Source: a virus. From it: a stretch of DNA of 64,000 nt. The stretch is taken from the IMG/VR virus record IMGVR_UViG_3300050821_001592, positions 1 to 64,000 of that record. The stretch is one strand, 5' to 3'. Positions within the stretch are counted from its first letter, which is position 1, and the number at the start of each line of letters is the position of its first letter. The translations under genes and the position numbers were made by a program. Of the stretch, positions 1 to 64,000 are shown piece by piece. The notes under the pieces were generated by a model, which was not told where the DNA came from, searched no databases, and worked only from the letters and a program-made list of their open reading frames with translations.

Positions 1-262
1 TCTTTGGCAATGCTCAGGTCAGTGGCAAGGCTTGGGTCTTTGGCGAGGCTCAAGTCTCTGGCAATGCTCTAGTCTATGGCAATGCTTGGGTCTCTGGCAA
101 TGCTCAGGTCTTGGACGGGGCTCAAGTTTATGGCAATGCTTGGGTCTCTGGCAAGGCTATGGTTTATGGCATTGCTCTGGTCTCTGGTGATGCTCGGGTC
201 TTTGGCGATGCTTGGGTCTTTGGCGAGGCTCGGGTCTCGGGCCATGCTTGGGTCTTTGGCAA
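1..262 (+). repeat. Degenerate 18-bp coding tandem repeat
   Basis: Units such as GTCTTTGGCAATGCTTGG and GTCTCTGGCAATGCTCAG encode the hexapeptide repeats. Confidence 0.9.
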
Positions 263-473
263 TTCTTGGGAACGGTCTCCGCTCTACCTTCAAGGTACCC
301 GTCATGCAGCCACGAACTGCAAACGGGGGTATATATCCATCGGGTGTCAAACACACCCCTTCGAACATTGGAAAAATCATGTCGAAGAAATAGCCCGAGA
401 CCACGGATATTCGGAAGCTGAAACACGGGAGTACCGGGGCATCGTTGATTTTATGATTAAGTTCGGAAGGTAG
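3..473 (+). CDS. Hexapeptide-repeat (left-handed beta-helix-like) phage protein, 5' truncated by the window edge
   Basis: Frame open from nt 3: FGNAQVSGKAWVFGEAQVSGNALVYGNAWV..., about 14 V-x-G-x-A-x repeats, then a C-terminal ISIGCQTH...W domain. Confidence 0.8.
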   Translation, partial: FGNAQVSGKAWVFGEAQVSGNALVYGNAWVSGNAQVLDGAQVYGNAWVSGKAMVYGIALVSGDARVFGDAWVFGEARVSGHAWVFGNSWERSPLYLQGTRHAATNCKRGYISIGCQTHPFEHWKNHVEEIARDHGYSEAETREYRGIVDFMIKFGR

Positions 474-480
474 GTTTAAA

Positions 481-720
481 ATGAAACTACATGAACTCAA
501 AACGGCAACTCTGGGTTTGAAATTGCCCGACCTCAACCACATCAACGACATGGGGAAGCTCGCGTTCCGTATGGGGTTTGACCGTTGCGCGAACCCCCAC
601 AAAATTGGACGGGGGCACGACTCGTGGGTCAAAGGCTGGGACCATGCCAAGCGGGCATGGGAAGACCTCTTGAGACGTAACGGGGCTGATGGAAAGCGAG
701 TACTCCTATGGATGAGTTAA
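481..720 (+). CDS. Rmf/CrpP-fold small protein
   Basis: GKLAFRMGFDRCANPH-x8-WVKGW has the same spacing as RMF GYQAGIAGRSKEMCPY-x8-WLGGW. Confidence 0.6.
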   Translation: MKLHELKTATLGLKLPDLNHINDMGKLAFRMGFDRCANPHKIGRGHDSWVKGWDHAKRAWEDLLRRNGADGKRVLLWMS

Positions 721-884
721 TGAAAGTCTGTTCGCTCTGCGAGGGTTCTTTGCAAATCGGTTTTGGGCCTGATAAGGGCGAACGCTGTGACTACTGCATT
801 GATGGCTATTGTCTAACGACTAACGGTGAGGTTTTCGCAATGCTCATCAAGCGGTACGTCTTTGAACCGGAGTCATCATGTTAG
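720..884 (+). CDS. Small DnaJ-type Zn-finger protein (54 aa, not in ORF track)
   Basis: MKVCSLCEGS...CDYCIDG; ATG overlaps the previous stop (TAATG). Confidence 0.65.
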   Translation: MKVCSLCEGSLQIGFGPDKGERCDYCIDGYCLTTNGEVFAMLIKRYVFEPESSC

Positions 885-949
885 GGTGTTTGTGTTTCAT
901 AGCCGTAATTCTCGGCATTGCACTAGCGAACAAAAGAAAGAGGAGATAA
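878..949 (+). CDS. 23-aa membrane micropeptide
   Basis: MLGCLCFIAVILGIALANKRKRR; coupled by TAATG to the next gene. Confidence 0.45.
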   Translation: MLGCLCFIAVILGIALANKRKRR

Positions 950-1161
950 TGCTCTGTATTCTGGACTACGCGCACCAAGACGACGTGTTTCCATTAGCTC
1001 GAAAATCGGGGCTCGACGCCGTACGAGTCGTCAGTATTGATGAACCCGCACGACAAGCCCGCCATTTGAACTACATTGAAGAAAACATCGCCCTTAGTCG
1101 CGGCGGCATTAAAGCCGTCAAAGCTCTGTGGGAACAACGGACGGTGGAGTCCTCTCTATGA
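949..1161 (+). CDS. Hypothetical protein
   Basis: AGGAG RBS before ATG at 949. Confidence 0.6.
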   Translation: MLCILDYAHQDDVFPLARKSGLDAVRVVSIDEPARQARHLNYIEENIALSRGGIKAVKALWEQRTVESSL

Positions 1162-1370
1162 AGCTCGCCATCGCGGAGTGCATGTTTCCCGAATTGAAGG
1201 GCCCGTCCATATATAAAACCGGAAGAGGCGAAGCTACAACGCCGAAGGCGGCGATATCTCGGGCAATCGGACACGCGCTCAAGCAGGTCAAGGGCAGGCG
1301 ATGGACTACCGTGAGAGCGACAATATCGGTCGTAGAAGTAAAACTTGACAGCGGCTTGAAGCTGGAGTAA
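1158..1370 (+). CDS. Hypothetical protein
   Basis: GGAG RBS and ATGA overlap. Confidence 0.6.
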   Translation: MKLAIAECMFPELKGPSIYKTGRGEATTPKAAISRAIGHALKQVKGRRWTTVRATISVVEVKLDSGLKLE

Positions 1371-1373
1371 TAT
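1345..1373 (+). promoter_or_regulatory. Sigma70-type promoter, probably giving a leaderless mRNA for the ORF at 1380
   Basis: TTGACA-17 bp-TAATAT; ATG starts 7 nt after the last base of the -10 box. Confidence 0.6.
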
Positions 1374-1379
1374 CGATAC

Positions 1380-1763
1380 ATGGGAATATTCAAATATCCG
1401 CAATATGCCGATGATTGGGGTTTTCTCAACCATAGGTGTCTTCCTACGAATGTCGATGGGTTGACTTACCATCTCGTTGAGCGAAAAGCCCGATTTTTGT
1501 TGCTGGAAGTCAAACGAAACTCCGAAGACATGTCCACCGGACAGAGAATCATGCTGTCGGCCTTGGCGCGGATACCACAATTCACCGTTATTCTGCTCCA
1601 CAGCCGTCTCGCCGTATCGGACGATAAGAACGGACGGGCCGTCATCCCGAATTATTACCACAAGATGGGCACCGATGGAGAGCTTGGGTCTATCGTAATG
1701 ACAACCCCCGAGGACTTCCGTGGCAGATACGTCGGTTGGTTTTTAGGAAAAGATACATTCTAG
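1380..1763 (+). CDS. Small PD-(D/E)xK-type nuclease
   Basis: NVDG...LLLEVKR motif followed by a helix (STGQRIMLSAL). Confidence 0.55.
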   Translation: MGIFKYPQYADDWGFLNHRCLPTNVDGLTYHLVERKARFLLLEVKRNSEDMSTGQRIMLSALARIPQFTVILLHSRLAVSDDKNGRAVIPNYYHKMGTDGELGSIVMTTPEDFRGRYVGWFLGKDTF

Positions 1764-1770
1764 GAGTCCT

Positions 1771-2877
1771 GTGGGTATCGTAATCAAGAAATATCCAGAT
1801 ATGACCACCCCGACCCCTGCCTACGGGGGAAGGGTTCATACCTGCTTCAGTCCTAGAGCGTGGAAGCACTTCCTCTATGACGCGGGCGAACTAGAGGAAC
1901 TCTCCGGCGTCACGGGGGTTCTTAAGAAAGCAGTCGATAAAAGTCAACCGCTCATCCGTTGGGCCGTGAAACTCGCACTCGCCCGTGCTCGGGAAAAGGT
2001 GCTCGCTCAAGGCCTCGGCCCAGACGGGTCTATCCAGCTATTCGTCGAAGAGTTAGACCGTATCTTGTTCGATGCTAAACGGGCGGATACTGATGCATTG
2101 GAAGACGCGGGGGATGTCGGACATCAAGCACACGACTTCATCGACCGGGTGTGCAAAGCGATTATATCCCGAGATGGAAGACGGCTCGAAGAGCTGTTTT
2201 CATGTTTTCCCGAAGACGAGAGAGCGGAGAATGGCGCGATTGCTGCACTGACGTTTCTCGTACGGCATAACGTCCGTATCGTAAAATCAGAATTTCGGGC
2301 TCTCTCCCTCGAACACAAATGTTGCGGTACCGGAGATATGCTTGCGCTCGTGGACTCCTGCGACGACCGTGGGTGTTGTGTTGAGCCTTTTGCTGACAGG
2401 TTGAGCTACTGCGATTGGAAGACCTCCGGCGGGCTGTATGTGACTTATCTGTGGCAGGGGAGTTTGTACGTCGCAGCGACGGAAGAAGAGTTTCCAGAGC
2501 TTGGGCCGATAGTTGACCGTTGGATACTTCGTCTCGACAAAGAAGACGCGAGCTTCGACCCGTGGCACGCCGCTGGGAGGGAAGCGCAAGCGGAAGACCT
2601 CCGGGGGTTCTTATGTTGTCTCAATCTATGTAGGGCGCTAGACGCAACCCAAAAGCGAATTGACGAGATGTTAGATGTAAAAAAAGAGATTCGGGCTGAA
2701 GCGAAGGCTCTTGACAAACTGGCTCGCGATAAAATAGAATGCCCCAAGGCTAAAGGATATCGAGGGGTGCGGAGAAGTAAGTGTCTACCCGGCGGTTCGC
2801 AATGTCAAGCGTGTAAGAAAATTTGGGAGGATAGCCATGCGTCTTATTCTGCTGAGCGACACCCACAGTCTTCATAA
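1771..2877 (+). CDS. PD-(D/E)xK exonuclease (RecB/Cas4-like)
   Basis: GHQAH, SEF, GTGDML, DWKTS and QGSLY motifs; C-terminal Cys cluster. Confidence 0.8.
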   Translation: MGIVIKKYPDMTTPTPAYGGRVHTCFSPRAWKHFLYDAGELEELSGVTGVLKKAVDKSQPLIRWAVKLALARAREKVLAQGLGPDGSIQLFVEELDRILFDAKRADTDALEDAGDVGHQAHDFIDRVCKAIISRDGRRLEELFSCFPEDERAENGAIAALTFLVRHNVRIVKSEFRALSLEHKCCGTGDMLALVDSCDDRGCCVEPFADRLSYCDWKTSGGLYVTYLWQGSLYVAATEEEFPELGPIVDRWILRLDKEDASFDPWHAAGREAQAEDLRGFLCCLNLCRALDATQKRIDEMLDVKKEIRAEAKALDKLARDKIECPKAKGYRGVRRSKCLPGGSQCQACKKIWEDSHASYSAERHPQSS

Positions 2878-3460
2878 AAACATGACGCACCCCATCCCCG
2901 ATGGGGATGTCTTAGTGCATTGCGGCGATTTCACTGGTGTAGGGGAACTTCGGGATGTTCTCGGGTTCAATGATTGGCTCGGGGGTCTCCCCCACGAGCA
3001 CAAAGTGGTTATCGCGGGTAATCACGAGAGAGGTTGGACGCAGGGGAATCTCGAAGGCGTCCTAACTAACGCGACATACCTCCAAGATTCTTTGATTAAT
3101 ATTCGCGGGGTGAATTTCTACGGCTCTCCATGGACGCCGAATTTTGGGTGGGGCTGGGCGTTTAATGCTAGACGCGGAGAAGAAATTAGGGGGCATTGGG
3201 GTCGTATACCAAGGGGACAGGTGGATGTCCTCATAACCCACGGCCCGCCGATGGGTATTCTAGACAGGGTCGGGTTTGAATCTGTAGGCTGCGCGGACCT
3301 CCGAACCCGAGTCGCCGACGTTGCGCCAACGCTACACGTTTTCGGGCACCTCCACGAGGGTTACGGTCAGACCAAAATTGGACAAACAACATACGTAAAT
3401 GCCGCGATTTGCAACGAAATGTACGAGCCTATTAACGCGCCGATTGTGTTAGATATATAA
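2837..3460 (+). CDS. Calcineurin-like metallophosphoesterase (MPPED-like)
   Basis: SDTH, HCGD, AGNHE, THGPP, FGHLHE. Confidence 0.92.
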   Translation: MRLILLSDTHSLHKNMTHPIPDGDVLVHCGDFTGVGELRDVLGFNDWLGGLPHEHKVVIAGNHERGWTQGNLEGVLTNATYLQDSLINIRGVNFYGSPWTPNFGWGWAFNARRGEEIRGHWGRIPRGQVDVLITHGPPMGILDRVGFESVGCADLRTRVADVAPTLHVFGHLHEGYGQTKIGQTTYVNAAICNEMYEPINAPIVLDI

Positions 3461-3469
3461 TCTTTTCTC

Positions 3470-3499
3470 TTGACTTTCCTAGTACTGAAGTGCTAGAAT
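3470..3499 (+). promoter_or_regulatory. Sigma70-type promoter with extended -10
   Basis: TTGACT-18 bp-TAGAAT with TG at the extended position, intergenic. Confidence 0.6.
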
Positions 3500-3551
3500 C
3501 ATAAAAGTGGGGGAAACAGGCTCGACGTACTTGTAAAAAATTGCAGGGGGT

Positions 3552-3857
3552 GTGATGCAAATTCCTAGACTTGGATGGATTAACGGCAAGACTTTCCGAC
3601 ACTCGGGCAACTCTAAGAAGAACCGCTCGGGATTAAAGCCCGAACATACCGCTGCTCAGGTCGAGAACGGTCTGGGGCGATTAGCCTCAAAAGAATTTGA
3701 TGTTCGTATCGGCATTACCCCGCCGGGGGTTGTGAAGCAGGATATCGAATTCACACAACCCATTGTTCCCTCTATCGGACAATTTGCCGACCGCAACCCG
3801 GAGCAAGGTGCCGCAATTGACCATTCGATTGCCACAGGTGAGGGCTTATTCGCATGA
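3552..3857 (+). CDS. Hypothetical protein
   Basis: AGGGGG RBS; ATGA overlap with the RNA ligase gene. Confidence 0.6.
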   Translation: MMQIPRLGWINGKTFRHSGNSKKNRSGLKPEHTAAQVENGLGRLASKEFDVRIGITPPGVVKQDIEFTQPIVPSIGQFADRNPEQGAAIDHSIATGEGLFA

Positions 3858-5086
3858 ACTTTTTTACGTATATCGGCCTTACCCCGGAGGAGTTCAACGA
3901 GAAGTATGTCAACGCGGGCCTCATCACGGTCAACACCCACGATGAGTTCCCCTTGAATATCTATAACTATTCGCGTAAGTGTGTTCAAGAACAGATTTGG
4001 GATGAAGTGACGAGCAAGTGTCGCGGGATTATCGTTCACTGCACTACCGGGGAGGTCATCGCTCGACCGTTTGAGAAGTTCCATAATTACGGGGCGCTCG
4101 TCGGGGCCTATGCAGGAGCCGGGGGTCCACAAGCTAAAGGTGCGACGGGTGAACCTGTCATCTGGGAAAAGATGGACGGGTTTATGTGTACTCTTTATAT
4201 TTGGGAGGGCGTGAATTACTTAGCATCCAAGGGCTCATTTCATTCGACGCACGCGAAGTGGGCAACTGCGTGGTACAATAAGGCATTCCCAAAAGATGGA
4301 CCCTCGCCCGCGTGGCCTCAGGGCTGGACACCTGTATTCGAAGGGATTATGCCTGATTTGCGTATCGTGGTGAATTATGGCACGAGAAACCAACTAGTGC
4401 TGCTCGCTCTGGTAAACAACGAGACGGGCGAAGAGTACGGACCCGATGCTTTAGGCGCTTTAGGTATGGAATTTAACCTCGATACGCCGAAGCTATTCGA
4501 TATGACGTTAGAACAGGCACGACAAAAAACTTTGCAAGAGATGCCTAACCCCGATAGGTTGGATGAGGGTTTTGTGTTGACGTGGTATCGTAAAGGCCAG
4601 ACGCCGTTTAGACTGAAGATGAAATTCGTTGAGTATCTCAGGCTACATCGGTTAGTGACCAACGTTTCTCCGAAGCATATCTGGGATGTGATGTCGCAGA
4701 ATCAGACTATCGAGATGAATGAGTACTTGACGAATTCGACACCGTGGTTTAAGAAATTCGTCGAGAAGTGGCAGCGGGCTTTGAAGAGCGAGTACATCCG
4801 TCTTGAAGGTCAAGCGATTGCCCGATTCTTCGAAGAGAAGACGGCGGTAGATAAGAAATTCTTGGACGCTATGGCGAATGTTACTCTCGCAGGCGGCACG
4901 CCGTATGTAGACATGGGCGGGCTTCGCAAGGAATACGCTCTCGCGTTCACTAAGCCCGAGAACGAAGAATTTTCAAGCATAATGTTCGCATTGCTCGATA
5001 AGAAGGACATTCGCCCTATCATCTGGAGACAGGTTAAGCCGATGACGAAAAATGCAAGGCCCCTTGTTAATGGCTTCGCCTATTAA
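3854..5086 (+). CDS. rnl1: T4 Rnl1-family RNA ligase
   Basis: KCRGII, ARPFEKFHN, adenylation motif EKMDG, SKGSF, FE, EGFV, KMK. Confidence 0.9.
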   Translation: MNFFTYIGLTPEEFNEKYVNAGLITVNTHDEFPLNIYNYSRKCVQEQIWDEVTSKCRGIIVHCTTGEVIARPFEKFHNYGALVGAYAGAGGPQAKGATGEPVIWEKMDGFMCTLYIWEGVNYLASKGSFHSTHAKWATAWYNKAFPKDGPSPAWPQGWTPVFEGIMPDLRIVVNYGTRNQLVLLALVNNETGEEYGPDALGALGMEFNLDTPKLFDMTLEQARQKTLQEMPNPDRLDEGFVLTWYRKGQTPFRLKMKFVEYLRLHRLVTNVSPKHIWDVMSQNQTIEMNEYLTNSTPWFKKFVEKWQRALKSEYIRLEGQAIARFFEEKTAVDKKFLDAMANVTLAGGTPYVDMGGLRKEYALAFTKPENEEFSSIMFALLDKKDIRPIIWRQVKPMTKNARPLVNGFAY

Positions 5087-5099
5087 AACTGGAGGAAAC

Positions 5100-5447
5100 A
5101 TGACAGCCAAAAAGCAAAGCACTACTCGTGGTACCGAGAAGGACTTCAACACCCGGACGTCTTTGAAGCAGAAGTTCCAAGACTATCGTACTAACGCAAT
5201 GTCGTATATATCCACGTTGCGCTTCCCGAAAACTTCGCCCGCTTTCTACATCAAGGGCTATGACGTTACACCGACGGGCAAGAAACCGAACGCCCTGTCC
5301 GCGCCGGAATTACTCGCTATCGTCAGTACTGCTGCAAAGCTCGGCAAAACCGTAACGGTCACCGTGTCGGGTTCGGGCGAGGCTGCTCAGGTCGAATTCC
5401 ATTTCGTGGATTCCACACCCGCAATTCCGTCTGCGCTGTATTTCTAG
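5100..5447 (+). CDS. Hypothetical protein
   Basis: GGAGG RBS before ATG at 5100. Confidence 0.7.
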   Translation: MTAKKQSTTRGTEKDFNTRTSLKQKFQDYRTNAMSYISTLRFPKTSPAFYIKGYDVTPTGKKPNALSAPELLAIVSTAAKLGKTVTVTVSGSGEAAQVEFHFVDSTPAIPSALYF

Positions 5448-5455
5448 GAGAGACC

Positions 5456-5653
5456 ATGACGTTGCATGCCGCTGCTAAAGCTTTTTATGGATGCCGTTTC
5501 ATGGAGAAGCTCCTCGAAACTGTGGGCGACGACGCTGTGTCCCGTAAAGTAATATCCGAGACATACCTCGACCGGGGGCTGGAGTCTATCGTAGAGAACG
5601 CAGGCGTTCAAGCCGGATTGGAACTGCGTAAGAGAATACTAGGAGGAAGCTAG
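5456..5653 (+). CDS. Hypothetical protein
   Basis: AGGAG RBS. Confidence 0.6.
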   Translation: MTLHAAAKAFYGCRFMEKLLETVGDDAVSRKVISETYLDRGLESIVENAGVQAGLELRKRILGGS

Positions 5654-5773
5654 AAATGGCGTTTCGGGCTGGCAACCAACCAAGTCCGAACAGCAGAATA
5701 ATAAGCGCCGATTCGGGGGTGCTCGTTTTAGAGACCCACAAACGGGTCGATTTGATATTCAAGGGGACGCAAT

Positions 5774-6229
5774 ATGAAAAAAGATGTTCTAGCGGGCGGA
5801 TACGCCCGAACCGCGCAATTTATCGGAGGCGTCGGAGACGACGATTTCTCTCGCAATCTATCCACGGAACCGCGTAATGAATTCACGCCAGAACCCACAG
5901 TCGCACCTAAGCGCAAGACCTTTCGGCCTGCTGGGGATGTTCTCCTCATCCGTCGGGTTGAGGCCAAACTAGGCAGTGGTATTCTCGAACTGGCTGATTC
6001 GGTCGAAAAGGAACAACCCGTGGAGGGCGTCATTCTGAACGTGGGTCCGAAGGTCACAACCTTTGAAATCGGCCAAACAGTCGCATTCGGTAAGTACTCG
6101 GGTCAATTGTTTAAGCTCAACGGCGAAGAGCTTCTGCTTGCTAAGGAAGACGAAATGTTGGGCACGATTGAGAATGCGCTTGACAACGAGTCTGAAGTAG
6201 GCGATGATTCACCTTCAGGATGTCTCTAG
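5774..6229 (+). CDS. groES: GroES co-chaperonin with N-terminal extension
   Basis: FRPAGDVLLIRR...SGILEL...EGVILNVGP...GQTVAFGKYSG...NGEELLLAKEDEMLG. Confidence 0.9.
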   Translation: MKKDVLAGGYARTAQFIGGVGDDDFSRNLSTEPRNEFTPEPTVAPKRKTFRPAGDVLLIRRVEAKLGSGILELADSVEKEQPVEGVILNVGPKVTTFEIGQTVAFGKYSGQLFKLNGEELLLAKEDEMLGTIENALDNESEVGDDSPSGCL

Positions 6230-6237
6230 GAGCAATC

Positions 6238-6906
6238 ATGAGTGATGAACAGGCCATTGTCGGGGAAGTTGAAGCGGGTCGCGCAGCGAAGATTAAGCGC
6301 GAAATCAATAGGTTAATCAAGGGTGTTAGCTCATCTTCGTTTGACCTCGCCGATTTGCTGTATGAAGTCAAGAGCAAGAATTTTCACTCCGAGTGGGGCT
6401 TTACCTCATTCTCGAAATATCTCAAAAGTCTGGCTGAGTTGGGCATGAAGTACAGTAAGTGTTATTATCTGTATCGCGTGACCGAGAACGGCGCGGATTC
6501 GGGGCTGACCCGCGCTGAATACGAACCTATCGGATTGACTAAACTGCGTATCATTACGCAATTGAAATCCGCTGGTGAATTCAACGGCGTGCCGATGTCT
6601 ATGGTTATTCGCGAGCTGACTCTCAAGGCGGCTACGATGACACCCGAGGAAGTACAGTTCGAAGTCGACACCATTAAGGGCTTGACGGATGATGAATCGA
6701 TGGTCTGGATTAACTTCAAGGTCAAGAAATTGGCCCGTGAAAATGTCATCAAGCCCGCGATTGCGCTCATGAAGAAACAGTGTCCCGAGTCTCAGCTCGT
6801 TGACGAAGATGGTAGTGTTACAGAGATGAGCGACGGCGCGGCTCTGGAGATGATGGCTGCTAACCTGATGGCTGACCCGAATTATAACGTCGAAGAGCCC
6901 CAATAG
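6238..6906 (+). CDS. Hypothetical protein, possibly DNA-binding
   Basis: AGGAG RBS; LYEVKSKNFHSEWGFTSFSKY motif; frame continues past TAG to 6990. Confidence 0.7.
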   Translation: MSDEQAIVGEVEAGRAAKIKREINRLIKGVSSSSFDLADLLYEVKSKNFHSEWGFTSFSKYLKSLAELGMKYSKCYYLYRVTENGADSGLTRAEYEPIGLTKLRIITQLKSAGEFNGVPMSMVIRELTLKAATMTPEEVQFEVDTIKGLTDDESMVWINFKVKKLARENVIKPAIALMKKQCPESQLVDEDGSVTEMSDGAALEMMAANLMADPNYNVEEPQ

Positions 6907-6999
6907 CCCCTTGAGGCAACTTCTGCGGGCTCAGAAACCTCTATCGAAGATGCGGGCTTACCCGACGGGGATACCGTCGATAACGACTAAGGAGGAATT

Positions 7000-7182
7000 A
7001 TGACACAAACACGTAAGCTGTGGGCGGTAGTTATGGAGCACGACCGTTTCACCACCCTGTGGATTTTAGCCCCTACGGCTGTAAGAGCCGCCGAAAAAGC
7101 GATTCGTTTTTGTACGAAAGATGGGGTTTATCACCCGGTGGTTAGAGAAGTGAAATCCCACGGTACGATTGACGTTTTCTAA
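7000..7182 (+). CDS. Hypothetical protein
   Basis: AAGGAGG RBS. Confidence 0.7.
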   Translation: MTQTRKLWAVVMEHDRFTTLWILAPTAVRAAEKAIRFCTKDGVYHPVVREVKSHGTIDVF

Positions 7183-7207
7183 ATTCCGTTAGGTTACAGA
7201 GGTTTGC

Positions 7208-7414
7208 ATGTTAAAGAATAAACGGTGTCAAGCGGGACATGCTAAGCGTGGTGGGGGATGGATTTTATTCTTCCGTCCGTCGGATGAAAAGCAATACAGA
7301 CAATGTCTTAACATAGGCAGCGTCAAGGTTAACAATGAGGATTATACCCCTGAGAGGGGTGTTGACGCTGTTATTTCATTATGTGCTGAATGCAACCGTA
7401 CTTCATTGGGGTGA
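7208..7414 (+). CDS. Small Cys-containing hypothetical protein
   Basis: GAGG RBS; C-terminal CxxC. Confidence 0.55.
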   Translation: MLKNKRCQAGHAKRGGGWILFFRPSDEKQYRQCLNIGSVKVNNEDYTPERGVDAVISLCAECNRTSLG

Positions 7415-7439
7415 GTTTGCACGTTGAGGGGGTCTATGA

Positions 7440-8696
7440 ATGATTCGACAATTGGACGAGACGAAGACGAGTCCGAAGGGCGACGAACTCGCTCTCAAAT
7501 TCAAGAACCGTATTGTAGGCCAACCGAAAGCATTCGAGGCTTTGTCTCGGGTTTTGGAGAAGTATCACAGCGGGATTTATGACCGAAAACGCCCGATTGC
7601 CAGTTTGTTGTTTTTAGGCCCGACGGGGGTCGGTAAGACGGGTTCTGTCGAAGCGTTTGTCGAGGGATTGTTCGGCGACGTTCGTAAGCTCATGAAGGTC
7701 GACTGTGCAGAATTCCAACATAGTCACGAAATTGCGAAGCTCCAAGGGTCGCCCCCCGGATATCTCGGCCATCGTGAGACGCACCCGTTCTTCACAAATA
7801 AGTCCATTCGAGAAGGGTTTTGTACATATACCAAGACGGTCGGTGGGGACGTAGAGTCCGGTCAGATTGACCCCGCTTTTCGGGTCATCCTGTTCGACGA
7901 GATTGAAAAAGCAAATGACTCCCTGTGGAATCTCTTACTCGGCATACTAGACCGAGGGACGATGACTACGGGCATGAATGAGGTGGTTGATTTCTCCCCG
8001 ACTGTCATCATCATGACGAGCAATGTGGGCTCAGCGGAACTCGCAGTCAAGGCAGGCAACGCGGGGCTCGGGTTCGTCAGACCCGACGGCACGGAATTCG
8101 ATTATGACACAATGAAAGGGGTCGCATTGTCCGCAGCGCGGCATAAGTTCACCCCTGAGTTCTTAAATCGTCTAGATGACAGCATCGTATTTCGGTCTCT
8201 CACACCCGAAGACCTCGCTCCGATTCTGAAGATTGAACTCGACAAGTTGCGTTCTCAAATTGTGTTAACAAGCCGTACGCTCTTTGACCTCGCGGTTGCC
8301 CCTGCCGCGCTCGCACAGATTACTGCGGAGGGCTATGACAAGCGGTATAACGCTCGCAACCTTCGACGAGTCTTAGAGAAGTATGTATCTTTCCCGCTAG
8401 CCCGCTTGGTGGGTACGAAACAGATTTGGGACAACGATATCGTCGTCGTGGACTACGTCGAAGGGGTATGGAAATACTTTGCCAAAACCGAAACTAAGTC
8501 GAGCGACAGCCAACCGGGTCTTTCGAAGAGATGGGTACCGTTGTCGACACTGCCAAAGCCAGATGGGACTCCACCCCCACCACGTAGTCTTTCGCAGTCA
8601 GATGGGTGGGCACGATTTGACGAATTTAATAAGCCTCTGCTGGAAGTGTCACCGACGGGTACACGACGGGGAGATTTGGATAGAAGTCGTACGTGA
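7440..8696 (+). CDS. Single-domain ClpA/B/C NBD2-type AAA+ ATPase
   Basis: Walker A GPTGVGKT, pore loop PPGYLG, Walker B ILFDEIEKA, MTSNVG, PEFLNRLD, ARNLRR, LGF loop. Confidence 0.9.
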   Translation: MIRQLDETKTSPKGDELALKFKNRIVGQPKAFEALSRVLEKYHSGIYDRKRPIASLLFLGPTGVGKTGSVEAFVEGLFGDVRKLMKVDCAEFQHSHEIAKLQGSPPGYLGHRETHPFFTNKSIREGFCTYTKTVGGDVESGQIDPAFRVILFDEIEKANDSLWNLLLGILDRGTMTTGMNEVVDFSPTVIIMTSNVGSAELAVKAGNAGLGFVRPDGTEFDYDTMKGVALSAARHKFTPEFLNRLDDSIVFRSLTPEDLAPILKIELDKLRSQIVLTSRTLFDLAVAPAALAQITAEGYDKRYNARNLRRVLEKYVSFPLARLVGTKQIWDNDIVVVDYVEGVWKYFAKTETKSSDSQPGLSKRWVPLSTLPKPDGTPPPPRSLSQSDGWARFDEFNKPLLEVSPTGTRRGDLDRSRT

Positions 8697-8748
8697 GTTA
8701 GTAAATGATTTAGTTGTTAACTTCAGACCCCGAGGATGGAAATCATGA
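8479..8748 (+). CDS. HNH endonuclease overlapping the AAA 3' end
   Basis: RDGYRCRHC...HHVVFRSQMGG...NLISLCWKCH. Confidence 0.8.
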   Translation: MPKPKLSRATANRVFRRDGYRCRHCQSQMGLHPHHVVFRSQMGGHDLTNLISLCWKCHRRVHDGEIWIEVVRELVNDLVVNFRPRGWKS

Positions 8749-9131
8749 GCGAGCTTGAAGGCCGTTCCAGAGAAAACATGCGGACGAGCCGCGATGCGTT
8801 CGAATACACCCAGAGTGAGGGGCTGGGATTCCGATTTCCTCTCGCTAACGAACTCTTCGTGGATATAGATGACTCTGCCGCACAGGCCGAGTTCGATAGA
8901 AATTATCAAATTTTGAGAGGGCCTTTCGGCTTTCAAACAACGGTCGTAACTGCGTCTCGTCGCAAACCGAACGGTAAGCACATTGTGGTGAAGATGAACC
9001 GTAACGTATCTGCGATTGAGCGAATCGCCCTTCAAGCCGCACTTGGTTCAGACCCCACTCGGGAGGCGCACAGCCTCGTCCGATATGTCGATAACGACCC
9101 GTTGCCCACGCTGTTCTTCGAGAAAAAGTAA
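8745..9131 (+). CDS. Hypothetical protein
   Basis: ATGA overlap; LFVDIDD and GKHIVV motifs. Confidence 0.7.
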   Translation: MSELEGRSRENMRTSRDAFEYTQSEGLGFRFPLANELFVDIDDSAAQAEFDRNYQILRGPFGFQTTVVTASRRKPNGKHIVVKMNRNVSAIERIALQAALGSDPTREAHSLVRYVDNDPLPTLFFEKK

Positions 9132-9132
9132 A

Positions 9133-10833
9133 ATGCGAGAGCGACACTTCCAATCCGAAGCAGTTGACGCGAGTCTCGCAGCATACGACGCGGGCGTCCA
9201 TAAACAACTACTTGTCATGGCGACGGGCACAGGCAAGACCCATTGTTTTGGTCGATTATATGAGGCCATGAAAACCCGTCTCGGGGGGCAGATGCTCGTA
9301 CTTGCCCACACAGATGACCTAGTGAAGCAAAATCGAGACAGACTTGAACACATGCACGGTGTGGCGAACGTGAGTATGGAGATGGGGGAATACTATGCAA
9401 ACCCGGAGTCGCCTATACTCAGTGCCAGTGTACAGACGCTCGGTAGAAAAGGAACAAACCGTCTTGACAAATTCGATTGGACCAACATTGATAAAATCGT
9501 TGTGGATGAGGCTCATCACTCTACAACTGACGCTTATAGACGCATCCTTGAGCGGGCTGGGGTGCTTGAACCGTCAAGTCGAAAGCTACTCTTCGGCGTT
9601 ACGGCGACTCCGCAGCGAACGGACGGGATTGCTCTCGACTCCGTATATGACAAAGTTATCTACCTCTACCCTCTTCGTAAAGCAATCACAGATGGGTGGC
9701 TCGTCGACATTAGAGGGTACTGCGTCAGGACAACCACGTCGCTTGAGGGTGTCTCCAAAACCGACGGGGATTTCTCCCGAAAAGAATTATCTGAACGGGT
9801 CAACTCACCCCAACGCAATCAACAAATCGTGGATGTCTGGGGGAGAGTTGGTGAGCAACGAAAAACCGTTATCTACTGCGTGGATATTGAACACGCGCAA
9901 AGAGTGGCCCAAGAGTTTAGAGTATCTGGAATTACGGCAGAAGCCGTATGGGGAGATGATGTTGAGCGGAGGGACAAGATACAACGTCACATACACGGCC
10001 AGACCCGCGTCTTGTGCGTATGCGGACTTCTCATTGAGGGATATGATGACCCAACAATTGCGTGTGTTATACTTGCTCGTCCTACCCAGAGTACTATCCT
10101 TCTTCCCCAAATGGTAGGTCGCGGTACTCGGTTAGAAGACAATATCAATTTGAAGGACCGCAACCCCCTCGACAAGGTCAAGCGGGATGTCATTGTTGTG
10201 TACTTCATTGACGGTAATCCAGCACCCTCCTTGGTTACGCTGCCCACGTTGATGGGGATGTCCAATAATCTGGACCTAGAAGGTCGGTCTTTGCTGGAAG
10301 TCACAGAAGCGGTAGAAGCTCTCCAAGAAGATAACCCCCATGTCGATTTCTTGAATCTCGATTCGTTATCGGGGGCGAAGACGCTCATAGAGCAAGTCGA
10401 CTTGTTCCAAGTGAGATTCCCGCAGGAAGTCAAGGACAGCTCAGAATTGACGTGGTATAAAGCCTTAACAGGCGGGTATAAGATGCTCATACCGAAGGAA
10501 GGGCCCGAACGTCAAGGCGTCGTTCGTGTCTATGAAAACGTTCTAGGGCAATGGGAGCTAGACGGAGAGATTAACGGTGAACAATTCCACGGTTTACGAA
10601 GTTCCTTCGAAGAGGCGATTAAAGTCACCGACGAGCAGATTCGAAAGCGGGTAAGCAAGCAAACGCTGAGCTGTATCGTACGTGAGGCAAAATGGCACAA
10701 TAATCCCGTGACTCGGGGTCAAAAGAAAATGCTAACGATGCTATTTCCGTGGAGGAAATTCGACTTTAGTCAGGTGAAGAGTGGTGAAGCGAGCAAGTTG
10801 ATAACAGAGACCATACTAAAGAGAAAGAGATGA
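9133..10833 (+). CDS. SF2 DEAH helicase (ResIII/Irc3-like)
   Basis: ATGTGKT, DEAHH, TATP, EGYDDP, QMVGRGTR. Confidence 0.93.
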   Translation: MRERHFQSEAVDASLAAYDAGVHKQLLVMATGTGKTHCFGRLYEAMKTRLGGQMLVLAHTDDLVKQNRDRLEHMHGVANVSMEMGEYYANPESPILSASVQTLGRKGTNRLDKFDWTNIDKIVVDEAHHSTTDAYRRILERAGVLEPSSRKLLFGVTATPQRTDGIALDSVYDKVIYLYPLRKAITDGWLVDIRGYCVRTTTSLEGVSKTDGDFSRKELSERVNSPQRNQQIVDVWGRVGEQRKTVIYCVDIEHAQRVAQEFRVSGITAEAVWGDDVERRDKIQRHIHGQTRVLCVCGLLIEGYDDPTIACVILARPTQSTILLPQMVGRGTRLEDNINLKDRNPLDKVKRDVIVVYFIDGNPAPSLVTLPTLMGMSNNLDLEGRSLLEVTEAVEALQEDNPHVDFLNLDSLSGAKTLIEQVDLFQVRFPQEVKDSSELTWYKALTGGYKMLIPKEGPERQGVVRVYENVLGQWELDGEINGEQFHGLRSSFEEAIKVTDEQIRKRVSKQTLSCIVREAKWHNNPVTRGQKKMLTMLFPWRKFDFSQVKSGEASKLITETILKRKR

Positions 10834-10982
10834 TTATAGAGACTCAAGAGGCTTTCTGTTTGTGGCTCAGACCTCTTACGTATACGACCTATGCCTTTAG
10901 GTTCAAGACGGGCAGTACCTACCCTATCAAGATTCAAATCGAGAAGAAGGGCGACCGAGTTATCATAACGGAGGAAGAATGA
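10830..10982 (+). CDS. Hypothetical protein (50 aa, not in ORF track)
   Basis: ATGA overlaps at both ends; MIIETQEAFCLWL... Confidence 0.55.
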   Translation: MIIETQEAFCLWLRPLTYTTYAFRFKTGSTYPIKIQIEKKGDRVIITEEE

Positions 10983-11314
10983 ACGCAAATTATAGTCGTC
11001 AACGAATTCATAACATCGCGGGCGAGGTTGCTGCGGAGACGTATCGGGCGGGCACGATGTTCCCGCCAATGAACAGCCCGCACGAGGCGGCTTTCGTTAT
11101 TGAGGAAGAATGGGAAGAGTATCGACAGGAAGTGTTTAAACACAACTTAACGAAGCCGAATCGCGATACTCGCCCCCGTCAGCGAGAGGAACTCATACAG
11201 TTGGCCGCGATGTGCCTACGGGCGATTATCGATACGATTGATGAGCGGGTCCCCGATTGGCCGACCGAGGTAACGCGATTGTTCGGAATGCAGGGAGGGG
11301 TAGATAATGACTAA
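10979..11314 (+). CDS. MazG-like all-alpha NTP pyrophosphohydrolase
   Basis: HEAAFVIEEEWEE...REELIQLAAM pattern. Confidence 0.7.
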   Translation: MNANYSRQRIHNIAGEVAAETYRAGTMFPPMNSPHEAAFVIEEEWEEYRQEVFKHNLTKPNRDTRPRQREELIQLAAMCLRAIIDTIDERVPDWPTEVTRLFGMQGGVDND

Positions 11315-11528
11315 GACGCTGAAGCAGTTTGATGTCACCGCACGACTTAAACTCATGGTTCAGATTACTATAAAAGCCGAATCGTTGGCCGATGCCCTCG
11401 AACAAAGCAAAACACTCCGAGAACAAAAGTTCGTGTCGTTCGAGGGTGAATACATAGACGGCAGCCTTGTTATCACAGGCGTGAGCAAATCCGGTTGTTG
11501 GGATGTTAGTCAGGAGGACAGTCAATGA
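11307..11528 (+). CDS. Hypothetical protein
   Basis: GGAGG RBS. Confidence 0.65.
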   Translation: MTKTLKQFDVTARLKLMVQITIKAESLADALEQSKTLREQKFVSFEGEYIDGSLVITGVSKSGCWDVSQEDSQ

Positions 11529-11719
11529 AATATAATTTAACGTTGGAAATGACTCAAGCACAAGCAGATTTAATCCTCTTGGGGTTGTGGAGTACGAACG
11601 ACCCGAACGACCCGCGTCTCCATGACTGTCGGGGGGCTTTCATCGCCGACCGGGCTCAAGTTTATTCCTACATCGGAAAGGACGTCATTATTAGCACTTC
11701 CATTGAGTTCGTTCAGTGA
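11525..11719 (+). CDS. Hypothetical protein
   Basis: AGGAGG RBS and ATGA overlap. Confidence 0.6.
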   Translation: MKYNLTLEMTQAQADLILLGLWSTNDPNDPRLHDCRGAFIADRAQVYSYIGKDVIISTSIEFVQ

Positions 11720-12144
11720 CCACGGCTGAAAAGGCTCAAGATGCCCGATTACGTCGTATTTATAAAAAGACACTCGCGGACAAACAGAAGGAAATTCAAG
11801 AACAGGGCGGCGGGTGTGCAATATGCGGGAGACCTTACCCCGAGTACGTCCTAAGTCAGGACCACGACCATGCTTGTTGCAAACGACCTCGCGGTAAGAA
11901 AGGCAACACAGCGGTCTTTTGTGGGAAGTGTAACCGGGGGTGGCTTTGTTACCTATGCAATCGTTGGGCGATTGGCGGGTTAGAGTATATGGCGAAGGTC
12001 AACATCCCCGCTGAAAAGGCTTTCGAATACCTCAAACAGTGGCATACGCGAATCGTGGAAAGAGGCGGATATGAACCGAAAGAAGAAAAAACAAAACTTC
12101 GGAGTAAACAAAAGGGCGTTCGACGCCGTGATGTCCACCTATAG
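11716..12144 (+). CDS. Endonuclease VII-family nuclease
   Basis: QGGGCAIC...DHDH...RGWLCYLCN. Confidence 0.85.
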   Translation: MTTAEKAQDARLRRIYKKTLADKQKEIQEQGGGCAICGRPYPEYVLSQDHDHACCKRPRGKKGNTAVFCGKCNRGWLCYLCNRWAIGGLEYMAKVNIPAEKAFEYLKQWHTRIVERGGYEPKEEKTKLRSKQKGVRRRDVHL

Positions 12145-12460
12145 AAAGCTCAGTAATTCCAATCTCGGTAGTGTACGGATTGGCGGTGAACCGGGGGCGC
12201 GATACAAGATTAAAACAAAACCGACCGCTGTGGAGTTCCGTGCGGACGTCTCGAAACTGGTTCAGCAAGTCGTGAAAGGTGAGAAGCTCCCGTGGTTTTG
12301 GGCTGCATATTCTTTTGATAGTCCTGACCCGATGGATATTGAACTGTTCGTCCAGTTCATGCTTGGTGACCGGAGGCACTCGTGGGAACAACGACTAGGT
12401 AAGATTTTCGTTGACCGTAAGATATTCCCAACGAGGTCGTACTTCACGGAAATCGTATGA
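12071..12460 (+). CDS. Hypothetical protein
   Basis: GAGG RBS; coupled to the next gene. Confidence 0.65.
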   Translation: MNRKKKKQNFGVNKRAFDAVMSTYRKLSNSNLGSVRIGGEPGARYKIKTKPTAVEFRADVSKLVQQVVKGEKLPWFWAAYSFDSPDPMDIELFVQFMLGDRRHSWEQRLGKIFVDRKIFPTRSYFTEIV

Positions 12461-12867
12461 GGGTCAAGAAGACAAAATATGGGGATTACGAGACGCGAAT
12501 TCTATTCCCCGTGTTCGCTAACTATCATGTTCTCGTAGTGTTCACCGACGATTTTCAGAAATCTTGGGATGCTCGTTTTTCTACTATTGTCGTGACGTCA
12601 GACGAAACGATGGCGTTTCACTGGCACCACAAGCCGAGCGACGGTCATTCTCGCCTATTCTTTAAACTAGGCAACTGTTCATCAGGCGTTGTGGCGCATG
12701 AGTGCTGGCACTGTATTCGAACGATGCTGTTGGATTGGGTCCAAGCAGGGCTCGAAGACGAGGTGGTGGCTTATCACTTGGACTATCTAGTTCAGGCCGT
12801 AACAGATTTTAAGAACCAATTAATTGACCAAAAAGTCGGAGTTAAATCTCGCAGCAAGAAGAGGTAA
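12457..12867 (+). CDS. HExxH zincin-like protein
   Basis: VVAHECWH...EDEVVAY. Confidence 0.6.
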   Translation: MRVKKTKYGDYETRILFPVFANYHVLVVFTDDFQKSWDARFSTIVVTSDETMAFHWHHKPSDGHSRLFFKLGNCSSGVVAHECWHCIRTMLLDWVQAGLEDEVVAYHLDYLVQAVTDFKNQLIDQKVGVKSRSKKR

Positions 12868-12868
12868 T

Positions 12869-13330
12869 ATGAAGGACGAATCGTTGTTACTGGATGACCT
12901 CGCCCCGAAACGTCGGGTGAAGGTCATCAAGAAGAAGCGGTTTCATTCTAACAAAGGTGTATCGGCGGAAGTCGCGGCTCGACGCCAAGCAGCCGCTGAG
13001 GCCCATGCAGAGAACCCGTTGCCTAAGATTCAGAAGGACGCGATTCAGATGAAGTACGGGGTTACCCCCGCAGTCATCGAACGTGGCATCACCATGCCAA
13101 AGTGGAAGGCACAACAAATTCGAATGAAGTCCGAACGGACGGTGGAGGTCGTATGGCAGAGCATGACGCAGGAATGGTTCAAAGCAACGAAAGGGTTGAC
13201 GAGAGAACGAAACTCAAATTCGGTTCGGGCTTCCACGAGAGTGTACCCGAAAACGCCGTACGGGACGAACCCCTACCCGAAACGGTTTCGGGACCTGTCC
13301 AGCCAGAACAGCCAGAACAAGCGTTCATAG
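12869..13330 (+). CDS. Basic hypothetical protein
   Basis: GAGG RBS. Confidence 0.55.
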   Translation: MKDESLLLDDLAPKRRVKVIKKKRFHSNKGVSAEVAARRQAAAEAHAENPLPKIQKDAIQMKYGVTPAVIERGITMPKWKAQQIRMKSERTVEVVWQSMTQEWFKATKGLTRERNSNSVRASTRVYPKTPYGTNPYPKRFRDLSSQNSQNKRS

Positions 13331-13818
13331 GTGAAGACGGGCAAGTTCATCAGGTCCCCCCGGAGTTAATCGGGTCTGACGGTAAGATACTCCCGTTCAA
13401 CGAAAAAACTATGAGGAAGCTACGGGGGAAGTATTTCACCGTGCGGCATGTCCTCTTGACCGATTGTGGGCACAAGATTGATGTCATTAACCAACCAAAG
13501 ACTAATTGCGAAGTCTGTTGGTACTCGTGGTTGAACACTCACGGGCAACTCGTGCAAACAGCGCATGAGTTCTATCAGCAGTACGGCAAAAAACGTCTGG
13601 TCGCAATGCGGGGGAAAGTTTTCACGAGAATGTTTCTTAGATTTATGTCAACAGTCAGTCACTTCTTAGAGCAACAAAAAGAACAGGAGATATTAGATGG
13701 GGATTCAAATCAAAGTCAACTCGGAGGAAACCCCGAAGCAGGACAAGGCGGACAAGGAAGTAGCAAAGCCCTTGACGCCGGAGGACAAGCTGAAGTTGGT
13801 GAAGTCATTAACCTCTAG
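13153..13818 (+). CDS. Hypothetical protein with Zn-binding motif
   Basis: GGAGG RBS; CGH...CEVC. Confidence 0.65.
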   Translation: MAEHDAGMVQSNERVDERTKLKFGSGFHESVPENAVRDEPLPETVSGPVQPEQPEQAFIGEDGQVHQVPPELIGSDGKILPFNEKTMRKLRGKYFTVRHVLLTDCGHKIDVINQPKTNCEVCWYSWLNTHGQLVQTAHEFYQQYGKKRLVAMRGKVFTRMFLRFMSTVSHFLEQQKEQEILDGDSNQSQLGGNPEAGQGGQGSSKALDAGGQAEVGEVINL

Positions 13819-14827
13819 CCTAAACGCTCAATACGGCGGCGGGTTGGTGCAAAAGCTCGGCAAGAAATCAACGATGAGAATGCCGTCGTTGGCGACGAAT
13901 TTGCCGACATTAGATGAATATCTTCTTGGATGCGGAGGAGTACCAGATGGCAGAATTATTGAGGTCTATGGGCCAGAGTCAGCGGGTAAAACAGCTCTTA
14001 CATGCCACATCATCGGCTGTGCTCAAAAAGCAGGAGGACTTGCTCTTTTCGTTGACGCCGAACACGCTCTCAACCTTAACCACGCAAGAACGCTCGGAGT
14101 TGATGTCGATAACCTCATTGTTAGTCAGCCGGATTACGGAGAACAGGCTCTTGAAGTCGTACTAGCGTTCGTGAAATCCAGAGCTGTCCGTGTCGTCGTC
14201 GTAGATTCCGTATCGGCGCTCGTTCCGAAGGCGGAACTCGATGGAGACATGGGCGATAGTCATATGGGTTTGCAAGCCCGGTTGATGTCACAAGCCATGC
14301 GAAAGCTCGCGGGGGCGATTTCAAATTCGGGATGCATTGTCATTTTCATTAATCAGGTGCGGGAGAAGATTGGCGTAATGTTCGGGAACCCAGAGACTAC
14401 GACAGGTGGACGTGCTCTGAAGTTCTACGCTTCCGTCAGACTCGAAGTCCGTAGATTGTCTAACACAGATGGCGGGCAGCTAAAAGACGGAGACCTCCAT
14501 ATCGGACATCGTATGAGGATTAAGAACGTAAAAAACAAAGTGGGTAATCCGTTTCGTGAGACAATCGTTGATTTGATGTACGCGACGGGCTTCAACACTC
14601 GGGAGGACATGGTCGAATATGCCCTTATGACGGGTGTCTTGATTGAAGGCACGAAAACCAAAACGGTCGAAGGTAATGGCGTGCCTAAGGGCTGGGTGGG
14701 TTTTCAATCGAATAATTATCGTAGGGGGGACTTGACACAGGACCCGCTTTACGGTAATATCTGTTTAGAGGCATTCAAGGCTCGGGATGAACGTTTGGTT
14801 CAGGCTGTAGCGAAATCCGAAGATTGA
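13697..14827 (+). CDS. recA: RecA recombinase
   Basis: GPESAGKT, DAEHAL, SQPDYGEQAL, GLQARLMSQAMRK, GGRALKFYASVR, KNKV. Confidence 0.97.
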   Translation: MGIQIKVNSEETPKQDKADKEVAKPLTPEDKLKLVKSLTSSLNAQYGGGLVQKLGKKSTMRMPSLATNLPTLDEYLLGCGGVPDGRIIEVYGPESAGKTALTCHIIGCAQKAGGLALFVDAEHALNLNHARTLGVDVDNLIVSQPDYGEQALEVVLAFVKSRAVRVVVVDSVSALVPKAELDGDMGDSHMGLQARLMSQAMRKLAGAISNSGCIVIFINQVREKIGVMFGNPETTTGGRALKFYASVRLEVRRLSNTDGGQLKDGDLHIGHRMRIKNVKNKVGNPFRETIVDLMYATGFNTREDMVEYALMTGVLIEGTKTKTVEGNGVPKGWVGFQSNNYRRGDLTQDPLYGNICLEAFKARDERLVQAVAKSED

Positions 14828-14833
14828 GGACTT

Positions 14834-14992
14834 GTGCGAGAGATAGCCCAACGATATGTCATCGGAGCAGTATTCGCAGTCTTCGCCTGCGGGCTCCATT
14901 ACGTAGGCTCAGTCTTTATGGTGGTACCTGCGGTTGTATCTGTTTACTTGCTCGGCAGTCTATTCTGGGATGTATGGAGGGGTCGTGGCTAA
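14834..14992 (+). CDS. Small two-TM membrane protein (52 aa, not in ORF track)
   Basis: GAGG RBS and GTG start; MREIAQRYVIGAVFAVFACGL...FWDVWRGRG. Confidence 0.6.
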   Translation: MREIAQRYVIGAVFAVFACGLHYVGSVFMVVPAVVSVYLLGSLFWDVWRGRG

Positions 14993-15203
14993 AGTGCAAA
15001 GCAAAATTTCGAAATCAGATATCAAGAACGCTGTATATGCTTACGTTAGCTCTTGCTGTTCCGTCCTTGCAGACAAACCGTCGGTCAAAGACAATGAGGG
15101 CAAGCTGGGTAAGTGGCGTTGCGGGGGCTGTCGTAAACGCTGCACCGTACGCCCTGCGGATAAATCGAAATTCCAATCGGTGTCTCAAGCGGGGGTAGCA
15201 TGA
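14985..15203 (+). CDS. Small Zn-ribbon protein
   Basis: GGAGG RBS and GTG start; SCC...WRCGGCRKRC. Confidence 0.6.
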   Translation: MAKVQSKISKSDIKNAVYAYVSSCCSVLADKPSVKDNEGKLGKWRCGGCRKRCTVRPADKSKFQSVSQAGVA

Positions 15204-15622
15204 TTCAAGACCCCAGAGAGGGGGCGAAATACCTCCTGACCGTATTCGGGCTGGCGGCTCTAATTGTTCTGGTGGTCATGATTGCTGCGACGTTAGGGCA
15301 CGCCACCACAACTTCACAACACCGGAACTCCCTAGGGGTTGTGATGTACGAACAGAACCCAAATGTTTATGAAGCCGGAGAGGTCGTGAACTATGTCATA
15401 CTCGACCATAACAAGGGCCTTGTACTCCGGGTTCAGCCCCTCGCGGCCTACGCCCTTTACACAGATGAGATTTTATTTTGCGGGGTACCCGCTGACAAAC
15501 TCGACGGTCATGAAAACCCGATGGTCCTTGTTTACGAAAAAGTGGCCCACAAAATGGTTGAGGGGGTGGGATGCCACGAATTAGTAACCGTGCGAGACAT
15601 CAAAGGGGAGAAAATGAAATGA
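15200..15622 (+). CDS. Membrane-anchored or exported protein
   Basis: N-terminal hydrophobic helix. Confidence 0.7.
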   Translation: MIQDPREGAKYLLTVFGLAALIVLVVMIAATLGHATTTSQHRNSLGVVMYEQNPNVYEAGEVVNYVILDHNKGLVLRVQPLAAYALYTDEILFCGVPADKLDGHENPMVLVYEKVAHKMVEGVGCHELVTVRDIKGEKMK

Positions 15623-15786
15623 CTCTTTTAATCGTATTCGGGCTGTATTGCCTGTTGAGCATTATCCTCGGTATAGCGTTCGCGGGCCGTGAAAAATTGG
15701 AATACCCCACGTTGTCGGGGGTTTTGTTCGCAACCCTGTGGCCTCTGTTGGTGGTTGCGAAGCTCATCTTCAAGGCCATAGAATGA
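15619..15786 (+). CDS. Small two-TM protein
   Basis: MTLLIVFGLYCLL...LWPLLVV; ATGA overlaps. Confidence 0.65.
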   Translation: MTLLIVFGLYCLLSIILGIAFAGREKLEYPTLSGVLFATLWPLLVVAKLIFKAIE

Positions 15787-16175
15787 GCAAGCCGTGGATT
15801 CATGCAGTTTCTTCCGCTCGGCGGTTTGGTGGTAAACCCGAGGACTATATTGAGATTCACAATCTCCTCGATTCGAGCAAAGGCACGATAGCCGATTCAC
15901 GCCATAGGGCTCTTACGCATACGGCATGGTTCCTAAGTACGATTCTTGAAAAAGTGTTCGGCGTCGTTATAACGAACTCCGAGGGTAAGAAGGTTTCGAC
16001 CCGAGACGTAGGCGAGCAGCATGTACTAGAAGATTTTCGAGGGCGATACATACCCTCGGCGCAAGACTATTTGCAGGAAATTGACGTTAAAGAATGGATG
16101 ATATCTGGCAAGGGCCAACCACCGTCATCCGCAAAGCTGTACAAAACTCGATTGAAAGATAGGAGGATAGACTGA
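15783..16175 (+). CDS. DUF6915-like protein
   Basis: HAVSSARRFGGKPEDY, HRALTH, EQHVLED, IPSAQD. Confidence 0.7.
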   Translation: MSKPWIHAVSSARRFGGKPEDYIEIHNLLDSSKGTIADSRHRALTHTAWFLSTILEKVFGVVITNSEGKKVSTRDVGEQHVLEDFRGRYIPSAQDYLQEIDVKEWMISGKGQPPSSAKLYKTRLKDRRID

Positions 16176-16597
16176 TGAACTTAATGGCAGAGTACAAAGA
16201 AGCAAAGAAGAGGGCGAAGGCGGCTATCGAATCCGCCAACGCTATCGTAAAGGATGCGTTCTTGGAAGCCGCGAACGTCATCTTCGATAAGTACCCCAAC
16301 CTCGAATCGTTCTCATGGTATCAGTATACCCCGTATTTCAACGATGGCGACGAATGCGTGTTTCGCGCTAATACGGAATATCCGGAAGTGACTTTTACCG
16401 ACGGTACGAGTCTCGACACGAATGACGGGGATGACGAGAACCCTGCGGATGAGGCCAAGGTAGCGAAAGAGATTAAGGCCGTCGAGGACTTCTTAGCTCA
16501 GTTCGAAGAGGAAGATTATCGACAGATGTTTGATGACCATTCTCGCATCACCGTTACCCGTAAAGGCATCGACCAAGAAGAATATAGCCACGACTAG
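16175..16597 (+). CDS. Acidic phage protein
   Basis: AGGAGG RBS; WYQYTPYFNDGDECVF motif. Confidence 0.75.
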   Translation: MNLMAEYKEAKKRAKAAIESANAIVKDAFLEAANVIFDKYPNLESFSWYQYTPYFNDGDECVFRANTEYPEVTFTDGTSLDTNDGDDENPADEAKVAKEIKAVEDFLAQFEEEDYRQMFDDHSRITVTRKGIDQEEYSHD

Positions 16598-16733
16598 TCA
16601 TGACTCAAACAGGGGTATTCATTCTTGGGTGGGGATTCACTGTGTATAAGTCATACGGTGTCTGGGTGCTCGCCGTCGTGCGACAGTGGCGAGGTTGTAG
16701 TTATACCCGGACATACTATTTACGGAGGGAGAA

Positions 16734-17261
16734 ATGTCAGACTTCAACATAGCTATTGAAACTGTGCTTCGTCATGAGGGCGGTTTCGTGGATAACGTAA
16801 ACGACCCCGGAGGGGCTACGAACTTCGGCGTATCTGCACGCTGGTTGCAGTCTAAGGGCTTGCTTGAGGCTCTCGAAGAGGGCGATAAGACTCAGGATGA
16901 AGTCAAAGCAATTCGTGATATGACGAAGGCCCAAGCCATGGGATTTTTTAAGGCGTATTGGTGGGATTTTTACAAATACCAAAATTTCAACGCCCAATCC
17001 GTGGCTACAAAGGTGTTTGACTCCGCAGTGAATATGGGGGCATCGCGGGCTCACAAAATTCTACAGGGGCTTTTGGGGTTGCCTCAAGACGGGGTACTCG
17101 GACCTAAGTCGTTCGCAGAAGCGAACGCGACCTCCCCGTCGGTCTTAGTCGTGAAGTTCCAGCAAGCACAAGCTGATTTTTATCGCGGACTCGTAACAAC
17201 GAATCCGAGCCTCAGTGTTTTCCTCGGCGGATGGATTGCGAGGGCGTATGACCGAAACTAA
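16734..17261 (+). CDS. GH108 lysozyme (endolysin) with peptidoglycan-binding C-terminus
   Basis: HEGGFV, NDPGGATNFGV, FDSAVNMG, DGVLGPKS, FLGGWIAR. Confidence 0.92.
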   Translation: MSDFNIAIETVLRHEGGFVDNVNDPGGATNFGVSARWLQSKGLLEALEEGDKTQDEVKAIRDMTKAQAMGFFKAYWWDFYKYQNFNAQSVATKVFDSAVNMGASRAHKILQGLLGLPQDGVLGPKSFAEANATSPSVLVVKFQQAQADFYRGLVTTNPSLSVFLGGWIARAYDRN

Positions 17262-17646
17262 GCCGAAAATCCCCACGCTCGATGACCTCGGAACGAGATA
17301 TCAACACTACCAAGAGTTACGAGAACTCTTTGCTGAGGGGGTGGAGATTCTCAATAACGCATTGAGCTATTGCAAAAATAAACCAGATGAGGAGCGCAAG
17401 GCTTCTTTACAACACGCTGTGAATGAGATTTCTAACCGGATGGAAATACTGTCGGGCTTTGAGGGTGCGATGGGTCGATACGGGAATATCGCAAAAGAGA
17501 TTAACGCAATTGAACGCCAGAAGCTACTAACGGAGGGGTCTGATGGGTCCGAAGAGTCCAAAAAGCTCGAAAAGTCGTTGCCTTCCTGTCCGAACCGTGA
17601 TATCCCGTATTCAAAAGGCTCGACCGACATCCCCGATTGCGTTTAA
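17248..17646 (+). CDS. Hypothetical helical protein
   Basis: GAGGG RBS. Confidence 0.6.
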   Translation: MTETKPKIPTLDDLGTRYQHYQELRELFAEGVEILNNALSYCKNKPDEERKASLQHAVNEISNRMEILSGFEGAMGRYGNIAKEINAIERQKLLTEGSDGSEESKKLEKSLPSCPNRDIPYSKGSTDIPDCV

Positions 17647-18046
17647 GGATGCTGGGATTAAATTGCGGTATATCGATGAAGGCGTGTTCCGTCAGGTTTA
17701 TAAGATTAGTGGATGCCCGCTTGTTGTGAAATTTCCCCTGAATGACGGTAGCGTGGTAGATGGGGTGCAGCACTCTATTTCAGAGGTAAACCGGATTAAG
17801 CGGCTGAGCAAGATTAAAGAGTTGCTGCCGCATCTTCCGAAGATTCACTACTTTGACCGTAAGAACGGCGTTCTCGTGATGAGATATTATAAAAGTTTGG
17901 AGGGGTCTAGAGCCATCGAGCAGTTGGGTAGGGTTATACGGAAGTTGGTATCCCGAGTAGCTAGGGTGGCGATGAGTGATATACATGCTGACAACATACG
18001 TCAAGGAATACAAGGCGGGGTTGTATTTAGCGACCTCGGATATTAA
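17543..18046 (+). CDS. Minimal protein-kinase-like protein
   Basis: IDEGVFRQVY (Gly loop), VVKF (catalytic Lys), SEV (alphaC Glu), DIHADN, SDLGY. Confidence 0.75.
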   Translation: MGPKSPKSSKSRCLPVRTVISRIQKARPTSPIAFKDAGIKLRYIDEGVFRQVYKISGCPLVVKFPLNDGSVVDGVQHSISEVNRIKRLSKIKELLPHLPKIHYFDRKNGVLVMRYYKSLEGSRAIEQLGRVIRKLVSRVARVAMSDIHADNIRQGIQGGVVFSDLGY

Positions 18047-18137
18047 TTCCACAGGAGTGTGGTATGGCTTGTAAGATTGAAGGGTGCGACAAGAAATCTG
18101 TGGGGATAGGCTAGGAAAAAAAAAACAAGGAGGGGTT

Positions 18138-18452
18138 ATGCACGAAGAAGAGGCGACGACCTTGCACAAAATAGTGAGCTTGACTGCCGAAACACCTGAA
18201 GCAGTCTCGAATGTCGAGGGGGTTCATTATAACATTCCGCTAACGAGCAGCCAAAAACTATCGTTGACGAACATCCGGTTGAAGAGGGCTAACGTCCAGA
18301 AGCAAATCGCGGACCTTCAGACCGTTGATGCGAAACTCGAAGGGTTTTTCCACGGAGAGTTAACCCGCATCGCGATTGAAAACCGAATTAACCGAGACAC
18401 TCATGTCCTGTCGGATGACTTGGAGTTAAAGCCGATGGATACCAAAGCGTAA
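18138..18452 (+). CDS. Hypothetical protein
   Basis: AAGGAGG RBS. Confidence 0.7.
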   Translation: MHEEEATTLHKIVSLTAETPEAVSNVEGVHYNIPLTSSQKLSLTNIRLKRANVQKQIADLQTVDAKLEGFFHGELTRIAIENRINRDTHVLSDDLELKPMDTKA

Positions 18453-18474
18453 TTTTGATTTTTGTTGATGGCAT

Positions 18475-18511
18475 CCCCACGACTCAGACAGGAGCGTGGG
18501 GGTTTTTTTTT
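18475..18511 (+). terminator. Intrinsic terminator at the convergence of the two arms
   Basis: CCCCACG/CGTGGGG stem with inner CTC/GAG pairs, then G and T9. Confidence 0.85.
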
Positions 18512-20564
18512 ATCCAAGAAACTCTGCGTACACTGCGATGTCATACACCCCGGCTGTCGGCGTGCCTGCCGTATACCCGAAGGAATACGATATAGCCGTT
18601 GCTGCCCCAGCGTAACAGTATTGGTCGCCGCTGATTGTATCTGCCGTGGATGTGCTTACTCCAACTTGAGGCGAACTAAAAGACGTAGTCTTAGTTACCG
18701 TGTCGCCGTTGGCGTTAACGAACGTTATTTGGAACCCGGTGGTGCCGCCTAGTACGGAACCCGCAGAACCCGCAGTAGTTGTAGTAGCTACGAAAGAAAT
18801 CCGCCACATGCCAACCGCAGGCGTCGACGCCACTAGGCTTACTGCTGACAGAGCTGCCGATTGTGCTGTCTTTAGGTTGGTGCTTATAGTCGCTGCCAAA
18901 CCGTTTTTGGTGGTTGTGTTGCCTGCGATAACTGTTGCTACCCCACTCGTGTTAATCGATAACTTGCTTACGGAGCTGTTTTGGAGGTCCAGAAACAAGT
19001 TTACCCCGGCGGGAGCTGCGGTCATCGTGGGGTTGATTTTCAGTGCGGTGAAGTTACCACTGCTGCCCGCTGCATTGATGATAGGTGAAATCTGAGTAGC
19101 GACAAAAGATGCCGAACCTGTTGTCGGGTGGAAATTTAAGTTACCCAAACCGGAGGTATTGTTTCCGTTGCCGATATCCACGCCGATGGTCGTACCCGTC
19201 GTCGGATTTATCGTAGCACTCGAATTGTTCGTCAGAGTGATGCAGGCCGCGTTCGCTGTAGCGGCGGTAAAACCCAAGAGAAAAATCGGAGCACCAGAGT
19301 TTGCTGAGGCAGTGGCCATGCCGAAGATTACGTTCCCGCCACCCGAACCCCATGAGATAGAACCCTGCTGTGTTAGTCCGCCTTGTTGGGTAAAAGATAC
19401 GCCCCCGCCATTACCGTTGAAATCCAGCACCAAATTGCTTGAGGGTAAACTCTGGATAGCTTGCATAACAACGTAAGCTGGGGTTGTCGACGAGCCGCTA
19501 TGTTTAATAAACAAAGCAGACTTCGGGTTCGGTATTGTAGGCGCTGGATTGTTGGTCGACGCACCACTGGTGCCCGTCTGAATCGTCCATGAATCGGGAA
19601 TTGAAGCTGCGTTCGTTCCGCCGCCAACCGTGCCTGCCAGTACGATTGCCGGGGATTGCACGACCGCCGATGAAATCGCAGTACCTGCATGCGTCTCGTT
19701 GACACCCGAAGCGTTGATAACAGTAAAGGTCGTTGTGGTCGACGCCGTAATGGTGAACGTCCCGTTGTTGCCCGCGTTCGTAAATCCTGCAACAGTGACG
19801 GAAGCATTATCCCAAGCGTTTGAACCCGCGCCGGATTCCGTGGTAAACGTATACGTAGTATTGCTCCCCGAACGGGTGGCTTGAGTCAGAGCTAAGGTCG
19901 TAACAGGGCCTGTGACGGTCGGGGTTGTGTTCTGTAAGGTAAACGTTGGGAATACGGTTGCCGTACCCATAGTCAGCGTCGTGTTGAATGTGCCGTTTGT
20001 CAGCGAGAGGTTTCCCGTAGCATTGGTAAGGCTGCTCCATGGCAGCGTGTTAGCGGGGGTTGTCCAGTAAGTAAACCCTAAACCATTGGTCGTCAACACC
20101 TGACCCGATACTCCGGGGGTTTCGGGAAGAATGAGGTTCCAATTTTGGGTCGCGCCCGACAAAATGGTTGTGTGAAACAGGTCGTACGCTGAATAAGAAG
20201 TCGACCCAAACAGAATGAGCGCGGTAAGCCCGAGTCCTCCGCTTACATCCCCTTGCGAACCGTTACCCACTGCGAGAGTATCTGATGCGAGCCATGACAA
20301 CCCCGCCGTGCCGTATCCATACCCTTCGAATTCAATCTCTTGTCCGACGGGTATTACAATCGTCCCCGCAGCGTTAATCGTGGCCGCTGAGCCGCCGAAG
20401 GCCCCCGCGTTGTTGTACTGGATGTCTCCGTTTGAACCCCCCGGAACGGTAGCGGGTGTTGTAGGTATCGTGAAACTGATGACTCCTTGGGACAACGATA
20501 CGGAGGAAATCCCCGTGATATCAAGCGCGGAGATTCCAAGAAGATTGAGAACAGTTCCGGCCAT
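18510..20564 (-). CDS. Tail fibre / receptor-binding protein
   Basis: G/S/T-rich beta protein; PGGSNGDIQYNNAGAFGG and GQVLTTNG fibre motifs. Confidence 0.75.
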   Translation of the reverse strand: MAGTVLNLLGISALDITGISSVSLSQGVISFTIPTTPATVPGGSNGDIQYNNAGAFGGSAATINAAGTIVIPVGQEIEFEGYGYGTAGLSWLASDTLAVGNGSQGDVSGGLGLTALILFGSTSYSAYDLFHTTILSGATQNWNLILPETPGVSGQVLTTNGLGFTYWTTPANTLPWSSLTNATGNLSLTNGTFNTTLTMGTATVFPTFTLQNTTPTVTGPVTTLALTQATRSGSNTTYTFTTESGAGSNAWDNASVTVAGFTNAGNNGTFTITASTTTTFTVINASGVNETHAGTAISSAVVQSPAIVLAGTVGGGTNAASIPDSWTIQTGTSGASTNNPAPTIPNPKSALFIKHSGSSTTPAYVVMQAIQSLPSSNLVLDFNGNGGGVSFTQQGGLTQQGSISWGSGGGNVIFGMATASANSGAPIFLLGFTAATANAACITLTNNSSATINPTTGTTIGVDIGNGNNTSGLGNLNFHPTTGSASFVATQISPIINAAGSSGNFTALKINPTMTAAPAGVNLFLDLQNSSVSKLSINTSGVATVIAGNTTTKNGLAATISTNLKTAQSAALSAVSLVASTPAVGMWRISFVATTTTAGSAGSVLGGTTGFQITFVNANGDTVTKTTSFSSPQVGVSTSTADTISGDQYCYAGAATAISYSFGYTAGTPTAGVYDIAVYAEFLG

Positions 20565-20571
20565 AGGACTC

Positions 20572-21000
20572 CTAGATAGCGGTCTCTACTGTGTAATACG
20601 CTGTGACTACGAGGGTGCCATCGCCGTCAGCGACGTCTGTAGACGAAGTCACCTGAATCGCTTTATTAGAGAGCTGTGACACCGGAAGAGGGGCGTCATT
20701 AGCGTTTAACGACTGGAGTATGGCGGATAGCCCGCCGACCATAGAGACACTCTGGTCAACTAGCCCTGTTTGTAGAAGAGAAATCATCGTGTCTGAAGGA
20801 TTTCCTTGCGGGGCGAGGGCGAAAATATCAGACGGGTCCGCGATGGTGTACGGGGTCGATACAAAGACATATTCCATCGTGACGGATATGAGATTGACGT
20901 ATGTCCCTGCGCCTGTCGGGGGTATGATGGTTATAGGCGTTTCTGTCAACGCGAGAAGTTCAGCGGAAGACAGTACGACGGTAGCAGATTGAATAGCCAT
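20572..21000 (-). CDS. Virion structural protein, paralogue of the C-terminus of 21009-21926
   Basis: Shares IIPxxGAGT and YYTVE motifs. Confidence 0.7.
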   Translation of the reverse strand: MAIQSATVVLSSAELLALTETPITIIPPTGAGTYVNLISVTMEYVFVSTPYTIADPSDIFALAPQGNPSDTMISLLQTGLVDQSVSMVGGLSAILQSLNANDAPLPVSQLSNKAIQVTSSTDVADGDGTLVVTAYYTVETAI

Positions 21001-21008
21001 GTTTCTCC

Positions 21009-21926
21009 TTAGTGAATCGATTCGACCGTGTAGTACGAGATGACCCGTAGGGTGAGCGTCCCCGTGAGGCCCCGAGAGGTGCTAAGCATATACGGTTGAT
21101 TGTTGAATAGCGATACGGCCAACGGGGCCTCCCCCTCCGTTTCGGAAGTCTCGTTTGAAAACAAGCTGGATATTCTTTCTGCTGAGTTGAGCACGAGGAC
21201 AGCATCGACATTAAATTCTGGTGTGTTGTTCGCGAGAGCCTGCGGGGGTCCAAGATTGAATTTAACCCCGGTACCGTCAGGTGTTCCGGCGCTGCTTTGG
21301 AACACCATATTTACCACATTGATTCTTGTTCCCGCGCCCTGAGCGGGTATTATTTGAACAGGGACAGCTAGGGAGTTATTTAAAGCACTAGCCGGGATAT
21401 CTACCTGAGCCCGTTGGAGTCCCACCGGAATAGGGATTGTACCTGTTACGACAAGTTGGATGAAGGTGTACTCCATATTAGGGATTGGGACACGCGACGA
21501 AGAGCCAAGGACTGTTATCGTGTATCTTCCTGCGGGTACGGAACTATCCACCGTTATAGTGGCTAGACTGGTGGTAGTCACGAGAGACGGTGCAAACGTC
21601 ACTGTTACCCCAACCGGGGTTCCAAAAACCCGTAGTGATTCACTATTAACCCCTAGGAGATTAGTCAAATCTATGGTCGTTGTACCCACCCCACCCGGAG
21701 AGACTATTACGACACTAGGCACGGTTTGTAAAGAAAAAGAAACCTGATTCCCGAACATATTAGGGGTCGGCGACCCTGACACCGGATTCCCGTTTAGGGT
21801 GGAGTTGGATTGGGGTATTACGTTTCCAAAAGGCTCGGGCTGACCAATCAGATTTCCAAAATTGTGAGGCAGGGTCATGGGAGTTCCGTTACGAAAATCT
21901 CCAGACCTTACGAGTCCTTGAGGCAT
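21009..21926 (-). CDS. Virion structural protein with Ig-like domain
   Basis: GVTVTFAPS...VPAGRYTITV. Confidence 0.7.
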   Translation of the reverse strand: MPQGLVRSGDFRNGTPMTLPHNFGNLIGQPEPFGNVIPQSNSTLNGNPVSGSPTPNMFGNQVSFSLQTVPSVVIVSPGGVGTTTIDLTNLLGVNSESLRVFGTPVGVTVTFAPSLVTTTSLATITVDSSVPAGRYTITVLGSSSRVPIPNMEYTFIQLVVTGTIPIPVGLQRAQVDIPASALNNSLAVPVQIIPAQGAGTRINVVNMVFQSSAGTPDGTGVKFNLGPPQALANNTPEFNVDAVLVLNSAERISSLFSNETSETEGEAPLAVSLFNNQPYMLSTSRGLTGTLTLRVISYYTVESIH

Positions 21927-21935
21927 GACATCTCC

Positions 21936-22613
21936 TTAATATTCAAATCCGACAATAACAACGGTTACGACAGCGGTTGTAGCACTCGCTAATTCTGAGA
22001 TGCCGATTTGTTGCCCGCCTGTAATCTCCATACCGTCGGGGAAGTCCACGCTAGCCTGTGCCCCCAGCCCGCTCGTAGCAGCGGACGTAGCGGCTTCCAA
22101 TTCAGCGATGATGTCAGAGCCGACAGCGACAGCCCCGCCGCTCGCAGCACCCTCCCGCACCCGAATCGCGGCGTTGACCAACGCGGCTGAGTTGCTCGTA
22201 ACGCCAAGGAATACGGACTGAATGCGAAATGTCTTACCGGAAGTAACGGTGTACGATGTACCCGTAGTTGGGGCCGCATCGCCTTTTTTAATCGTCATGG
22301 TGACGAGCGCCTCGGAGGTTATCGCGGCTGCTTTAGTCAGGGTGAGTATTACCTTTGACCGTCCGCTGTCTTTGGCGTCTTGAACACAGAGGAGGTAGGT
22401 CCCTTGTGTTCCTTTCGGTTGTACAGCAGCTACCTGCGTCCCCGTTGTGGGGTCCTGAATCTGTATTGCCATTTGAGATACCTGTAAATTCCCACCACTA
22501 AAACCTACGAACAACTGTCCAGTGTCAACGGCTAAATAGAACTCTCCATCCCCGAGAGTAGGTATGTTCGCTAACACACCCCGCAACATCTGAATAGCGA
22601 TATTACGCGGAAT
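21936..22613 (-). CDS. Tail-fibre-associated protein (probable ATT start at 22613)
   Basis: IQMLRG...GEFYLAVDTGQLFVG fibre N-terminal motif. Confidence 0.65.
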   Translation of the reverse strand: MPRNIAIQMLRGVLANIPTLGDGEFYLAVDTGQLFVGFSGGNLQVSQMAIQIQDPTTGTQVAAVQPKGTQGTYLLCVQDAKDSGRSKVILTLTKAAAITSEALVTMTIKKGDAAPTTGTSYTVTSGKTFRIQSVFLGVTSNSAALVNAAIRVREGAASGGAVAVGSDIIAELEAATSAATSGLGAQASVDFPDGMEITGGQQIGISELASATTAVVTVVIVGFEY

Positions 22614-23158
22614 TAGAAAGTTCCGCAATCGACGAGGGTGAGGGATGAACCCGCGCCGATAGTTGCTGGGAGTTGAGTCTGGGCGATAGAACCGGAAACA
22701 TCCGCGAACGCAGGCTGAGATAAATGTTGCACGCCTGACGTATCGACGTATGCGACCCATTGGTGGGCTGTTCCTGAAGATAGCCCTTGAATCGCGGTTC
22801 CTAACACCCCGATTTGAGTCCAGTTAGCGAACGTCGCATAAGCATTGACGACAAACGCCGTCAACATGAAAACTTGATTGATATCCGTGCGTACGCAGAT
22901 GTCACCTGTCATCGCCCCGGAGAGCGCAATCTGTGCGGCTTGACTAGAAGCTGTGAAAACTTGAGTACCTGCGGCGGAACGTATCCACGCCTTCCCAGAA
23001 CCCGGATTACCGATACCTGCGGTGCCTGACCCTTGGTCGATATACAGCGCGTTCGTGTCTGTTGCGAGGGCGAGTACGCCTGCTTGGCCCGTCGATGCTA
23101 ACGCGGAGAGGTTAGCTTCTACGCCCCGATAAAGGGCGATTTTAGTGTTGAGTGCCAT
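22613..23158 (-). CDS. Tail-fibre-associated protein
   Basis: IALYRG...LATDTNALYI, GDICVRTD, C-terminal DCGTF. Confidence 0.75.
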   Translation of the reverse strand: MALNTKIALYRGVEANLSALASTGQAGVLALATDTNALYIDQGSGTAGIGNPGSGKAWIRSAAGTQVFTASSQAAQIALSGAMTGDICVRTDINQVFMLTAFVVNAYATFANWTQIGVLGTAIQGLSSGTAHQWVAYVDTSGVQHLSQPAFADVSGSIAQTQLPATIGAGSSLTLVDCGTF

Positions 23159-23167
23159 ATAGCCTTT

Positions 23168-23359
23168 CTAATACGTTCCCCCGTCCACGAGTGTTTCGGA
23201 GATAGACCCCGAAGCCGAAGACATCACAGAACCATCGGAGAACTCAACGGTCCCGAATACGGCTTTTGTTGCAGCAAACCCGTCGTCTGTGACTTCAACG
23301 ACACCGCTCTGTGTGTTACAGACCCACGGAGCTATAATATTTATTGGTTGTTTATTCAT
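23168..23359 (-). CDS. Small virion protein
   Basis: VEFSDGS motif; C-terminal VDGGTY. Confidence 0.65.
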   Translation of the reverse strand: MNKQPINIIAPWVCNTQSGVVEVTDDGFAATKAVFGTVEFSDGSVMSSASGSISETLVDGGTY

Positions 23360-23365
23360 ATTGAT

Positions 23366-23440
23366 TGGCTGGCGCGGCAGGACTCGAACCTGCAACCACG
23401 CGGTTAACAGTCAGTCGGATTGCCGCTATCCTACCCCACA
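23366..23440 (-). tRNA. Chimeric or pseudo tRNA-Asn (GTT)
   Basis: Intact D arm GGAT/ATCC, loop CTGTTAA, T arm GCAGG-TTCGAGT-CCTGC, G73 and CCA; acceptor and anticodon stems each have three mismatches. Confidence 0.75.
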
Positions 23441-23736
23441 ACAGCGGCGAGCCCGTCCTCAACTTCTCGGTGGCAATTCGCACAGAGTAGGACGGTCTTC
23501 GCGAGTTCTTCCTGTATCTTCGTCCAGCTTCGGGTTAGGCCACGCTCGCTTAGAGCGAAGCCCTTCTCGTCTGGGTCGATATGATGGAATTCCAGTGCCC
23601 GAATACAGCGACTATATCCGCAAAGTTGACACCTGCCGCCCTTCAAAGCTACTGACATCTGTTTCAATTTCTTACGACGCTTCTTCACCGCTATCATGTT
23701 TTCAACACGACGGTCGGCGTACGTTCTAATCTCCAT
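23431..23736 (-). CDS. HNH homing endonuclease associated with the tRNA
   Basis: KGGRCQLCGY...LEFHH...LLCANCHRE; its stop codon lies inside the tRNA 5' end. Confidence 0.88.
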   Translation of the reverse strand: MEIRTYADRRVENMIAVKKRRKKLKQMSVALKGGRCQLCGYSRCIRALEFHHIDPDEKGFALSERGLTRSWTKIQEELAKTVLLCANCHREVEDGLAAVVG

Positions 23737-23846
23737 GCTGCACCGCCTTCTTGGCGATGTAGCCCAACAGCAGTGTGCCAGCCACTCGGTTTAAGTCCGA
23801 GAACTTACCTCGCCACGTTTGTTAGTCGTGACGCTACACGCCAGAG

Positions 23847-24572
23847 TTAGAACCCGGTTTCGGTCTTAACGAATTGTCGGGCAAGAAATCCCGTCACGAA
23901 TCCAATTTCGAACCACTTACGCCTGCCCTTACGAGCGGCGTCTTTCGCGACCTTGACCTGTTCCTTGCAAACTTGAGCATCGTCGACGGCTTTGAGCTTC
24001 AAGCCCGATACCTCTGTATTTAAGTCCGAGACTTGCTTAGCGTCTGCGGAGAGTAGAGAAAGGGCGTCTGTGGTTTGCTGGGTGCTGTTCGCGAGCTGTT
24101 GTGTTAACACAGGGACTTGTTCAAGAACATCAACCGTGGCGTGGGCATTCGCGGGAGAGACATCCACCCCTCCATCGGGGGTCATCGGAGCGCCATCGAA
24201 CTTAGCTTGAGGGACTAGTGTCTGCCAACGTGCGATTAGTTGTGACGTAGTCATGACATCGTCCGTCTTTTGTTGTTTCGCCAAAGCGGTAGACAGCGCA
24301 GTATTCGCTTGTATCAACGCGGCATCTTGTGCTTGCATTTTCGCTTGCAGTGCATCAAATGCAATTCTATCCGAAGCGACTTGTGCAGCAATCGCAGCGT
24401 TTGCGTCTGCTTGTGCTTTATCGGCGAGGAGGGCCTTGCCGTATTCTACGTTGTCGTGAGCGGCTATGGTAGACTCGACCTTGCCCGCGACTCCGAAGAC
24501 AAGCCCGGCTGCGAGCACAACCATCAGAATAGTTTCATGAGCTTTGACGAATTTTATGTATGACTCAAGCAT
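23847..24572 (-). CDS. Spanin-like (Rz-like) membrane coiled-coil protein
   Basis: GGAG RBS; N-terminal TM, Ala/Gln coiled coil, hydrophobic C-terminus. Confidence 0.55.
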   Translation of the reverse strand: MLESYIKFVKAHETILMVVLAAGLVFGVAGKVESTIAAHDNVEYGKALLADKAQADANAAIAAQVASDRIAFDALQAKMQAQDAALIQANTALSTALAKQQKTDDVMTTSQLIARWQTLVPQAKFDGAPMTPDGGVDVSPANAHATVDVLEQVPVLTQQLANSTQQTTDALSLLSADAKQVSDLNTEVSGLKLKAVDDAQVCKEQVKVAKDAARKGRRKWFEIGFVTGFLARQFVKTETGF

Positions 24573-24715
24573 GATTACTCCACGTATCCCAGAATCGCTT
24601 CCTGTGTCGGGTTGAATCGGGCACACCAATCGGTAGCGAGAACCTCCCCCGATACGACACCGCTCGGGCCCCTTGGCCGGATGTTCAAAGGCCACTTGTT
24701 GTTTCGTGAACATAT

Positions 24716-24880
24716 CTACTCCTTCCGCAAAAGCTGTTGTAAAAGCTGTTGTAAAAGCTGTTGTATATCTTCCGGTAGGCTGCGGCATAAATGCAGCTCA
24801 GGATAGTACGGAAAAATCAAACGGAGAAGGTATTCCGATGTCTCTAGGCTGACCCATCCCGTACGGGAGATTTCAATCAT
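24716..24880 (-). CDS. Hypothetical protein (54 aa) with a QQLL repeat
   Basis: GGAGG RBS; MIEISRTGW...QQLLQQLLQQLLRKE. Confidence 0.5.
   Translation of the reverse strand: MIEISRTGWVSLETSEYLLRLIFPYYPELHLCRSLPEDIQQLLQQLLQQLLRKE
24729..24764. repeat. Perfect 12-bp tandem repeat, three copies
   Basis: AAAAGCTGTTGT x3. Confidence 0.95.
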
Positions 24881-24934
24881 AGGCCTCCGATAAAAGCTCG
24901 GTCGTCGGGGTGTCCTCTAAATTACAATGGCGGC

Positions 24935-25426
24935 CTATACCGTATTACCGATTACATATGTATCTTGAGTGACCTTTTTTGCTGCTCCATCTCGGAACTT
25001 CTTATGTCGCTCCTGCATTGCTGGGATTTTTGACGCGACATAATCCAACGCTTTCGCATAGAGAGACGTTGAGTTCCCCACAACAGGTCGGTCATCTATT
25101 AGATTGCCTGTTGTTTGGGCGTCGAGAAGAATGCCCATACACGCTCTAGCGTGACCAAGATGGTGGCATCCAGAGTCTTCGGCCTCTTCTTGGCCTTCGA
25201 ACCACAAGTCGAGGTGGCGCTTCGCCGCCGCTACATATATCGACGCGATAACTTTATTTGCTCTCCAGTTAAACGGGTCATATTTGCCCGCGCCGTCCAT
25301 CATAGCAAGACCTTCCCATGCGAGAGCGATAGCGGGGATTTTTGTGACGTCTACCTTCTTAGCTCCTAGAATGTCCTTAGGATTACTTCCCAAGGCTTGT
25401 GAGGTTGGCGCAACCGTCGTGGACAT
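24935..25426 (-). CDS. DUF5664 dATP/dGTP diphosphohydrolase
   Basis: NPKD, GAGKYDPFNWR, AAKRHL, EDSGCHHLGHA. Confidence 0.85.
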   Translation of the reverse strand: MSTTVAPTSQALGSNPKDILGAKKVDVTKIPAIALAWEGLAMMDGAGKYDPFNWRANKVIASIYVAAAKRHLDLWFEGQEEAEDSGCHHLGHARACMGILLDAQTTGNLIDDRPVVGNSTSLYAKALDYVASKIPAMQERHKKFRDGAAKKVTQDTYVIGNTV

Positions 25427-25913
25427 CTCTTTCCTCCGATAGGTATTTCTTGACTTCATCCCACGTCCCAAAAAGTTTGACAGCCGGATACACCGAGGTC
25501 ACTCCCGCCCCGTCGAGATAGTGGAACACGTTTTCTTTCTTACCGAGTATGATGAGTTCTCGTGTGGGTTTGCCAAAATCTAAAGATTGAGCAACCGCGA
25601 GTCCATATACAAACCCCGATTCGAAATGTCGTCCTCCTCTCGAAGACGCCGCAACCGTCGCGTCAATGAGCATCTTGTCTTCCGGCACGGTCAGGACGAC
25701 TTTGTCAGCCCGAAGGATATCTTCTAGGTCCGCGACTGCGGTCTCACGAAGATATTCGTCTGTGCATTGTTGGAGAGTAACGTTGTGCGGAACTTTCTCG
25801 TCCGCCCACCGCGAGGAACAGGCGATGCCAAGGAGTGCCAGCTCCTCGGCTCGCTGTTTAACACGGTCCTTGTCCGAGAACATGGACGCGATGTATACCG
25901 TTAGGGGCTTCAC
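25383..25913 (-). CDS. Nucleoside 2-deoxyribosyltransferase / nucleotide N-glycosidase family protein
   Basis: VYIAS, DLEDILRAD, GGRHFESG. Confidence 0.8.
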   Translation of the reverse strand: MKPLTVYIASMFSDKDRVKQRAEELALLGIACSSRWADEKVPHNVTLQQCTDEYLRETAVADLEDILRADKVVLTVPEDKMLIDATVAASSRGGRHFESGFVYGLAVAQSLDFGKPTRELIILGKKENVFHYLDGAGVTSVYPAVKLFGTWDEVKKYLSEERDVHDGCANLTSLGK

Positions 25914-26155
25914 AGGCCCAACTCCTTCAATTGACTCGGCTTGCCTTCGTTTATGATAGAGAACCCTGCGAAAAGGTTCATCAACTGCATCGTGGCAATC
26001 TTCCCGACGTCCAGAAACATATACGGGATGAGGAAAGTTTCCTCTTTCAGTTGCTTCGGGTCGTTCACGAGACGAGTGAAGACCTTGACCTCTGTAAGAG
26101 TCCCGGCTCCGTACGTGCCGTCTAGCCTAATACTCGTTGGTTGATTTTCATCCAT
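25910..26155 (-). CDS. Hypothetical protein
   Basis: GGAGG RBS. Confidence 0.6.
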   Translation of the reverse strand: MDENQPTSIRLDGTYGAGTLTEVKVFTRLVNDPKQLKEETFLIPYMFLDVGKIATMQLMNLFAGFSIINEGKPSQLKELGL

Positions 26156-26192
26156 ATCCCCTCCAGAATTTAGATTCAAAAGATTGACGAGG

Positions 26193-27866
26193 TTACGCCC
26201 GCCATCTTTCTCCACGCTGAGTAACTATCGCACGCTGTCCGTTGTCGTATTGCAGGACGTGACTGTGAGACCACGCACTCGGGCCAACAGTATACCCCCA
26301 CTCTTTCGTCAACACGGTTGACGTACCTGCAACATAGAGTCCGTGGAATATGCCTGCGGTGTGCGTGTGGGCTGTAGTGGCTTTCACGCCAATTTTACTG
26401 AGGTTGTTAGGTGACCCATTGGCCCCGTTCGCCCCGACGTGCCCGTGCATGTCCAGTGCGACCTCTCCGACGAAATATGGCTCGTCGGGGGTTAGGAAGG
26501 TCACTGCGCCTTTCGGAAGGCCCGCTTCATTAACCATCGCCCGTTCGACGAGATTGACGTCCTTAGGCAATTTCCCCTTACGGATTTCCGAATACATGAA
26601 CTCCTGCAATCGCAGAAATAATTCGGCGTTCGCGGGGTCCACCCGATAATCGAATTCACTCAACCAACGCTTCAACCATTTACGGTCATGATTAGCATCA
26701 GGAACGACGGTCTTGCACCACGGACGAAGGTATTTTTCAATAACGGCTTTCGTTCGTTTGAATTCCTCATCAACCCGATGCAAACCACGTAGCCAATTCG
26801 CGAACTTCTCGTGGTTGTCTTTATATTTCCGGTCATGGGGATTAAAACCCGCACCTTCGAATAAGTCATGAAGTGCCTGATGCCCCGGCTTAAGGGTGTC
26901 GAGCATTTCCATCGCAGCGGACGTAACTCTCGGGTCTGCTTTTGTAGCGTGGATGTCTCCCCATGTAATGGCGGCAACTGTTGCTTTTGTAGAAGTAACA
27001 ACCCCGTCCTCGACAAGGACATTCAAGTCTTGAATAACACGACCATTCTTACGAGCGGCAACTTGACGGACCCACCAATTTCCCTTACCGTCGACTTCTA
27101 CGATGAGGAAGGCATAGCGATGGTGGTGTTCTGCCTTCTGGCCGACCTTCTTCTGGATATAATTGAGTTGAGTGACCGCGCCTGTCGTATACAGCATTTT
27201 AACCGGGCGGTCGGGCGGCATCGCTATAGAGCGCATCTCAATCTTCGTGTGAGGCACTATGATGCTGGAACTGCCTTTATGAGATTCGAGCCCCGACAGA
27301 GGCTTGTCCTCCGTCGGCATGATGTTCATTTCTCCACACCACAGTAAGTCAGGCGCGAGCAAAACGGCGGAATCTTTGATGAAGGGCTGAATCTTCTCGT
27401 CAAACCACAGAGTGTACTCGTACGGACGCTTTGTTCCGCGCTTTACTGCCAACTTACCGTAACGATTCTGGTTGTATGAGAACGTCCCTATCATGACTTG
27501 GGCGTCGTAGTGTTTCGAGAACGCGAGAACATTAGCCCAAAAAGCCTCGTGAACGTGCGTATTGTTTTGAGCAGAAGTCAGGATATACCGCTTAACATCC
27601 TTCGTGTTGGGCAACGCGGCCCGTTCTTCTTTGGATTTCAACTGTCCGCCTGCTAGCGGCTTACCGATGCCTGCCTTGCGCTGGGTCGGGGTTAACTTAT
27701 CAGTGATTGCGGAAAGGATGTCATCGTGTTTCGAAAAAAACTTCGAACGCTGTTTATCTGTAAAAACTGACTTAGCTCGGAGATAATCACGAGTAAGCGG
27801 ACCCTGAAGAGTCAACGCGACCCTCAAAGCGTCATCAACAATCTGGGATTTCGTCACCTTTGTCAT
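26193..27866 (-). CDS. T5 A1-like large metallophosphoesterase / nuclease
   Basis: TSAQNNT, GDIH, HD, NHD, HGH and AHTH motifs. Confidence 0.7.
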   Translation of the reverse strand: MTKVTKSQIVDDALRVALTLQGPLTRDYLRAKSVFTDKQRSKFFSKHDDILSAITDKLTPTQRKAGIGKPLAGGQLKSKEERAALPNTKDVKRYILTSAQNNTHVHEAFWANVLAFSKHYDAQVMIGTFSYNQNRYGKLAVKRGTKRPYEYTLWFDEKIQPFIKDSAVLLAPDLLWCGEMNIMPTEDKPLSGLESHKGSSSIIVPHTKIEMRSIAMPPDRPVKMLYTTGAVTQLNYIQKKVGQKAEHHHRYAFLIVEVDGKGNWWVRQVAARKNGRVIQDLNVLVEDGVVTSTKATVAAITWGDIHATKADPRVTSAAMEMLDTLKPGHQALHDLFEGAGFNPHDRKYKDNHEKFANWLRGLHRVDEEFKRTKAVIEKYLRPWCKTVVPDANHDRKWLKRWLSEFDYRVDPANAELFLRLQEFMYSEIRKGKLPKDVNLVERAMVNEAGLPKGAVTFLTPDEPYFVGEVALDMHGHVGANGANGSPNNLSKIGVKATTAHTHTAGIFHGLYVAGTSTVLTKEWGYTVGPSAWSHSHVLQYDNGQRAIVTQRGERWRA

Positions 27867-27889
27867 GAGCACCTTTCCCCCACATTTCA

Positions 27890-27918
27890 ACAGTACTATA
27901 CTTTCGTGCTATTGTCAA
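27890..27918 (-). promoter_or_regulatory. Sigma70-type promoter for the A1-like operon
   Basis: TTGACA-17 bp-TACTGT, intergenic. Confidence 0.6.
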
Positions 27919-27920
27919 CC

Positions 27921-28217
27921 CTAGAAATCTTCGCGCCGTCTCCGGCTATTGTCGGCAATGGTCGATAGACTCTTGTCCATCGAGTGGAGAAGGTCATCTT
28001 GATTTTTCAGACTCGCTTCCATGTGAGGAAAATGATTGGTGGCGAGCGTGTCAATTTGTCCGATTGTCTTGCTCGCTTGTGCAGAGAGTCGTTCAAAATA
28101 GGTCGCTACTTTCCACGCAAAAATACACAACGTGGGCCAGCCAATGACCTGAAGATGCTGAGCTACCCATTCGAAAGGCGAACTATTTAATGTCTGTAGG
28201 TACGTCAGAGGTATCAT
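27921..28217 (-). CDS. One-TM coiled-coil protein (holin or antiholin-like)
   Basis: AAGGAG RBS; TM helix, coiled coil, RRRREDF tail. Confidence 0.55.
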   Translation of the reverse strand: MIPLTYLQTLNSSPFEWVAQHLQVIGWPTLCIFAWKVATYFERLSAQASKTIGQIDTLATNHFPHMEASLKNQDDLLHSMDKSLSTIADNSRRRREDF

Positions 28218-28404
28218 TCGAAGCTCCTTGAGACTGTACGTAGGCGTGCCCTCCAAGGAAGCCTAAACAGGTAGTCGTGAACGCGACAAAACTCGCATCC
28301 AATCCGTGGAATATGTGAATCGCCGCGCCGATGAGGAAAATGGCAGTACCGATAGCAACGTGCCCGTCGCTGTTGATTTTAGAAATCCATGAAGATATAG
28401 ACAT
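28183..28404 (-). CDS. Two-TM holin-like protein
   Basis: Two hydrophobic helices in 73 aa, next to a hydrolase-like gene. Confidence 0.55.
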   Translation of the reverse strand: MSISSWISKINSDGHVAIGTAIFLIGAAIHIFHGLDASFVAFTTTCLGFLGGHAYVQSQGASNDTSDVPTDIK

Positions 28405-28411
28405 GTGCCCC

Positions 28412-28864
28412 CTAGTCCCAGAAACTCAACGTATTTAGGTCCGCAATTCTCTGGTGTATGCGTTGGCCTGTCACGGGATTCGTAGCGGCGATGAGCTGCT
28501 TGAACCACGGTCTTTCGATTTTATTTAGAGCGCCGAAGTATAGTGCGCCCGTTTTATTCTCGCTGTGTGCCCCTCGGGTCATGTCAGAAACGGAACCATC
28601 GAATATCCCGTCGACTGCGGAGAGGAGTTTGATGAATGTCGGTTCCCAGATTGATGGGTGACTGAGCGGGGGGATTTCATTCTCGGCCATACTTTCAGGA
28701 ATCGTGTCGAGAACACGGAGCCACGACCCCCACCCCAAGCGAACTCGATTAGCGAGGGTGTGCATTACCATTTGTCCCGCGAGATGACCGCCGCCGTATG
28801 ATTGGCCAAATCTCCAACCATACTCTACGAGTTTTCCCTTCACATAATTGTCTTGAGTTAACAT
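28412..28864 (-). CDS. SleB/Hydrolase_2-like cell wall hydrolase homologue
   Basis: GQMVMHTLANRV, DMTRGA, ALYF. Confidence 0.55.
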   Translation of the reverse strand: MLTQDNYVKGKLVEYGWRFGQSYGGGHLAGQMVMHTLANRVRLGWGSWLRVLDTIPESMAENEIPPLSHPSIWEPTFIKLLSAVDGIFDGSVSDMTRGAHSENKTGALYFGALNKIERPWFKQLIAATNPVTGQRIHQRIADLNTLSFWD

Positions 28865-28884
28865 TGAGTAGCCTACCCTCCTTT

Positions 28885-29060
28885 CTTACTGCCTTACTAG
28901 GCTCACTCACGGCGGTTACCAGCCGCTTAGCAACGGGAGTGATATTAATAACACGGGTGGTAGGAAACTGCCGCCTACGTCTGCTGCACTCCGTTTATAG
29001 GCCTTGTATGTCAGCCGTGGAGCCGTCGCTCTGTCTACCTGAGACGTACACCCGTGATGG
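28885..29060 (-). ncRNA. Structured intergenic RNA candidate
   Basis: Stems CACGGGTG/CACCCGTG, TACGTCT/AGACGTA, TCACTC/GAGTGA, GCGG/CCGC, GCCT/AGGC. Confidence 0.5.
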
Positions 29061-29071
29061 GGTACTGAAGG

Positions 29072-29506
29072 TTATTTCTTCGTCTTGGGTTCTGTCAACT
29101 TTCCTTTTTCCCGTTCGAGTTCTTCGTGAGTCGGGTAGTGGGGTTGGAACCTCGTAGGAGTCTCTGCATCCTCTTCAGGAGTCGCGTCGGCAGATTCTCC
29201 GAGATGGTTCAACGCAACGTAGTTCTCGCGAGTCATGGGGATTTTATATTTCCGCATGATATCCCCGATGGGGTCAAACGGTATGTTTTTATCCAGCACT
29301 CGTCTTGGTTTAATGTTTGCGGGGTTGCCCAGCGCAGCCCTGTCAACTTCCATATCGGGTGTCTGTAATGGGGCCTTGTCGACATTCATCTTCGCCGCAA
29401 CGGGGGTAACCGTTTCAGGTGGGTCCGTATCAAGATGCGGTGCGGGGGTGGGCGGATTCGTCTGCTGAAGAATCCTACCCCCGAAATCTACGGGTGCGCC
29501 TGCCAT
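29072..29506 (-). CDS. Hypothetical protein with its own promoter
   Basis: GGAG RBS; IPMTRENYVALN motif. Confidence 0.7.
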   Translation of the reverse strand: MAGAPVDFGGRILQQTNPPTPAPHLDTDPPETVTPVAAKMNVDKAPLQTPDMEVDRAALGNPANIKPRRVLDKNIPFDPIGDIMRKYKIPMTRENYVALNHLGESADATPEEDAETPTRFQPHYPTHEELEREKGKLTEPKTKK

Positions 29507-29522
29507 ATTTGTCTCCATTAAT

Positions 29523-29551
29523 ACTGTACCACAAGGCTCAATCGAAGTCAA
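29523..29551 (-). promoter_or_regulatory. Sigma70-type promoter with extended -10
   Basis: TTGACT-17 bp-TACAGT with TG at the extended position. Confidence 0.65.
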
Positions 29552-29554
29552 GCT

Positions 29555-32500
29555 CTATTTTTGAGAGGCATTCCACTGACTATCGGTCGTCCAGACGGGT
29601 CGTTTAAATCCGCCCGCTTTCTCGATAATCTGTTTTCGAGCTTCGTCTTTAGTAATCTTGCCTTCGCTCGCTTGTCGCCAGATATCCGCAGCGTCCTTAC
29701 GGATGCTACCTTTTTTGCCCTCACGACTAAACAAGGACCTTATGCCTTCCCAAGTTATGGATTGCATCTCTCTCGGAGAAACGCCGACTTCCTTTGCCGC
29801 CTGCTTATAGGCTTCATCATAGACCGGGTATGAACCACCCAGCCCCGTGCCCGCATGTTTGCCCGCGCCGGGTACACCCGGTGTAGACCCGCCGAAGTTG
29901 TGAGCCACCTCCGTATCTTTCTGGGAGAATGGTTTCCAATGAGCTGCGCCTACGGCGTGCGTATCAATAGTGACGTGCCCCCTGTCGGACCACGGGTTAA
30001 TGATGTTGTTATAGAAGTTCCTAATCTTGTGCCCGTTGCCCATCAAACGATTGATGTTCTCGATTGAACCGTCGTCTAGGAGGTTAACGGCCTTTGCGAC
30101 AGCGTCGTATGGGCCCCAAGCAATCTTCTGCGACCCTCGGATTGTTCCGTCGGGGGCATACACTGGAATCTCGGGTGAGCCGTACGCTTGGTCAGCCATG
30201 CGAAGCCAAAGACCGCGCATTACGCTCGTTTCAGCGGGGGTGTCGCCCTGAAGCTCATCATAGGACTTACCACGCACGCTATCAAGGAACCCTCGGAATT
30301 CCGGCTTAGTCGACTTGGCATTACGGATGGCTGAAAGTTTCTCGTCCATCTTTTCATCCCAGATACGACCTCTGTCGTTCTTCCAACGCTCCATCAATCG
30401 TTGCGCCATGCCAACATTATTATCCCAAGGGTTGTTGGGTGACAGCGCAGCGATGACCGCAGCGGCTTGCTCGTGAGCTAGACCATAGTCATTAGCAAAC
30501 CCCTTGCTCAAATCGTGTGCCGATTCATACCACTGTTTCGAGATACCGCGTATCGATTCGGGAATAGCGTTGTATAACGCTACGAGATTATCTTTGTAGT
30601 GGGCTACTGCTTTTTTGATAATTGAATTCGCGTGCTCAGCAGGCGTTTCCAATTCTTCGGGGGTGAGTTTTAGACCCGTATCTTTGTAGTTCGCCACCGC
30701 TTGAGCTATGGTCGCCTTCAACTTCGGAGGCGCATCGTTCAATGTTTTCATGCCGGAAGTACGGTCAGGGTTGTTAGTCGTGTCCGCGTTCACGGTTTGC
30801 GGATTAGACGTCGCAATCTCTTTACTCTTCAAGGCGTCTGTATACTCGGGCGAGACCTTAGTTACGGGTCTCGCTTCCGGCAATGCCGCCGTCTTAAGTT
30901 CTTGAGCACGCTTAGCGATATCTGAGAAGGATGCGGTGTCTCCAAGCTCTGTTCTTGCTTGTTGAAAGAATGCCGTATCCCGAGCTGCGCCTTCGGGAGT
31001 ACCGACGGTTTGCGTCTTTGCCTGAGGCGGTTGAGGCATGTTTGGGTCACGGTTCATTGTTGCCCGAGCGCCCTCTGTTTGGTCAAATGGATTACTAATG
31101 GGTCGACGATTCTTGATAGCGTCTTCCAATTCAGCAGCAGACATCGTGGAACGCGACCCCGCCCGTCGTTCTTCGCCTGTATAAGATTCAGGTACGGCTA
31201 GTGAGTACTGTCCATTCTCTTCCCTTACAGCGTTTGGGAACTCCCGCTGTAGGGCCTGCCACACGCCTGCGGCTTTTGTCGTATTAGACACGTCCGACTC
31301 AATCGTCTTGACACCCGCCTTCTGAGCTTCCTGAATGAGTTGTTTGTACGCACCAATACCGTAGCCTTTGCCTGTCTCTCCATTCTTAACAACTGCGTCT
31401 TTAACCGTCCATGTACCCGGAATCTGTTCCTCAACCTTGATATGACCGATAGGCTCGTCCCCCCGCATGATTTCCAAGCGGTCGGGCTTACCCTCGGCAT
31501 CTGTGACCATGTCGTGGGTGACGGTCGGTTCTGGTTTCGCAACCTCGTCCAACAGAGATGAGGTCTGGGGTTGTGCCTGCGCCTTCACTTCAGCGGCGGC
31601 TTTACCCTGAGCTTGGTTCATAAGGTCTTCGAACTCGCGACCCGCCCCGCCTTCACCAAAAGGTTCACCTACTGTGCCGGGAGGGCCTAGCTCTCCGTGT
31701 TCACGAGTAACAGCGTCTTTGAGATTAGTAGCCAACTTAGAAAACCATTGCCCCCAAGCTGGATTGAACATGATACGGTCCATCAAAAACTTGGATGCGA
31801 TGGTACCTGTCATGCCGAAAGGTACCAAATGGGACGCCGCGACTTCCAGCGCGTATATACCCCAAGCCTTAATACCTTTAGGTGCGCCTTTAATAGGGTC
31901 GAATAGCTTAGTGACGTTCTGCCAGTTGTCGTATCCTTCCTCACCTAATAGACGTTTGAAAGCTCCGGGGCCTTGCCCGCGACGAATCATCTTGTTATCG
32001 ATGTTAGCTTCGAGTCCGCGTAGAGTGTTTCCGGTTATCGTACCCTTCGCGGTTGCGCCGCGCAGGCCATTAGCTATCTCTTGAAAACGTTGAGAGTCTG
32101 CATATAATTTCTTTGCCGAATCATACTCAGCGGGGGAGATGACATCGCTATGTTGTTTGAACCAGCTATCAATCGCCTTCTCGGCCTTCGGAATACCTGT
32201 TTTATATGCGTCCTCGCGAATAGCTGCGTCTTGGCTATTACTGTCCGCTTTAGCACGGTCCAATTCAGCCTTCAACTCGCTATACGACTGAGGCTTCTCG
32301 GGAATCGATACGGCGTTAGGGTCGTATACCGCATGGGGCATGGGCTCTTCGCCTTCAGAGAGGTTGGCGTTGTATGCGTCAATATTAGCGTTGTGACGGT
32401 CCAGCAGGTCCTTATGGTCATTCAACGCTTCCTTCACCGTGTGTTGCCACGCCGCGATATCCGCATCGGACGCAACATCAGCTTTTTTATATGTTTTTTG

Positions 32501-33652
32501 CGCGGTCGCTTCTGCGGCTTGCGCGGCCTCGTCATGCGTCTGGAATTTAGACAGAGTTTGGGTGCCTGCAATTTGGTCAGGCGTCGGTCGGCCATCCATG
32601 ATGGCGTTGTGTCGATTAATCTTATCCTCAGCGACTTGACCTATCGTGCTGGTGAGCTGACGTGTAGCAGCGGGGGCGGTCTTCGTTTTCTGAAATTCTT
32701 CGGCTGTTCCGGGGGTGGTCATCAGTCTTGTCGCACCCTTTGTAACGACCGACGGATTCTCCTGTTGGATGGCCGAAATCGGGGCTTCTACGCCCGCTGT
32801 TTTTTGTGTCGTGGGTCGAAGAGTTGTTCGTTCGCCTGCGACCGTACCGGGGGTTTTCGGCATCGGACCCTTGACTGTGGAGTTCAAAGCGTCGAGCTTC
32901 AGTTTATTCCACGTCGCATCTGTCGATGGGGTACGCCCCAGAGTTTCATCAATTGCACCTTTCACGGGATGAGCCGCAGCCATGGCGGCGACTTGAGAAA
33001 CAGCCCCGCCGACATCGCCGCTCTCGGCTTTATCAACCAAACTGGCGACAAATGGCCCCGCGATAGGGACATATTCGCCTGCTGTATGGACGTAGGTGTT
33101 GAGAAGATGACCAATCGCCTCTGCACCTTTCGATTTAGTATATGCTTCCGCTTCAGCTAGAGCTTTCTGGCGCTCCTCAGCCGACGGAGCCGTGATGTAT
33201 TTACCGAGGAGAGTGTTCGCCTTGGGGTCGGTCCAAGAAATTTTCTTCTCGTCGGGCATAATAGCGGGCATCTTCGTGGAGATGAGGTCGTGCGCTACCC
33301 CGCCGAGGAATCCCGCCACCCCGTGTCCGAGGTTTCCAATATTATACGCGACGTTTTCATTCGTGAATCCGAGTTGTTTCGGGGGTGCGCTCGTCGGTGC
33401 TCCCCGCTCTGCTTCAGTCTCTTCATCGCCTGTTATACCGTGCCACAAAGCCTTTGCAGTGTTTGTAACGTGATTCTGCACTTCATCGAGATATGATGGC
33501 GTGGCGGTATCAATCGTGTTGACGGGGTTCGCAGTCTTCGGAGCTTCCGCTGCGACTTGGTCAAGCAGTGAGCCCTGATTCGGAGACGCGGGCGCATTCG
33601 GTTGTGGTGCTGGTGCTGGTCCAGCAACTTCGTCTAGTAAACTGCCCGCCAT
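29555..33652 (-). CDS. Large internal virion (ejection) polyvalent protein with GNAT-like and DUF7178/glycosylase-like domains
   Basis: Third gene of an ejection-type trio; GKGYG GNAT motif; WY...AALSP...KIRNFYNNI...VTIDTHA...MQSITW. Confidence 0.75.
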   Translation of the reverse strand: MAGSLLDEVAGPAPAPQPNAPASPNQGSLLDQVAAEAPKTANPVNTIDTATPSYLDEVQNHVTNTAKALWHGITGDEETEAERGAPTSAPPKQLGFTNENVAYNIGNLGHGVAGFLGGVAHDLISTKMPAIMPDEKKISWTDPKANTLLGKYITAPSAEERQKALAEAEAYTKSKGAEAIGHLLNTYVHTAGEYVPIAGPFVASLVDKAESGDVGGAVSQVAAMAAAHPVKGAIDETLGRTPSTDATWNKLKLDALNSTVKGPMPKTPGTVAGERTTLRPTTQKTAGVEAPISAIQQENPSVVTKGATRLMTTPGTAEEFQKTKTAPAATRQLTSTIGQVAEDKINRHNAIMDGRPTPDQIAGTQTLSKFQTHDEAAQAAEATAQKTYKKADVASDADIAAWQHTVKEALNDHKDLLDRHNANIDAYNANLSEGEEPMPHAVYDPNAVSIPEKPQSYSELKAELDRAKADSNSQDAAIREDAYKTGIPKAEKAIDSWFKQHSDVISPAEYDSAKKLYADSQRFQEIANGLRGATAKGTITGNTLRGLEANIDNKMIRRGQGPGAFKRLLGEEGYDNWQNVTKLFDPIKGAPKGIKAWGIYALEVAASHLVPFGMTGTIASKFLMDRIMFNPAWGQWFSKLATNLKDAVTREHGELGPPGTVGEPFGEGGAGREFEDLMNQAQGKAAAEVKAQAQPQTSSLLDEVAKPEPTVTHDMVTDAEGKPDRLEIMRGDEPIGHIKVEEQIPGTWTVKDAVVKNGETGKGYGIGAYKQLIQEAQKAGVKTIESDVSNTTKAAGVWQALQREFPNAVREENGQYSLAVPESYTGEERRAGSRSTMSAAELEDAIKNRRPISNPFDQTEGARATMNRDPNMPQPPQAKTQTVGTPEGAARDTAFFQQARTELGDTASFSDIAKRAQELKTAALPEARPVTKVSPEYTDALKSKEIATSNPQTVNADTTNNPDRTSGMKTLNDAPPKLKATIAQAVANYKDTGLKLTPEELETPAEHANSIIKKAVAHYKDNLVALYNAIPESIRGISKQWYESAHDLSKGFANDYGLAHEQAAAVIAALSPNNPWDNNVGMAQRLMERWKNDRGRIWDEKMDEKLSAIRNAKSTKPEFRGFLDSVRGKSYDELQGDTPAETSVMRGLWLRMADQAYGSPEIPVYAPDGTIRGSQKIAWGPYDAVAKAVNLLDDGSIENINRLMGNGHKIRNFYNNIINPWSDRGHVTIDTHAVGAAHWKPFSQKDTEVAHNFGGSTPGVPGAGKHAGTGLGGSYPVYDEAYKQAAKEVGVSPREMQSITWEGIRSLFSREGKKGSIRKDAADIWRQASEGKITKDEARKQIIEKAGGFKRPVWTTDSQWNASQK

Positions 33653-33662
33653 AAACTCTCCT

Positions 33663-36089
33663 TTACTGAAGCAACCAACCGTTGTTTTTTGCCAGAGCAA
33701 CAGCCGCGTTGCGGTCATTACCTGCTGCTTGATAGTATGCTCGGGCCATGTTCTTATCAGTCATCTGCGTAGCCTGATGGTTGACCCAACCGCGAGGTAA
33801 CGGCTGTGTAAATGGCAGAGCCTTAGAGTCGATACCCATACGCTTCAAGGCATTCTGTGCGTCCGTTGACATCAAATGAGGGTAGGTCGTACCCATCGTA
33901 TTTACATACGCTTGACCCAACCCCTTCAATCGGACGTCTGCGGTGTCCGCTAATTGGCGAATAACGCTTTTGACTTGTCGAAGAGGGAGTTTGTCACTCA
34001 ACAGGGCGTTCATGTTCGCCACATCTTCCGACTTCGTAGCGTAGCCCGCAGCTAAGAAGTTCTCAATCTCGTGTTTCACAGGTTCGAGAGCGGCGGTATA
34101 CGCAGACCAATCTTTATCGTCGGTCAATTGGTTGCCGATTTCCTTCAACGTCATGTTGAGTACGGGGCTGTGCGTCAAGCCAAGTGTCTTTGATTCCAAC
34201 CGACCTTCGGCATCAAGTAATGCAGCCGAGTGCCCAAGATAGTTATCAAACGAGACGAGCTGCTTGCCCGTAGGTGTTTTCTGTCCGCCTGAATAATCCT
34301 TGTACATGTTTGCTTTGGCTTCGAGAGCCGAACCTCCGTACTGAGTCGTATCCAACCCACGGTCAGCGGCTTCGTCGTGAATGGCATTGATAGCGTTTTC
34401 GCGAGCGTTGCCACGCATACTTACAATCTTAGTGACATCGTTGACATCGCCTTCAATTGTATTACTCGCGGTCCTCTTCATTTGTTCGGGGTCGCCGTTG
34501 GCGAGCTTGTTCTTCTCTTGAATGCCTGCACGCATGGCAACAGCCGCGTCGAGACGCGCTGTCAACTTCTCCACTTGCCCTTGCGTCATCAGAATTTGAC
34601 CATCCTTACCAGCGGTCGGTACGTCCGCGAGTAAGTTAGTCTTGTCTGATTCTTCTAGGTCGGGATTTCCCTTAATGCTGTTCACGAGAGCGGAGGTCTG
34701 GGCGGGGTTAGCGGGGGCTTTCTCACCCATGCCGCCTTGCTTCGCTAATGCTTCAGCAGAAGCACGACGATTTGTGACATCGTTGATGTAGTTCTGCACT
34801 TTATCCCGGTCGGTTCCGAGAGCTTTGAAAATAGCATCCCCGCCATCGGCGGCAAGAAGCCGTTGGAGCTGAGCGGCGGTATCACCACCGTGCGCGGTCG
34901 CGCTCTCGAAATCCAACAAGGCCCGCATAGCGGACGGGTTACCTCTAACCGCAGCGGCCAGACGGCCTTCGACATCGCCGTGAATTCCAAGAGCCTTCAG
35001 CCCTTCATCTTTAGAATCGGATATAGACTGAAGGAGGTCTTCCGCATGGTCCACACTATTAATCTGGTGAGTCACGGCGGCGAAACGCCCGAGATTCAAT
35101 CGGACATCACCATTCGTTTGTTCGTACAAATTAGCGAAGCTTGGATTGATTTTCGCAGCCCGGTCAACCGCCTCTTTGTTGAGTTTGATGTCTACGTCGG
35201 GATTAAGAACCGTCCAAGTCGGAACGGAATGCGTCTTTCCGGTGCTAGGGTCAACTACCGAACGAAGACCATCTTGAACCATTAATTGGCTCGTCATCTT
35301 ATCTTTGAACGGGGACGTCAGAAGTTCTTCCGTGGTCATGCCGGAAGTCAAGCGGGCTTTCGGAGCGTCAGGCGTATTTCGATTGTTATCAAAATCATCC
35401 GCGCTCGCGAGAATCGTCGACTTATTCTGGTCTACGATGCCCTGCCAATTTTTGGTCTGAGTCATTTCCGCTTCTGCGCCTTCTTTTTCGGCAGCGAACT
35501 GAGCTTGTTGCATTGACGCATAGCCGTGCATCGCAGCCGTGTTAGCCGCAACGGCGTTCAACTTTCGCGTCTGCATGTCGTCGTATTGCTTCTGAGCTGA
35601 TTGGCTCAGCTCTTTACCTTTTTCAGCTCCGGTGCCAAACGCAGCGATGGTGCTTGACGGGTCGATACGTTGTGCTCCCCCCGGACCTTCGACATATTTA
35701 TTAGGCGTCATCATACCCGCCATTACAGACGCCATGAACATCTTTGCCATCGACGGCGTAGTGCGTGCGTCAGTGATTGTTTGTTTACCGTCGGGGGTGG
35801 TGCGAATTACGGGTTGTTGGGGGGTTACGGCTTTCAGGATGTGATTGAACCACTCGCCCTTCGTCTTAGGGGCGGTTGCTACGGGCGAAGGTGTAGCTTC
35901 CGGTGCGGGACTTACCGGGGTGGACGTTGGGGAGGTAGTGGGGGTAGGGACCACGGGCGACAGGTTCGAAGGGTTCGGAGTCACTGTATTCGGAATGGAA
36001 GAGACCGAATCTGGTGCCTGAGTCGGAACGCCAGTACCTAAAGTACTTGAAGGGTCAATCTGTTGTGCTGTCTTTATCGGGTCTGGCAT
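33663..36089 (-). CDS. Internal virion (ejection) protein
   Basis: Helical Ala/Gln-rich protein; position in the module. Confidence 0.65.
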   Translation of the reverse strand: MPDPIKTAQQIDPSSTLGTGVPTQAPDSVSSIPNTVTPNPSNLSPVVPTPTTSPTSTPVSPAPEATPSPVATAPKTKGEWFNHILKAVTPQQPVIRTTPDGKQTITDARTTPSMAKMFMASVMAGMMTPNKYVEGPGGAQRIDPSSTIAAFGTGAEKGKELSQSAQKQYDDMQTRKLNAVAANTAAMHGYASMQQAQFAAEKEGAEAEMTQTKNWQGIVDQNKSTILASADDFDNNRNTPDAPKARLTSGMTTEELLTSPFKDKMTSQLMVQDGLRSVVDPSTGKTHSVPTWTVLNPDVDIKLNKEAVDRAAKINPSFANLYEQTNGDVRLNLGRFAAVTHQINSVDHAEDLLQSISDSKDEGLKALGIHGDVEGRLAAAVRGNPSAMRALLDFESATAHGGDTAAQLQRLLAADGGDAIFKALGTDRDKVQNYINDVTNRRASAEALAKQGGMGEKAPANPAQTSALVNSIKGNPDLEESDKTNLLADVPTAGKDGQILMTQGQVEKLTARLDAAVAMRAGIQEKNKLANGDPEQMKRTASNTIEGDVNDVTKIVSMRGNARENAINAIHDEAADRGLDTTQYGGSALEAKANMYKDYSGGQKTPTGKQLVSFDNYLGHSAALLDAEGRLESKTLGLTHSPVLNMTLKEIGNQLTDDKDWSAYTAALEPVKHEIENFLAAGYATKSEDVANMNALLSDKLPLRQVKSVIRQLADTADVRLKGLGQAYVNTMGTTYPHLMSTDAQNALKRMGIDSKALPFTQPLPRGWVNHQATQMTDKNMARAYYQAAGNDRNAAVALAKNNGWLLQ

Positions 36090-36097
36090 ATCTCTCC

Positions 36098-36868
36098 TTA
36101 ATTACCTTGTGCGATTGCGTCAGGTGACTGTGCAGGGGTGTCATCGCCGCCCCCACCAAAGAGCTTACCGACGGGGGAGTTTTTCACCGCGTCCATGCTG
36201 AATCCCGAACCGGGTGTCTTGCCATTTCCCCCCGGTGCAAGGGTACTGAGGGGTAACCCCGTAGCCGCCCCGGCTGCGCCTAACGCGCCTTTAACTACCA
36301 AGGGTTGCCACCAATTTTTCGCGGTGTCAATACTCTGTTGGCTTTTTTCAGCCGTCTGTTGTTCTTCAGCAGCGGCTCTGTTCGCTTCATTTGACGTCGC
36401 GAATACGCCCGGTAATGATTTCTCCTCGCTCACCGCGTTAGTGAAATTCTTTCGACCTGCTTCATAGTCCTGTTGTATACCCTCAGCTTCGGCAGCACTG
36501 GCGTACTGCTCGGCTTTATCGGCAATAGCAGCCGTGTTCACACCTTGGGTCCCTGTATTGCCAACCGACGGACCCCCCGGAACGGACGAACCAATAACGG
36601 CTTTCTCGTCGCGAGCTGCCGCCGCCGCACGTTGGATTACAGAGGTGTTGTAGGCGTTGAACTGAGATTGACTCCAGCCTGCTTGAGATGGGCCTCCTTG
36701 GACAATCCTCTGGAGGGGCGTCATGAGGTTGTTGAAGGTTGTCGAAGCCGCTATACCCTCAGCCTTGGCTTGCTGCGTCATAGACTGGCTGAATGACTGA
36801 ATCTGATTGTTGAGCGCCATAACTTGCGACGACGGCGCTCCAAAGGCAGCACCCAAAAAACTTCCCAT
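36098..36868 (-). CDS. Small ejection (pilot) protein
   Basis: Q/A/G-rich with a hydrophobic GALGAAGAA segment. Confidence 0.65.
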   Translation of the reverse strand: MGSFLGAAFGAPSSQVMALNNQIQSFSQSMTQQAKAEGIAASTTFNNLMTPLQRIVQGGPSQAGWSQSQFNAYNTSVIQRAAAAARDEKAVIGSSVPGGPSVGNTGTQGVNTAAIADKAEQYASAAEAEGIQQDYEAGRKNFTNAVSEEKSLPGVFATSNEANRAAAEEQQTAEKSQQSIDTAKNWWQPLVVKGALGAAGAATGLPLSTLAPGGNGKTPGSGFSMDAVKNSPVGKLFGGGGDDTPAQSPDAIAQGN

Positions 36869-36881
36869 GATGATTATCCTT

Positions 36882-37358
36882 TTAGAGGAGTTCGGTCTCT
36901 ACGTAAAGAGAGAACTTCATTTGACTCGGTGTATTCGAGGCGTAACTCGCGGTACTTACTGATATAGCAGACGCACTCTGTGCGGATATGAGCGTCGTAG
37001 CGGAGCCCTTCGTAGTTAAAAGATTACCCGTTTGGGACGCGACTAAAGTTAACGTCTGATTAGTCGAATTATCGGCGTCCTTCCACGCGAGTGTAACTGA
37101 TGGTAGGGTAGATGACACCGAATCGACGGTCGTAATGATGATGTAGACTGTTACCCGGTATCGAGCGTTATTCGGAACGGATGCCACGAGGTTCGTAACA
37201 CCGACGTTCGCACCTTGCCCCGTCAGAGCTAATTCGGTCTGTACGACAGCCGACGAGGGTACGGACGCAGATACATTACCGCTCGCGTCTTCCGCCCATA
37301 CGACATTATTACTGCCCGCAGGGGCGGCTGGCAGTGTTGAATTCAGATTGATAGCCAA
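36882..37358 (-). CDS. Virion protein, paralogue of the tail-fibre C-terminal domain
   Basis: AGGAG RBS and TTG start; LVAS...YRV...VETE pattern. Confidence 0.7.
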   Translation of the reverse strand: MAINLNSTLPAAPAGSNNVVWAEDASGNVSASVPSSAVVQTELALTGQGANVGVTNLVASVPNNARYRVTVYIIITTVDSVSSTLPSVTLAWKDADNSTNQTLTLVASQTGNLLTTKGSATTLISAQSASAISVSTASYASNTPSQMKFSLYVETELL

Positions 37359-37367
37359 GGTGTTCTC

Positions 37368-37664
37368 CTACGCCCCGTTAACCAAAACAGGTGTTCCTGA
37401 ATTGGTACTCAAAGGCAAGTTGCAAGAAATCTCGTAGTCGTCACTGACGGGCACGCCGTTGACTTGAATACTTGTATCGAGGTCAGTTGGGACGTATTCG
37501 GTTCCACCTATCGCGACGAGCGTTTGTGGGACAGTGAGCGATGGGAGCGTAGCGGAGACCGGAATAGTTTGAATTCCTATGACGACGACCCGCACGGCCC
37601 CGGCTTCGGCACTTAAATCCCCTCGCAAGGGGAAAAGACTGGCTGGATATGCTTGACGGTTCAT
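37368..37664 (-). CDS. Small tail protein
   Basis: LRGDLS...VIGIQTIPVS fibre motif. Confidence 0.65.
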   Translation of the reverse strand: MNRQAYPASLFPLRGDLSAEAGAVRVVVIGIQTIPVSATLPSLTVPQTLVAIGGTEYVPTDLDTSIQVNGVPVSDDYEISCNLPLSTNSGTPVLVNGA

Positions 37665-38351
37665 CTAGGTCTCCAAGGGCACAAAGACCAGAGTCACGTT
37701 CGTACCCGCGATAGAGACGCTAGACGGATTCAGAACGGTGACGTAAATCGTGGTAGTCTGTGGGGAAGCTTGGTTCGCTCCACATATATTTTGACTATAC
37801 CAGATAAACGGACTCGTGTCAAGTATTACGTCGATAATTATGTTTTGCCCGACTTCGGCAGGAACGGGTGCGTCTGGAGAGCGTGATGCGTCGAGGGCCT
37901 GTGCGGATACACTACCGTACAAGCGAACGTTGCACGGGTTGTTCGACGCGATGGATAAGAGCTGAAACGACTGCGACATCGGCACTGATAGCCGAATGAG
38001 CGAGTTGCTCGCTAAAAATGGTACAGACAGGGTGACCGTCTTAGGATTAATGACCGCCGGGGTGGAACTACTTGAACCGGAGGTTCCCGAACTCGTTGAC
38101 CCGCCACTCGTTGTAGATATAACACTGCCCTGAAGTGGCGGAAGCGGCAACATTCGGAATTGTGGGTTTTGTCCTCCGCTCTCATTCTGACGAATTAAGT
38201 CCGCATCGGCATTCGTTGGAGGCAACGGCGTCCGCATCCGAGGGCTGGAGCGGACGGGCGTTGTCGATTCTGCTGCTGGGGAGCTGTCGAGCGGCGTGTA
38301 TCCTTCAGGCCAGCCGTTCGACAAGTCTATGAGATTGTCCTTGCGTGGCAT
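37665..38351 (-). CDS. Tail structural protein
   Basis: VRLYGS...DASRS motif; position in the module. Confidence 0.7.
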   Translation of the reverse strand: MPRKDNLIDLSNGWPEGYTPLDSSPAAESTTPVRSSPRMRTPLPPTNADADLIRQNESGGQNPQFRMLPLPPLQGSVISTTSGGSTSSGTSGSSSSTPAVINPKTVTLSVPFLASNSLIRLSVPMSQSFQLLSIASNNPCNVRLYGSVSAQALDASRSPDAPVPAEVGQNIIIDVILDTSPFIWYSQNICGANQASPQTTTIYVTVLNPSSVSIAGTNVTLVFVPLET

Positions 38352-38358
38352 AAGTCTC

Positions 38359-41300
38359 CTAGGACATCTGTGCGAACGAGCCGTAAATGGTAAAACTTTG
38401 CAACTCGTTAAGAGCGGCTTCGGCGGGCCACTGAACCATCACTTGCATGTGTCGGCACAATGCTGCCGTATCGCCATTCCCGGCTTCAGACATATAAAAC
38501 CGTTGACCCAGAATAGACGACGATTCGGGCAACGTGGGCGGGTCGGAAACCCAATCCTTGATGATATCGAAGCTACCTTGATAATACGGGAGGGCTTCAT
38601 CGAATATAACCCCGATGATACACGGAGAGCCCACGTTTACTTGGTCGGTCGTAATGAAACTAATAGCAGCGACCTGTCCGGGTTGTGCTACGACATAAGA
38701 CCCAAAAACTCCGAACGCCGGATAGGTCGTACCGTTGACCAAGAATCCGCCGTTGTAATCCCCAGAGCCCCCGTCAGTGGAAGCATCCAAATCGCGAAAT
38801 AGGATTGTTCCGAAGCCTTCAGTACCACCACCTAGTGCGGGACCGATTAGCAACCTATGGTCACCCGGTGCTACTTCAATAGCACCGATAGCGCCACAAC
38901 CTTGACCTGAGTACCCGTAGTTAGTAACCGGGTTTATGCTTGCAAAAGGACTCCAACACCCTCCTTCTAGACCTTCGGGCGCGGGCGTCTGGATTAGTCG
39001 AAACCATCCATGGAGGCCGTCTGCTAAGAACCACCCCATATCTTCGCCGTTGACATACCACGCGACATAGCTCGTCGCAGGATTCCAATCGGTGCCTGCT
39101 AACCCGGTTTGGAGACGGAGTAGGTTAGCAATAGGATGACCTTCGTGGTCCACCCCATGTTGCGGTGTGAATATTACAAACTGGTGGTCAGTAGTGAACA
39201 TCCCGATTTGTGTTCCATTGGTGGACAGTGCGTTATAGCTGCTGAGACCGAGACCCGGAACGTAAGTCTGAACATTTTGAATAGCCCCACCTTGCGTCGG
39301 CACAATATCCACGTCGGACAGCGTGAACGTCAAAATACCGATGGAGCTGGGGACTATGCGAGTGATGCGCGAGAGCGTAGAACTATTATTCCCCGGAGCG
39401 CCCCCGTTGATGCCATTACCCGACGGGTCCTGAGGACCTGACGTGTAAAATATTGTGTTCCCCACACTGTACCAGATACGATTAAGCGCGTATGCGAGGT
39501 TAATCGCACCTGCTCGTGGGGGCGTATTCTGTTGGGCTGTTGCTCCCGAGACAAGTAAGTCTAACCCGGTGTCGGGGGTGTTGTCGACGTATCCGTTGGT
39601 GAGATACTGCACCAATGGAACTGTGTAATTGGTATTCCCTCCCGACGGGATGAGAAGCTCAATAGAGCCCCCATCTGTCGTACGATAAATCGCGACATAA
39701 TCCGATTGGGGGTCAATGTTATTTAGGTTCAGCCCTTCACCCGGAGCAAATACAATCTCACCGTTCTTGACTTGAATGCCGATACCATTGACCGCATTCG
39801 TAGGCGACATATTAGAAACCGTGTTATCCAGTGTGTTAACCACAGCGATTCCATATATAAACCCCTGCGGGGTCGTAGCAGTAATCTTACCCGGAGTGTT
39901 AGTCGGGGTGGTGGAACTCCCCGTGTTAATCCAGAACAACTGCCCGACTGTTCCATCTTGAGTTGTGACGTTGCCTACATTTGGAGCTGCCGCGAAAATA
40001 GCTGTGGGTATAGTCGAACCCGAGATGCCCGTTCCATACGGTAGGAAGGTACTAGTGTTGACTACAATCCCCGAACCGGGCAGTGTATACAGGGTGTTCG
40101 GCACGGCTACGAAATTACTCTTCGAGCCAAGATTCATCCATACGTAAAGTCCCCCTTGAAGAACTTCCGACGTCAATCCGCCGAATTGAATACCGTACGA
40201 GTATGGAGCTGTCGTTTGCTCTATGACATACGGAAAGGTGTTATACGCCGCGCCTGTAACCGTGAAATTGTTGAATACTGGCTGAGTATGCCACGATAGG
40301 TCTTGGCCTACGGCGAGATTTTGTCCAATGACCGTAGTGCCTGATACGAAGGGTGCCGTTTGGGAGATGACCATAACGCCTTGGTCTTCCCAATTTACCC
40401 AATCTGCTTCTAGGACATACACCCCTGAGTTAGGAAATGTAAAGGCCCCTGTTTCCGTCAAAACGCCCGACGCTGGGGGCGAACCTTCACCGCCGTTGCG
40501 AACACTGTTGTTATTTCCAACGAGCTGAGCTATCGGAATGTTATACGCCGTCGAACCCGTCGTTGAGGATGCATTTACGGGGGGCCCTCCCGAAGCCGAA
40601 GCCTGAGAAAACCCAAAGAACGCACCATCGTCGTGCATGATGGAGAAAACGTACGGAGAACCGATGGTTGGGATGTAAACGTTGGCGACAATCGCCCCGC
40701 CCTGTCCGGGGCTAGTTTGACCGGAGTCGACTGCCGAGCCCAAGAAACCTGCACCATCCATGTTGTAGAAGAATATGTCGCCGCCCGAAGCAGAGGGCCA
40801 TGCCCCGAACGCACCCGTGGGTTGAGTTGCACCCGAACCTGTCTGCATCCATAAACTCGGGGGCTCTGCACCAGCCGCGAAAGTAAAGTCGGGCGCATGG
40901 TTCGGTTCGAGGGGATAGAACCCCTTGAATGTCCCTTGATTCATGGTCGTGGAATTAAATCCGAAAAACGTCACGGGTGTAACAGGTGTCGTAAAGTTCG
41001 ATTGAATGGCGGGCTGGCCTGCACTGCGGCTTGGCGGAAGGCTATGAATGAAAGGCTGCACACCTTTTACAAGCTGTTGCCACTGGCTGTTGGCCAATAC
41101 GAAATCATCCTCGTAGAAATGTTGAGCCCCAACCCAAGCGTTACAACCCGGAACTCCGTTAGCCGTTGCGGGTGGTTGTATGCACAACCACACTTCCGTC
41201 CCTGAAGAAAAATAAGACGCGAGCGTCGTGACCGCTGCGACACTCTTCGTTATGAGACCGTAACCCGCGTCTGCGATAATCCCAGCGGAAGATGCGAGAC

Positions 41301-42942
41301 CTATTGTAGATGACGCGGTCGCAGTCACCGTATATCGAGAACCCGTTGCAGCATTGTAAGACCCGTGGTCTGAAACCGAAACTACTGTGAATAACAGGCC
41401 GTTGCATGCAGTAGCATTAACAGGTGACTGCACTCGAAGACGATTGACAATAAACGTATCGCCCGCCACGAGCGCCCGATGTCCCGTTAGGTCTTCGGTG
41501 CTGAAAGTCACAGAAGCTAGCCCGCCTACAATACCGTTAAGGGTGACCGCGTAGAGGTCGAACTTCGGCGCGGGTGTAGGGGTGGCCGGAAAAGAAGCCG
41601 TTGAAAACCCAGAGCCTGTTGTTCCGGCTTTGAATATCTGCCACAAATATCCGGCATTGTCCTGAACAATACTCGCGGGAGAGTAATACGTGTTAGGAGA
41701 CCAACTACCTGCGGACGCACCTGTGGAAGAGACCACGAGCGCCTCATCGGGGGCAGCAATCCCCCAATTCTCAACTGTTGACCCCCTGTTGACCCATAAA
41801 GCCTGTCCGTCGAGAGTGATACTTCCCCCGAAGTTATTCGCAGCCGAAGGGACCGTCGACCCGAATGTGGGCTTAGTCGGCCCAAGAAGGACGTACTGGC
41901 TGGGTTGGATAGACGGCACACTCCCGCCGTTGAGGATTTGTAAAAACGCAGTGTCGGGGTTCGTAATAGCTGTCGGGGGGATGTCCGCGTGGTCGACATT
42001 CGCTGTGACAGTCGTGCTATCCCACGTATCTGTTATAGTGATTTCCAGACCTTGCAGAGCTGCGAGAGTACCCCCTTTACCGAATTGACTCGCGCCAGCG
42101 GCGTTGTCTGTGCTCCAAATGAAAAATTGCGTACCGATAGGTGGTGCCGGAACCGAACCCGTAGCATCTCCGGTATTGAACGGAGCGGAACTCATCGTCA
42201 GAGTGAGAACGTTGTTAGAAATCTTCGCCGACGTAATATAAACATTACTCACCGTGGGTGAAGCTACGGTCTGGTCGGAACTCTGGACAATCGCACCAAT
42301 GAGCTGCTGGATATCTCCGTTACCGTCTATGAGGTATGTCGTCATAAACGGGTAGGTATTCAATGGAAGAAGGTTGGGGCTGGTCGGGGTTGTGGGCCAT
42401 TGAAACAAAGTCTGCAACCACTTCTTATTATCGACCCCATTACCGAAATAGAATTCATTGCCTACTTGGACGCCGTAAGTCTGGCCTGCGGACATGCTCG
42501 CGCTTTGCCACACAAGCTGTTTTGCTAACGCAGAGCTGAGAGCGGACAGGGATGCAGGCGTGTTGGAATACGCCGTCGATTCGGGGCCCTCGCTCACCAT
42601 CGTGAATATGGCCTCGGTGCTTTGGCCAAATGAATCGCTCAAGGCCTTACTAACTCGAAATCGGTCAAAAGATAGCACATTCTGCCATTCATTAACCGTG
42701 TCGTATTCGGGATTTCCGGGGCGACGACCGAGGGTGAGTTTATTAGTAATCTCGACATTCAAACCATCAATCAGAGCGTCCCCAGCAGGGCCGTAGAATT
42801 TTTCAACCGTGCGGGTAGACTTGGCATCTCGCAAGGGAGAACGGTTGGTATTAATGCCCGAAAACATACGCCCTACATAGATAGGCGCAGCTTTCGTTTG
42901 TTTACCCGGATTTGCGCCGTTTGACTGGAGGACGTTTGACAT
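38359..42942 (-). CDS. Tail nozzle / stabilization protein with inserted domains, including a PA14-like one
   Basis: 1527 aa; IYRTTDGG, NRIWYSVGN, C-terminal RHMQV; YVFSIMHDDGA. Confidence 0.7.
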   Translation of the reverse strand: MSNVLQSNGANPGKQTKAAPIYVGRMFSGINTNRSPLRDAKSTRTVEKFYGPAGDALIDGLNVEITNKLTLGRRPGNPEYDTVNEWQNVLSFDRFRVSKALSDSFGQSTEAIFTMVSEGPESTAYSNTPASLSALSSALAKQLVWQSASMSAGQTYGVQVGNEFYFGNGVDNKKWLQTLFQWPTTPTSPNLLPLNTYPFMTTYLIDGNGDIQQLIGAIVQSSDQTVASPTVSNVYITSAKISNNVLTLTMSSAPFNTGDATGSVPAPPIGTQFFIWSTDNAAGASQFGKGGTLAALQGLEITITDTWDSTTVTANVDHADIPPTAITNPDTAFLQILNGGSVPSIQPSQYVLLGPTKPTFGSTVPSAANNFGGSITLDGQALWVNRGSTVENWGIAAPDEALVVSSTGASAGSWSPNTYYSPASIVQDNAGYLWQIFKAGTTGSGFSTASFPATPTPAPKFDLYAVTLNGIVGGLASVTFSTEDLTGHRALVAGDTFIVNRLRVQSPVNATACNGLLFTVVSVSDHGSYNAATGSRYTVTATASSTIGLASSAGIIADAGYGLITKSVAAVTTLASYFSSGTEVWLCIQPPATANGVPGCNAWVGAQHFYEDDFVLANSQWQQLVKGVQPFIHSLPPSRSAGQPAIQSNFTTPVTPVTFFGFNSTTMNQGTFKGFYPLEPNHAPDFTFAAGAEPPSLWMQTGSGATQPTGAFGAWPSASGGDIFFYNMDGAGFLGSAVDSGQTSPGQGGAIVANVYIPTIGSPYVFSIMHDDGAFFGFSQASASGGPPVNASSTTGSTAYNIPIAQLVGNNNSVRNGGEGSPPASGVLTETGAFTFPNSGVYVLEADWVNWEDQGVMVISQTAPFVSGTTVIGQNLAVGQDLSWHTQPVFNNFTVTGAAYNTFPYVIEQTTAPYSYGIQFGGLTSEVLQGGLYVWMNLGSKSNFVAVPNTLYTLPGSGIVVNTSTFLPYGTGISGSTIPTAIFAAAPNVGNVTTQDGTVGQLFWINTGSSTTPTNTPGKITATTPQGFIYGIAVVNTLDNTVSNMSPTNAVNGIGIQVKNGEIVFAPGEGLNLNNIDPQSDYVAIYRTTDGGSIELLIPSGGNTNYTVPLVQYLTNGYVDNTPDTGLDLLVSGATAQQNTPPRAGAINLAYALNRIWYSVGNTIFYTSGPQDPSGNGINGGAPGNNSSTLSRITRIVPSSIGILTFTLSDVDIVPTQGGAIQNVQTYVPGLGLSSYNALSTNGTQIGMFTTDHQFVIFTPQHGVDHEGHPIANLLRLQTGLAGTDWNPATSYVAWYVNGEDMGWFLADGLHGWFRLIQTPAPEGLEGGCWSPFASINPVTNYGYSGQGCGAIGAIEVAPGDHRLLIGPALGGGTEGFGTILFRDLDASTDGGSGDYNGGFLVNGTTYPAFGVFGSYVVAQPGQVAAISFITTDQVNVGSPCIIGVIFDEALPYYQGSFDIIKDWVSDPPTLPESSSILGQRFYMSEAGNGDTAALCRHMQVMVQWPAEAALNELQSFTIYGSFAQMS

Positions 42943-42951
42943 AGGACCTTT

Positions 42952-44118
42952 CTACCCGATGATGATTTGTGCGATAGAGAAAATATCACTGCCGATGGGT
43001 GACATCAAAGATGTAGCACTAGCATCCGACGAGTGATTCCCTGAGAGGAATCCTGTAATCCCGCCATAAGCTTGCCATACGTTCCCGCCTGCATTTGATG
43101 TCGTGAAATATGCATTACCTGCGGAGGATGACGGGTCGATATATACCGCGATATAGTAATCATGGGCAGTATCGATTGTGATTGCCGCCGGGTTACTGAG
43201 GTAAAGCGTGCCCGCGCTAGAAAAAGACCCACCGGGCCACGTCAACGGAACCGGGGAGGTCGTCCATACGGATGACCCCGGCAGGGTGGCTCCGATACTC
43301 GCGGCATTAACAATAAACGGCAGGGTCGCCGTGGTGAGAAGGCCTACTTGGACGCTCGGTCCTACACCCACGATGTACGTCGCGGGGATTTTAAATACTA
43401 ACGTAAACCCATTCAATCCCGCGCTCACCGTTGTGGGGTTTAGAATCGGCATCGTCACTACGTTACTGCCTGCGGGGCTTCCTGAACCTGAAGCTGAGAT
43501 TAAAATCTCCCCCGCTGAGGGGTTCGTAATAGCTATGCCCGTGCCTGCAACAAAGTTTATAGGATTGGTAGAAGTTATCGGAGTTCCACCGACCTCGACA
43601 TTGAGAACAGATGTTGATGCCCACTCTAGTTCCCCGTTCCCTAAATCAGTTATGGTAATGCCCGCGCCTGCGGTGAAATTCGCGATAATCTGACTTTCGG
43701 CTGGGGTGCTGTTAACTTCTAGCAATAGTGGCTGGGTAGCAGGAAACCACGATATGACTGTATTCGGAAGCCATGCATCCAGATTAAAAGTCGCGCCGGA
43801 ACCGACTTGCTGGTTGTTGGGCCCAAAAGCTCTCTGGCCTTGCGAAGTAAACCCCGTAACGCGATAGAAATTATTCTGGGGGGACATCGCGAGATTGGAC
43901 CAAACGAATTGATTCGCAGCAGCGGGGGTGGATATCGAAGACGCAACATTGCCCTGAGAGTCGAGTTGAATGATGATGTCAATGCCGGAACAAATCGTTC
44001 CCACGCTCGGGACCAAACAATCCTGACTTAAATGAAACCTGAGAGTTCCGTTCGCTAGAGGCGACCCGGTGGGGGTTTGGAAAGAGCCTCCAAGTAGCTG
44101 TGTCTTCGTTGCGGGCAT
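42952..44118 (-). CDS. Tail fibre / spike-associated protein
   Basis: GSPLANGTL adapter motif; NFTAGAGITIT and NFVAGTGIAIT repeats. Confidence 0.7.
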   Translation of the reverse strand: MPATKTQLLGGSFQTPTGSPLANGTLRFHLSQDCLVPSVGTICSGIDIIIQLDSQGNVASSISTPAAANQFVWSNLAMSPQNNFYRVTGFTSQGQRAFGPNNQQVGSGATFNLDAWLPNTVISWFPATQPLLLEVNSTPAESQIIANFTAGAGITITDLGNGELEWASTSVLNVEVGGTPITSTNPINFVAGTGIAITNPSAGEILISASGSGSPAGSNVVTMPILNPTTVSAGLNGFTLVFKIPATYIVGVGPSVQVGLLTTATLPFIVNAASIGATLPGSSVWTTSPVPLTWPGGSFSSAGTLYLSNPAAITIDTAHDYYIAVYIDPSSSAGNAYFTTSNAGGNVWQAYGGITGFLSGNHSSDASATSLMSPIGSDIFSIAQIIIG

Positions 44119-44126
44119 TCTATCTC

Positions 44127-44417
44127 CTACGGGGTGAGGCTGAAGGTGGGGGCGTCCGGTACGACGACGACTCCGCGCCACACTTTCTGGCCTTTAGCGG
44201 AGTACGCGCTCATGTGATATGTCACGGGCCCCCAAAGGGTGGGACCTCCTGTGACGCTTCCGCTCGCATCCAAATTTAAGGTGCTTTGTAATCCCGCGCA
44301 AAGCTGTACTCCGATGTTAACGTCTTGCGACAATTCAACGATGACTGTACCGAGTGCGAGCGGATTGCCGAGACTATCCTGAAAACTTCCACCCGAGATT
44401 ACCGCTTCCTGACTCAT
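44127..44417 (-). CDS. Small paralogue of the N-terminal domain of 42952-44118
   Basis: GGSFQDSLGNPLALGT...LSQD versus GGSFQTPTGSPLANGT...LSQD. Confidence 0.75.
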   Translation of the reverse strand: MSQEAVISGGSFQDSLGNPLALGTVIVELSQDVNIGVQLCAGLQSTLNLDASGSVTGGPTLWGPVTYHMSAYSAKGQKVWRGVVVVPDAPTFSLTP

Positions 44418-44418
44418 G

Positions 44419-45408
44419 TTACACCGTCCGCGATTGCATGCCCTGCTGTTTCTTCATCATCTGAGCATTGGTAAGTAAATCCCAATTGTTGAGGAATATG
44501 TTACGGTCTTCGTCATCAATGCCCGATTGACGGGCTAACACAGCGGCCTTGAATTGAGAGTTATACATCGGGGCTCTCGGGTCGTCATTAAACGCTAACA
44601 TCCAGCCGAGGAAGCCAAGGCTATAGACGTTTTCAAGATAGTCCGGTAACGGGGCCCACGTCTGGTTAATGCTTGTGATGAGCGGCGGGGTGAGCTGGGT
44701 GTGAATACTCACGGGGTAGTTTTTATTGGGTGAAGGCATGACGCGGAAAGTCATGTTGCCATTTGCGTCTTCGGATTCGGGGCTGATGAATGCCGACCGA
44801 CCTTGTGTGGTATTCAGTGCAAGATTGTCTTTTACTGTCAACTCAACCCAATTCGGATTCGTATTTGTAATATCAAAAACCGAAGCGTGTTCGATATGTG
44901 AAAACCATCCGGTGGTTGCTCCCCCCGATGCGTTATACCCTGCGGGCGGGGCCACGACATAGTCTTGAGTCGTTGTCGCCGTGAATGTGCCTGTCGTATC
45001 GGTACCATCTGGTAAATTGACGAGCGCCGTAAAACCAGTGTAATTCGGAAAGGTTCCGATTACGCTCTGGACAGATACGAGAAATCCGTTGAGCTTTGTA
45101 ATAGTGCCGAATGCTGAACCCGTGAGAGGCATACCAACGCCAAAGCTATTGGCGGCGGTTACGGTCATCAGTCCGCCTGCAATGGTTACTGCGGTAGTAG
45201 AGGCAGAAGGCGCAACGGTCGACTCGTTGAATGTAATCTCCAGAGTGTTCCACCACCACACGAACGGGGGGCCGAGTATGGTTTGAATAACAATGTTGGC
45301 AGACGTCAAGGCGGGCTCCAACGAATTCCCGATAACCGGGTTATGGTTGAAACACAACCTCTTAGCCCAATTAACTGTATCGCCTATCTTACGGGTTGAC
45401 GCTGCCAT
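44419..45408 (-). CDS. Head-tail adaptor paralogue 2
   Basis: QDY, FRVMPSP, WAPLPD motifs. Confidence 0.7.
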   Translation of the reverse strand: MAASTRKIGDTVNWAKRLCFNHNPVIGNSLEPALTSANIVIQTILGPPFVWWWNTLEITFNESTVAPSASTTAVTIAGGLMTVTAANSFGVGMPLTGSAFGTITKLNGFLVSVQSVIGTFPNYTGFTALVNLPDGTDTTGTFTATTTQDYVVAPPAGYNASGGATTGWFSHIEHASVFDITNTNPNWVELTVKDNLALNTTQGRSAFISPESEDANGNMTFRVMPSPNKNYPVSIHTQLTPPLITSINQTWAPLPDYLENVYSLGFLGWMLAFNDDPRAPMYNSQFKAAVLARQSGIDDEDRNIFLNNWDLLTNAQMMKKQQGMQSRTV

Positions 45409-45418
45409 GATGGGTCCT

Positions 45419-45847
45419 TTAGACTGCTCGCAATTTACGAATTACATCAAACACAAAAAGAAACGGAGAGAATGCACCGAGCCATTCACCTAACATCAAC
45501 AAAAAGTCGCCGATGGAATAAATCGCATTCTTCATGTCAAAAATGTCTGCGAGTAGGTTGAGATGGGTCTGGCTCGTCATAACACAATGAGTGTCGTCGA
45601 TGAACCCCTCGGATTCGAGAGCCTGCAAATCGAACGTAGCTTGAATGACGATGTCGAGGTCTTCACTCGTGTCTGCCGTCTTTTCTAATCCTAAGCGGTA
45701 CTGCGCTACTTTATAGGTGTTCCACATTACCGGGAATCGGTCGTTGTTCGCGTAAAGTACGGCTTGGTTAGAGGCTGCGCCTACCAGAGTGAGCACGATT
45801 GGTATAGCAAGGATGTAAAGAGAGGTCTTCCTGAGGGATTTGAACAT
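45419..45847 (-). CDS. DUF5317-like membrane protein
   Basis: GAASNQAVLYANNDRFPV...H...LNLLADIF...YSIGDFLL; GGAG RBS. Confidence 0.75.
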   Translation of the reverse strand: MFKSLRKTSLYILAIPIVLTLVGAASNQAVLYANNDRFPVMWNTYKVAQYRLGLEKTADTSEDLDIVIQATFDLQALESEGFIDDTHCVMTSQTHLNLLADIFDMKNAIYSIGDFLLMLGEWLGAFSPFLFVFDVIRKLRAV

Positions 45848-45852
45848 CGGGT

Positions 45853-45935
45853 CTCCGACAGAGCATCCTTTTTTATAGCGTGCCTGCGAACGCAGCCCTC
45901 TGTTCACGCTGTAGAGGGGGCCGAAGCCCCCGCTA
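45853..45935 (-). promoter_or_regulatory. cUUCGg hairpin plus H-type pseudoknot next to the DUF5317 RBS
   Basis: GGGGGC-TTCG-GCCCCC; AGCGTG/CACGCT crossed by ACAGAG/CTCTGT. Confidence 0.55.
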
Positions 45936-45937
45936 GT

Positions 45938-46111
45938 TTACTTGACTGCGGTGCCTACGCACATGCAGAGATAAGGACCACCATCGCCACCGAAATAGCA
46001 TTCCAGAACGGATGGAGGGGTACATTTGGGTTTCTCGTACGCATACACCCGAGCGGCGAACACGGTTGCCAAAGCGAACAAGGCCACTGCAAAGGCCAAT
46101 TTCTTCTTCAT
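45938..46111 (-). CDS. Secreted Cys-rich peptide precursor (57 aa, not in ORF track)
   Basis: AGGAG RBS; MKKKLAFAVALFALATVFAARVYA then YEKPKCTPPSVLECYFGGDGGPYLCMCVGTAVK. Confidence 0.85.
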   Translation of the reverse strand: MKKKLAFAVALFALATVFAARVYAYEKPKCTPPSVLECYFGGDGGPYLCMCVGTAVK

Positions 46112-46146
46112 TAAGTCTCCTAGGTCATACTTTTTCCACTCTTGCG

Positions 46147-46175
46147 ATTATAGCACAATCGAAAGAGTATGTCAA
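46147..46175 (-). promoter_or_regulatory. Perfect consensus sigma70 promoter
   Basis: TTGACA-17 bp-TATAAT with extended TG. Confidence 0.9.
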
Positions 46176-46178
46176 GGG

Positions 46179-47492
46179 TTAATAAGACCCCCACTGCCCG
46201 TAAGGCCATTGAGGGCTGATTCCACTACCGTAGTTGAGGCCCGTATCCATGACTCCGGCTTCGCTCGGAACAAATCCAAAAGCATCGTCTTCGCGACTTC
46301 CTTGACTGACCGAGAGATTCAACGACTCCATCCACAGTTTTTTCGCCATTTCAAACTTCGCTCGGACCTTGGGGTCGGGCGATGCGGCGTAGCAATATGC
46401 AAAGAACCCCTGCTTGAAGTAGCGATAAAAATCATCGGGAATAGGGTCGAGCGTTTGATTGATATTAGTAAATTGCGCGATTCGGGCTTGTCCGATAGGT
46501 GCAATCTGCCATACAGGTCCCGTTTGAGAAGGCATCGGAGAGATACGGAAACCTTGGCCCTTAGGCCAGACGGCTGTCCACTGAACCGTACCGTCCATTA
46601 CTGTAGTGGCTACCGTATTTTGGGACGCGAGGGTCGGATAGACGGGAGAGATAGAAAACGTGCCGACGGTGTCCGTTCCATTCGGAAGATTGACGGTTGC
46701 AGTAAACCCGGTTGGGCTCGCGGTCAGAATCGTTATGGGTAGCCCGTTCAAGTCCGTCAAGGTCGTAAAACCACTGCCAATTACAACGGTGCCTGTTTTC
46801 AAGCCATTAGGAGCTGCGACAGTGAGTGTCCCGCCTGAAATTACGACGGACGTAGCTATGGGCGCGAAGGGGTTGAAGACGCCGCAAGTGCCATACCCCC
46901 CGTTCGGGTTGAAAGTGGTTGAGGGTGTGATAATCCAAAAATTGCCTGCTTGGTCTTGAACTTGAGTGATGTTATTGGTAGGCGTGGCGGTAAGCCCGAG
47001 GGGGTTAGTATAAACAACGCCAGCGGAGGGGTTGCCGAGGCCGGAAAAACTCTGGATAGTGCTCTGGCCCCACGTACCATAAGTAAGGGTGTCGTTTTCC
47101 ATCCAGCAGATTTGCGCGTATCGCGAACCTTGTCCGTTTACGCCAGTCAGCAGTAAGTCCCGCTTTACTTCAATCACAGCCGTAGGTTTAGGTACCACAG
47201 TTGAAGAAGTGTTGTACGCGAGACAAGACTCTAGCCAACCGAGATTGGTCAAAGAGCTGGCATAGTCTTGCTGCCAAGAGTTGACGAAGAATTGGGGTAC
47301 AAGGATTCGGTTGAATTTGAAATTAAAACGAGAGCCGCGAGCAGAACCCAGAAGCATGTCCGTCATCACGTCGTTAGTTATGCTGAGGGCCAGTGTTTCG
47401 TAATATCCACCTGTGGGCAGAACGGGGGCTAGGTCCCCCATCGTACGGGCTTGGTCCACAAGATTTTGGACTGTGTAGGAACTGTTTGCCAT
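46179..47492 (-). CDS. Head-tail adaptor paralogue 1
   Basis: AAGGAG RBS; QQDY, FRISPMP, LDPIPDD. Confidence 0.7.
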   Translation of the reverse strand: MANSSYTVQNLVDQARTMGDLAPVLPTGGYYETLALSITNDVMTDMLLGSARGSRFNFKFNRILVPQFFVNSWQQDYASSLTNLGWLESCLAYNTSSTVVPKPTAVIEVKRDLLLTGVNGQGSRYAQICWMENDTLTYGTWGQSTIQSFSGLGNPSAGVVYTNPLGLTATPTNNITQVQDQAGNFWIITPSTTFNPNGGYGTCGVFNPFAPIATSVVISGGTLTVAAPNGLKTGTVVIGSGFTTLTDLNGLPITILTASPTGFTATVNLPNGTDTVGTFSISPVYPTLASQNTVATTVMDGTVQWTAVWPKGQGFRISPMPSQTGPVWQIAPIGQARIAQFTNINQTLDPIPDDFYRYFKQGFFAYCYAASPDPKVRAKFEMAKKLWMESLNLSVSQGSREDDAFGFVPSEAGVMDTGLNYGSGISPQWPYGQWGSY

Positions 47493-47510
47493 GACACTCC
47501 TTGAAATACT

Positions 47511-47583
47511 GTTGGACGGTGGGGGCGTTATACCCACGACCCCTCGGCGTCTACCCGAGTGCTCTACTCTGAGCTACGTCCAA
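47511..47583 (-). ncRNA. tRNA-like cloverleaf with non-canonical loops
   Basis: TTGGACG TA GCTC AGAGTA GAGC A CTCGG GTAGACG CCGAG GGGTC GTGGG TATAACGCC CCCAC CGTCCAA C; all four stems pair. Confidence 0.8.
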
Positions 47584-47588
47584 GCTTG

Positions 47589-48314
47589 TTAACGAAGGTT
47601 GGTCGAGGCCATGCTGTCTTTATACTCTTTGTTCCCGTCGACCCACTGACGGGTAACCGTGTCCCATTTATGAAAGGAGCAAATGACGGAAGACGACGGA
47701 GAGCCCGTAGTCGTGAACTTACACGCTTCGCGATACTCACGGTCAGCGTTGATGAAGGCCGTTTTATCAAACGCGCCATCCTCGGGAGCGACTTGATATC
47801 CTTGAGCATCAAAGTAGAAGTTTTTCTCGACCGGAGGGGCCCAAGTCTTACCGCAACGGGTACAACGAACCCACATATCTCCGTTAATCATGCGGTGACG
47901 GATGACCGAACGTTTCTCGGAATCGCCGCCCTCGTGTAGAACTCTTAGGTCCCGAGCGTGGGCCATCCCACCTTTACGGTGAGAACATACATTCTGGCGA
48001 AGGTGGTCGGTTGCACGTTGCTGGCCGAACACACGAGACTTCTGCTTCAAATCATTCTCAGCCTGCTTGCGTTTAATCTCGCGGTCAGACTGGCGTTTCT
48101 TACTTTCGTCGATATTAGCGAGACGCTCCTGAATTTCGAGCTTCTTTGCAGTCAACTCTTCCTGCTTCAACTGGATTTCGAGTTGCTGGGCTTGCAGCTT
48201 GGCTGCCTTGATTTGGTCATCCATGCTCGGCTCTGCGGGCGGGGCCGGGACATATCGAACGTCAGCCGCGATGGGTTCTTTCGAATCCTTTACTTCCTTT
48301 TCGTTGTGCATCAC
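47589..48314 (-). CDS. Coiled-coil protein with Zn-binding motif
   Basis: AGGAGG RBS; CSH...CTRC. Confidence 0.7.
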   Translation of the reverse strand: MMHNEKEVKDSKEPIAADVRYVPAPPAEPSMDDQIKAAKLQAQQLEIQLKQEELTAKKLEIQERLANIDESKKRQSDREIKRKQAENDLKQKSRVFGQQRATDHLRQNVCSHRKGGMAHARDLRVLHEGGDSEKRSVIRHRMINGDMWVRCTRCGKTWAPPVEKNFYFDAQGYQVAPEDGAFDKTAFINADREYREACKFTTTGSPSSSVICSFHKWDTVTRQWVDGNKEYKDSMASTNLR

Positions 48315-48319
48315 TCCTC

Positions 48320-49027
48320 CTATTTGCTCAACCTATTCCCCTGATTTCTAAAAGATTGCAGCGTCCGGTTGTAGCGATGAAACGCTGGTGTCGTAGGGGG
48401 CTTACCAAAAACCTCTTCAGCTTTCTCTCGGGAGATTCGACCCTTGAGGATGAGCTGAAGCAAACACGTCCTCCAACCACGGTATTTCTCTGTTGTGGGG
48501 ATGTTATGCTCGTCAAACCGCATGACACTCAATTCTGGCATAAACCCGAACTGAACCCAACACCCGACTTCGGCTTCTTTGGACTTCTCGTTAACTACCA
48601 CAAGGGTGAGTTTGTCGGGGTGTGGGTGACGACGATACCAACAATTCAACCCGGTTTTTTGAAGCTCCGTTATGAAGGTAGCAACGCCTTTGACTTTTCC
48701 GACTCTGTCGCCCGCGTTGGCGTACTCTTCTGGTGTTAGCCATTGGTACTCTTTCGCAGTGTGTTCGTTATTTTCTTGGATGCGACATAATTCTTCGTCG
48801 GTTTGGGCGGTAGGGGCGGCATCAGAGACGCGCTTCGAGTACTCTTCAATCGCGTCATTCAGCGCGGCGTCATTAAACTCCCCCATCATCTCTTTGTCAT
48901 ACGTATCGACGTCTTGCTGCTTCGTCGCTCGGTTGAGGGCCGCTTCTTTTTGCTCCGGGGTCCAAGAGTCTACTAACTCCGGTGCAGACTCTTCCCATCT
49001 TTGCAGGTAATCTTCATTAGTGGGCAT
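48320..49027 (-). CDS. Hypothetical head-module protein
   Basis: GGAGG RBS; YRGWRT motif. Confidence 0.75.
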   Translation of the reverse strand: MPTNEDYLQRWEESAPELVDSWTPEQKEAALNRATKQQDVDTYDKEMMGEFNDAALNDAIEEYSKRVSDAAPTAQTDEELCRIQENNEHTAKEYQWLTPEEYANAGDRVGKVKGVATFITELQKTGLNCWYRRHPHPDKLTLVVVNEKSKEAEVGCWVQFGFMPELSVMRFDEHNIPTTEKYRGWRTCLLQLILKGRISREKAEEVFGKPPTTPAFHRYNRTLQSFRNQGNRLSK

Positions 49028-49508
49028 GGTCCTCCAAGGTTTTTAGAGTGAGGCCCGGTTTTAGAGAATCGAATACGTTTGACGATGCGAAGTGAAACCG
49101 AAAAGAAATCCATCCCGGTATAAGAGCACACGGGTCATCCACGCTGGGCTGTGTGTTGATAACGAAGGTAAACTTCAGGTTCTTGTTTTCGAGCAAGTCA
49201 ATTATCACGTTATGTTGAAAGGTCAACCTAACGTTTTTGATAAGGGCGTTATATAGAATCGCACACCCCGCTCCCAAAATTTTTGCCTTGTCGACCGCGT
49301 TATCCTCGGTCACATTAAGGTAGTCGGCATACTCGTGAACCAACGCTGCCTCCGGCGTAGAACCGTATGAAAACATCTCGATGCGCGTCACGCGTTGGTT
49401 GGGGACAGGCACGGTTATAAACCGTCGAACTTCGTCAATCTTAAGATGCTGAATAACGCTGTCGTGAAAAGCTGCGCTAACTTTGGATTCTAGTTCCTTG
49501 AAATCCAT
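49017..49508 (-). CDS. Hypothetical protein
   Basis: AGGAGG RBS. Confidence 0.7.
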   Translation of the reverse strand: MDFKELESKVSAAFHDSVIQHLKIDEVRRFITVPVPNQRVTRIEMFSYGSTPEAALVHEYADYLNVTEDNAVDKAKILGAGCAILYNALIKNVRLTFQHNVIIDLLENKNLKFTFVINTQPSVDDPCALIPGWISFRFHFASSNVFDSLKPGLTLKTLEDHAH

Positions 49509-49524
49509 ACCCCCTCCTAATTAA

Positions 49525-49640
49525 CCAAAAAACATACCAAACCCGTTCATGACGATTCCGGGTCGACTCTGAACGGGTTCGATACTGACACTTAGTATCG
49601 GCACGCGCCACGATAGCAAGTCGCGGTCGTAACCGACGCT
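49525..49640 (-). ncRNA. Multi-stem intergenic RNA ending in a U tract (possible terminator)
   Basis: GTCG/CGAC, GATACT/AGTATC, AACCCGTTCA/TGAACGGGTT, then GTTTTTT. Confidence 0.5.
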
Positions 49641-49643
49641 TTC

Positions 49644-49922
49644 CTACTGCATCGATTCAGTAGTTCCACCGTCTACCGATTCGGGTAATCCACCGTCCTC
49701 GGATTCGACGACATCTGCGTCAAACTCACCGTCGCAGAACCGTTTGAAAGTCTCGTCGTTCTCAGCCGCCGTTGCAACCTGACTACGAAGGCTTTCATTA
49801 GTTCGTCGTAACGTGCGAATCACAATTCGCAACGTAGCGTTTGTCTCGCGCAAGCGGGAGACCTCTTCCTGCAAAATCTCATTTGATTCCTGCAAAGCCG
49901 CAGCTAACGTTCCCTCTTCCAT
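49644..49922 (-). CDS. Coiled-coil hypothetical protein
   Basis: GAGGAGG RBS. Confidence 0.7.
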   Translation of the reverse strand: MEEGTLAAALQESNEILQEEVSRLRETNATLRIVIRTLRRTNESLRSQVATAAENDETFKRFCDGEFDADVVESEDGGLPESVDGGTTESMQ

Positions 49923-50015
49923 ATTCCCTCCTCAGGGTAGAACTAATTCCTGCCGTTTCCAACAGTCTGTCCTGTGCCCGCGTGGTTTGCATTCCAAATC
50001 ATCGCGGCGTGTTTC

Positions 50016-50195
50016 TTAGCATTCTTTAGCGACATCGTCTTGCCTGTCTTCGGGTCTTTGTGAGTCAAGAACTTGTCGCGAATTTTCTCGTAGCCTCGTG
50101 GCATGGACCTCCTTAATCTCTTGGGGTTTCCATTCTCGGGTAATCTGGCTGGGGTGGAAGTTCTGTCCGCCTACTCGACTTGATGAGTTTGACAT
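50016..50195 (-). CDS. Hypothetical protein
   Basis: AGGAGG RBS. Confidence 0.6.
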   Translation of the reverse strand: MSNSSSRVGGQNFHPSQITREWKPQEIKEVHATRLRENSRQVLDSQRPEDRQDDVAKEC

Positions 50196-50204
50196 ATTCC
50201 TCCT

Positions 50205-50247
50205 AAACAAAAGACAAGCCGCTGCGATTGCAAACGGCTTGTCTTTT
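50205..50247 (-). terminator. Intrinsic terminator
   Basis: AAAAGACAAGCCG/CGGCTTGTCTTTT inverted repeat with a U-rich tail. Confidence 0.8.
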
Positions 50248-50260
50248 CTGGGATTACAAA

Positions 50261-50884
50261 TTAAGCAATAACGCTAACGACCACCTGTGCATAGATAAAC
50301 ATAATCGGACCCTCTTCAGGGGCCGTGTATCCATCATTATCGCCAAGAGTGTTGTCAAACGTTGGGAATTGACACTCAAGGATGCACTGTCCGACGTGGT
50401 TAGCGGTCACGACTACGTCGGCATCGTACGTCCCGTACGGAGCGCCCAGCGTAATTACACAAGCGTCGTAGTTAGACGTCGCGCTTCCGGTGGACGACCC
50501 GTTGTTCGGGCGATACCAACCTTCGGTGTTTGGAGCCGGGGCGCAATAAGCCTCCCACACGGCTTCGGTTTGGTTATATCCGCCGTTAGTGATGGGCTCA
50601 TTCAGCACATCCACAAGAGCCGCAGTCAGCTCCGCAGTAGTGTTGTATTTCACGCCGTTGACTGTAGCGCCCGTGAGGCTGAGGGTCAAAGCATACTGAG
50701 CAACGGGGAAATTACCCGGACCTGAACTTGGCCCAGCGGTCGCGCCGATACCCTGACCGTTAATGGGGGATGCTGTGCTGCCGGGGTGAACCAAAGACCC
50801 GCCAGCGGGATTCGTGACATTGACTCCGGCTACGTGAACATACGCAGCTACGCCGATGCCAGTCGTAGGGTTAGAACTAGGCAT
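50261..50884 (-). CDS. Capsid decoration / Ig-like virion protein
   Basis: Follows the capsid gene; VVVTANHVGQC Ig-like strand. Confidence 0.6.
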   Translation of the reverse strand: MPSSNPTTGIGVAAYVHVAGVNVTNPAGGSLVHPGSTASPINGQGIGATAGPSSGPGNFPVAQYALTLSLTGATVNGVKYNTTAELTAALVDVLNEPITNGGYNQTEAVWEAYCAPAPNTEGWYRPNNGSSTGSATSNYDACVITLGAPYGTYDADVVVTANHVGQCILECQFPTFDNTLGDNDGYTAPEEGPIMFIYAQVVVSVIA

Positions 50885-50885
50885 G

Positions 50886-51314
50886 TTATCTCTTTTCTGC
50901 CTCTTTAGAGGCTAACTGCTGTGCGAACGCATGAATTGAATCGATGCGTTGCTTGACAACCCCAAAAGGTACCGGGGTTCCATAAGCCCGAGACATATTA
51001 CGCTCCATCCAGTGCAGAAGGGAAAATCTTGACTTACTGCCATGGCAGGAGAGCTGTGGGCTTTCGTAATGAGAACTGCATACAGGAACTACATTTCCGT
51101 GGACAAAACCGCGTGACCAGTCAATCCGGTCGAGTCCCCAAACTTTACCATTCTCGGGAATTCTCCCGCAGTAGGCACACGGTCGAGGTTGACCGTTATT
51201 CAGAAAGTAGTGAATCGCTTCGTTGAGATGTGAAAATCCAAACGGGCAAGACTCCTGTCTAGCGACCCATCGCATGGCAAGATACCGTTTTTTGATGCTC
51301 TTGTCATAGGGCAT
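50886..51314 (-). CDS. HNH-family endonuclease
   Basis: PCAYCG...GLDRID...GFVHGNVVPVC...SCHGSK. Confidence 0.75.
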   Translation of the reverse strand: MPYDKSIKKRYLAMRWVARQESCPFGFSHLNEAIHYFLNNGQPRPCAYCGRIPENGKVWGLDRIDWSRGFVHGNVVPVCSSHYESPQLSCHGSKSRFSLLHWMERNMSRAYGTPVPFGVVKQRIDSIHAFAQQLASKEAEKR

Positions 51315-51408
51315 TTCGTTCTCCGCACGCAGTGGGCTCTGTATTGCCTTCAGGAGGCGTCCAGTCGGCGTCACTGTTGACGTAAAAGCTGTTAAGCGTC
51401 GTTGGAAG

Positions 51409-51443
51409 AAAAAACCAAAGGGTGTAAATTAAATTACACCCCT
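51409..51443 (-). terminator. Intrinsic terminator after the major capsid gene
   Basis: GGGTGTAA/TTACACCC followed by TTTGGTTTTTT. Confidence 0.8.
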
Positions 51444-51464
51444 AAGTTCTTTCAAATCAACGAG

Positions 51465-52490
51465 TTACGAAATCGCGCTTGCCGCGTCAATTTCCCGAAT
51501 TCTGATTGTGGTGTCTGGTCCGAGGCTGGTCGTGAAGTGTACACGATAGCTCGTCCACCCCGGAATCAGACCTTCGGGGTCTGCAACGGTAGGTGCAACG
51601 TTCTGCACGACGTTGCACTTGATGTTCTGCCACTGACCTTCGCCGAAAGTCGTGTCGTTCTGCGCTCCGAGGTTGATGGAGAAAATACCATCTTGCCCGA
51701 AAATGTAAGTACGCAGGGCGGTCAGACCCGTCACGCCTTGGTAATTAATCGTCTGCGTGACGAGGTTGGTCTGGAAGAACCGAACGCCGCTAGACGGCAG
51801 CTCAACGCTACCTTCGAGGTCGGTGCTCACCAATTCGTCCATGGTCATCTGACCCTGAGCGGTGTGCTTCAGGATGTCGATGGGGGAGTCGTTCGAGTTG
51901 TCAGCCAACACGTCGCCAAGAGCGAACGGGTGGATGACGCCCACGAACATATCCTTCATGAACGGCTTCACAGAGCGGCCAGCCAGAGACTGAACGCTGT
52001 TACGAATCTGGGAGAGACTCAGAGCGGTAAAGCTCGAAGTGCTCGACGCAGCCAGCTCCACGAGAACGCTAGAATCGATGCTGTTCGCACCGTCTGCGGT
52101 CGCACGGACCAGAGCCGACAAAGACTCGCCCAACTGATAGGACAGTTCCTTCGCCACGTTCTCGACGGTGTTATCAATGGCGGTAGCCAAAGACAAGCTG
52201 GAGAAGTTCGCGTAGTCTGCGTATTCGCCAATCGTCGCGGTGGTGTTCAGGACGTTGACGCTCAAGGAGCTACCAACCGTTCCTTCGGTGGTCTGAGTGG
52301 TCAGAGCCGCCAGCGGAACGTACATGAACATCTCATATTGATTTCCCGAATTCTTCGGGAGGTCCAAACGCTGAGAGCAACGAACGAACGGAGTCTGCGC
52401 CTTCAAATTCTCGCGAAAACGTTTGTCGTAGTACTTCACAGTGCTCTGGGGCAGGTTAGAAAGCTGATTGCCTGCGGGACTAAAAGCCAT
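51465..52490 (-). CDS. Major capsid protein (N4-gp56-like)
   Basis: LPKNSG, TEGT, IGEYADY, VIHP, ADP motifs; follows the scaffold gene; biased codon use. Confidence 0.85.
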   Translation of the reverse strand: MAFSPAGNQLSNLPQSTVKYYDKRFRENLKAQTPFVRCSQRLDLPKNSGNQYEMFMYVPLAALTTQTTEGTVGSSLSVNVLNTTATIGEYADYANFSSLSLATAIDNTVENVAKELSYQLGESLSALVRATADGANSIDSSVLVELAASSTSSFTALSLSQIRNSVQSLAGRSVKPFMKDMFVGVIHPFALGDVLADNSNDSPIDILKHTAQGQMTMDELVSTDLEGSVELPSSGVRFFQTNLVTQTINYQGVTGLTALRTYIFGQDGIFSINLGAQNDTTFGEGQWQNIKCNVVQNVAPTVADPEGLIPGWTSYRVHFTTSLGPDTTIRIREIDAASAIS

Positions 52491-52514
52491 GGCTATTTAC
52501 CTCGTGGTGAGAAG

Positions 52515-53621
52515 TTAACGCTGTCTCGCCGCTCGACGGAGGTCAGCTTCTTTTTGAAGCCTATCCACTGTCGGAAGGAACGTCGGGTCTTCTTTTGACC
52601 TCTTGGCGTACACATCGGCGGACATCTTGTCAACTTCTGCCAGTGTCAGAGTGCGCTCGCTCGCGGGTGTTGCTCCGTTGGATGAAGACACGCGGTCATT
52701 CAATCCTGAGGGCGTCTGGCGTCTGGCGTTTTGTACCGTCTGTGCGTCACTAGTAATCCGACTAGCTGCTACAGGGGGAACCTGCGGTTTCGGTTCCGTT
52801 TCCACTGCCACGGGGGCTGCCTGTGCCAGTTGTACGACTGGAGCGGGTACTAGCAATGCGCTAGTTCTCGCTAAGGCGATTTCGAAATTATCAGTAGTGG
52901 GTTCGAGATTCCTCTCACCCATCCACTTAGTTAGGATTTCACGATTGGCTTCTACGTTATAGAAACCATCGCCAACCCTGTCAATGAATTCTTCAAAACT
53001 ACGTACGACCTGATTCTCCAAAAGGAGTCGCTGACTTTGATTCAGCACTTCCGTAATAACTTCAGGCGTAGCGCCGAAAGTAGCTTCGGCAAGTCTGACC
53101 TTCGCGTCTTCGAACTTCGCGGGGTCATTCAAATCTTGTGTCAACTGATATCGCTCGTCAGCATTCAACTGCTTCGGTTTTAATCCCCCAAAATTCTCGG
53201 GCAGCCGTTTCGCCCTAGTGGGTACTTCCTGTTCGGGGGTGAGACCGAGGCGAGCATCCCGAGAAAGTTTCCTCATCTGTCGAAGGATGCTGTTGTTCTG
53301 TTCCGTGAATTTCTTAATTAACTCTTCGTGCGTTTTATAAATAAGAACTTGCTTACCGCCGAACGGCTTACCCATCTCGTCCGTCGGCTGCCATTCATAC
53401 CGTTGTTCAACCGGGTCCGCCGCCGCTACCGTAGTAACAGCCGGAACGGGGGGTTCAGCCACAATCTCTACGACTGTTTGGGGTACGGCAGGGAGACCCG
53501 TCTCAGGGTCCAGAACTTCAACCGGGAACATCGCGTTAACGGCGGCGATGAACTCCGGGTCCTGTAATTTCGCAGCGTATTCGCTTGCCGACATGTTGTC
53601 AATATCTGTTGACGTGTACAT
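52515..53621 (-). CDS. Capsid scaffolding protein
   Basis: Directly upstream of the capsid gene; IDNMSASEY and VDKMSADVY motifs. Confidence 0.7.
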   Translation of the reverse strand: MYTSTDIDNMSASEYAAKLQDPEFIAAVNAMFPVEVLDPETGLPAVPQTVVEIVAEPPVPAVTTVAAADPVEQRYEWQPTDEMGKPFGGKQVLIYKTHEELIKKFTEQNNSILRQMRKLSRDARLGLTPEQEVPTRAKRLPENFGGLKPKQLNADERYQLTQDLNDPAKFEDAKVRLAEATFGATPEVITEVLNQSQRLLLENQVVRSFEEFIDRVGDGFYNVEANREILTKWMGERNLEPTTDNFEIALARTSALLVPAPVVQLAQAAPVAVETEPKPQVPPVAASRITSDAQTVQNARRQTPSGLNDRVSSSNGATPASERTLTLAEVDKMSADVYAKRSKEDPTFLPTVDRLQKEADLRRAARQR

Positions 53622-53649
53622 AATTTCCTCCTCTTGGAAATCCTAAACT

Positions 53650-54006
53650 TTAAAACGCTTCTTGCCCTTCAAACTCTGGCGGGTAGTACGGCCTTTCGGG
53701 GTCTTCTATAGTGCCTATGGTGGACGTTTCGTTCCTCAAGAGAGTAATCTCTTCTTCGATTCTCTGTAGCAAGCCTTGGTAAATCATGCCCGCTGCTTTC
53801 ACCATGCGATGTCTTGATAAAACTTCATCACTGCTTGTAGGGTCCGTATTCACCAGTCTCTGATTGAACAGTTTGATTTCATCCTCAATCATCTGCTGGA
53901 TGAGCTTGAACCCTTCCGTGTGGATGTATCCCGCGAGGACCCCCCGCTGCTGGCGATTCAATTTCGACAAAGGCTCCATCCCAATCTTCGCGATATCAAT
54001 CTCCAC
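53650..54006 (-). CDS. Portal-adjacent small protein
   Basis: AGGGGGAG RBS and GTG start; TEGFKLI helix. Confidence 0.65.
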   Translation of the reverse strand: MEIDIAKIGMEPLSKLNRQQRGVLAGYIHTEGFKLIQQMIEDEIKLFNQRLVNTDPTSSDEVLSRHRMVKAAGMIYQGLLQRIEEEITLLRNETSTIGTIEDPERPYYPPEFEGQEAF

Positions 54007-54019
54007 GTCTCCCCCTAAA

Positions 54020-54162
54020 ATTTGTGGCAGTTTAGAGTGATGCCCAGCACTAGCGGTCTTTCGACCAGATATCTCTGCGGCTCCTCGCGGACCCCCGCAG
54101 TGCGGGGTTAGTTTTGGATGAGGAACCAACTGTCCTCGAAACGGGCGAGCGACACCCGTTTA
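54020..54162 (-). ncRNA. Structured intergenic RNA candidate
   Basis: AAACGGGTG/CGCCCGTTT, GAGGA/TCCTC, CCCCGC/GCGGGG, GGTC-GAAA-GACC. Confidence 0.5.
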
Positions 54163-54169
54163 TGTTTGA

Positions 54170-54400
54170 TTACGCAGCCGGAGTTGCCGGAGTTGCAGGC
54201 GCGGGGGTCAACGCGGCGACTACGGAAGCGTTGATTGCATCAACACTGGCCTTAGCGGCGTCCACCTGTGCCTGAGGCACCGTATTGGCTTCTTGTGCGA
54301 TAAGCGAGGCAACGTTACCTGAGAGGGTAGCGATACTGGTATTCAGTGCGTCAATTGCCATTCTTAGTCTCCTTAATTCATGAATCAGTTCAAAGTCCAT
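54170..54400 (-). CDS. Small coiled-coil protein
   Basis: GGAGG RBS; possible second start at MAID. Confidence 0.65.
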   Translation of the reverse strand: MDFELIHELRRLRMAIDALNTSIATLSGNVASLIAQEANTVPQAQVDAAKASVDAINASVVAALTPAPATPATPAA

Positions 54401-54412
54401 ACACCCTCCAGA

Positions 54413-56539
54413 CTACTCGACGGTTGGTAACTGGCCCTGTAACCCTTGTTGGGACGGTTCGCCGTTCACGCTCTCCGACATCCCACTAGCCTTAGCGGCC
54501 TCGCGTGTGATGTCCCGCTTAATTCGGTTGTCTGAAGCTTGGTCTTCGAGCTTTTGTTTCTGTACAAATTTTTGTTGGTCGCTTTGTTGCTTAACCTGCA
54601 TCGCTTGCGCTTGCAGAGCAGCCTTCGAGTTCGCATCCCGACGTTGTTTTTCTTCGGGAGTCATATCCTCGACGATATCATTCTTGTTCTTCCACTCCGA
54701 GGCTTCCATCCACATATCGATAATCGGCTCGATATTAATCTTCTTGCCGACTTCCGATAGCATCGTTTGGATTTGCGGATTATCTAAAATCTGCGTGAGC
54801 ATGACCATAGATTGCGCCATTGTCCGCTTTGCCGCGAGGGACGCGCCTGCTAGGACCTCGTATTCAATCTGAGCGTCGTGGAATTCCTGAAGGGTAAATC
54901 CCTCCAGCATATCCTCGCCCATCTTCTTACCAAGAACGTGCTTAATAGCAAAATCAGACATGACCGTAAAGGTCAACATGTCGATAACGCCAATGAACGG
55001 TTTGAAAACTTGTTCTATGAAGTTATCTAAAGGCCCGTCAAGTCGGGTTGCGGACGCCCCGGCCATCAGATTCGCACCTGTAGCAGAACGTCCCATACCT
55101 GCACGAGGCCCCGCTGAACTCCCTTGAACGAGAGTCTGGTCGGCACCTGAGGAACTCTCGGTTGCGGCCTCATTCTCTTTCATTGCCGACCAAATGTCAG
55201 ACGGCACCTTTGGGGATTCGAGCAGCTTATAGGATTTCTCTGTATCCGTCACACTAATAATCTTACCGATTCCAGTACGGATGGTCTGTGTGGGCGCGTT
55301 GTCATCCCGATGGCGAAGATAAATCGGATTAACACCGTAACTCAGGATTTTCAGAATTGAGTTGATTGTGCCTTGGTCGACGCGCTGATTTTGTCCAACG
55401 ATTAGACCGAGACCCATACCGTAGAAAGCCCGAGGGCGATTCCACCAGTTGGACGACAAGAACGGAATGCGTTTGAATTCGTTCTCGCCCGTATAGACGA
55501 TTTTCTCTTTGTTCAGAACAACAATCTTTCGACCGCCGTCCCAATATTCCATCAACTCTAGTTTCGTTCGTCGTGGGTCGGGGCTCGCCTGATTATTGAC
55601 CTCCTCAGCGTGGAATACTACCCCGCGCACTTGGGTAGTCATATCCAAGTCTTGAATCTGCTGTCCTGCTTGACCGTCCCACATACCCGCGATTTGAGCA
55701 TCGGACGGAAATATCCAACCGTCAATGGCGACACCCTCTTCGCCGTCTTCTATCGCACCACGAATACTATTCTTCAAATCCATGAACTGGTACCAGTCCA
55801 TGTAGCGGATATCAATGACCCACCGGGCTTCCCGAATATCCGAAACTTCCAACTGCGGGTCAACGAGAACGCGATTTAACGGACGATGCTCAAAAAAAGG
55901 CATCGGCACGATTTTCACCGTACGCTCTATGCTTGGCGGCTCATCCAACGCAATGTCCTGTCGTGTGGTAGACCCGTCGGCGTTAGGTAAATCAACATGC
56001 TTGACTGTCGCTGTTCGCTTGACAGTTACGATTTCTTTCCAGTCATATCCCCATTTGAAAATACCCGTACCGAGATGAGCCATCTGCTCAAGCCCCCACT
56101 TCGTGTGGTTCTTGAACTTACACTCATCGAGAATATAGGAGTATAAAGCGGTCTTCGCGTCAACAACCTTTTGACTCGTACCCGGACGGGGGCGAATAAG
56201 CATCGGCGGGTCGTCGTAGAACAGACCCTTGTATAGTTGAGGTACGACAGCATTACAAACTTTCGCGACGGTAAAACGCTGTACATTCGGTTCGAGAACG
56301 TAGGTATTCTCGTACACCGTCATCGGACGGGGCGATTGGAACAACAAATCCGCGTCTCTCCACATCAACGTCCATTGACGGTTTTGAATATACGCCTTTG
56401 CGAGTTCCGCCGAACGGCATACGAGGGCGAGTTCTTTATTGATAGGGAGGTCCCCGGTTTTAACGTTTTTGAAATCTTGGGGCGCGATATTTCCGTTTGG
56501 GTCTCCGTCGCGGATGACCGCTTCCGTAAGTACGTCCAT
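54413..56539 (-). CDS. Portal protein
   Basis: 708 aa after the terminase; GTGIFK, VLVDP, EYW, FYGMG, RSATGA; Gln-rich tail. Confidence 0.88.
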   Translation of the reverse strand: MDVLTEAVIRDGDPNGNIAPQDFKNVKTGDLPINKELALVCRSAELAKAYIQNRQWTLMWRDADLLFQSPRPMTVYENTYVLEPNVQRFTVAKVCNAVVPQLYKGLFYDDPPMLIRPRPGTSQKVVDAKTALYSYILDECKFKNHTKWGLEQMAHLGTGIFKWGYDWKEIVTVKRTATVKHVDLPNADGSTTRQDIALDEPPSIERTVKIVPMPFFEHRPLNRVLVDPQLEVSDIREARWVIDIRYMDWYQFMDLKNSIRGAIEDGEEGVAIDGWIFPSDAQIAGMWDGQAGQQIQDLDMTTQVRGVVFHAEEVNNQASPDPRRTKLELMEYWDGGRKIVVLNKEKIVYTGENEFKRIPFLSSNWWNRPRAFYGMGLGLIVGQNQRVDQGTINSILKILSYGVNPIYLRHRDDNAPTQTIRTGIGKIISVTDTEKSYKLLESPKVPSDIWSAMKENEAATESSSGADQTLVQGSSAGPRAGMGRSATGANLMAGASATRLDGPLDNFIEQVFKPFIGVIDMLTFTVMSDFAIKHVLGKKMGEDMLEGFTLQEFHDAQIEYEVLAGASLAAKRTMAQSMVMLTQILDNPQIQTMLSEVGKKINIEPIIDMWMEASEWKNKNDIVEDMTPEEKQRRDANSKAALQAQAMQVKQQSDQQKFVQKQKLEDQASDNRIKRDITREAAKASGMSESVNGEPSQQGLQGQLPTVE

Positions 56540-56550
56540 GGATTTCCTTC

Positions 56551-58545
56551 CTAGCTAAAAACGTCGGATAGTGGGTCACAATAATCCGACCCTAACCCTG
56601 CGCCCGTAGTTGATTCTCCCCCGGTGTCAGGAAAACTCGCGGCAAGAGCGGCCATCTGAGATTGGTCAACAGCCTTCCCCTCATATACTTGTTTGTACGC
56701 CGCATTCATTCTGGGGTCGAAGTATGCGTCTTGGGCTGCGGATACTTTCGCCTCGTTCTCGGCGTATGCACAAAATTGATTAACGAGGATTGCAAGAACG
56801 TCCACGATGTCGTCGTGTAACGCGGCTGCGGTTCCGAACTTAGACAGCTCGTCATAAAGTTCATCGAGGCTCGGACAGGAGTTCAAAAACAACAACTTTC
56901 CCTCGCCGAGATATCGAAGTACGGGACCCGCTTTCTCGGACTTCGACTTGGTCTTTTTGCCTTGACCTAGAGAAACCCATTCAATAGGTACGCGGACTTT
57001 CAATTTGTCCATCTCGCGGTAGGCTTCGCGGCCCATCCACTTCACGCCGACAGACTCCTCAATGCACATCCTACGAGGCTTCCACTGTAGGGCGGTAGCC
57101 GCAATCAACGCGGGGAGTTCAAACTCGTTGTAGCGCCCCCGCTTCATATCGATGATATAGAATCGTCCCCCATATATCAGCGCCGTTATGATTACCGTGT
57201 AGTCAGCCCATGACTTAGTCGAATATGCTGTATCGACACAAGTGACAATCATCCCCGAGTTGGGCAACATCGCAGCCGGGACGGTACGACGCACCAAAAG
57301 CTCCCGAGGGAACTTGATGACGTGCATCTGAGTCGGGTCGTTGAGATACTTAATCGCGAACCACGGGTCCGTTTTTTTCTTGTGTTGCAGGAACTTGAAT
57401 GTCAGGGAGTGTTCGTTCTCTGGAACATTGAACCAGTAATCGTAATCACTCTCCGTCATCTCAGATTCGACTTTACCCGCCGACCGGGCTTCAGCATTCT
57501 GCCACCATGCCGCACGGATATAAATCTTCATCGGGAACTGTGAAACAGCCCCGCCCTCTTCAATCCATTTCTTTAGGTTCAGGATATCCTGACCGTAGGT
57601 GTCTTGCGAATCGTACCACGTCCCAATCTTGTCGTAAAAGCCGTACGGGTGCAACATCGCGGCGTTAATGCTAACCTGTTTGTTGATATTCAGAATACGG
57701 TCAGCAGTCTGGGAGTTCTCGTTGGTGACCACGTCATCCAATTTCATGATGCAGACGTGCCAACCCGCTAGATTCTGCTCAATCGATGCCGCGAATACGG
57801 TACATTCTTTTTCAACAGCGGAAACCGCTGGGGTTTGGTACTCGTACCCTTTACCGTCGTCCTTTTCAATGCAGTGTTCGGGAAATAGAACCTGAAACAT
57901 GCTTTCGGTTCCATCGAGCATGATGCGCGGGCTGAGGCTTTTCTTCTTTATGAACAGCCCTGCTGGACCCCCATCATTAAGAGTGAAGTGGCCTTTAATT
58001 TCTCCAACGAAATCTTTCGCGAGGTCTAACACACCCGTCAATACGAGGATAGTTACTTCGGGGAACGCGATAATCCATTGAACACAATCCGCCATATTCA
58101 TGGAGGATTTAAACCCGCCTCTGGGTACGAGAAGCAGCCGTTCTTTTTGCTCGATATAGCTGTCTTTCGACGCGAAGTCTTTGAAGGTCTTTTTAGTCGG
58201 GTCTTTTTTTACAAAAAACTCATTGCATATTTCTTCGTGGGTGTTATGTACAAGGCCGTCCGTCCAGACATACTCGTGGTCGGTCATATCCTTGTATTTT
58301 TCTAACAACTTGCAAAGTGCGAACAGGTTCGTCTGGGCCATAAAACGAAACCGATAGATGTCTATCTCGTTCGTAAGCCCCTTCAAGTGACAAACTGTTA
58401 TTACCTTCATCTGCTGGTCTGGGGTCAATCGCAGGAAGCTCGTCTTCGCCTGTTGGTCAAACACCTCATCGGACATATCACGGTGTTGATAGTTCTTGTC
58501 GTGTCGATGTTGGTCAAACCAAGAGGTTAGATTTTCCGCGTGCAT
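56551..58545 (-). CDS. terL: Terminase large subunit
   Basis: PRGGFKSS Walker A, KLDD Walker B, IGTWY, VDTA and HDDIVD nuclease motifs. Confidence 0.9.
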   Translation of the reverse strand: MHAENLTSWFDQHRHDKNYQHRDMSDEVFDQQAKTSFLRLTPDQQMKVITVCHLKGLTNEIDIYRFRFMAQTNLFALCKLLEKYKDMTDHEYVWTDGLVHNTHEEICNEFFVKKDPTKKTFKDFASKDSYIEQKERLLLVPRGGFKSSMNMADCVQWIIAFPEVTILVLTGVLDLAKDFVGEIKGHFTLNDGGPAGLFIKKKSLSPRIMLDGTESMFQVLFPEHCIEKDDGKGYEYQTPAVSAVEKECTVFAASIEQNLAGWHVCIMKLDDVVTNENSQTADRILNINKQVSINAAMLHPYGFYDKIGTWYDSQDTYGQDILNLKKWIEEGGAVSQFPMKIYIRAAWWQNAEARSAGKVESEMTESDYDYWFNVPENEHSLTFKFLQHKKKTDPWFAIKYLNDPTQMHVIKFPRELLVRRTVPAAMLPNSGMIVTCVDTAYSTKSWADYTVIITALIYGGRFYIIDMKRGRYNEFELPALIAATALQWKPRRMCIEESVGVKWMGREAYREMDKLKVRVPIEWVSLGQGKKTKSKSEKAGPVLRYLGEGKLLFLNSCPSLDELYDELSKFGTAAALHDDIVDVLAILVNQFCAYAENEAKVSAAQDAYFDPRMNAAYKQVYEGKAVDQSQMAALAASFPDTGGESTTGAGLGSDYCDPLSDVFS

Positions 58546-58554
58546 ACTCCCCCG

Positions 58555-59244
58555 TTATTTCTTTCCGTTTTTCCAACCGTGCATGGCCACCGCCATGACG
58601 CCCATTTTTCTTACGTGAGGATTATCGCTATTCGCGGCTTCTTGCTTTTTATCCAGCGGGATGGGTTGTCCTTCAGGAATCCCGAGATGCCTATGTAAAC
58701 CGCCTTGATTCAAGTGACTCATCGCCCTATGGAAATGCGATTTTTCTTCCGGTGTGTGCTCCACCATCCCTCCTTTGTCAAATAAAGGGGCCTTGGGTGT
58801 CGGTTTGATTTCTGGCGTCACGTCATTCGCGTCACGCATTGTTTTACCACCGATGGGTAGCTTCGTAGGGGCTTTCCCGTCTACGCCCATGACCTTCTCG
58901 TAACGTTTGTTCTGGTCTCCTGTCAAGACCCGTTCACCGTCTTTAACGATGGCGACTTGGTGCTTTCCATCGGCGACGTTGACCTTCCCGCCGTTGTCAT
59001 ATACGGGTGCCGCGCCGAGATTCTTGGTCATCTTCTTTAACTCGTGCGCGGGAATTCGCTTTTCCCCTTTGATGCGGGCTGGGCGGTCGGTCACTAAATC
59101 CTGCTTGTACACGGTATCATCCTTGGCGGGCGTACCTGTGATGGCGGCGGGGTGGGGGTTCAACTCCTCCATAGCATTTCTATGAGCGCGTACTGCTTCG
59201 CCTTCAGCTTCATCGCCGGGGTGGAACGGATTGCCTGCGGACAT
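58555..59244 (-). CDS. Probable virion protein with YDNGG and FDKGG motifs
   Basis: YDNGG...KDGERVL; GGLHRHLGIPEG. Confidence 0.65.
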   Translation of the reverse strand: MSAGNPFHPGDEAEGEAVRAHRNAMEELNPHPAAITGTPAKDDTVYKQDLVTDRPARIKGEKRIPAHELKKMTKNLGAAPVYDNGGKVNVADGKHQVAIVKDGERVLTGDQNKRYEKVMGVDGKAPTKLPIGGKTMRDANDVTPEIKPTPKAPLFDKGGMVEHTPEEKSHFHRAMSHLNQGGLHRHLGIPEGQPIPLDKKQEAANSDNPHVRKMGVMAVAMHGWKNGKK

Positions 59245-59287
59245 ATTCTCTCCTTGTCAATATAGTGTCATTATGACAACATGTTGA

Positions 59288-59599
59288 CTACATGCCTGCG
59301 GGCGTGATAGCGGCGGGCGGCTCAGGAGACGGAGACGCCGTCAACTGCGGCACTGCGGGAGTCGTCGGAGCTTCACCCGGAGCGGGTGTACCTGCGTGGT
59401 TCTCCAGATGGTCATGAACGCCCGCCATGCTGTCGTGCATGTGCGTCTCGTCGTGCTTCTCACTATCAAACGGGGCGTGATGTTTGTGCGTCATGACATG
59501 CTTACCATTGTGGGTCTTGGTATACGTAATGGACTTGATTTCTTTCTTCGGACCTTTCGCACCTTTGTCCTTGAGGACTGAGTAGATGTCGTGTGTCAT
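59288..59599 (-). CDS. His-rich hypothetical protein
   Basis: AGGAG RBS. Confidence 0.7.
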   Translation of the reverse strand: MTHDIYSVLKDKGAKGPKKEIKSITYTKTHNGKHVMTHKHHAPFDSEKHDETHMHDSMAGVHDHLENHAGTPAPGEAPTTPAVPQLTASPSPEPPAAITPAGM

Positions 59600-59600
59600 G

Positions 59601-60119
59601 TTATCTCCTATTGAAAAACGTCGGTAGCTCAGACCAACGCTCTCGTGCATGCGCCCTCATGCCCCGACCGGGGTCGTAGGCGGGGTACAACGTGCGAAAC
59701 TTATGTTCGGCTCTCAAAAACCCTTCGGGCATCTCTCCTATTGTTCTCAAAAACATGAGCATCATCGTCGGCCCGCGTGTGTGTCCCGCAATGCAGTGTG
59801 ACAAAAGCTTATCGCCCTCGTCATACCTCTGTTTCAAAAAAATCAAGCCCGCGTCTACAGCTTCGCGAGGTATCATAGTGGGGTCGTCCACATCTATGAG
59901 ATTCAACGCCATGCGTGTCTTGTTCGATTGAACAAAATAGTAATCTTTATCCTTCGGAGCGCCGAGAGTTGTATACCCGAGTACCGCTCGGTGACAATCG
60001 GAAGAGCCGTCTTTACATGCCGCGAGGATGGAATATCCGTGCTTTTCCGCGACGGGGACGGATTCTTTGTCACCCACCCATAATCTTGGTATCACTTCGA
60101 CTAAAATCGCTTTGTACAT
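59601..60119 (-). CDS. Dual-specificity (Cys-based) phosphatase
   Basis: PRLWVGD; HCIAGHTRG (HCx5R). Confidence 0.85.
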   Translation of the reverse strand: MYKAILVEVIPRLWVGDKESVPVAEKHGYSILAACKDGSSDCHRAVLGYTTLGAPKDKDYYFVQSNKTRMALNLIDVDDPTMIPREAVDAGLIFLKQRYDEGDKLLSHCIAGHTRGPTMMLMFLRTIGEMPEGFLRAEHKFRTLYPAYDPGRGMRAHARERWSELPTFFNRR

Positions 60120-60450
60120 TCACCCCTCCGATAGTCAATCCGAGGGCTGTGAACGCATCGCGGACGTGCTCACGGAAATGGTTGTTGTCAAGTTTTTTAG
60201 AAAAAAGACTTGACCGTCGTTTAACAAGTTCGTCCGAATCTTTCCCAAATACAGAACGTTCTTCACACGGGCGTTTCGGGAATGCCGCCGACCGAATCAC
60301 CGCCGTTGTGGCATACTTAACCTTACGGTCACGAGAGTCGGGACCGCGCAGAGCCGTAAGGACGTCCCACAGCTCGCCGCTGTATTCTTGACCATCCAGC
60401 ATGTCCTGAATCGCGTCGAGGGCCGAGCGTAATGTACGCGGAGTGGCCAT
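60070..60450 (-). CDS. Hypothetical protein
   Basis: TGATG coupling; LWDVLTALRGPD. Confidence 0.65.
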   Translation of the reverse strand: MATPRTLRSALDAIQDMLDGQEYSGELWDVLTALRGPDSRDRKVKYATTAVIRSAAFPKRPCEERSVFGKDSDELVKRRSSLFSKKLDNNHFREHVRDAFTALGLTIGGVNVQSDFSRSDTKIMGG

Positions 60451-60623
60451 CAGCAACAACTACAATCGCCGCCTTGCGGTACGAACTTGACAGAGTCACC
60501 GTTGATTTCCCAATGACCCGAACCGTCAATCTCGGGATTGACTTGATTCCGAAGCTCAATCTTTCGTCCCGAAAGTTCCGCTTTTACGGTCTTCGGCTCT
60601 TTCACATCTGATTCTTTTGGCAT
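60450..60623 (-). CDS. Hypothetical protein (57 aa, not in ORF track)
   Basis: AGGAG RBS; MPKESDV...DCSCC. Confidence 0.6.
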   Translation of the reverse strand: MPKESDVKEPKTVKAELSGRKIELRNQVNPEIDGSGHWEINGDSVKFVPQGGDCSCC

Positions 60624-60630
60624 AACACTC

Positions 60631-60921
60631 CTAATCGGTAAGTATGATGGCGCTCTTGGGCGCTTCGGTCCATCCCGAGGGTGAAGCGGGGGCTTGCTCG
60701 GCTTGTTTCTTTTGAGCCAGAGCTTTAATCTCTTCCACTACTTGTTTTCGAATCATCACGGAATAGTCGGCTACGAAACTCTTCAATACGACATTCGCAA
60801 AGTCAGTAGCAAAGCGTATAGTCACGCCGTCGATAATAGGCTTAACTCCGCTACCCATGTGCCATGCTTGTTTTTCGTACTGTCGAGTCTGCGCTTCTGT
60901 TATCGTTGGAATAACCATCAC
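60631..60921 (-). CDS. Hypothetical protein
   Basis: GGAGG RBS. Confidence 0.65.
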   Translation of the reverse strand: MMVIPTITEAQTRQYEKQAWHMGSGVKPIIDGVTIRFATDFANVVLKSFVADYSVMIRKQVVEEIKALAQKKQAEQAPASPSGWTEAPKSAIILTD

Positions 60922-61199
60922 CCCTCCCGTTTTAATTTCAGTTTATTCATTAGCTCGGCAACTTCGGGGTCATACTCGACTTCCTCCGGCGCTGTTAACG
61001 AACGCGGAGACCAACCTCGTATTCGGTCGAGTGCAAGAATTTCCTTGGGGAAAAACCCATCAAGCACCCCGATTCGGTCTGCGACTTTCAACAGAACGGA
61101 CGGCTTCAACGGGGTCTTACCCGATTGATGCTCCTGAATCATTTTTACGAATAACATTCGCAAACGCTTTACTGACCGTGGTGTGTTCTTCCCAGACAT
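60918..61199 (-). CDS. Hypothetical protein (possible terminase small subunit)
   Basis: GGAGG RBS; small helical protein upstream of terL. Confidence 0.5.
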   Translation of the reverse strand: MSGKNTPRSVKRLRMLFVKMIQEHQSGKTPLKPSVLLKVADRIGVLDGFFPKEILALDRIRGWSPRSLTAPEEVEYDPEVAELMNKLKLKREG

Positions 61200-61352
61200 C
61201 GCTAAACCCCCTCCGTGCTTGAATTTCGTTTGGTAGAGATGCGGATTCACAATAGTCCGCAAAATGGTAGGGGTCGAGCAAACAGTCGTAAATACGCTGC
61301 ACGACTAACTCCTGAATTATGCGGGACCTTTCGGCCCCGCCATCCAACAAAG

Positions 61353-61517
61353 CTACAGTTTTTTCACTTCGGCGGATACCGCGCTTGACACAGCCGAAGT
61401 TGCGGCAGTCTTAACAGCGGTCGCTTTCTTGGCGAAAGCGGATTTGATTTTCTTGGCGATGGACGGGCAGAACACCCCGAAAGCGACACCAGAAACAGCG
61501 ACTATAACACAAAACAT
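61353..61517 (-). CDS. Small membrane-anchored Lys/Ala-rich protein (54 aa, not in ORF track)
   Basis: AAGGA RBS; MFCVIVAVSGVAFGVFCPSIAKK... Confidence 0.6.
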   Translation of the reverse strand: MFCVIVAVSGVAFGVFCPSIAKKIKSAFAKKATAVKTAATSAVSSAVSAEVKKL

Positions 61518-61526
61518 AGGATATCC

Positions 61527-61868
61527 TTACTCGTGTTGCGGAGCTTGAGACAAACCGTCGACCGCGTGCGAACCTGCGGGCGGGGTCGGCACTACCCCAA
61601 CACCTGAGACACATACGAGCGCATTGCCTGTTGCGCCTGCGGTGCCGTCGGCTTTAATCTGTGAGGACCGCTGTACAACCCCACTAACGAGCTTCTCTTT
61701 GGGTTGACCCGGTTTTGTCTGAATCACGATGTTGCCGCTATCGTACGGGGTAATCGCCGTCGACAAATCAGTATTACTGTGGGTCGCCGTCAATTGATAC
61801 TGCTGCGTAATTCCCTTGGGCTGAACGCCCGCTACTCCGCTACCTGCTGGCTCTAGAACGGCACTCAT
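61527..61868 (-). CDS. Probable virion protein
   Basis: AAGGAG RBS; G/T/S-rich. Confidence 0.6.
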   Translation of the reverse strand: MSAVLEPAGSGVAGVQPKGITQQYQLTATHSNTDLSTAITPYDSGNIVIQTKPGQPKEKLVSGVVQRSSQIKADGTAGATGNALVCVSGVGVVPTPPAGSHAVDGLSQAPQHE

Positions 61869-61878
61869 GACAATCTCC

Positions 61879-62409
61879 TTATACTTTCGGAACGATGATT
61901 AGGTTGTTATCCCAACCCGAACAAAATACCCGTCGTTCAATCTTGTACGGCTGCTTGATATGCCGTGTTGCTGGCGCATCATCGCTGACATCCTCTATGA
62001 TATAAACCCCTCCGGGGGTCAACAGGGGATATAAGACTTGAAAACTGACGACTTGGTGAAGCGGAATATGCGAGCCGTCATCGATGATGACGTCAAAACG
62101 TCCGCCTGTTCGAGGACCTACTGTGCGTAGCGACTCGATTTTACTCTGGTCACACTGTAAACAGTGGATTCGTTCGTCTTCGAAAAATGATTCACGCTTG
62201 ATGTCAATTCCGTAAATCTCCGCGTGGGGGAAATAATCCCTCCACATTCGAAGACTCCCGCCGTGAGATATACCAATTTCTAACAGACGTTGAACTCTCC
62301 GGCCTTGAAAAAACGGATGGTAAAACTCCGTATAATCGTGGTGCGAATCCTTATTCACCCTAACTTTGTCCGTGTTGTACTTCAAAGCTATTTCGCACAG
62401 CGGGGTCAT
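61879..62409 (-). CDS. SAM-dependent sugar O-methyltransferase (MycE-like)
   Basis: LLEIG...GGSLRMWRDYF, GIDI, IIDDGSH, GGVYIIED. Confidence 0.85.
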   Translation of the reverse strand: MTPLCEIALKYNTDKVRVNKDSHHDYTEFYHPFFQGRRVQRLLEIGISHGGSLRMWRDYFPHAEIYGIDIKRESFFEDERIHCLQCDQSKIESLRTVGPRTGGRFDVIIDDGSHIPLHQVVSFQVLYPLLTPGGVYIIEDVSDDAPATRHIKQPYKIERRVFCSGWDNNLIIVPKV

Positions 62410-64000
62410 TTCGGCCCCCGAGGGTGTGTCGTAAACCAGTCAACAACTAAATCCTGTCTTAACGGCGGACGCATCGGGTTACCGTTATTCCCACGACGAT
62501 ACTTTGGGTCTACCCACGACTTATCTCGATATTTCGCGGGAGCCGCTGAGGGGGTATCTTGATTTCTCACGGCATACGCATCCCGCATCACCTGATTATT
62601 GTAGACGTTCGGGGTGTCACAGAGATGCGATGTGATGAAATCGTTGTCTCGATGCGGTCGGTCGGTCGGTCGTCCGTATCGGGGGTCATGCTTCAGAAGA
62701 ATTCCGAAAGGGGCAAGAGAGCGCCCGACCCATCTATCCTCAGCCCAATCGTTAACGGGCACCGTCAGGACTAATTCAGTCGCTTTCTTACTGAGCCAAT
62801 AACCCGCCCCGCCTGAAGCGTATTTCGCGCCGGAACCTCCGCATTGATGACCTGTATATTCCGTGTCTTCAAACCCACTATCCATTAACTTCGGAATGTC
62901 AATGAAGGTGTCAGGGAAACATTGGAATATGTAGTCATATCCGTGGTCCAGAGCCCAGCGATGGCTATGCCATGTCTTGTGACCTAAATAGAGATATCCA
63001 TCAGGGCAATCAAGTACAACCTCGTCTTCCTGTGGGGTGTATGTGAAGGGGTCTTGAATTTTCGTGGAAATAGCTTTGTGTTTGTGCCCGCGAGTCGCGT
63101 GGGTCACGGAGTCTTCCAACCGAGATTCGTCCTCAACACTAACCGGGGTTCCGTTTCCTATGAAGAACCTATGGTCTAGAATTTTATGGTCGACGTCCTG
63201 TGCATACGTCTCGCGAATGGCTTGGTTATCGCCGTTTGTAGCACCTGTGACCCAGCTCGAAACGGCAATCAACGCCTTGAACGGTTGCGCCTGCATCGCC
63301 TTTCTAAGAGCGTGCATACGAGACGGCGTATATCCAGCCTTGAATCCCGCGTGCGTGGTAATGATATTGTTATACGGGCTGATGTCGTTATCACTATATC
63401 GAACATCGTGTTTCAACACAATGCCCTTGGCTTGTGCGAGTGTCGGAAACCAACTATCGTCTGCACAACAATTAATCCGAGCTTCAATGACCCGAGACAT
63501 TGTCTTACGACTTACCCACCAACCAGAACCTCCCGCGACGTTTCGTCCGTTCGGTCCACCGATGAAGTCATATTTCTCGAACCCACTACGCATCAGACGA
63601 GCGATGTCAACATACGTGTCAACGTCGCATTTGAATACGAAGTCATACCCTTGTGTGTAAGCCCATCGAAATATTTCTCGAACCTTAACGGCGAGATGGA
63701 CGTAGTCGTCAGGAACCGGGAGGATAACCTCGTCTACTTGTGGGTCTACCGGAAGTTCCGCCGCAGTCTCTTTCGCCCGTTCAATCCCCTTAGCTTCGTA
63801 GTCAATACCCCGATTGCTATCGGATGTACCCCGCTGGGACTCCCAGATGGCGGCTTCGTCGTCATCTGTCGGGGTGTCATCCCCGATAAAAAATTTGTAA
63901 TCAACTGTTGGGTGTTGTCGAATATCAGTCAACCATGTATCACGAACCCCTTGGTTGAACCCGTTGCGGGCGTCCCGGCGGCAGGATGCGATTGCTATCA
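62406..64000 (-). CDS. Tandem two-domain GT31-like glycosyltransferase, 5' truncated
   Basis: Frame open to the window end (VRDTW); KCDVDTYV, GGSGWWVS, ADD; second domain AIRETY, FPDTF, SGGAGYWLS, AEDRWVG. Confidence 0.8.
   Translation of the reverse strand, partial: IAIASCRRDARNGFNQGVRDTWLTDIRQHPTVDYKFFIGDDTPTDDDEAAIWESQRGTSDSNRGIDYEAKGIERAKETAAELPVDPQVDEVILPVPDDYVHLAVKVREIFRWAYTQGYDFVFKCDVDTYVDIARLMRSGFEKYDFIGGPNGRNVAGGSGWWVSRKTMSRVIEARINCCADDSWFPTLAQAKGIVLKHDVRYSDNDISPYNNIITTHAGFKAGYTPSRMHALRKAMQAQPFKALIAVSSWVTGATNGDNQAIRETYAQDVDHKILDHRFFIGNGTPVSVEDESRLEDSVTHATRGHKHKAISTKIQDPFTYTPQEDEVVLDCPDGYLYLGHKTWHSHRWALDHGYDYIFQCFPDTFIDIPKLMDSGFEDTEYTGHQCGGSGAKYASGGAGYWLSKKATELVLTVPVNDWAEDRWVGRSLAPFGILLKHDPRYGRPTDRPHRDNDFITSHLCDTPNVYNNQVMRDAYAVRNQDTPSAAPAKYRDKSWVDPKYRRGNNGNPMRPPLRQDLVVDWFTTHPRGPK

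Follow-up and report, generated by a model that had tools for sequence, protein, structure and literature searches.

Introduction

In lambdoid and HK97-like phages, units of promoter, gene, and terminator known as morons are inserted between conserved genes. Compact H-type pseudoknots act as translational regulators in the SAM-II, preQ1-II, and fluoride riboswitches and in the leader of T4 gene 32. The locus described here combines a moron-like peptide gene with a pseudoknotted leader RNA, and lies in a 64,000-nt stretch of viral DNA (positions 1 to 64,000 of IMG/VR record IMGVR_UViG_3300050821_001592; hereafter the window) from a soil phage; all genes of the locus are on the minus strand. Like a moron, the peptide cassette has its own sigma-70 promoter, one small ORF, and then a hairpin, and is placed between genes that are near neighbours in most relatives; unlike morons, it has no U tract, is probably not transcriptionally insulated, and carries a cargo without a homologue anywhere searched. 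The leader resembles the SAM-II, preQ1-II, fluoride, and T4 gene 32 RNAs in being a compact 5' pseudoknot that ends by the ribosome-binding site (RBS), with a third loop rich in A and junctions of conserved sequence, but differs from them in matching no Rfam family and in a cargo that, judged from sequence, would consist of exported phage enzymes. With the arbitrium system (AimP/AimR), the locus shares a phage-encoded peptide with a signal sequence. Unlike arbitrium, the peptide is Cys-rich and orphan and is encoded in the late structural module of an apparently lytic-type genome, not in a lysogeny switch, and no AimR-like match was found among the neighbouring genes in Pfam, PHROGs, or NCBIfam.

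The locus is best described as two separate units, an orphan peptide moron and an RNA-led envelope-enzyme cassette whose DUF5317-like protein may be a peptidase, a reading that we consider reasonably probable.

Organization of the locus

The promoter, RBS, 57-codon ORF with a signal peptide and four Cys, hairpin, structured spacer, and DUF5317-like gene recorded by the initial annotation were all recovered from the sequence and from Pfam (Table 1). The annotation had also placed the locus between two adaptor genes, which holds in weakened form for the downstream gene, whose SU10_adaptor score of 25.6 bits is under the cut-off of 27, and not for the upstream one, which matches nothing. In relatives, the homologue of the 452-aa gene is found directly 5' of the leader and DUF5317 cassette, and that of the 329-aa gene follows the DUF5317-like or protease cargo.

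Table 1. Features of the locus, in the order of transcription.
Feature	Position	Strand	Description
Structural-module gene, 452 aa, upstream	46179..47537	-	No Pfam, PHROGs, or NCBIfam match
Sigma-70-type promoter	46147..46175	-	TTGACA 46175-46170, 17-nt spacer ending TGC, TATAAT 46152-46147; TG at -15/-14
AGGAG RBS of the peptide ORF	46117..46121	-	5 nt 5' of the ATG at 46111 (sequence)
Peptide ORF, 57 codons	45938..46111	-	Signal-peptide-like residues 1-24, then a 33-aa tail, C-x7-C-x10-C-x-C
cUUCGg hairpin 3' of the peptide stop	45912..45935	-	GGGGGC-TTCG-GCCCCC 45931-45916 (fold and sequence)
Pseudoknotted leader RNA	45859..45910	-	Model R1, covariation
GGAG RBS of the DUF5317-like gene	45853..45856	-	2 nt past the pseudoknot 3' strand, 5 nt 5' of the ATG
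DUF5317-like membrane protein, 142 aa	45419..45847	-	Pfam PF17248; two hydrophobic segments
329-aa gene, downstream	44419..45408	-	Weak SU10_adaptor likeness

The peptide moron

The promoter of the peptide cassette is the sole 12/12 sigma-70 match in the 64-kb window, where about 0.023 such matches are expected by chance (both strands, three spacer lengths, TG not counted). Transcription from it would begin near 46140. The peptide begins with MKKK and continues with a 16-residue hydrophobic core, as seen in its hydropathy, and VYA at -3 to -1; its Cys residues are at positions 30, 38, 49, and 51. A basic n-region, a hydrophobic h-region, and small residues at -3/-1, the features of a signal peptidase I substrate, were all recognized by eye, and cleavage is possible after VYA, with ALA at residues 13-15 as another possible site. 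These observations bear out the earlier proposal that the gene resembles a moron, has a promoter of its own, and encodes a four-Cys peptide that is probably exported through Sec. The codon-usage score of the ORF is 0.175 in frame versus -0.16 and -0.19 off frame, exceeds that of all 3000 off-frame windows taken from the long genes of the phage, and falls at the 30th percentile of in-frame windows. Given this codon usage and the window-unique promoter, the peptide ORF is probably real. Two soil metatranscriptome libraries, each from a different study, contain contigs that cover it at 100% identity, which is a weak hint, since DNA carry-over is possible; the evidence consists of assembled contigs of low coverage, whose ends (46266, 46260, 45868, and 45934) are given no weight, and uncovered parts of the stretch carry no meaning. 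The peptide is also recorded as a called protein in a large protein collection, and a second contig holds it.

No homologue of the peptide was found in a search of 5.8 billion proteins, in which the single match was the peptide itself, although word-indexed searches can miss short or fast-evolving peptides. A tblastn search against 51 related loci gave no match better than E 0.12, and the matches at that value, in L004 and L006, were rejected as they are on the other strand and every frame there contains stops. Pfam DUF5992 (E 0.06) and phrog_34907 (E 0.029) were likewise rejected, the similarity lying mostly over the signal peptide, as were the Atlas neighbours of the peptide (0.79 or less), none of which was meaningful. 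PADLOC gave no match for the peptide or for the DUF5317-like protein.

The cassette, comprising promoter, ORF, and hairpin, occupies 268 nt (45911-46178) between the stop of the 452-aa gene and the leader. Of the 51 related loci, 16 have a homologue of the 452-aa gene upstream of the one for the DUF5317-like protein, with a gap of 16-131 nt in 13 of these 16, so that the cassette is an insertion between genes that are close together in most of these relatives; it thus combines the two marks of a moron, its own promoter and insertion between genes adjacent in relatives. The insertion is also visible as an indel when the DNA of the window is aligned with that of L002 and L092; since this alignment misplaces the leader, coordinates were used instead. 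In other relatives, the same slot holds genes that by eye resemble those of homing endonucleases, making it a general insertion hot spot. The factor-independent terminator of a moron was not found after the peptide gene: no T run or U tract follows the hairpin, which the terminator scan does not list. The hairpin is not a canonical intrinsic terminator, and read-through is likely; one RNA-library contig (X2, 45868-46266) spans it. As the U tract is lacking, the moron promoter probably drives the leader and DUF5317-like gene too. Such a shared promoter would couple the expression of the two products in this phage, so that some functional connection between them is conceivable.

The pseudoknotted leader RNA

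The spacer between the hairpin and the DUF5317-like gene contains an RNA in which P1 pairs 45909-45905 with 45882-45878, P2 is a hairpin (45895-45884), and a pseudoknot joins CAGAG (45902-45898) to CUCUG (45863-45859). Its junctions GAA, GG, and AUG are conserved, its third loop is A-rich, and its inner hairpin is variable and often capped by apparently stable tetraloops. The covariance model of this leader, R1, scores 52.2 bits (E 2.4e-13) here and has no other match in the window or in the whole 84.7-kb record. Among 41 distinct sequences, pairing is retained in 94.2% of cells, versus 70.1% for shuffled sequences and 31-44% for slid controls, and compensatory changes occur in 12 of the 15 pairs, with some in all three helices. 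The distance from the pseudoknot end to the start codon is 11-16 nt in a short form, to which the leader described here belongs, and 22-27 nt in a long form. In most of 14 long-form sequences, a script finds an extra helix of 5-11 bp at about the same place; its single-sequence shuffle p values range from 0.006 to 0.5, and the MAFFT alignment is too ragged for a formal pair count.

None of the 4227 families of Rfam 15 matched positions 45300-46300 (1001 bases) at E up to 10, and the leader copies from six related loci were likewise without a match at E up to 1. HDV-like, pistol, and hammerhead layouts were rejected by eye, on account of the variable, often tetraloop-capped inner hairpin and of conserved strings that differ from those of these RNAs, and Rfam gave no such match. 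A literature search on an RNA motif with trypsin in phage returned nothing relevant among the matches listed. Judged from its sequence, the leader appears to have the arrangement of a riboswitch, that is, a conserved covarying aptamer next to an expression platform.

The DUF5317-like membrane protein

The 142-aa protein is a true member of the DUF5317 family, scoring 36.6 bits against PF17248 (cut-off 25, E 5.7e-9, two stretches) as an ORF and 35.2 bits, with neighbouring stretches, in a six-frame genome search. Hydropathy indicates membrane segments at about residues 10-25 and 115-136, with basic residues at both ends of the protein, and the conserved polar residues are all in the loop between the two segments. 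A word-indexed search recovered 185 homologues, and the family was represented by 504 clusters. Among 129 representative clusters with mutual identity under 50%, conservation is at least 96% for each of N27, N34, D84, H87, D101, S111, and D114. The Asp pair singled out by the initial annotation is near-invariant, with D101 in 128 and D114 in 124 of the 129. The phage type shares its Pfam family with bacterial DUF5317 proteins and differs from them in a hydrophilic variable loop in the middle part; the Atlas clusters nearest to it are 95-98% viral. A search of 50,697 phage records returned nothing for the 4.5-kb region or for the DUF5317-like protein, a profile scan of prokaryote genome contigs gave 102 pattern matches and no relative, the sequence-profile search of the PDB gave a chance match only (E 8.2), and no paper naming DUF5317 or PF17248 was found in a literature search.

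A parallel had been drawn between this Asp pair and that of LspA. The two are alike in being small inner-membrane proteins, here as predicted, with two Asp near the outer face that are invariant in LspA. LspA has four membrane segments, whereas two are predicted in the DUF5317-like protein, and the two proteins share no sequence or profile similarity: the DUF5317-like protein gave no Pfam match to Peptidase_A8 (PF01252) at E up to 1, and the hhalign probability was 0.3% with Escherichia coli LspA and 0.7% with an LspA profile of 15 sequences, which is narrow (Enterobacterales, 68-91% identity to the first sequence). D101 and D114 also sit in motif contexts other than those of LspA. The peptide, moreover, is unlike an LspA substrate in having no lipobox with Cys at +1, its first Cys being residue 30, six residues past the VYA site. 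Sequence and profile comparisons thus lend the LspA parallel no support.

Alternation of cargo behind the leader

The leader lies directly 5' of the DUF5317-like gene in 33 of the 51 loci collected by protein similarity and nowhere else in those 356 kb; the other 18 loci are without it. Gene-blind scans of viral contigs yielded 31 loci with R1 scores of at least 28 bits, downstream of which are 21 secreted protease-like proteins, nine DUF5317-like proteins, and one ClpB-like ATPase. All 13 leader-led protease genes scanned in Pfam are over the cut-off for Trypsin_2 or Trypsin. Besides the ATPase, which is cytoplasmic, the leader is also found 5' of four non-protease exported proteins, including ones of 82, 109, and 174 aa; all but one of the well-formed copies precede genes for exported proteins. 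The 82-aa cargo, in L200 and L206, is a Cys-rich exported protein with no similarity to the 57-aa peptide.

In L092, the leader and a protease gene are flanked by homologues of the 452-aa and 329-aa genes; in L054, they follow the 452-aa homologue, and in L108, L133, L138, L170, and L121, a portal-like gene. Leader and DUF5317 cassettes occupy both slots too. Exactly one leader is present in each of 11 phage genomes. The DUF5317-like gene is absent from all five protease phages, and no Trypsin_2 match was found in the six DUF5317 phages, with a positive control that recovered the protease in 5/5. What the alternation shows is a common regulation and position; it does not establish a common biochemistry. 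In L008, L009, and L206, the cassette adjoins a membrane coiled-coil protein, and in L008, it is near a Tlde1-domain cell-wall enzyme.

In prokaryote genomes, the core pattern of the long-form RNA was found in five stretches, of which three gave weak R1 matches (11.5-21 bits) and the other two none, and the best candidate, L205, is inside a coding gene on the opposite strand. The scans of prokaryote genome contigs revealed no prophage and no clue to the host.

Proposed mechanism and alternative explanations

In the two-unit reading, the consensus host-type promoter and strong RBS of the first unit would drive synthesis of the 57-aa pre-peptide, which the Sec pathway and signal peptidase I would probably export and cut, with no need of a dedicated maturase; cleavage would free a four-Cys peptide of about 33 aa into the periplasm or the medium. 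The second unit would consist of the pseudoknotted 5' leader, whose most likely function is to tune the initiation of translation, and a DUF5317-like inner-membrane protein, whose conserved Asn, Asp, His, and Ser residues probably face the periplasm. Because in sister phages the leader carries a secreted protease at these slots, and never alongside a DUF5317-like gene, the most likely role of the DUF5317-like protein is that of an enzyme, perhaps a peptidase, that acts on a target in the host envelope late in infection. The trypsin-like character of these leader-led proteases lends indirect support to a function as hydrolase or peptidase. The layout of the locus, the insertion, the structure of the RNA, and the mutually exclusive alternation of cargo are observations; peptide export and cleavage, membrane topology, enzyme activity, and regulation by the RNA are inferences. 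A more far-reaching version, which we regard as quite unlikely, would make the leader a new ligand- or protein-sensing riboregulator with which soil phages time the export of envelope cutters, the DUF5317 proteins a new family of membrane-anchored peptidases interchangeable in function with trypsin-like proteases, and the peptide, added by a moron in this phage, the substrate or modulator of the enzyme.

The initial annotation went further in pairing the two products, with the DUF5317-like protein as an aspartyl peptidase of LspA type whose sole task would be to mature the neighbouring four-Cys peptide into a phage-made signal toward a host receptor. The adjacency of the two genes, their probable co-transcription from the moron promoter, and the near-invariance of D101 and D114 are in keeping with this proposal. 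The absence of adjacent secreted peptides among DUF5317 homologues had been named beforehand as evidence against the pairing, and it is what was found for the phage homologues: in all 51 related loci, the region 5' of the DUF5317-like gene is free of small ORFs with a signal-peptide-like start (these loci are at most 63% identical, and seven closer proteins, 67-73% on contigs of 708 to 3412 bases, lie outside the set). No search returned a homologue of the peptide, whereas DUF5317-like genes persist without one across 504 representative clusters. Together with the missing LspA signal in Pfam and hhalign and an ordinary -3/-1 site that suits signal peptidase I, this makes a dedicated maturase highly improbable. 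A looser link confined to this one phage, in which the peptide was secondarily recruited to inhibit, modulate, or partner the enzyme, is unlikely. Small disulfide-rich secreted peptides are often enzyme inhibitors, and such a role would suit an insertion exactly before the leader and DUF5317 cassette, with which the peptide is probably co-transcribed; the other Cys-rich cargo, the 82-aa protein, also points in this direction. With a single occurrence, however, co-variation cannot be followed, the slot is a hot spot for insertions in general, and the peptide does not resemble the 82-aa protein. A complex prediction with the DUF5317 alignment and the peptide scored 0.16 against a mark of 0.32, which speaks neither for nor against a link.

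Other explanations concern one of the two genes alone. The DUF5317-like protein might be a non-enzymatic membrane protein, acting for example in superinfection exclusion or lysis timing, that shares with the proteases only their translational control. The non-protease exported proteins found behind the leader and the lysis-like neighbourhood in L008, L009, and L206 would fit such a role, but seven near-invariant polar residues (two Asn, three Asp, His, and Ser) suit an active or ion-binding site better than a passive plug, and so does the fact that each of 11 genomes strictly has either a protease or a DUF5317-like protein speak against it, so that we hold it to be somewhat unlikely. That the 57-codon ORF is untranslated, its promoter serving only early or host-RNA-polymerase transcription of the DUF5317 cassette, is very improbable. 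There is no homologue that could reveal purifying selection, and contigs from RNA libraries prove neither translation nor transcription; the AGGAG at ideal spacing, the canonical signal-peptide architecture, and a codon usage above every off-frame window all argue for translation.

Implications

Under the two-unit reading, the peptide by itself is one more orphan moron, and its surroundings matter more. DUF5317 is a widespread family, for which the one-for-one alternation with secreted serine proteases, behind a common leader and in common slots, provides a first functional handle. Being compact, strongly covarying, absent from Rfam 15, and tied to exported proteins, the leader is a tractable candidate for a new class of cis-regulatory RNA, which would belong to uncultivated soil phages.

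Locus organization and genomic setting

The source record, from IMG/VR, is a linear viral sequence of 84.7 kb, estimated to be 89% complete, whose first 64 kb form the window; the window had no DNA match among 50,697 phage records. The stretch sits in the late structural module, where neighboring genes match the terminase large subunit, the portal/connector family phrog_332, and the major head protein. The promoter, ribosome-binding site, small ORF, spacer, and DUF5317-like gene of the initial annotation are all present, and its observation is confirmed. The 12/12 promoter match is the only one in the whole window, against an expectation of about 0.023.

Features of the cassette and its flanking genes, in minus-strand order
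Feature	Coordinates or position	Strand	Evidence or remark
452-aa gene	46179-47537	-	First in minus-strand order
Promoter TTGACA-17-TATAAT with TG	46175-46147	-	Perfect match
AGGAG	Between promoter and 57-codon ORF	-	Sequence
57-codon ORF	46111-45938	-	Signal region and four Cys
cUUCGg hairpin without U tract	45931-45916	-	Sequence
Structured spacer (leader RNA)	45910-45859	-	RNA model R1, 52.2 bits
GGAG	Between leader and DUF5317-like gene	-	Sequence
DUF5317-like gene, 142 aa	45847-45419	-	Pfam, 36.6 bits (cut-off 25)
329-aa gene	Downstream of DUF5317-like gene	-	SU10-adaptor match, sub-threshold

Elsewhere in the window, a 178-aa protein (24935-25471, minus strand) matches PF18909, the dATP/dGTP diphosphohydrolase N-terminal domain (79.5 bits), a hint of modified-base nucleotide metabolism in this phage. 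The window contains no tRNA genes; they occur in the related loci L070 (3487-3559, 68.8 bits) and L009 (4383-4450, 34.9 bits).

The peptide gene as a phage-specific insertion

The 57-codon ORF begins with a classic n-h-c signal region that closes with VYA, carries four Cys within its final 28 residues, and resembles the phage's real genes in codon usage. Its sole match in a collection of 5.8 billion proteins was the peptide itself, and its Atlas neighbors were at noise level. A scan of viral contigs retrieved 51 loci related to the DUF5317-like protein, with 37 distinct upstream sequences; the set spans 34-63% identity, relatives at 67-73% on short contigs lying outside it. None of the 51 contained peptide-like coding (best tblastn E 0.12, on the wrong strand and without an ORF), and a heuristic that does recover the window's peptide detected no small ORF of signal-peptide character ahead of the DUF5317-like gene in any of them. 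The same heuristic returned two small hydrophobic ORFs downstream. The proposed pairing of a secreted peptide with DUF5317 is not supported by these loci, and the peptide has no homolog in the searches.

Sixteen of the 51 loci have a homolog of the 452-aa gene upstream, and 14 of these also have a 329-aa homolog downstream. In 13 of the 16, the 452-aa homolog and the start of the DUF5317-like gene are 16-131 nt apart. In the window, a further 268 nt carrying the promoter, ORF, and hairpin separate the leader from the stop of the upstream gene. Because the flanks are near each other in relatives and these 268 nt are extra, the peptide unit is an insertion peculiar to the window phage. It is a classical moron except for its hairpin, which does not qualify as a canonical terminator. 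The peptide would be a later arrival, independent of the leader and DUF5317 unit. In several relatives, ORFs that by eye resemble GIY-YIG or endonuclease-VII/HNH homing endonucleases sit immediately before the cassette; they separate the portal-like gene from the leader in L013-L015 and L023, and precede the leader or the DUF5317-like gene in L007, L016, L022, and L051. This slot could be a hot spot for insertions, or the cassette could travel with such ORFs.

Pieces of the sequence at 100% identity were found in soil runs from four studies, one of DNA and three metatranscriptomes. Two RNA-library contigs (45868-46266 and 45934-46260) span the promoter and peptide ORF, the former bridging the hairpin into the leader. 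As these are contigs and RNA libraries may contain DNA, they give at most a weak hint that the region is transcribed.

The DUF5317-like protein and its relation to the peptide

The group that includes the DUF5317-like protein is large and mostly viral: there are 185 word-index homologs, a search of 1.84 billion gave 504 representatives at E ≤ 0.001, and the nearest Atlas clusters are 95-98% viral. Hydropathy gives two membrane segments. Basic residues stand at both termini, which suggests that both termini are inside the cell, with all conserved polar residues in an outward-facing loop.

The initial annotation had read the protein as a possible LspA-like maturase of the peptide, and the peptide as a possible signal. 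The two Asp residues that it singled out, D101 and D114, are indeed near-invariant across 129 representative sequences, as are N27, N34, D84, H87, and S111. However, Pfam gave no Peptidase_A8 signal, hhalign probabilities were 0.3% for Escherichia coli LspA and 0.7% for a profile of 15 LspA sequences, hydropathy indicates two membrane segments, and the peptide lacks a lipobox. A PDB profile search found no relative. The maturase and signal model is highly improbable. A secondary functional link confined to the window phage is somewhat less so but still unlikely; in its favor, the strong host-type promoter of the peptide probably drives transcription past the weak hairpin to include the leader and DUF5317, and expression of all three would therefore be coupled.

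A conserved pseudoknotted leader RNA

Alignment of the regions upstream of related DUF5317-like genes revealed the structured spacer to be a conserved RNA element. It comprises a P1 helix of 5-6 bp, a GAA junction, the strand CAGAG, GG, a P2 hairpin of variable length, the P1 3' strand, and an A-rich linker ending in AUG, followed by CUCUG, which pairs back with CAGAG as a pseudoknot. In the 20-sequence seed, 92.4% of cells are paired versus 70.3% when shuffled, and 12 of 15 pairs changed on both sides. Among 41 distinct model-aligned sequences, in which P1 and P2 were fitted to the model, the values are 94.2% versus 70.1% shuffled and 31-44% with slid partners, with 12 of 15 pairs compensatory. 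The pseudoknot variants CAAGG/CCUUG, CUGAG/CUCAG, and CAGCG/CGCUG all come from loci found by protein rather than by motif.

R1, the RNA model of the leader, gave a single match in the window (next-best 12.4 bits) and in the whole record, and matched 33 of the 51 loci, each time directly upstream of the DUF5317-like gene. Rfam 15 contained no match. A long form has an added, predicted helix enclosing the pseudoknot 3' strand and a conserved CUGAGC; it pairs the linker with a segment 3' of the pseudoknot around a GUAAUG-CUCUG-nACUGAGC core, directly followed by the ribosome-binding site (L070, L113, L009, L131, L011, L127, L032, L008, L025, L090, L054, L162, L078, L089). The pseudoknot lies 11-16 nt from the start codon in the short form, that of the window, and 22-27 nt in the long form. 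The leader probably sets the amount or timing of translation of the gene that follows it, here termed its cargo; it may act through a ligand, a protein partner, or its fold alone.

Alternative cargoes at shared genomic positions

Two gene-blind pattern scans of viral contigs, filtered with R1, yielded 31 loci at ≥28 bits, with 21 protease-like, nine DUF5317-like, and one ClpB-like ATPase cargo. The 21 encode trypsin-like proteases bearing either a signal peptide or a lipobox; 13 of 13 submitted to Pfam exceeded the Trypsin_2 or Trypsin cut-off, with phrog_9683 also matched, and the other eight, which are exact or near duplicates or truncated ORFs, were assigned by eye. A metagenome scan gave 55 stretches and, with viral locus L200 added, 18 loci at ≥31 bits (13 protease-like, one DUF5317-like, and four further exported proteins, with lengths of 82, 109, and 174 aa), many on contigs that duplicate viral ones and are not independent. 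The sole non-exported cargo seen is the cytoplasmic ClpB-like AAA+ protein of L162 (5270-6505, minus strand; AAA_2, 103.7 bits), behind a well-formed leader (6523-6579, minus strand; 35.4 bits).

The protease phages are akin to the window phage, with identities of about 83% (major head protein) and about 60% (portal-like protein and terminase). In L092, leader and protease lie between the 452-aa and 329-aa homologs, the slot of leader and DUF5317 in the window, and in L054 they follow the 452-aa homolog. Leader and protease follow the portal-like gene in five other loci, as do leader and DUF5317 in 15. The corresponding 283-nt gap in the window (54130-54412), from the portal-like gene to the next gene, had no detectable leader. 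All 11 phage genomes compared (seven estimated at 99-100% complete, four at 65-89%) carry exactly one leader. No DUF5317-like gene was found in the five protease phages. The six DUF5317 phages gave no Trypsin_2 match in a search that finds the protease in 5/5 positive controls. Sub-threshold group I intron matches were seen in L108 (10470-11595; 22.5 bits versus 50), between two tblastn pieces of a major-head-protein homolog, and in L131 (6264-6449 and 7097-7305; 28.6 and 21.8 bits).

Among more distantly related phages, three have the cassette next to a membrane coiled-coil protein, and one of the three has a Tlde1-domain cell-wall enzyme close to it. The coiled-coil homolog follows the DUF5317-like gene in L009 (3442-4182) and is near it in L008 (3754-4879), beside a Tlde1-domain protein (48.6 bits); the window's own homolog (23850-24572, minus strand) is 21 kb away. 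The leader of L206 (4034-5104; also L200) is followed by a gene for an 82-aa Cys-rich protein bearing a lipobox-like LCAC and then by one for a 241-aa protein of membrane/coiled-coil/membrane layout. The surroundings in L206, L009, and L008 may represent a lysis-type neighborhood.

The simplest account is that of a leader with alternative exported cargo at hot spots. Leader and cargo would form one unit that occupies a small number of hot spots within the structural module, and DUF5317-like proteins and secreted serine proteases may be alternative cargoes with similar roles at the host envelope.
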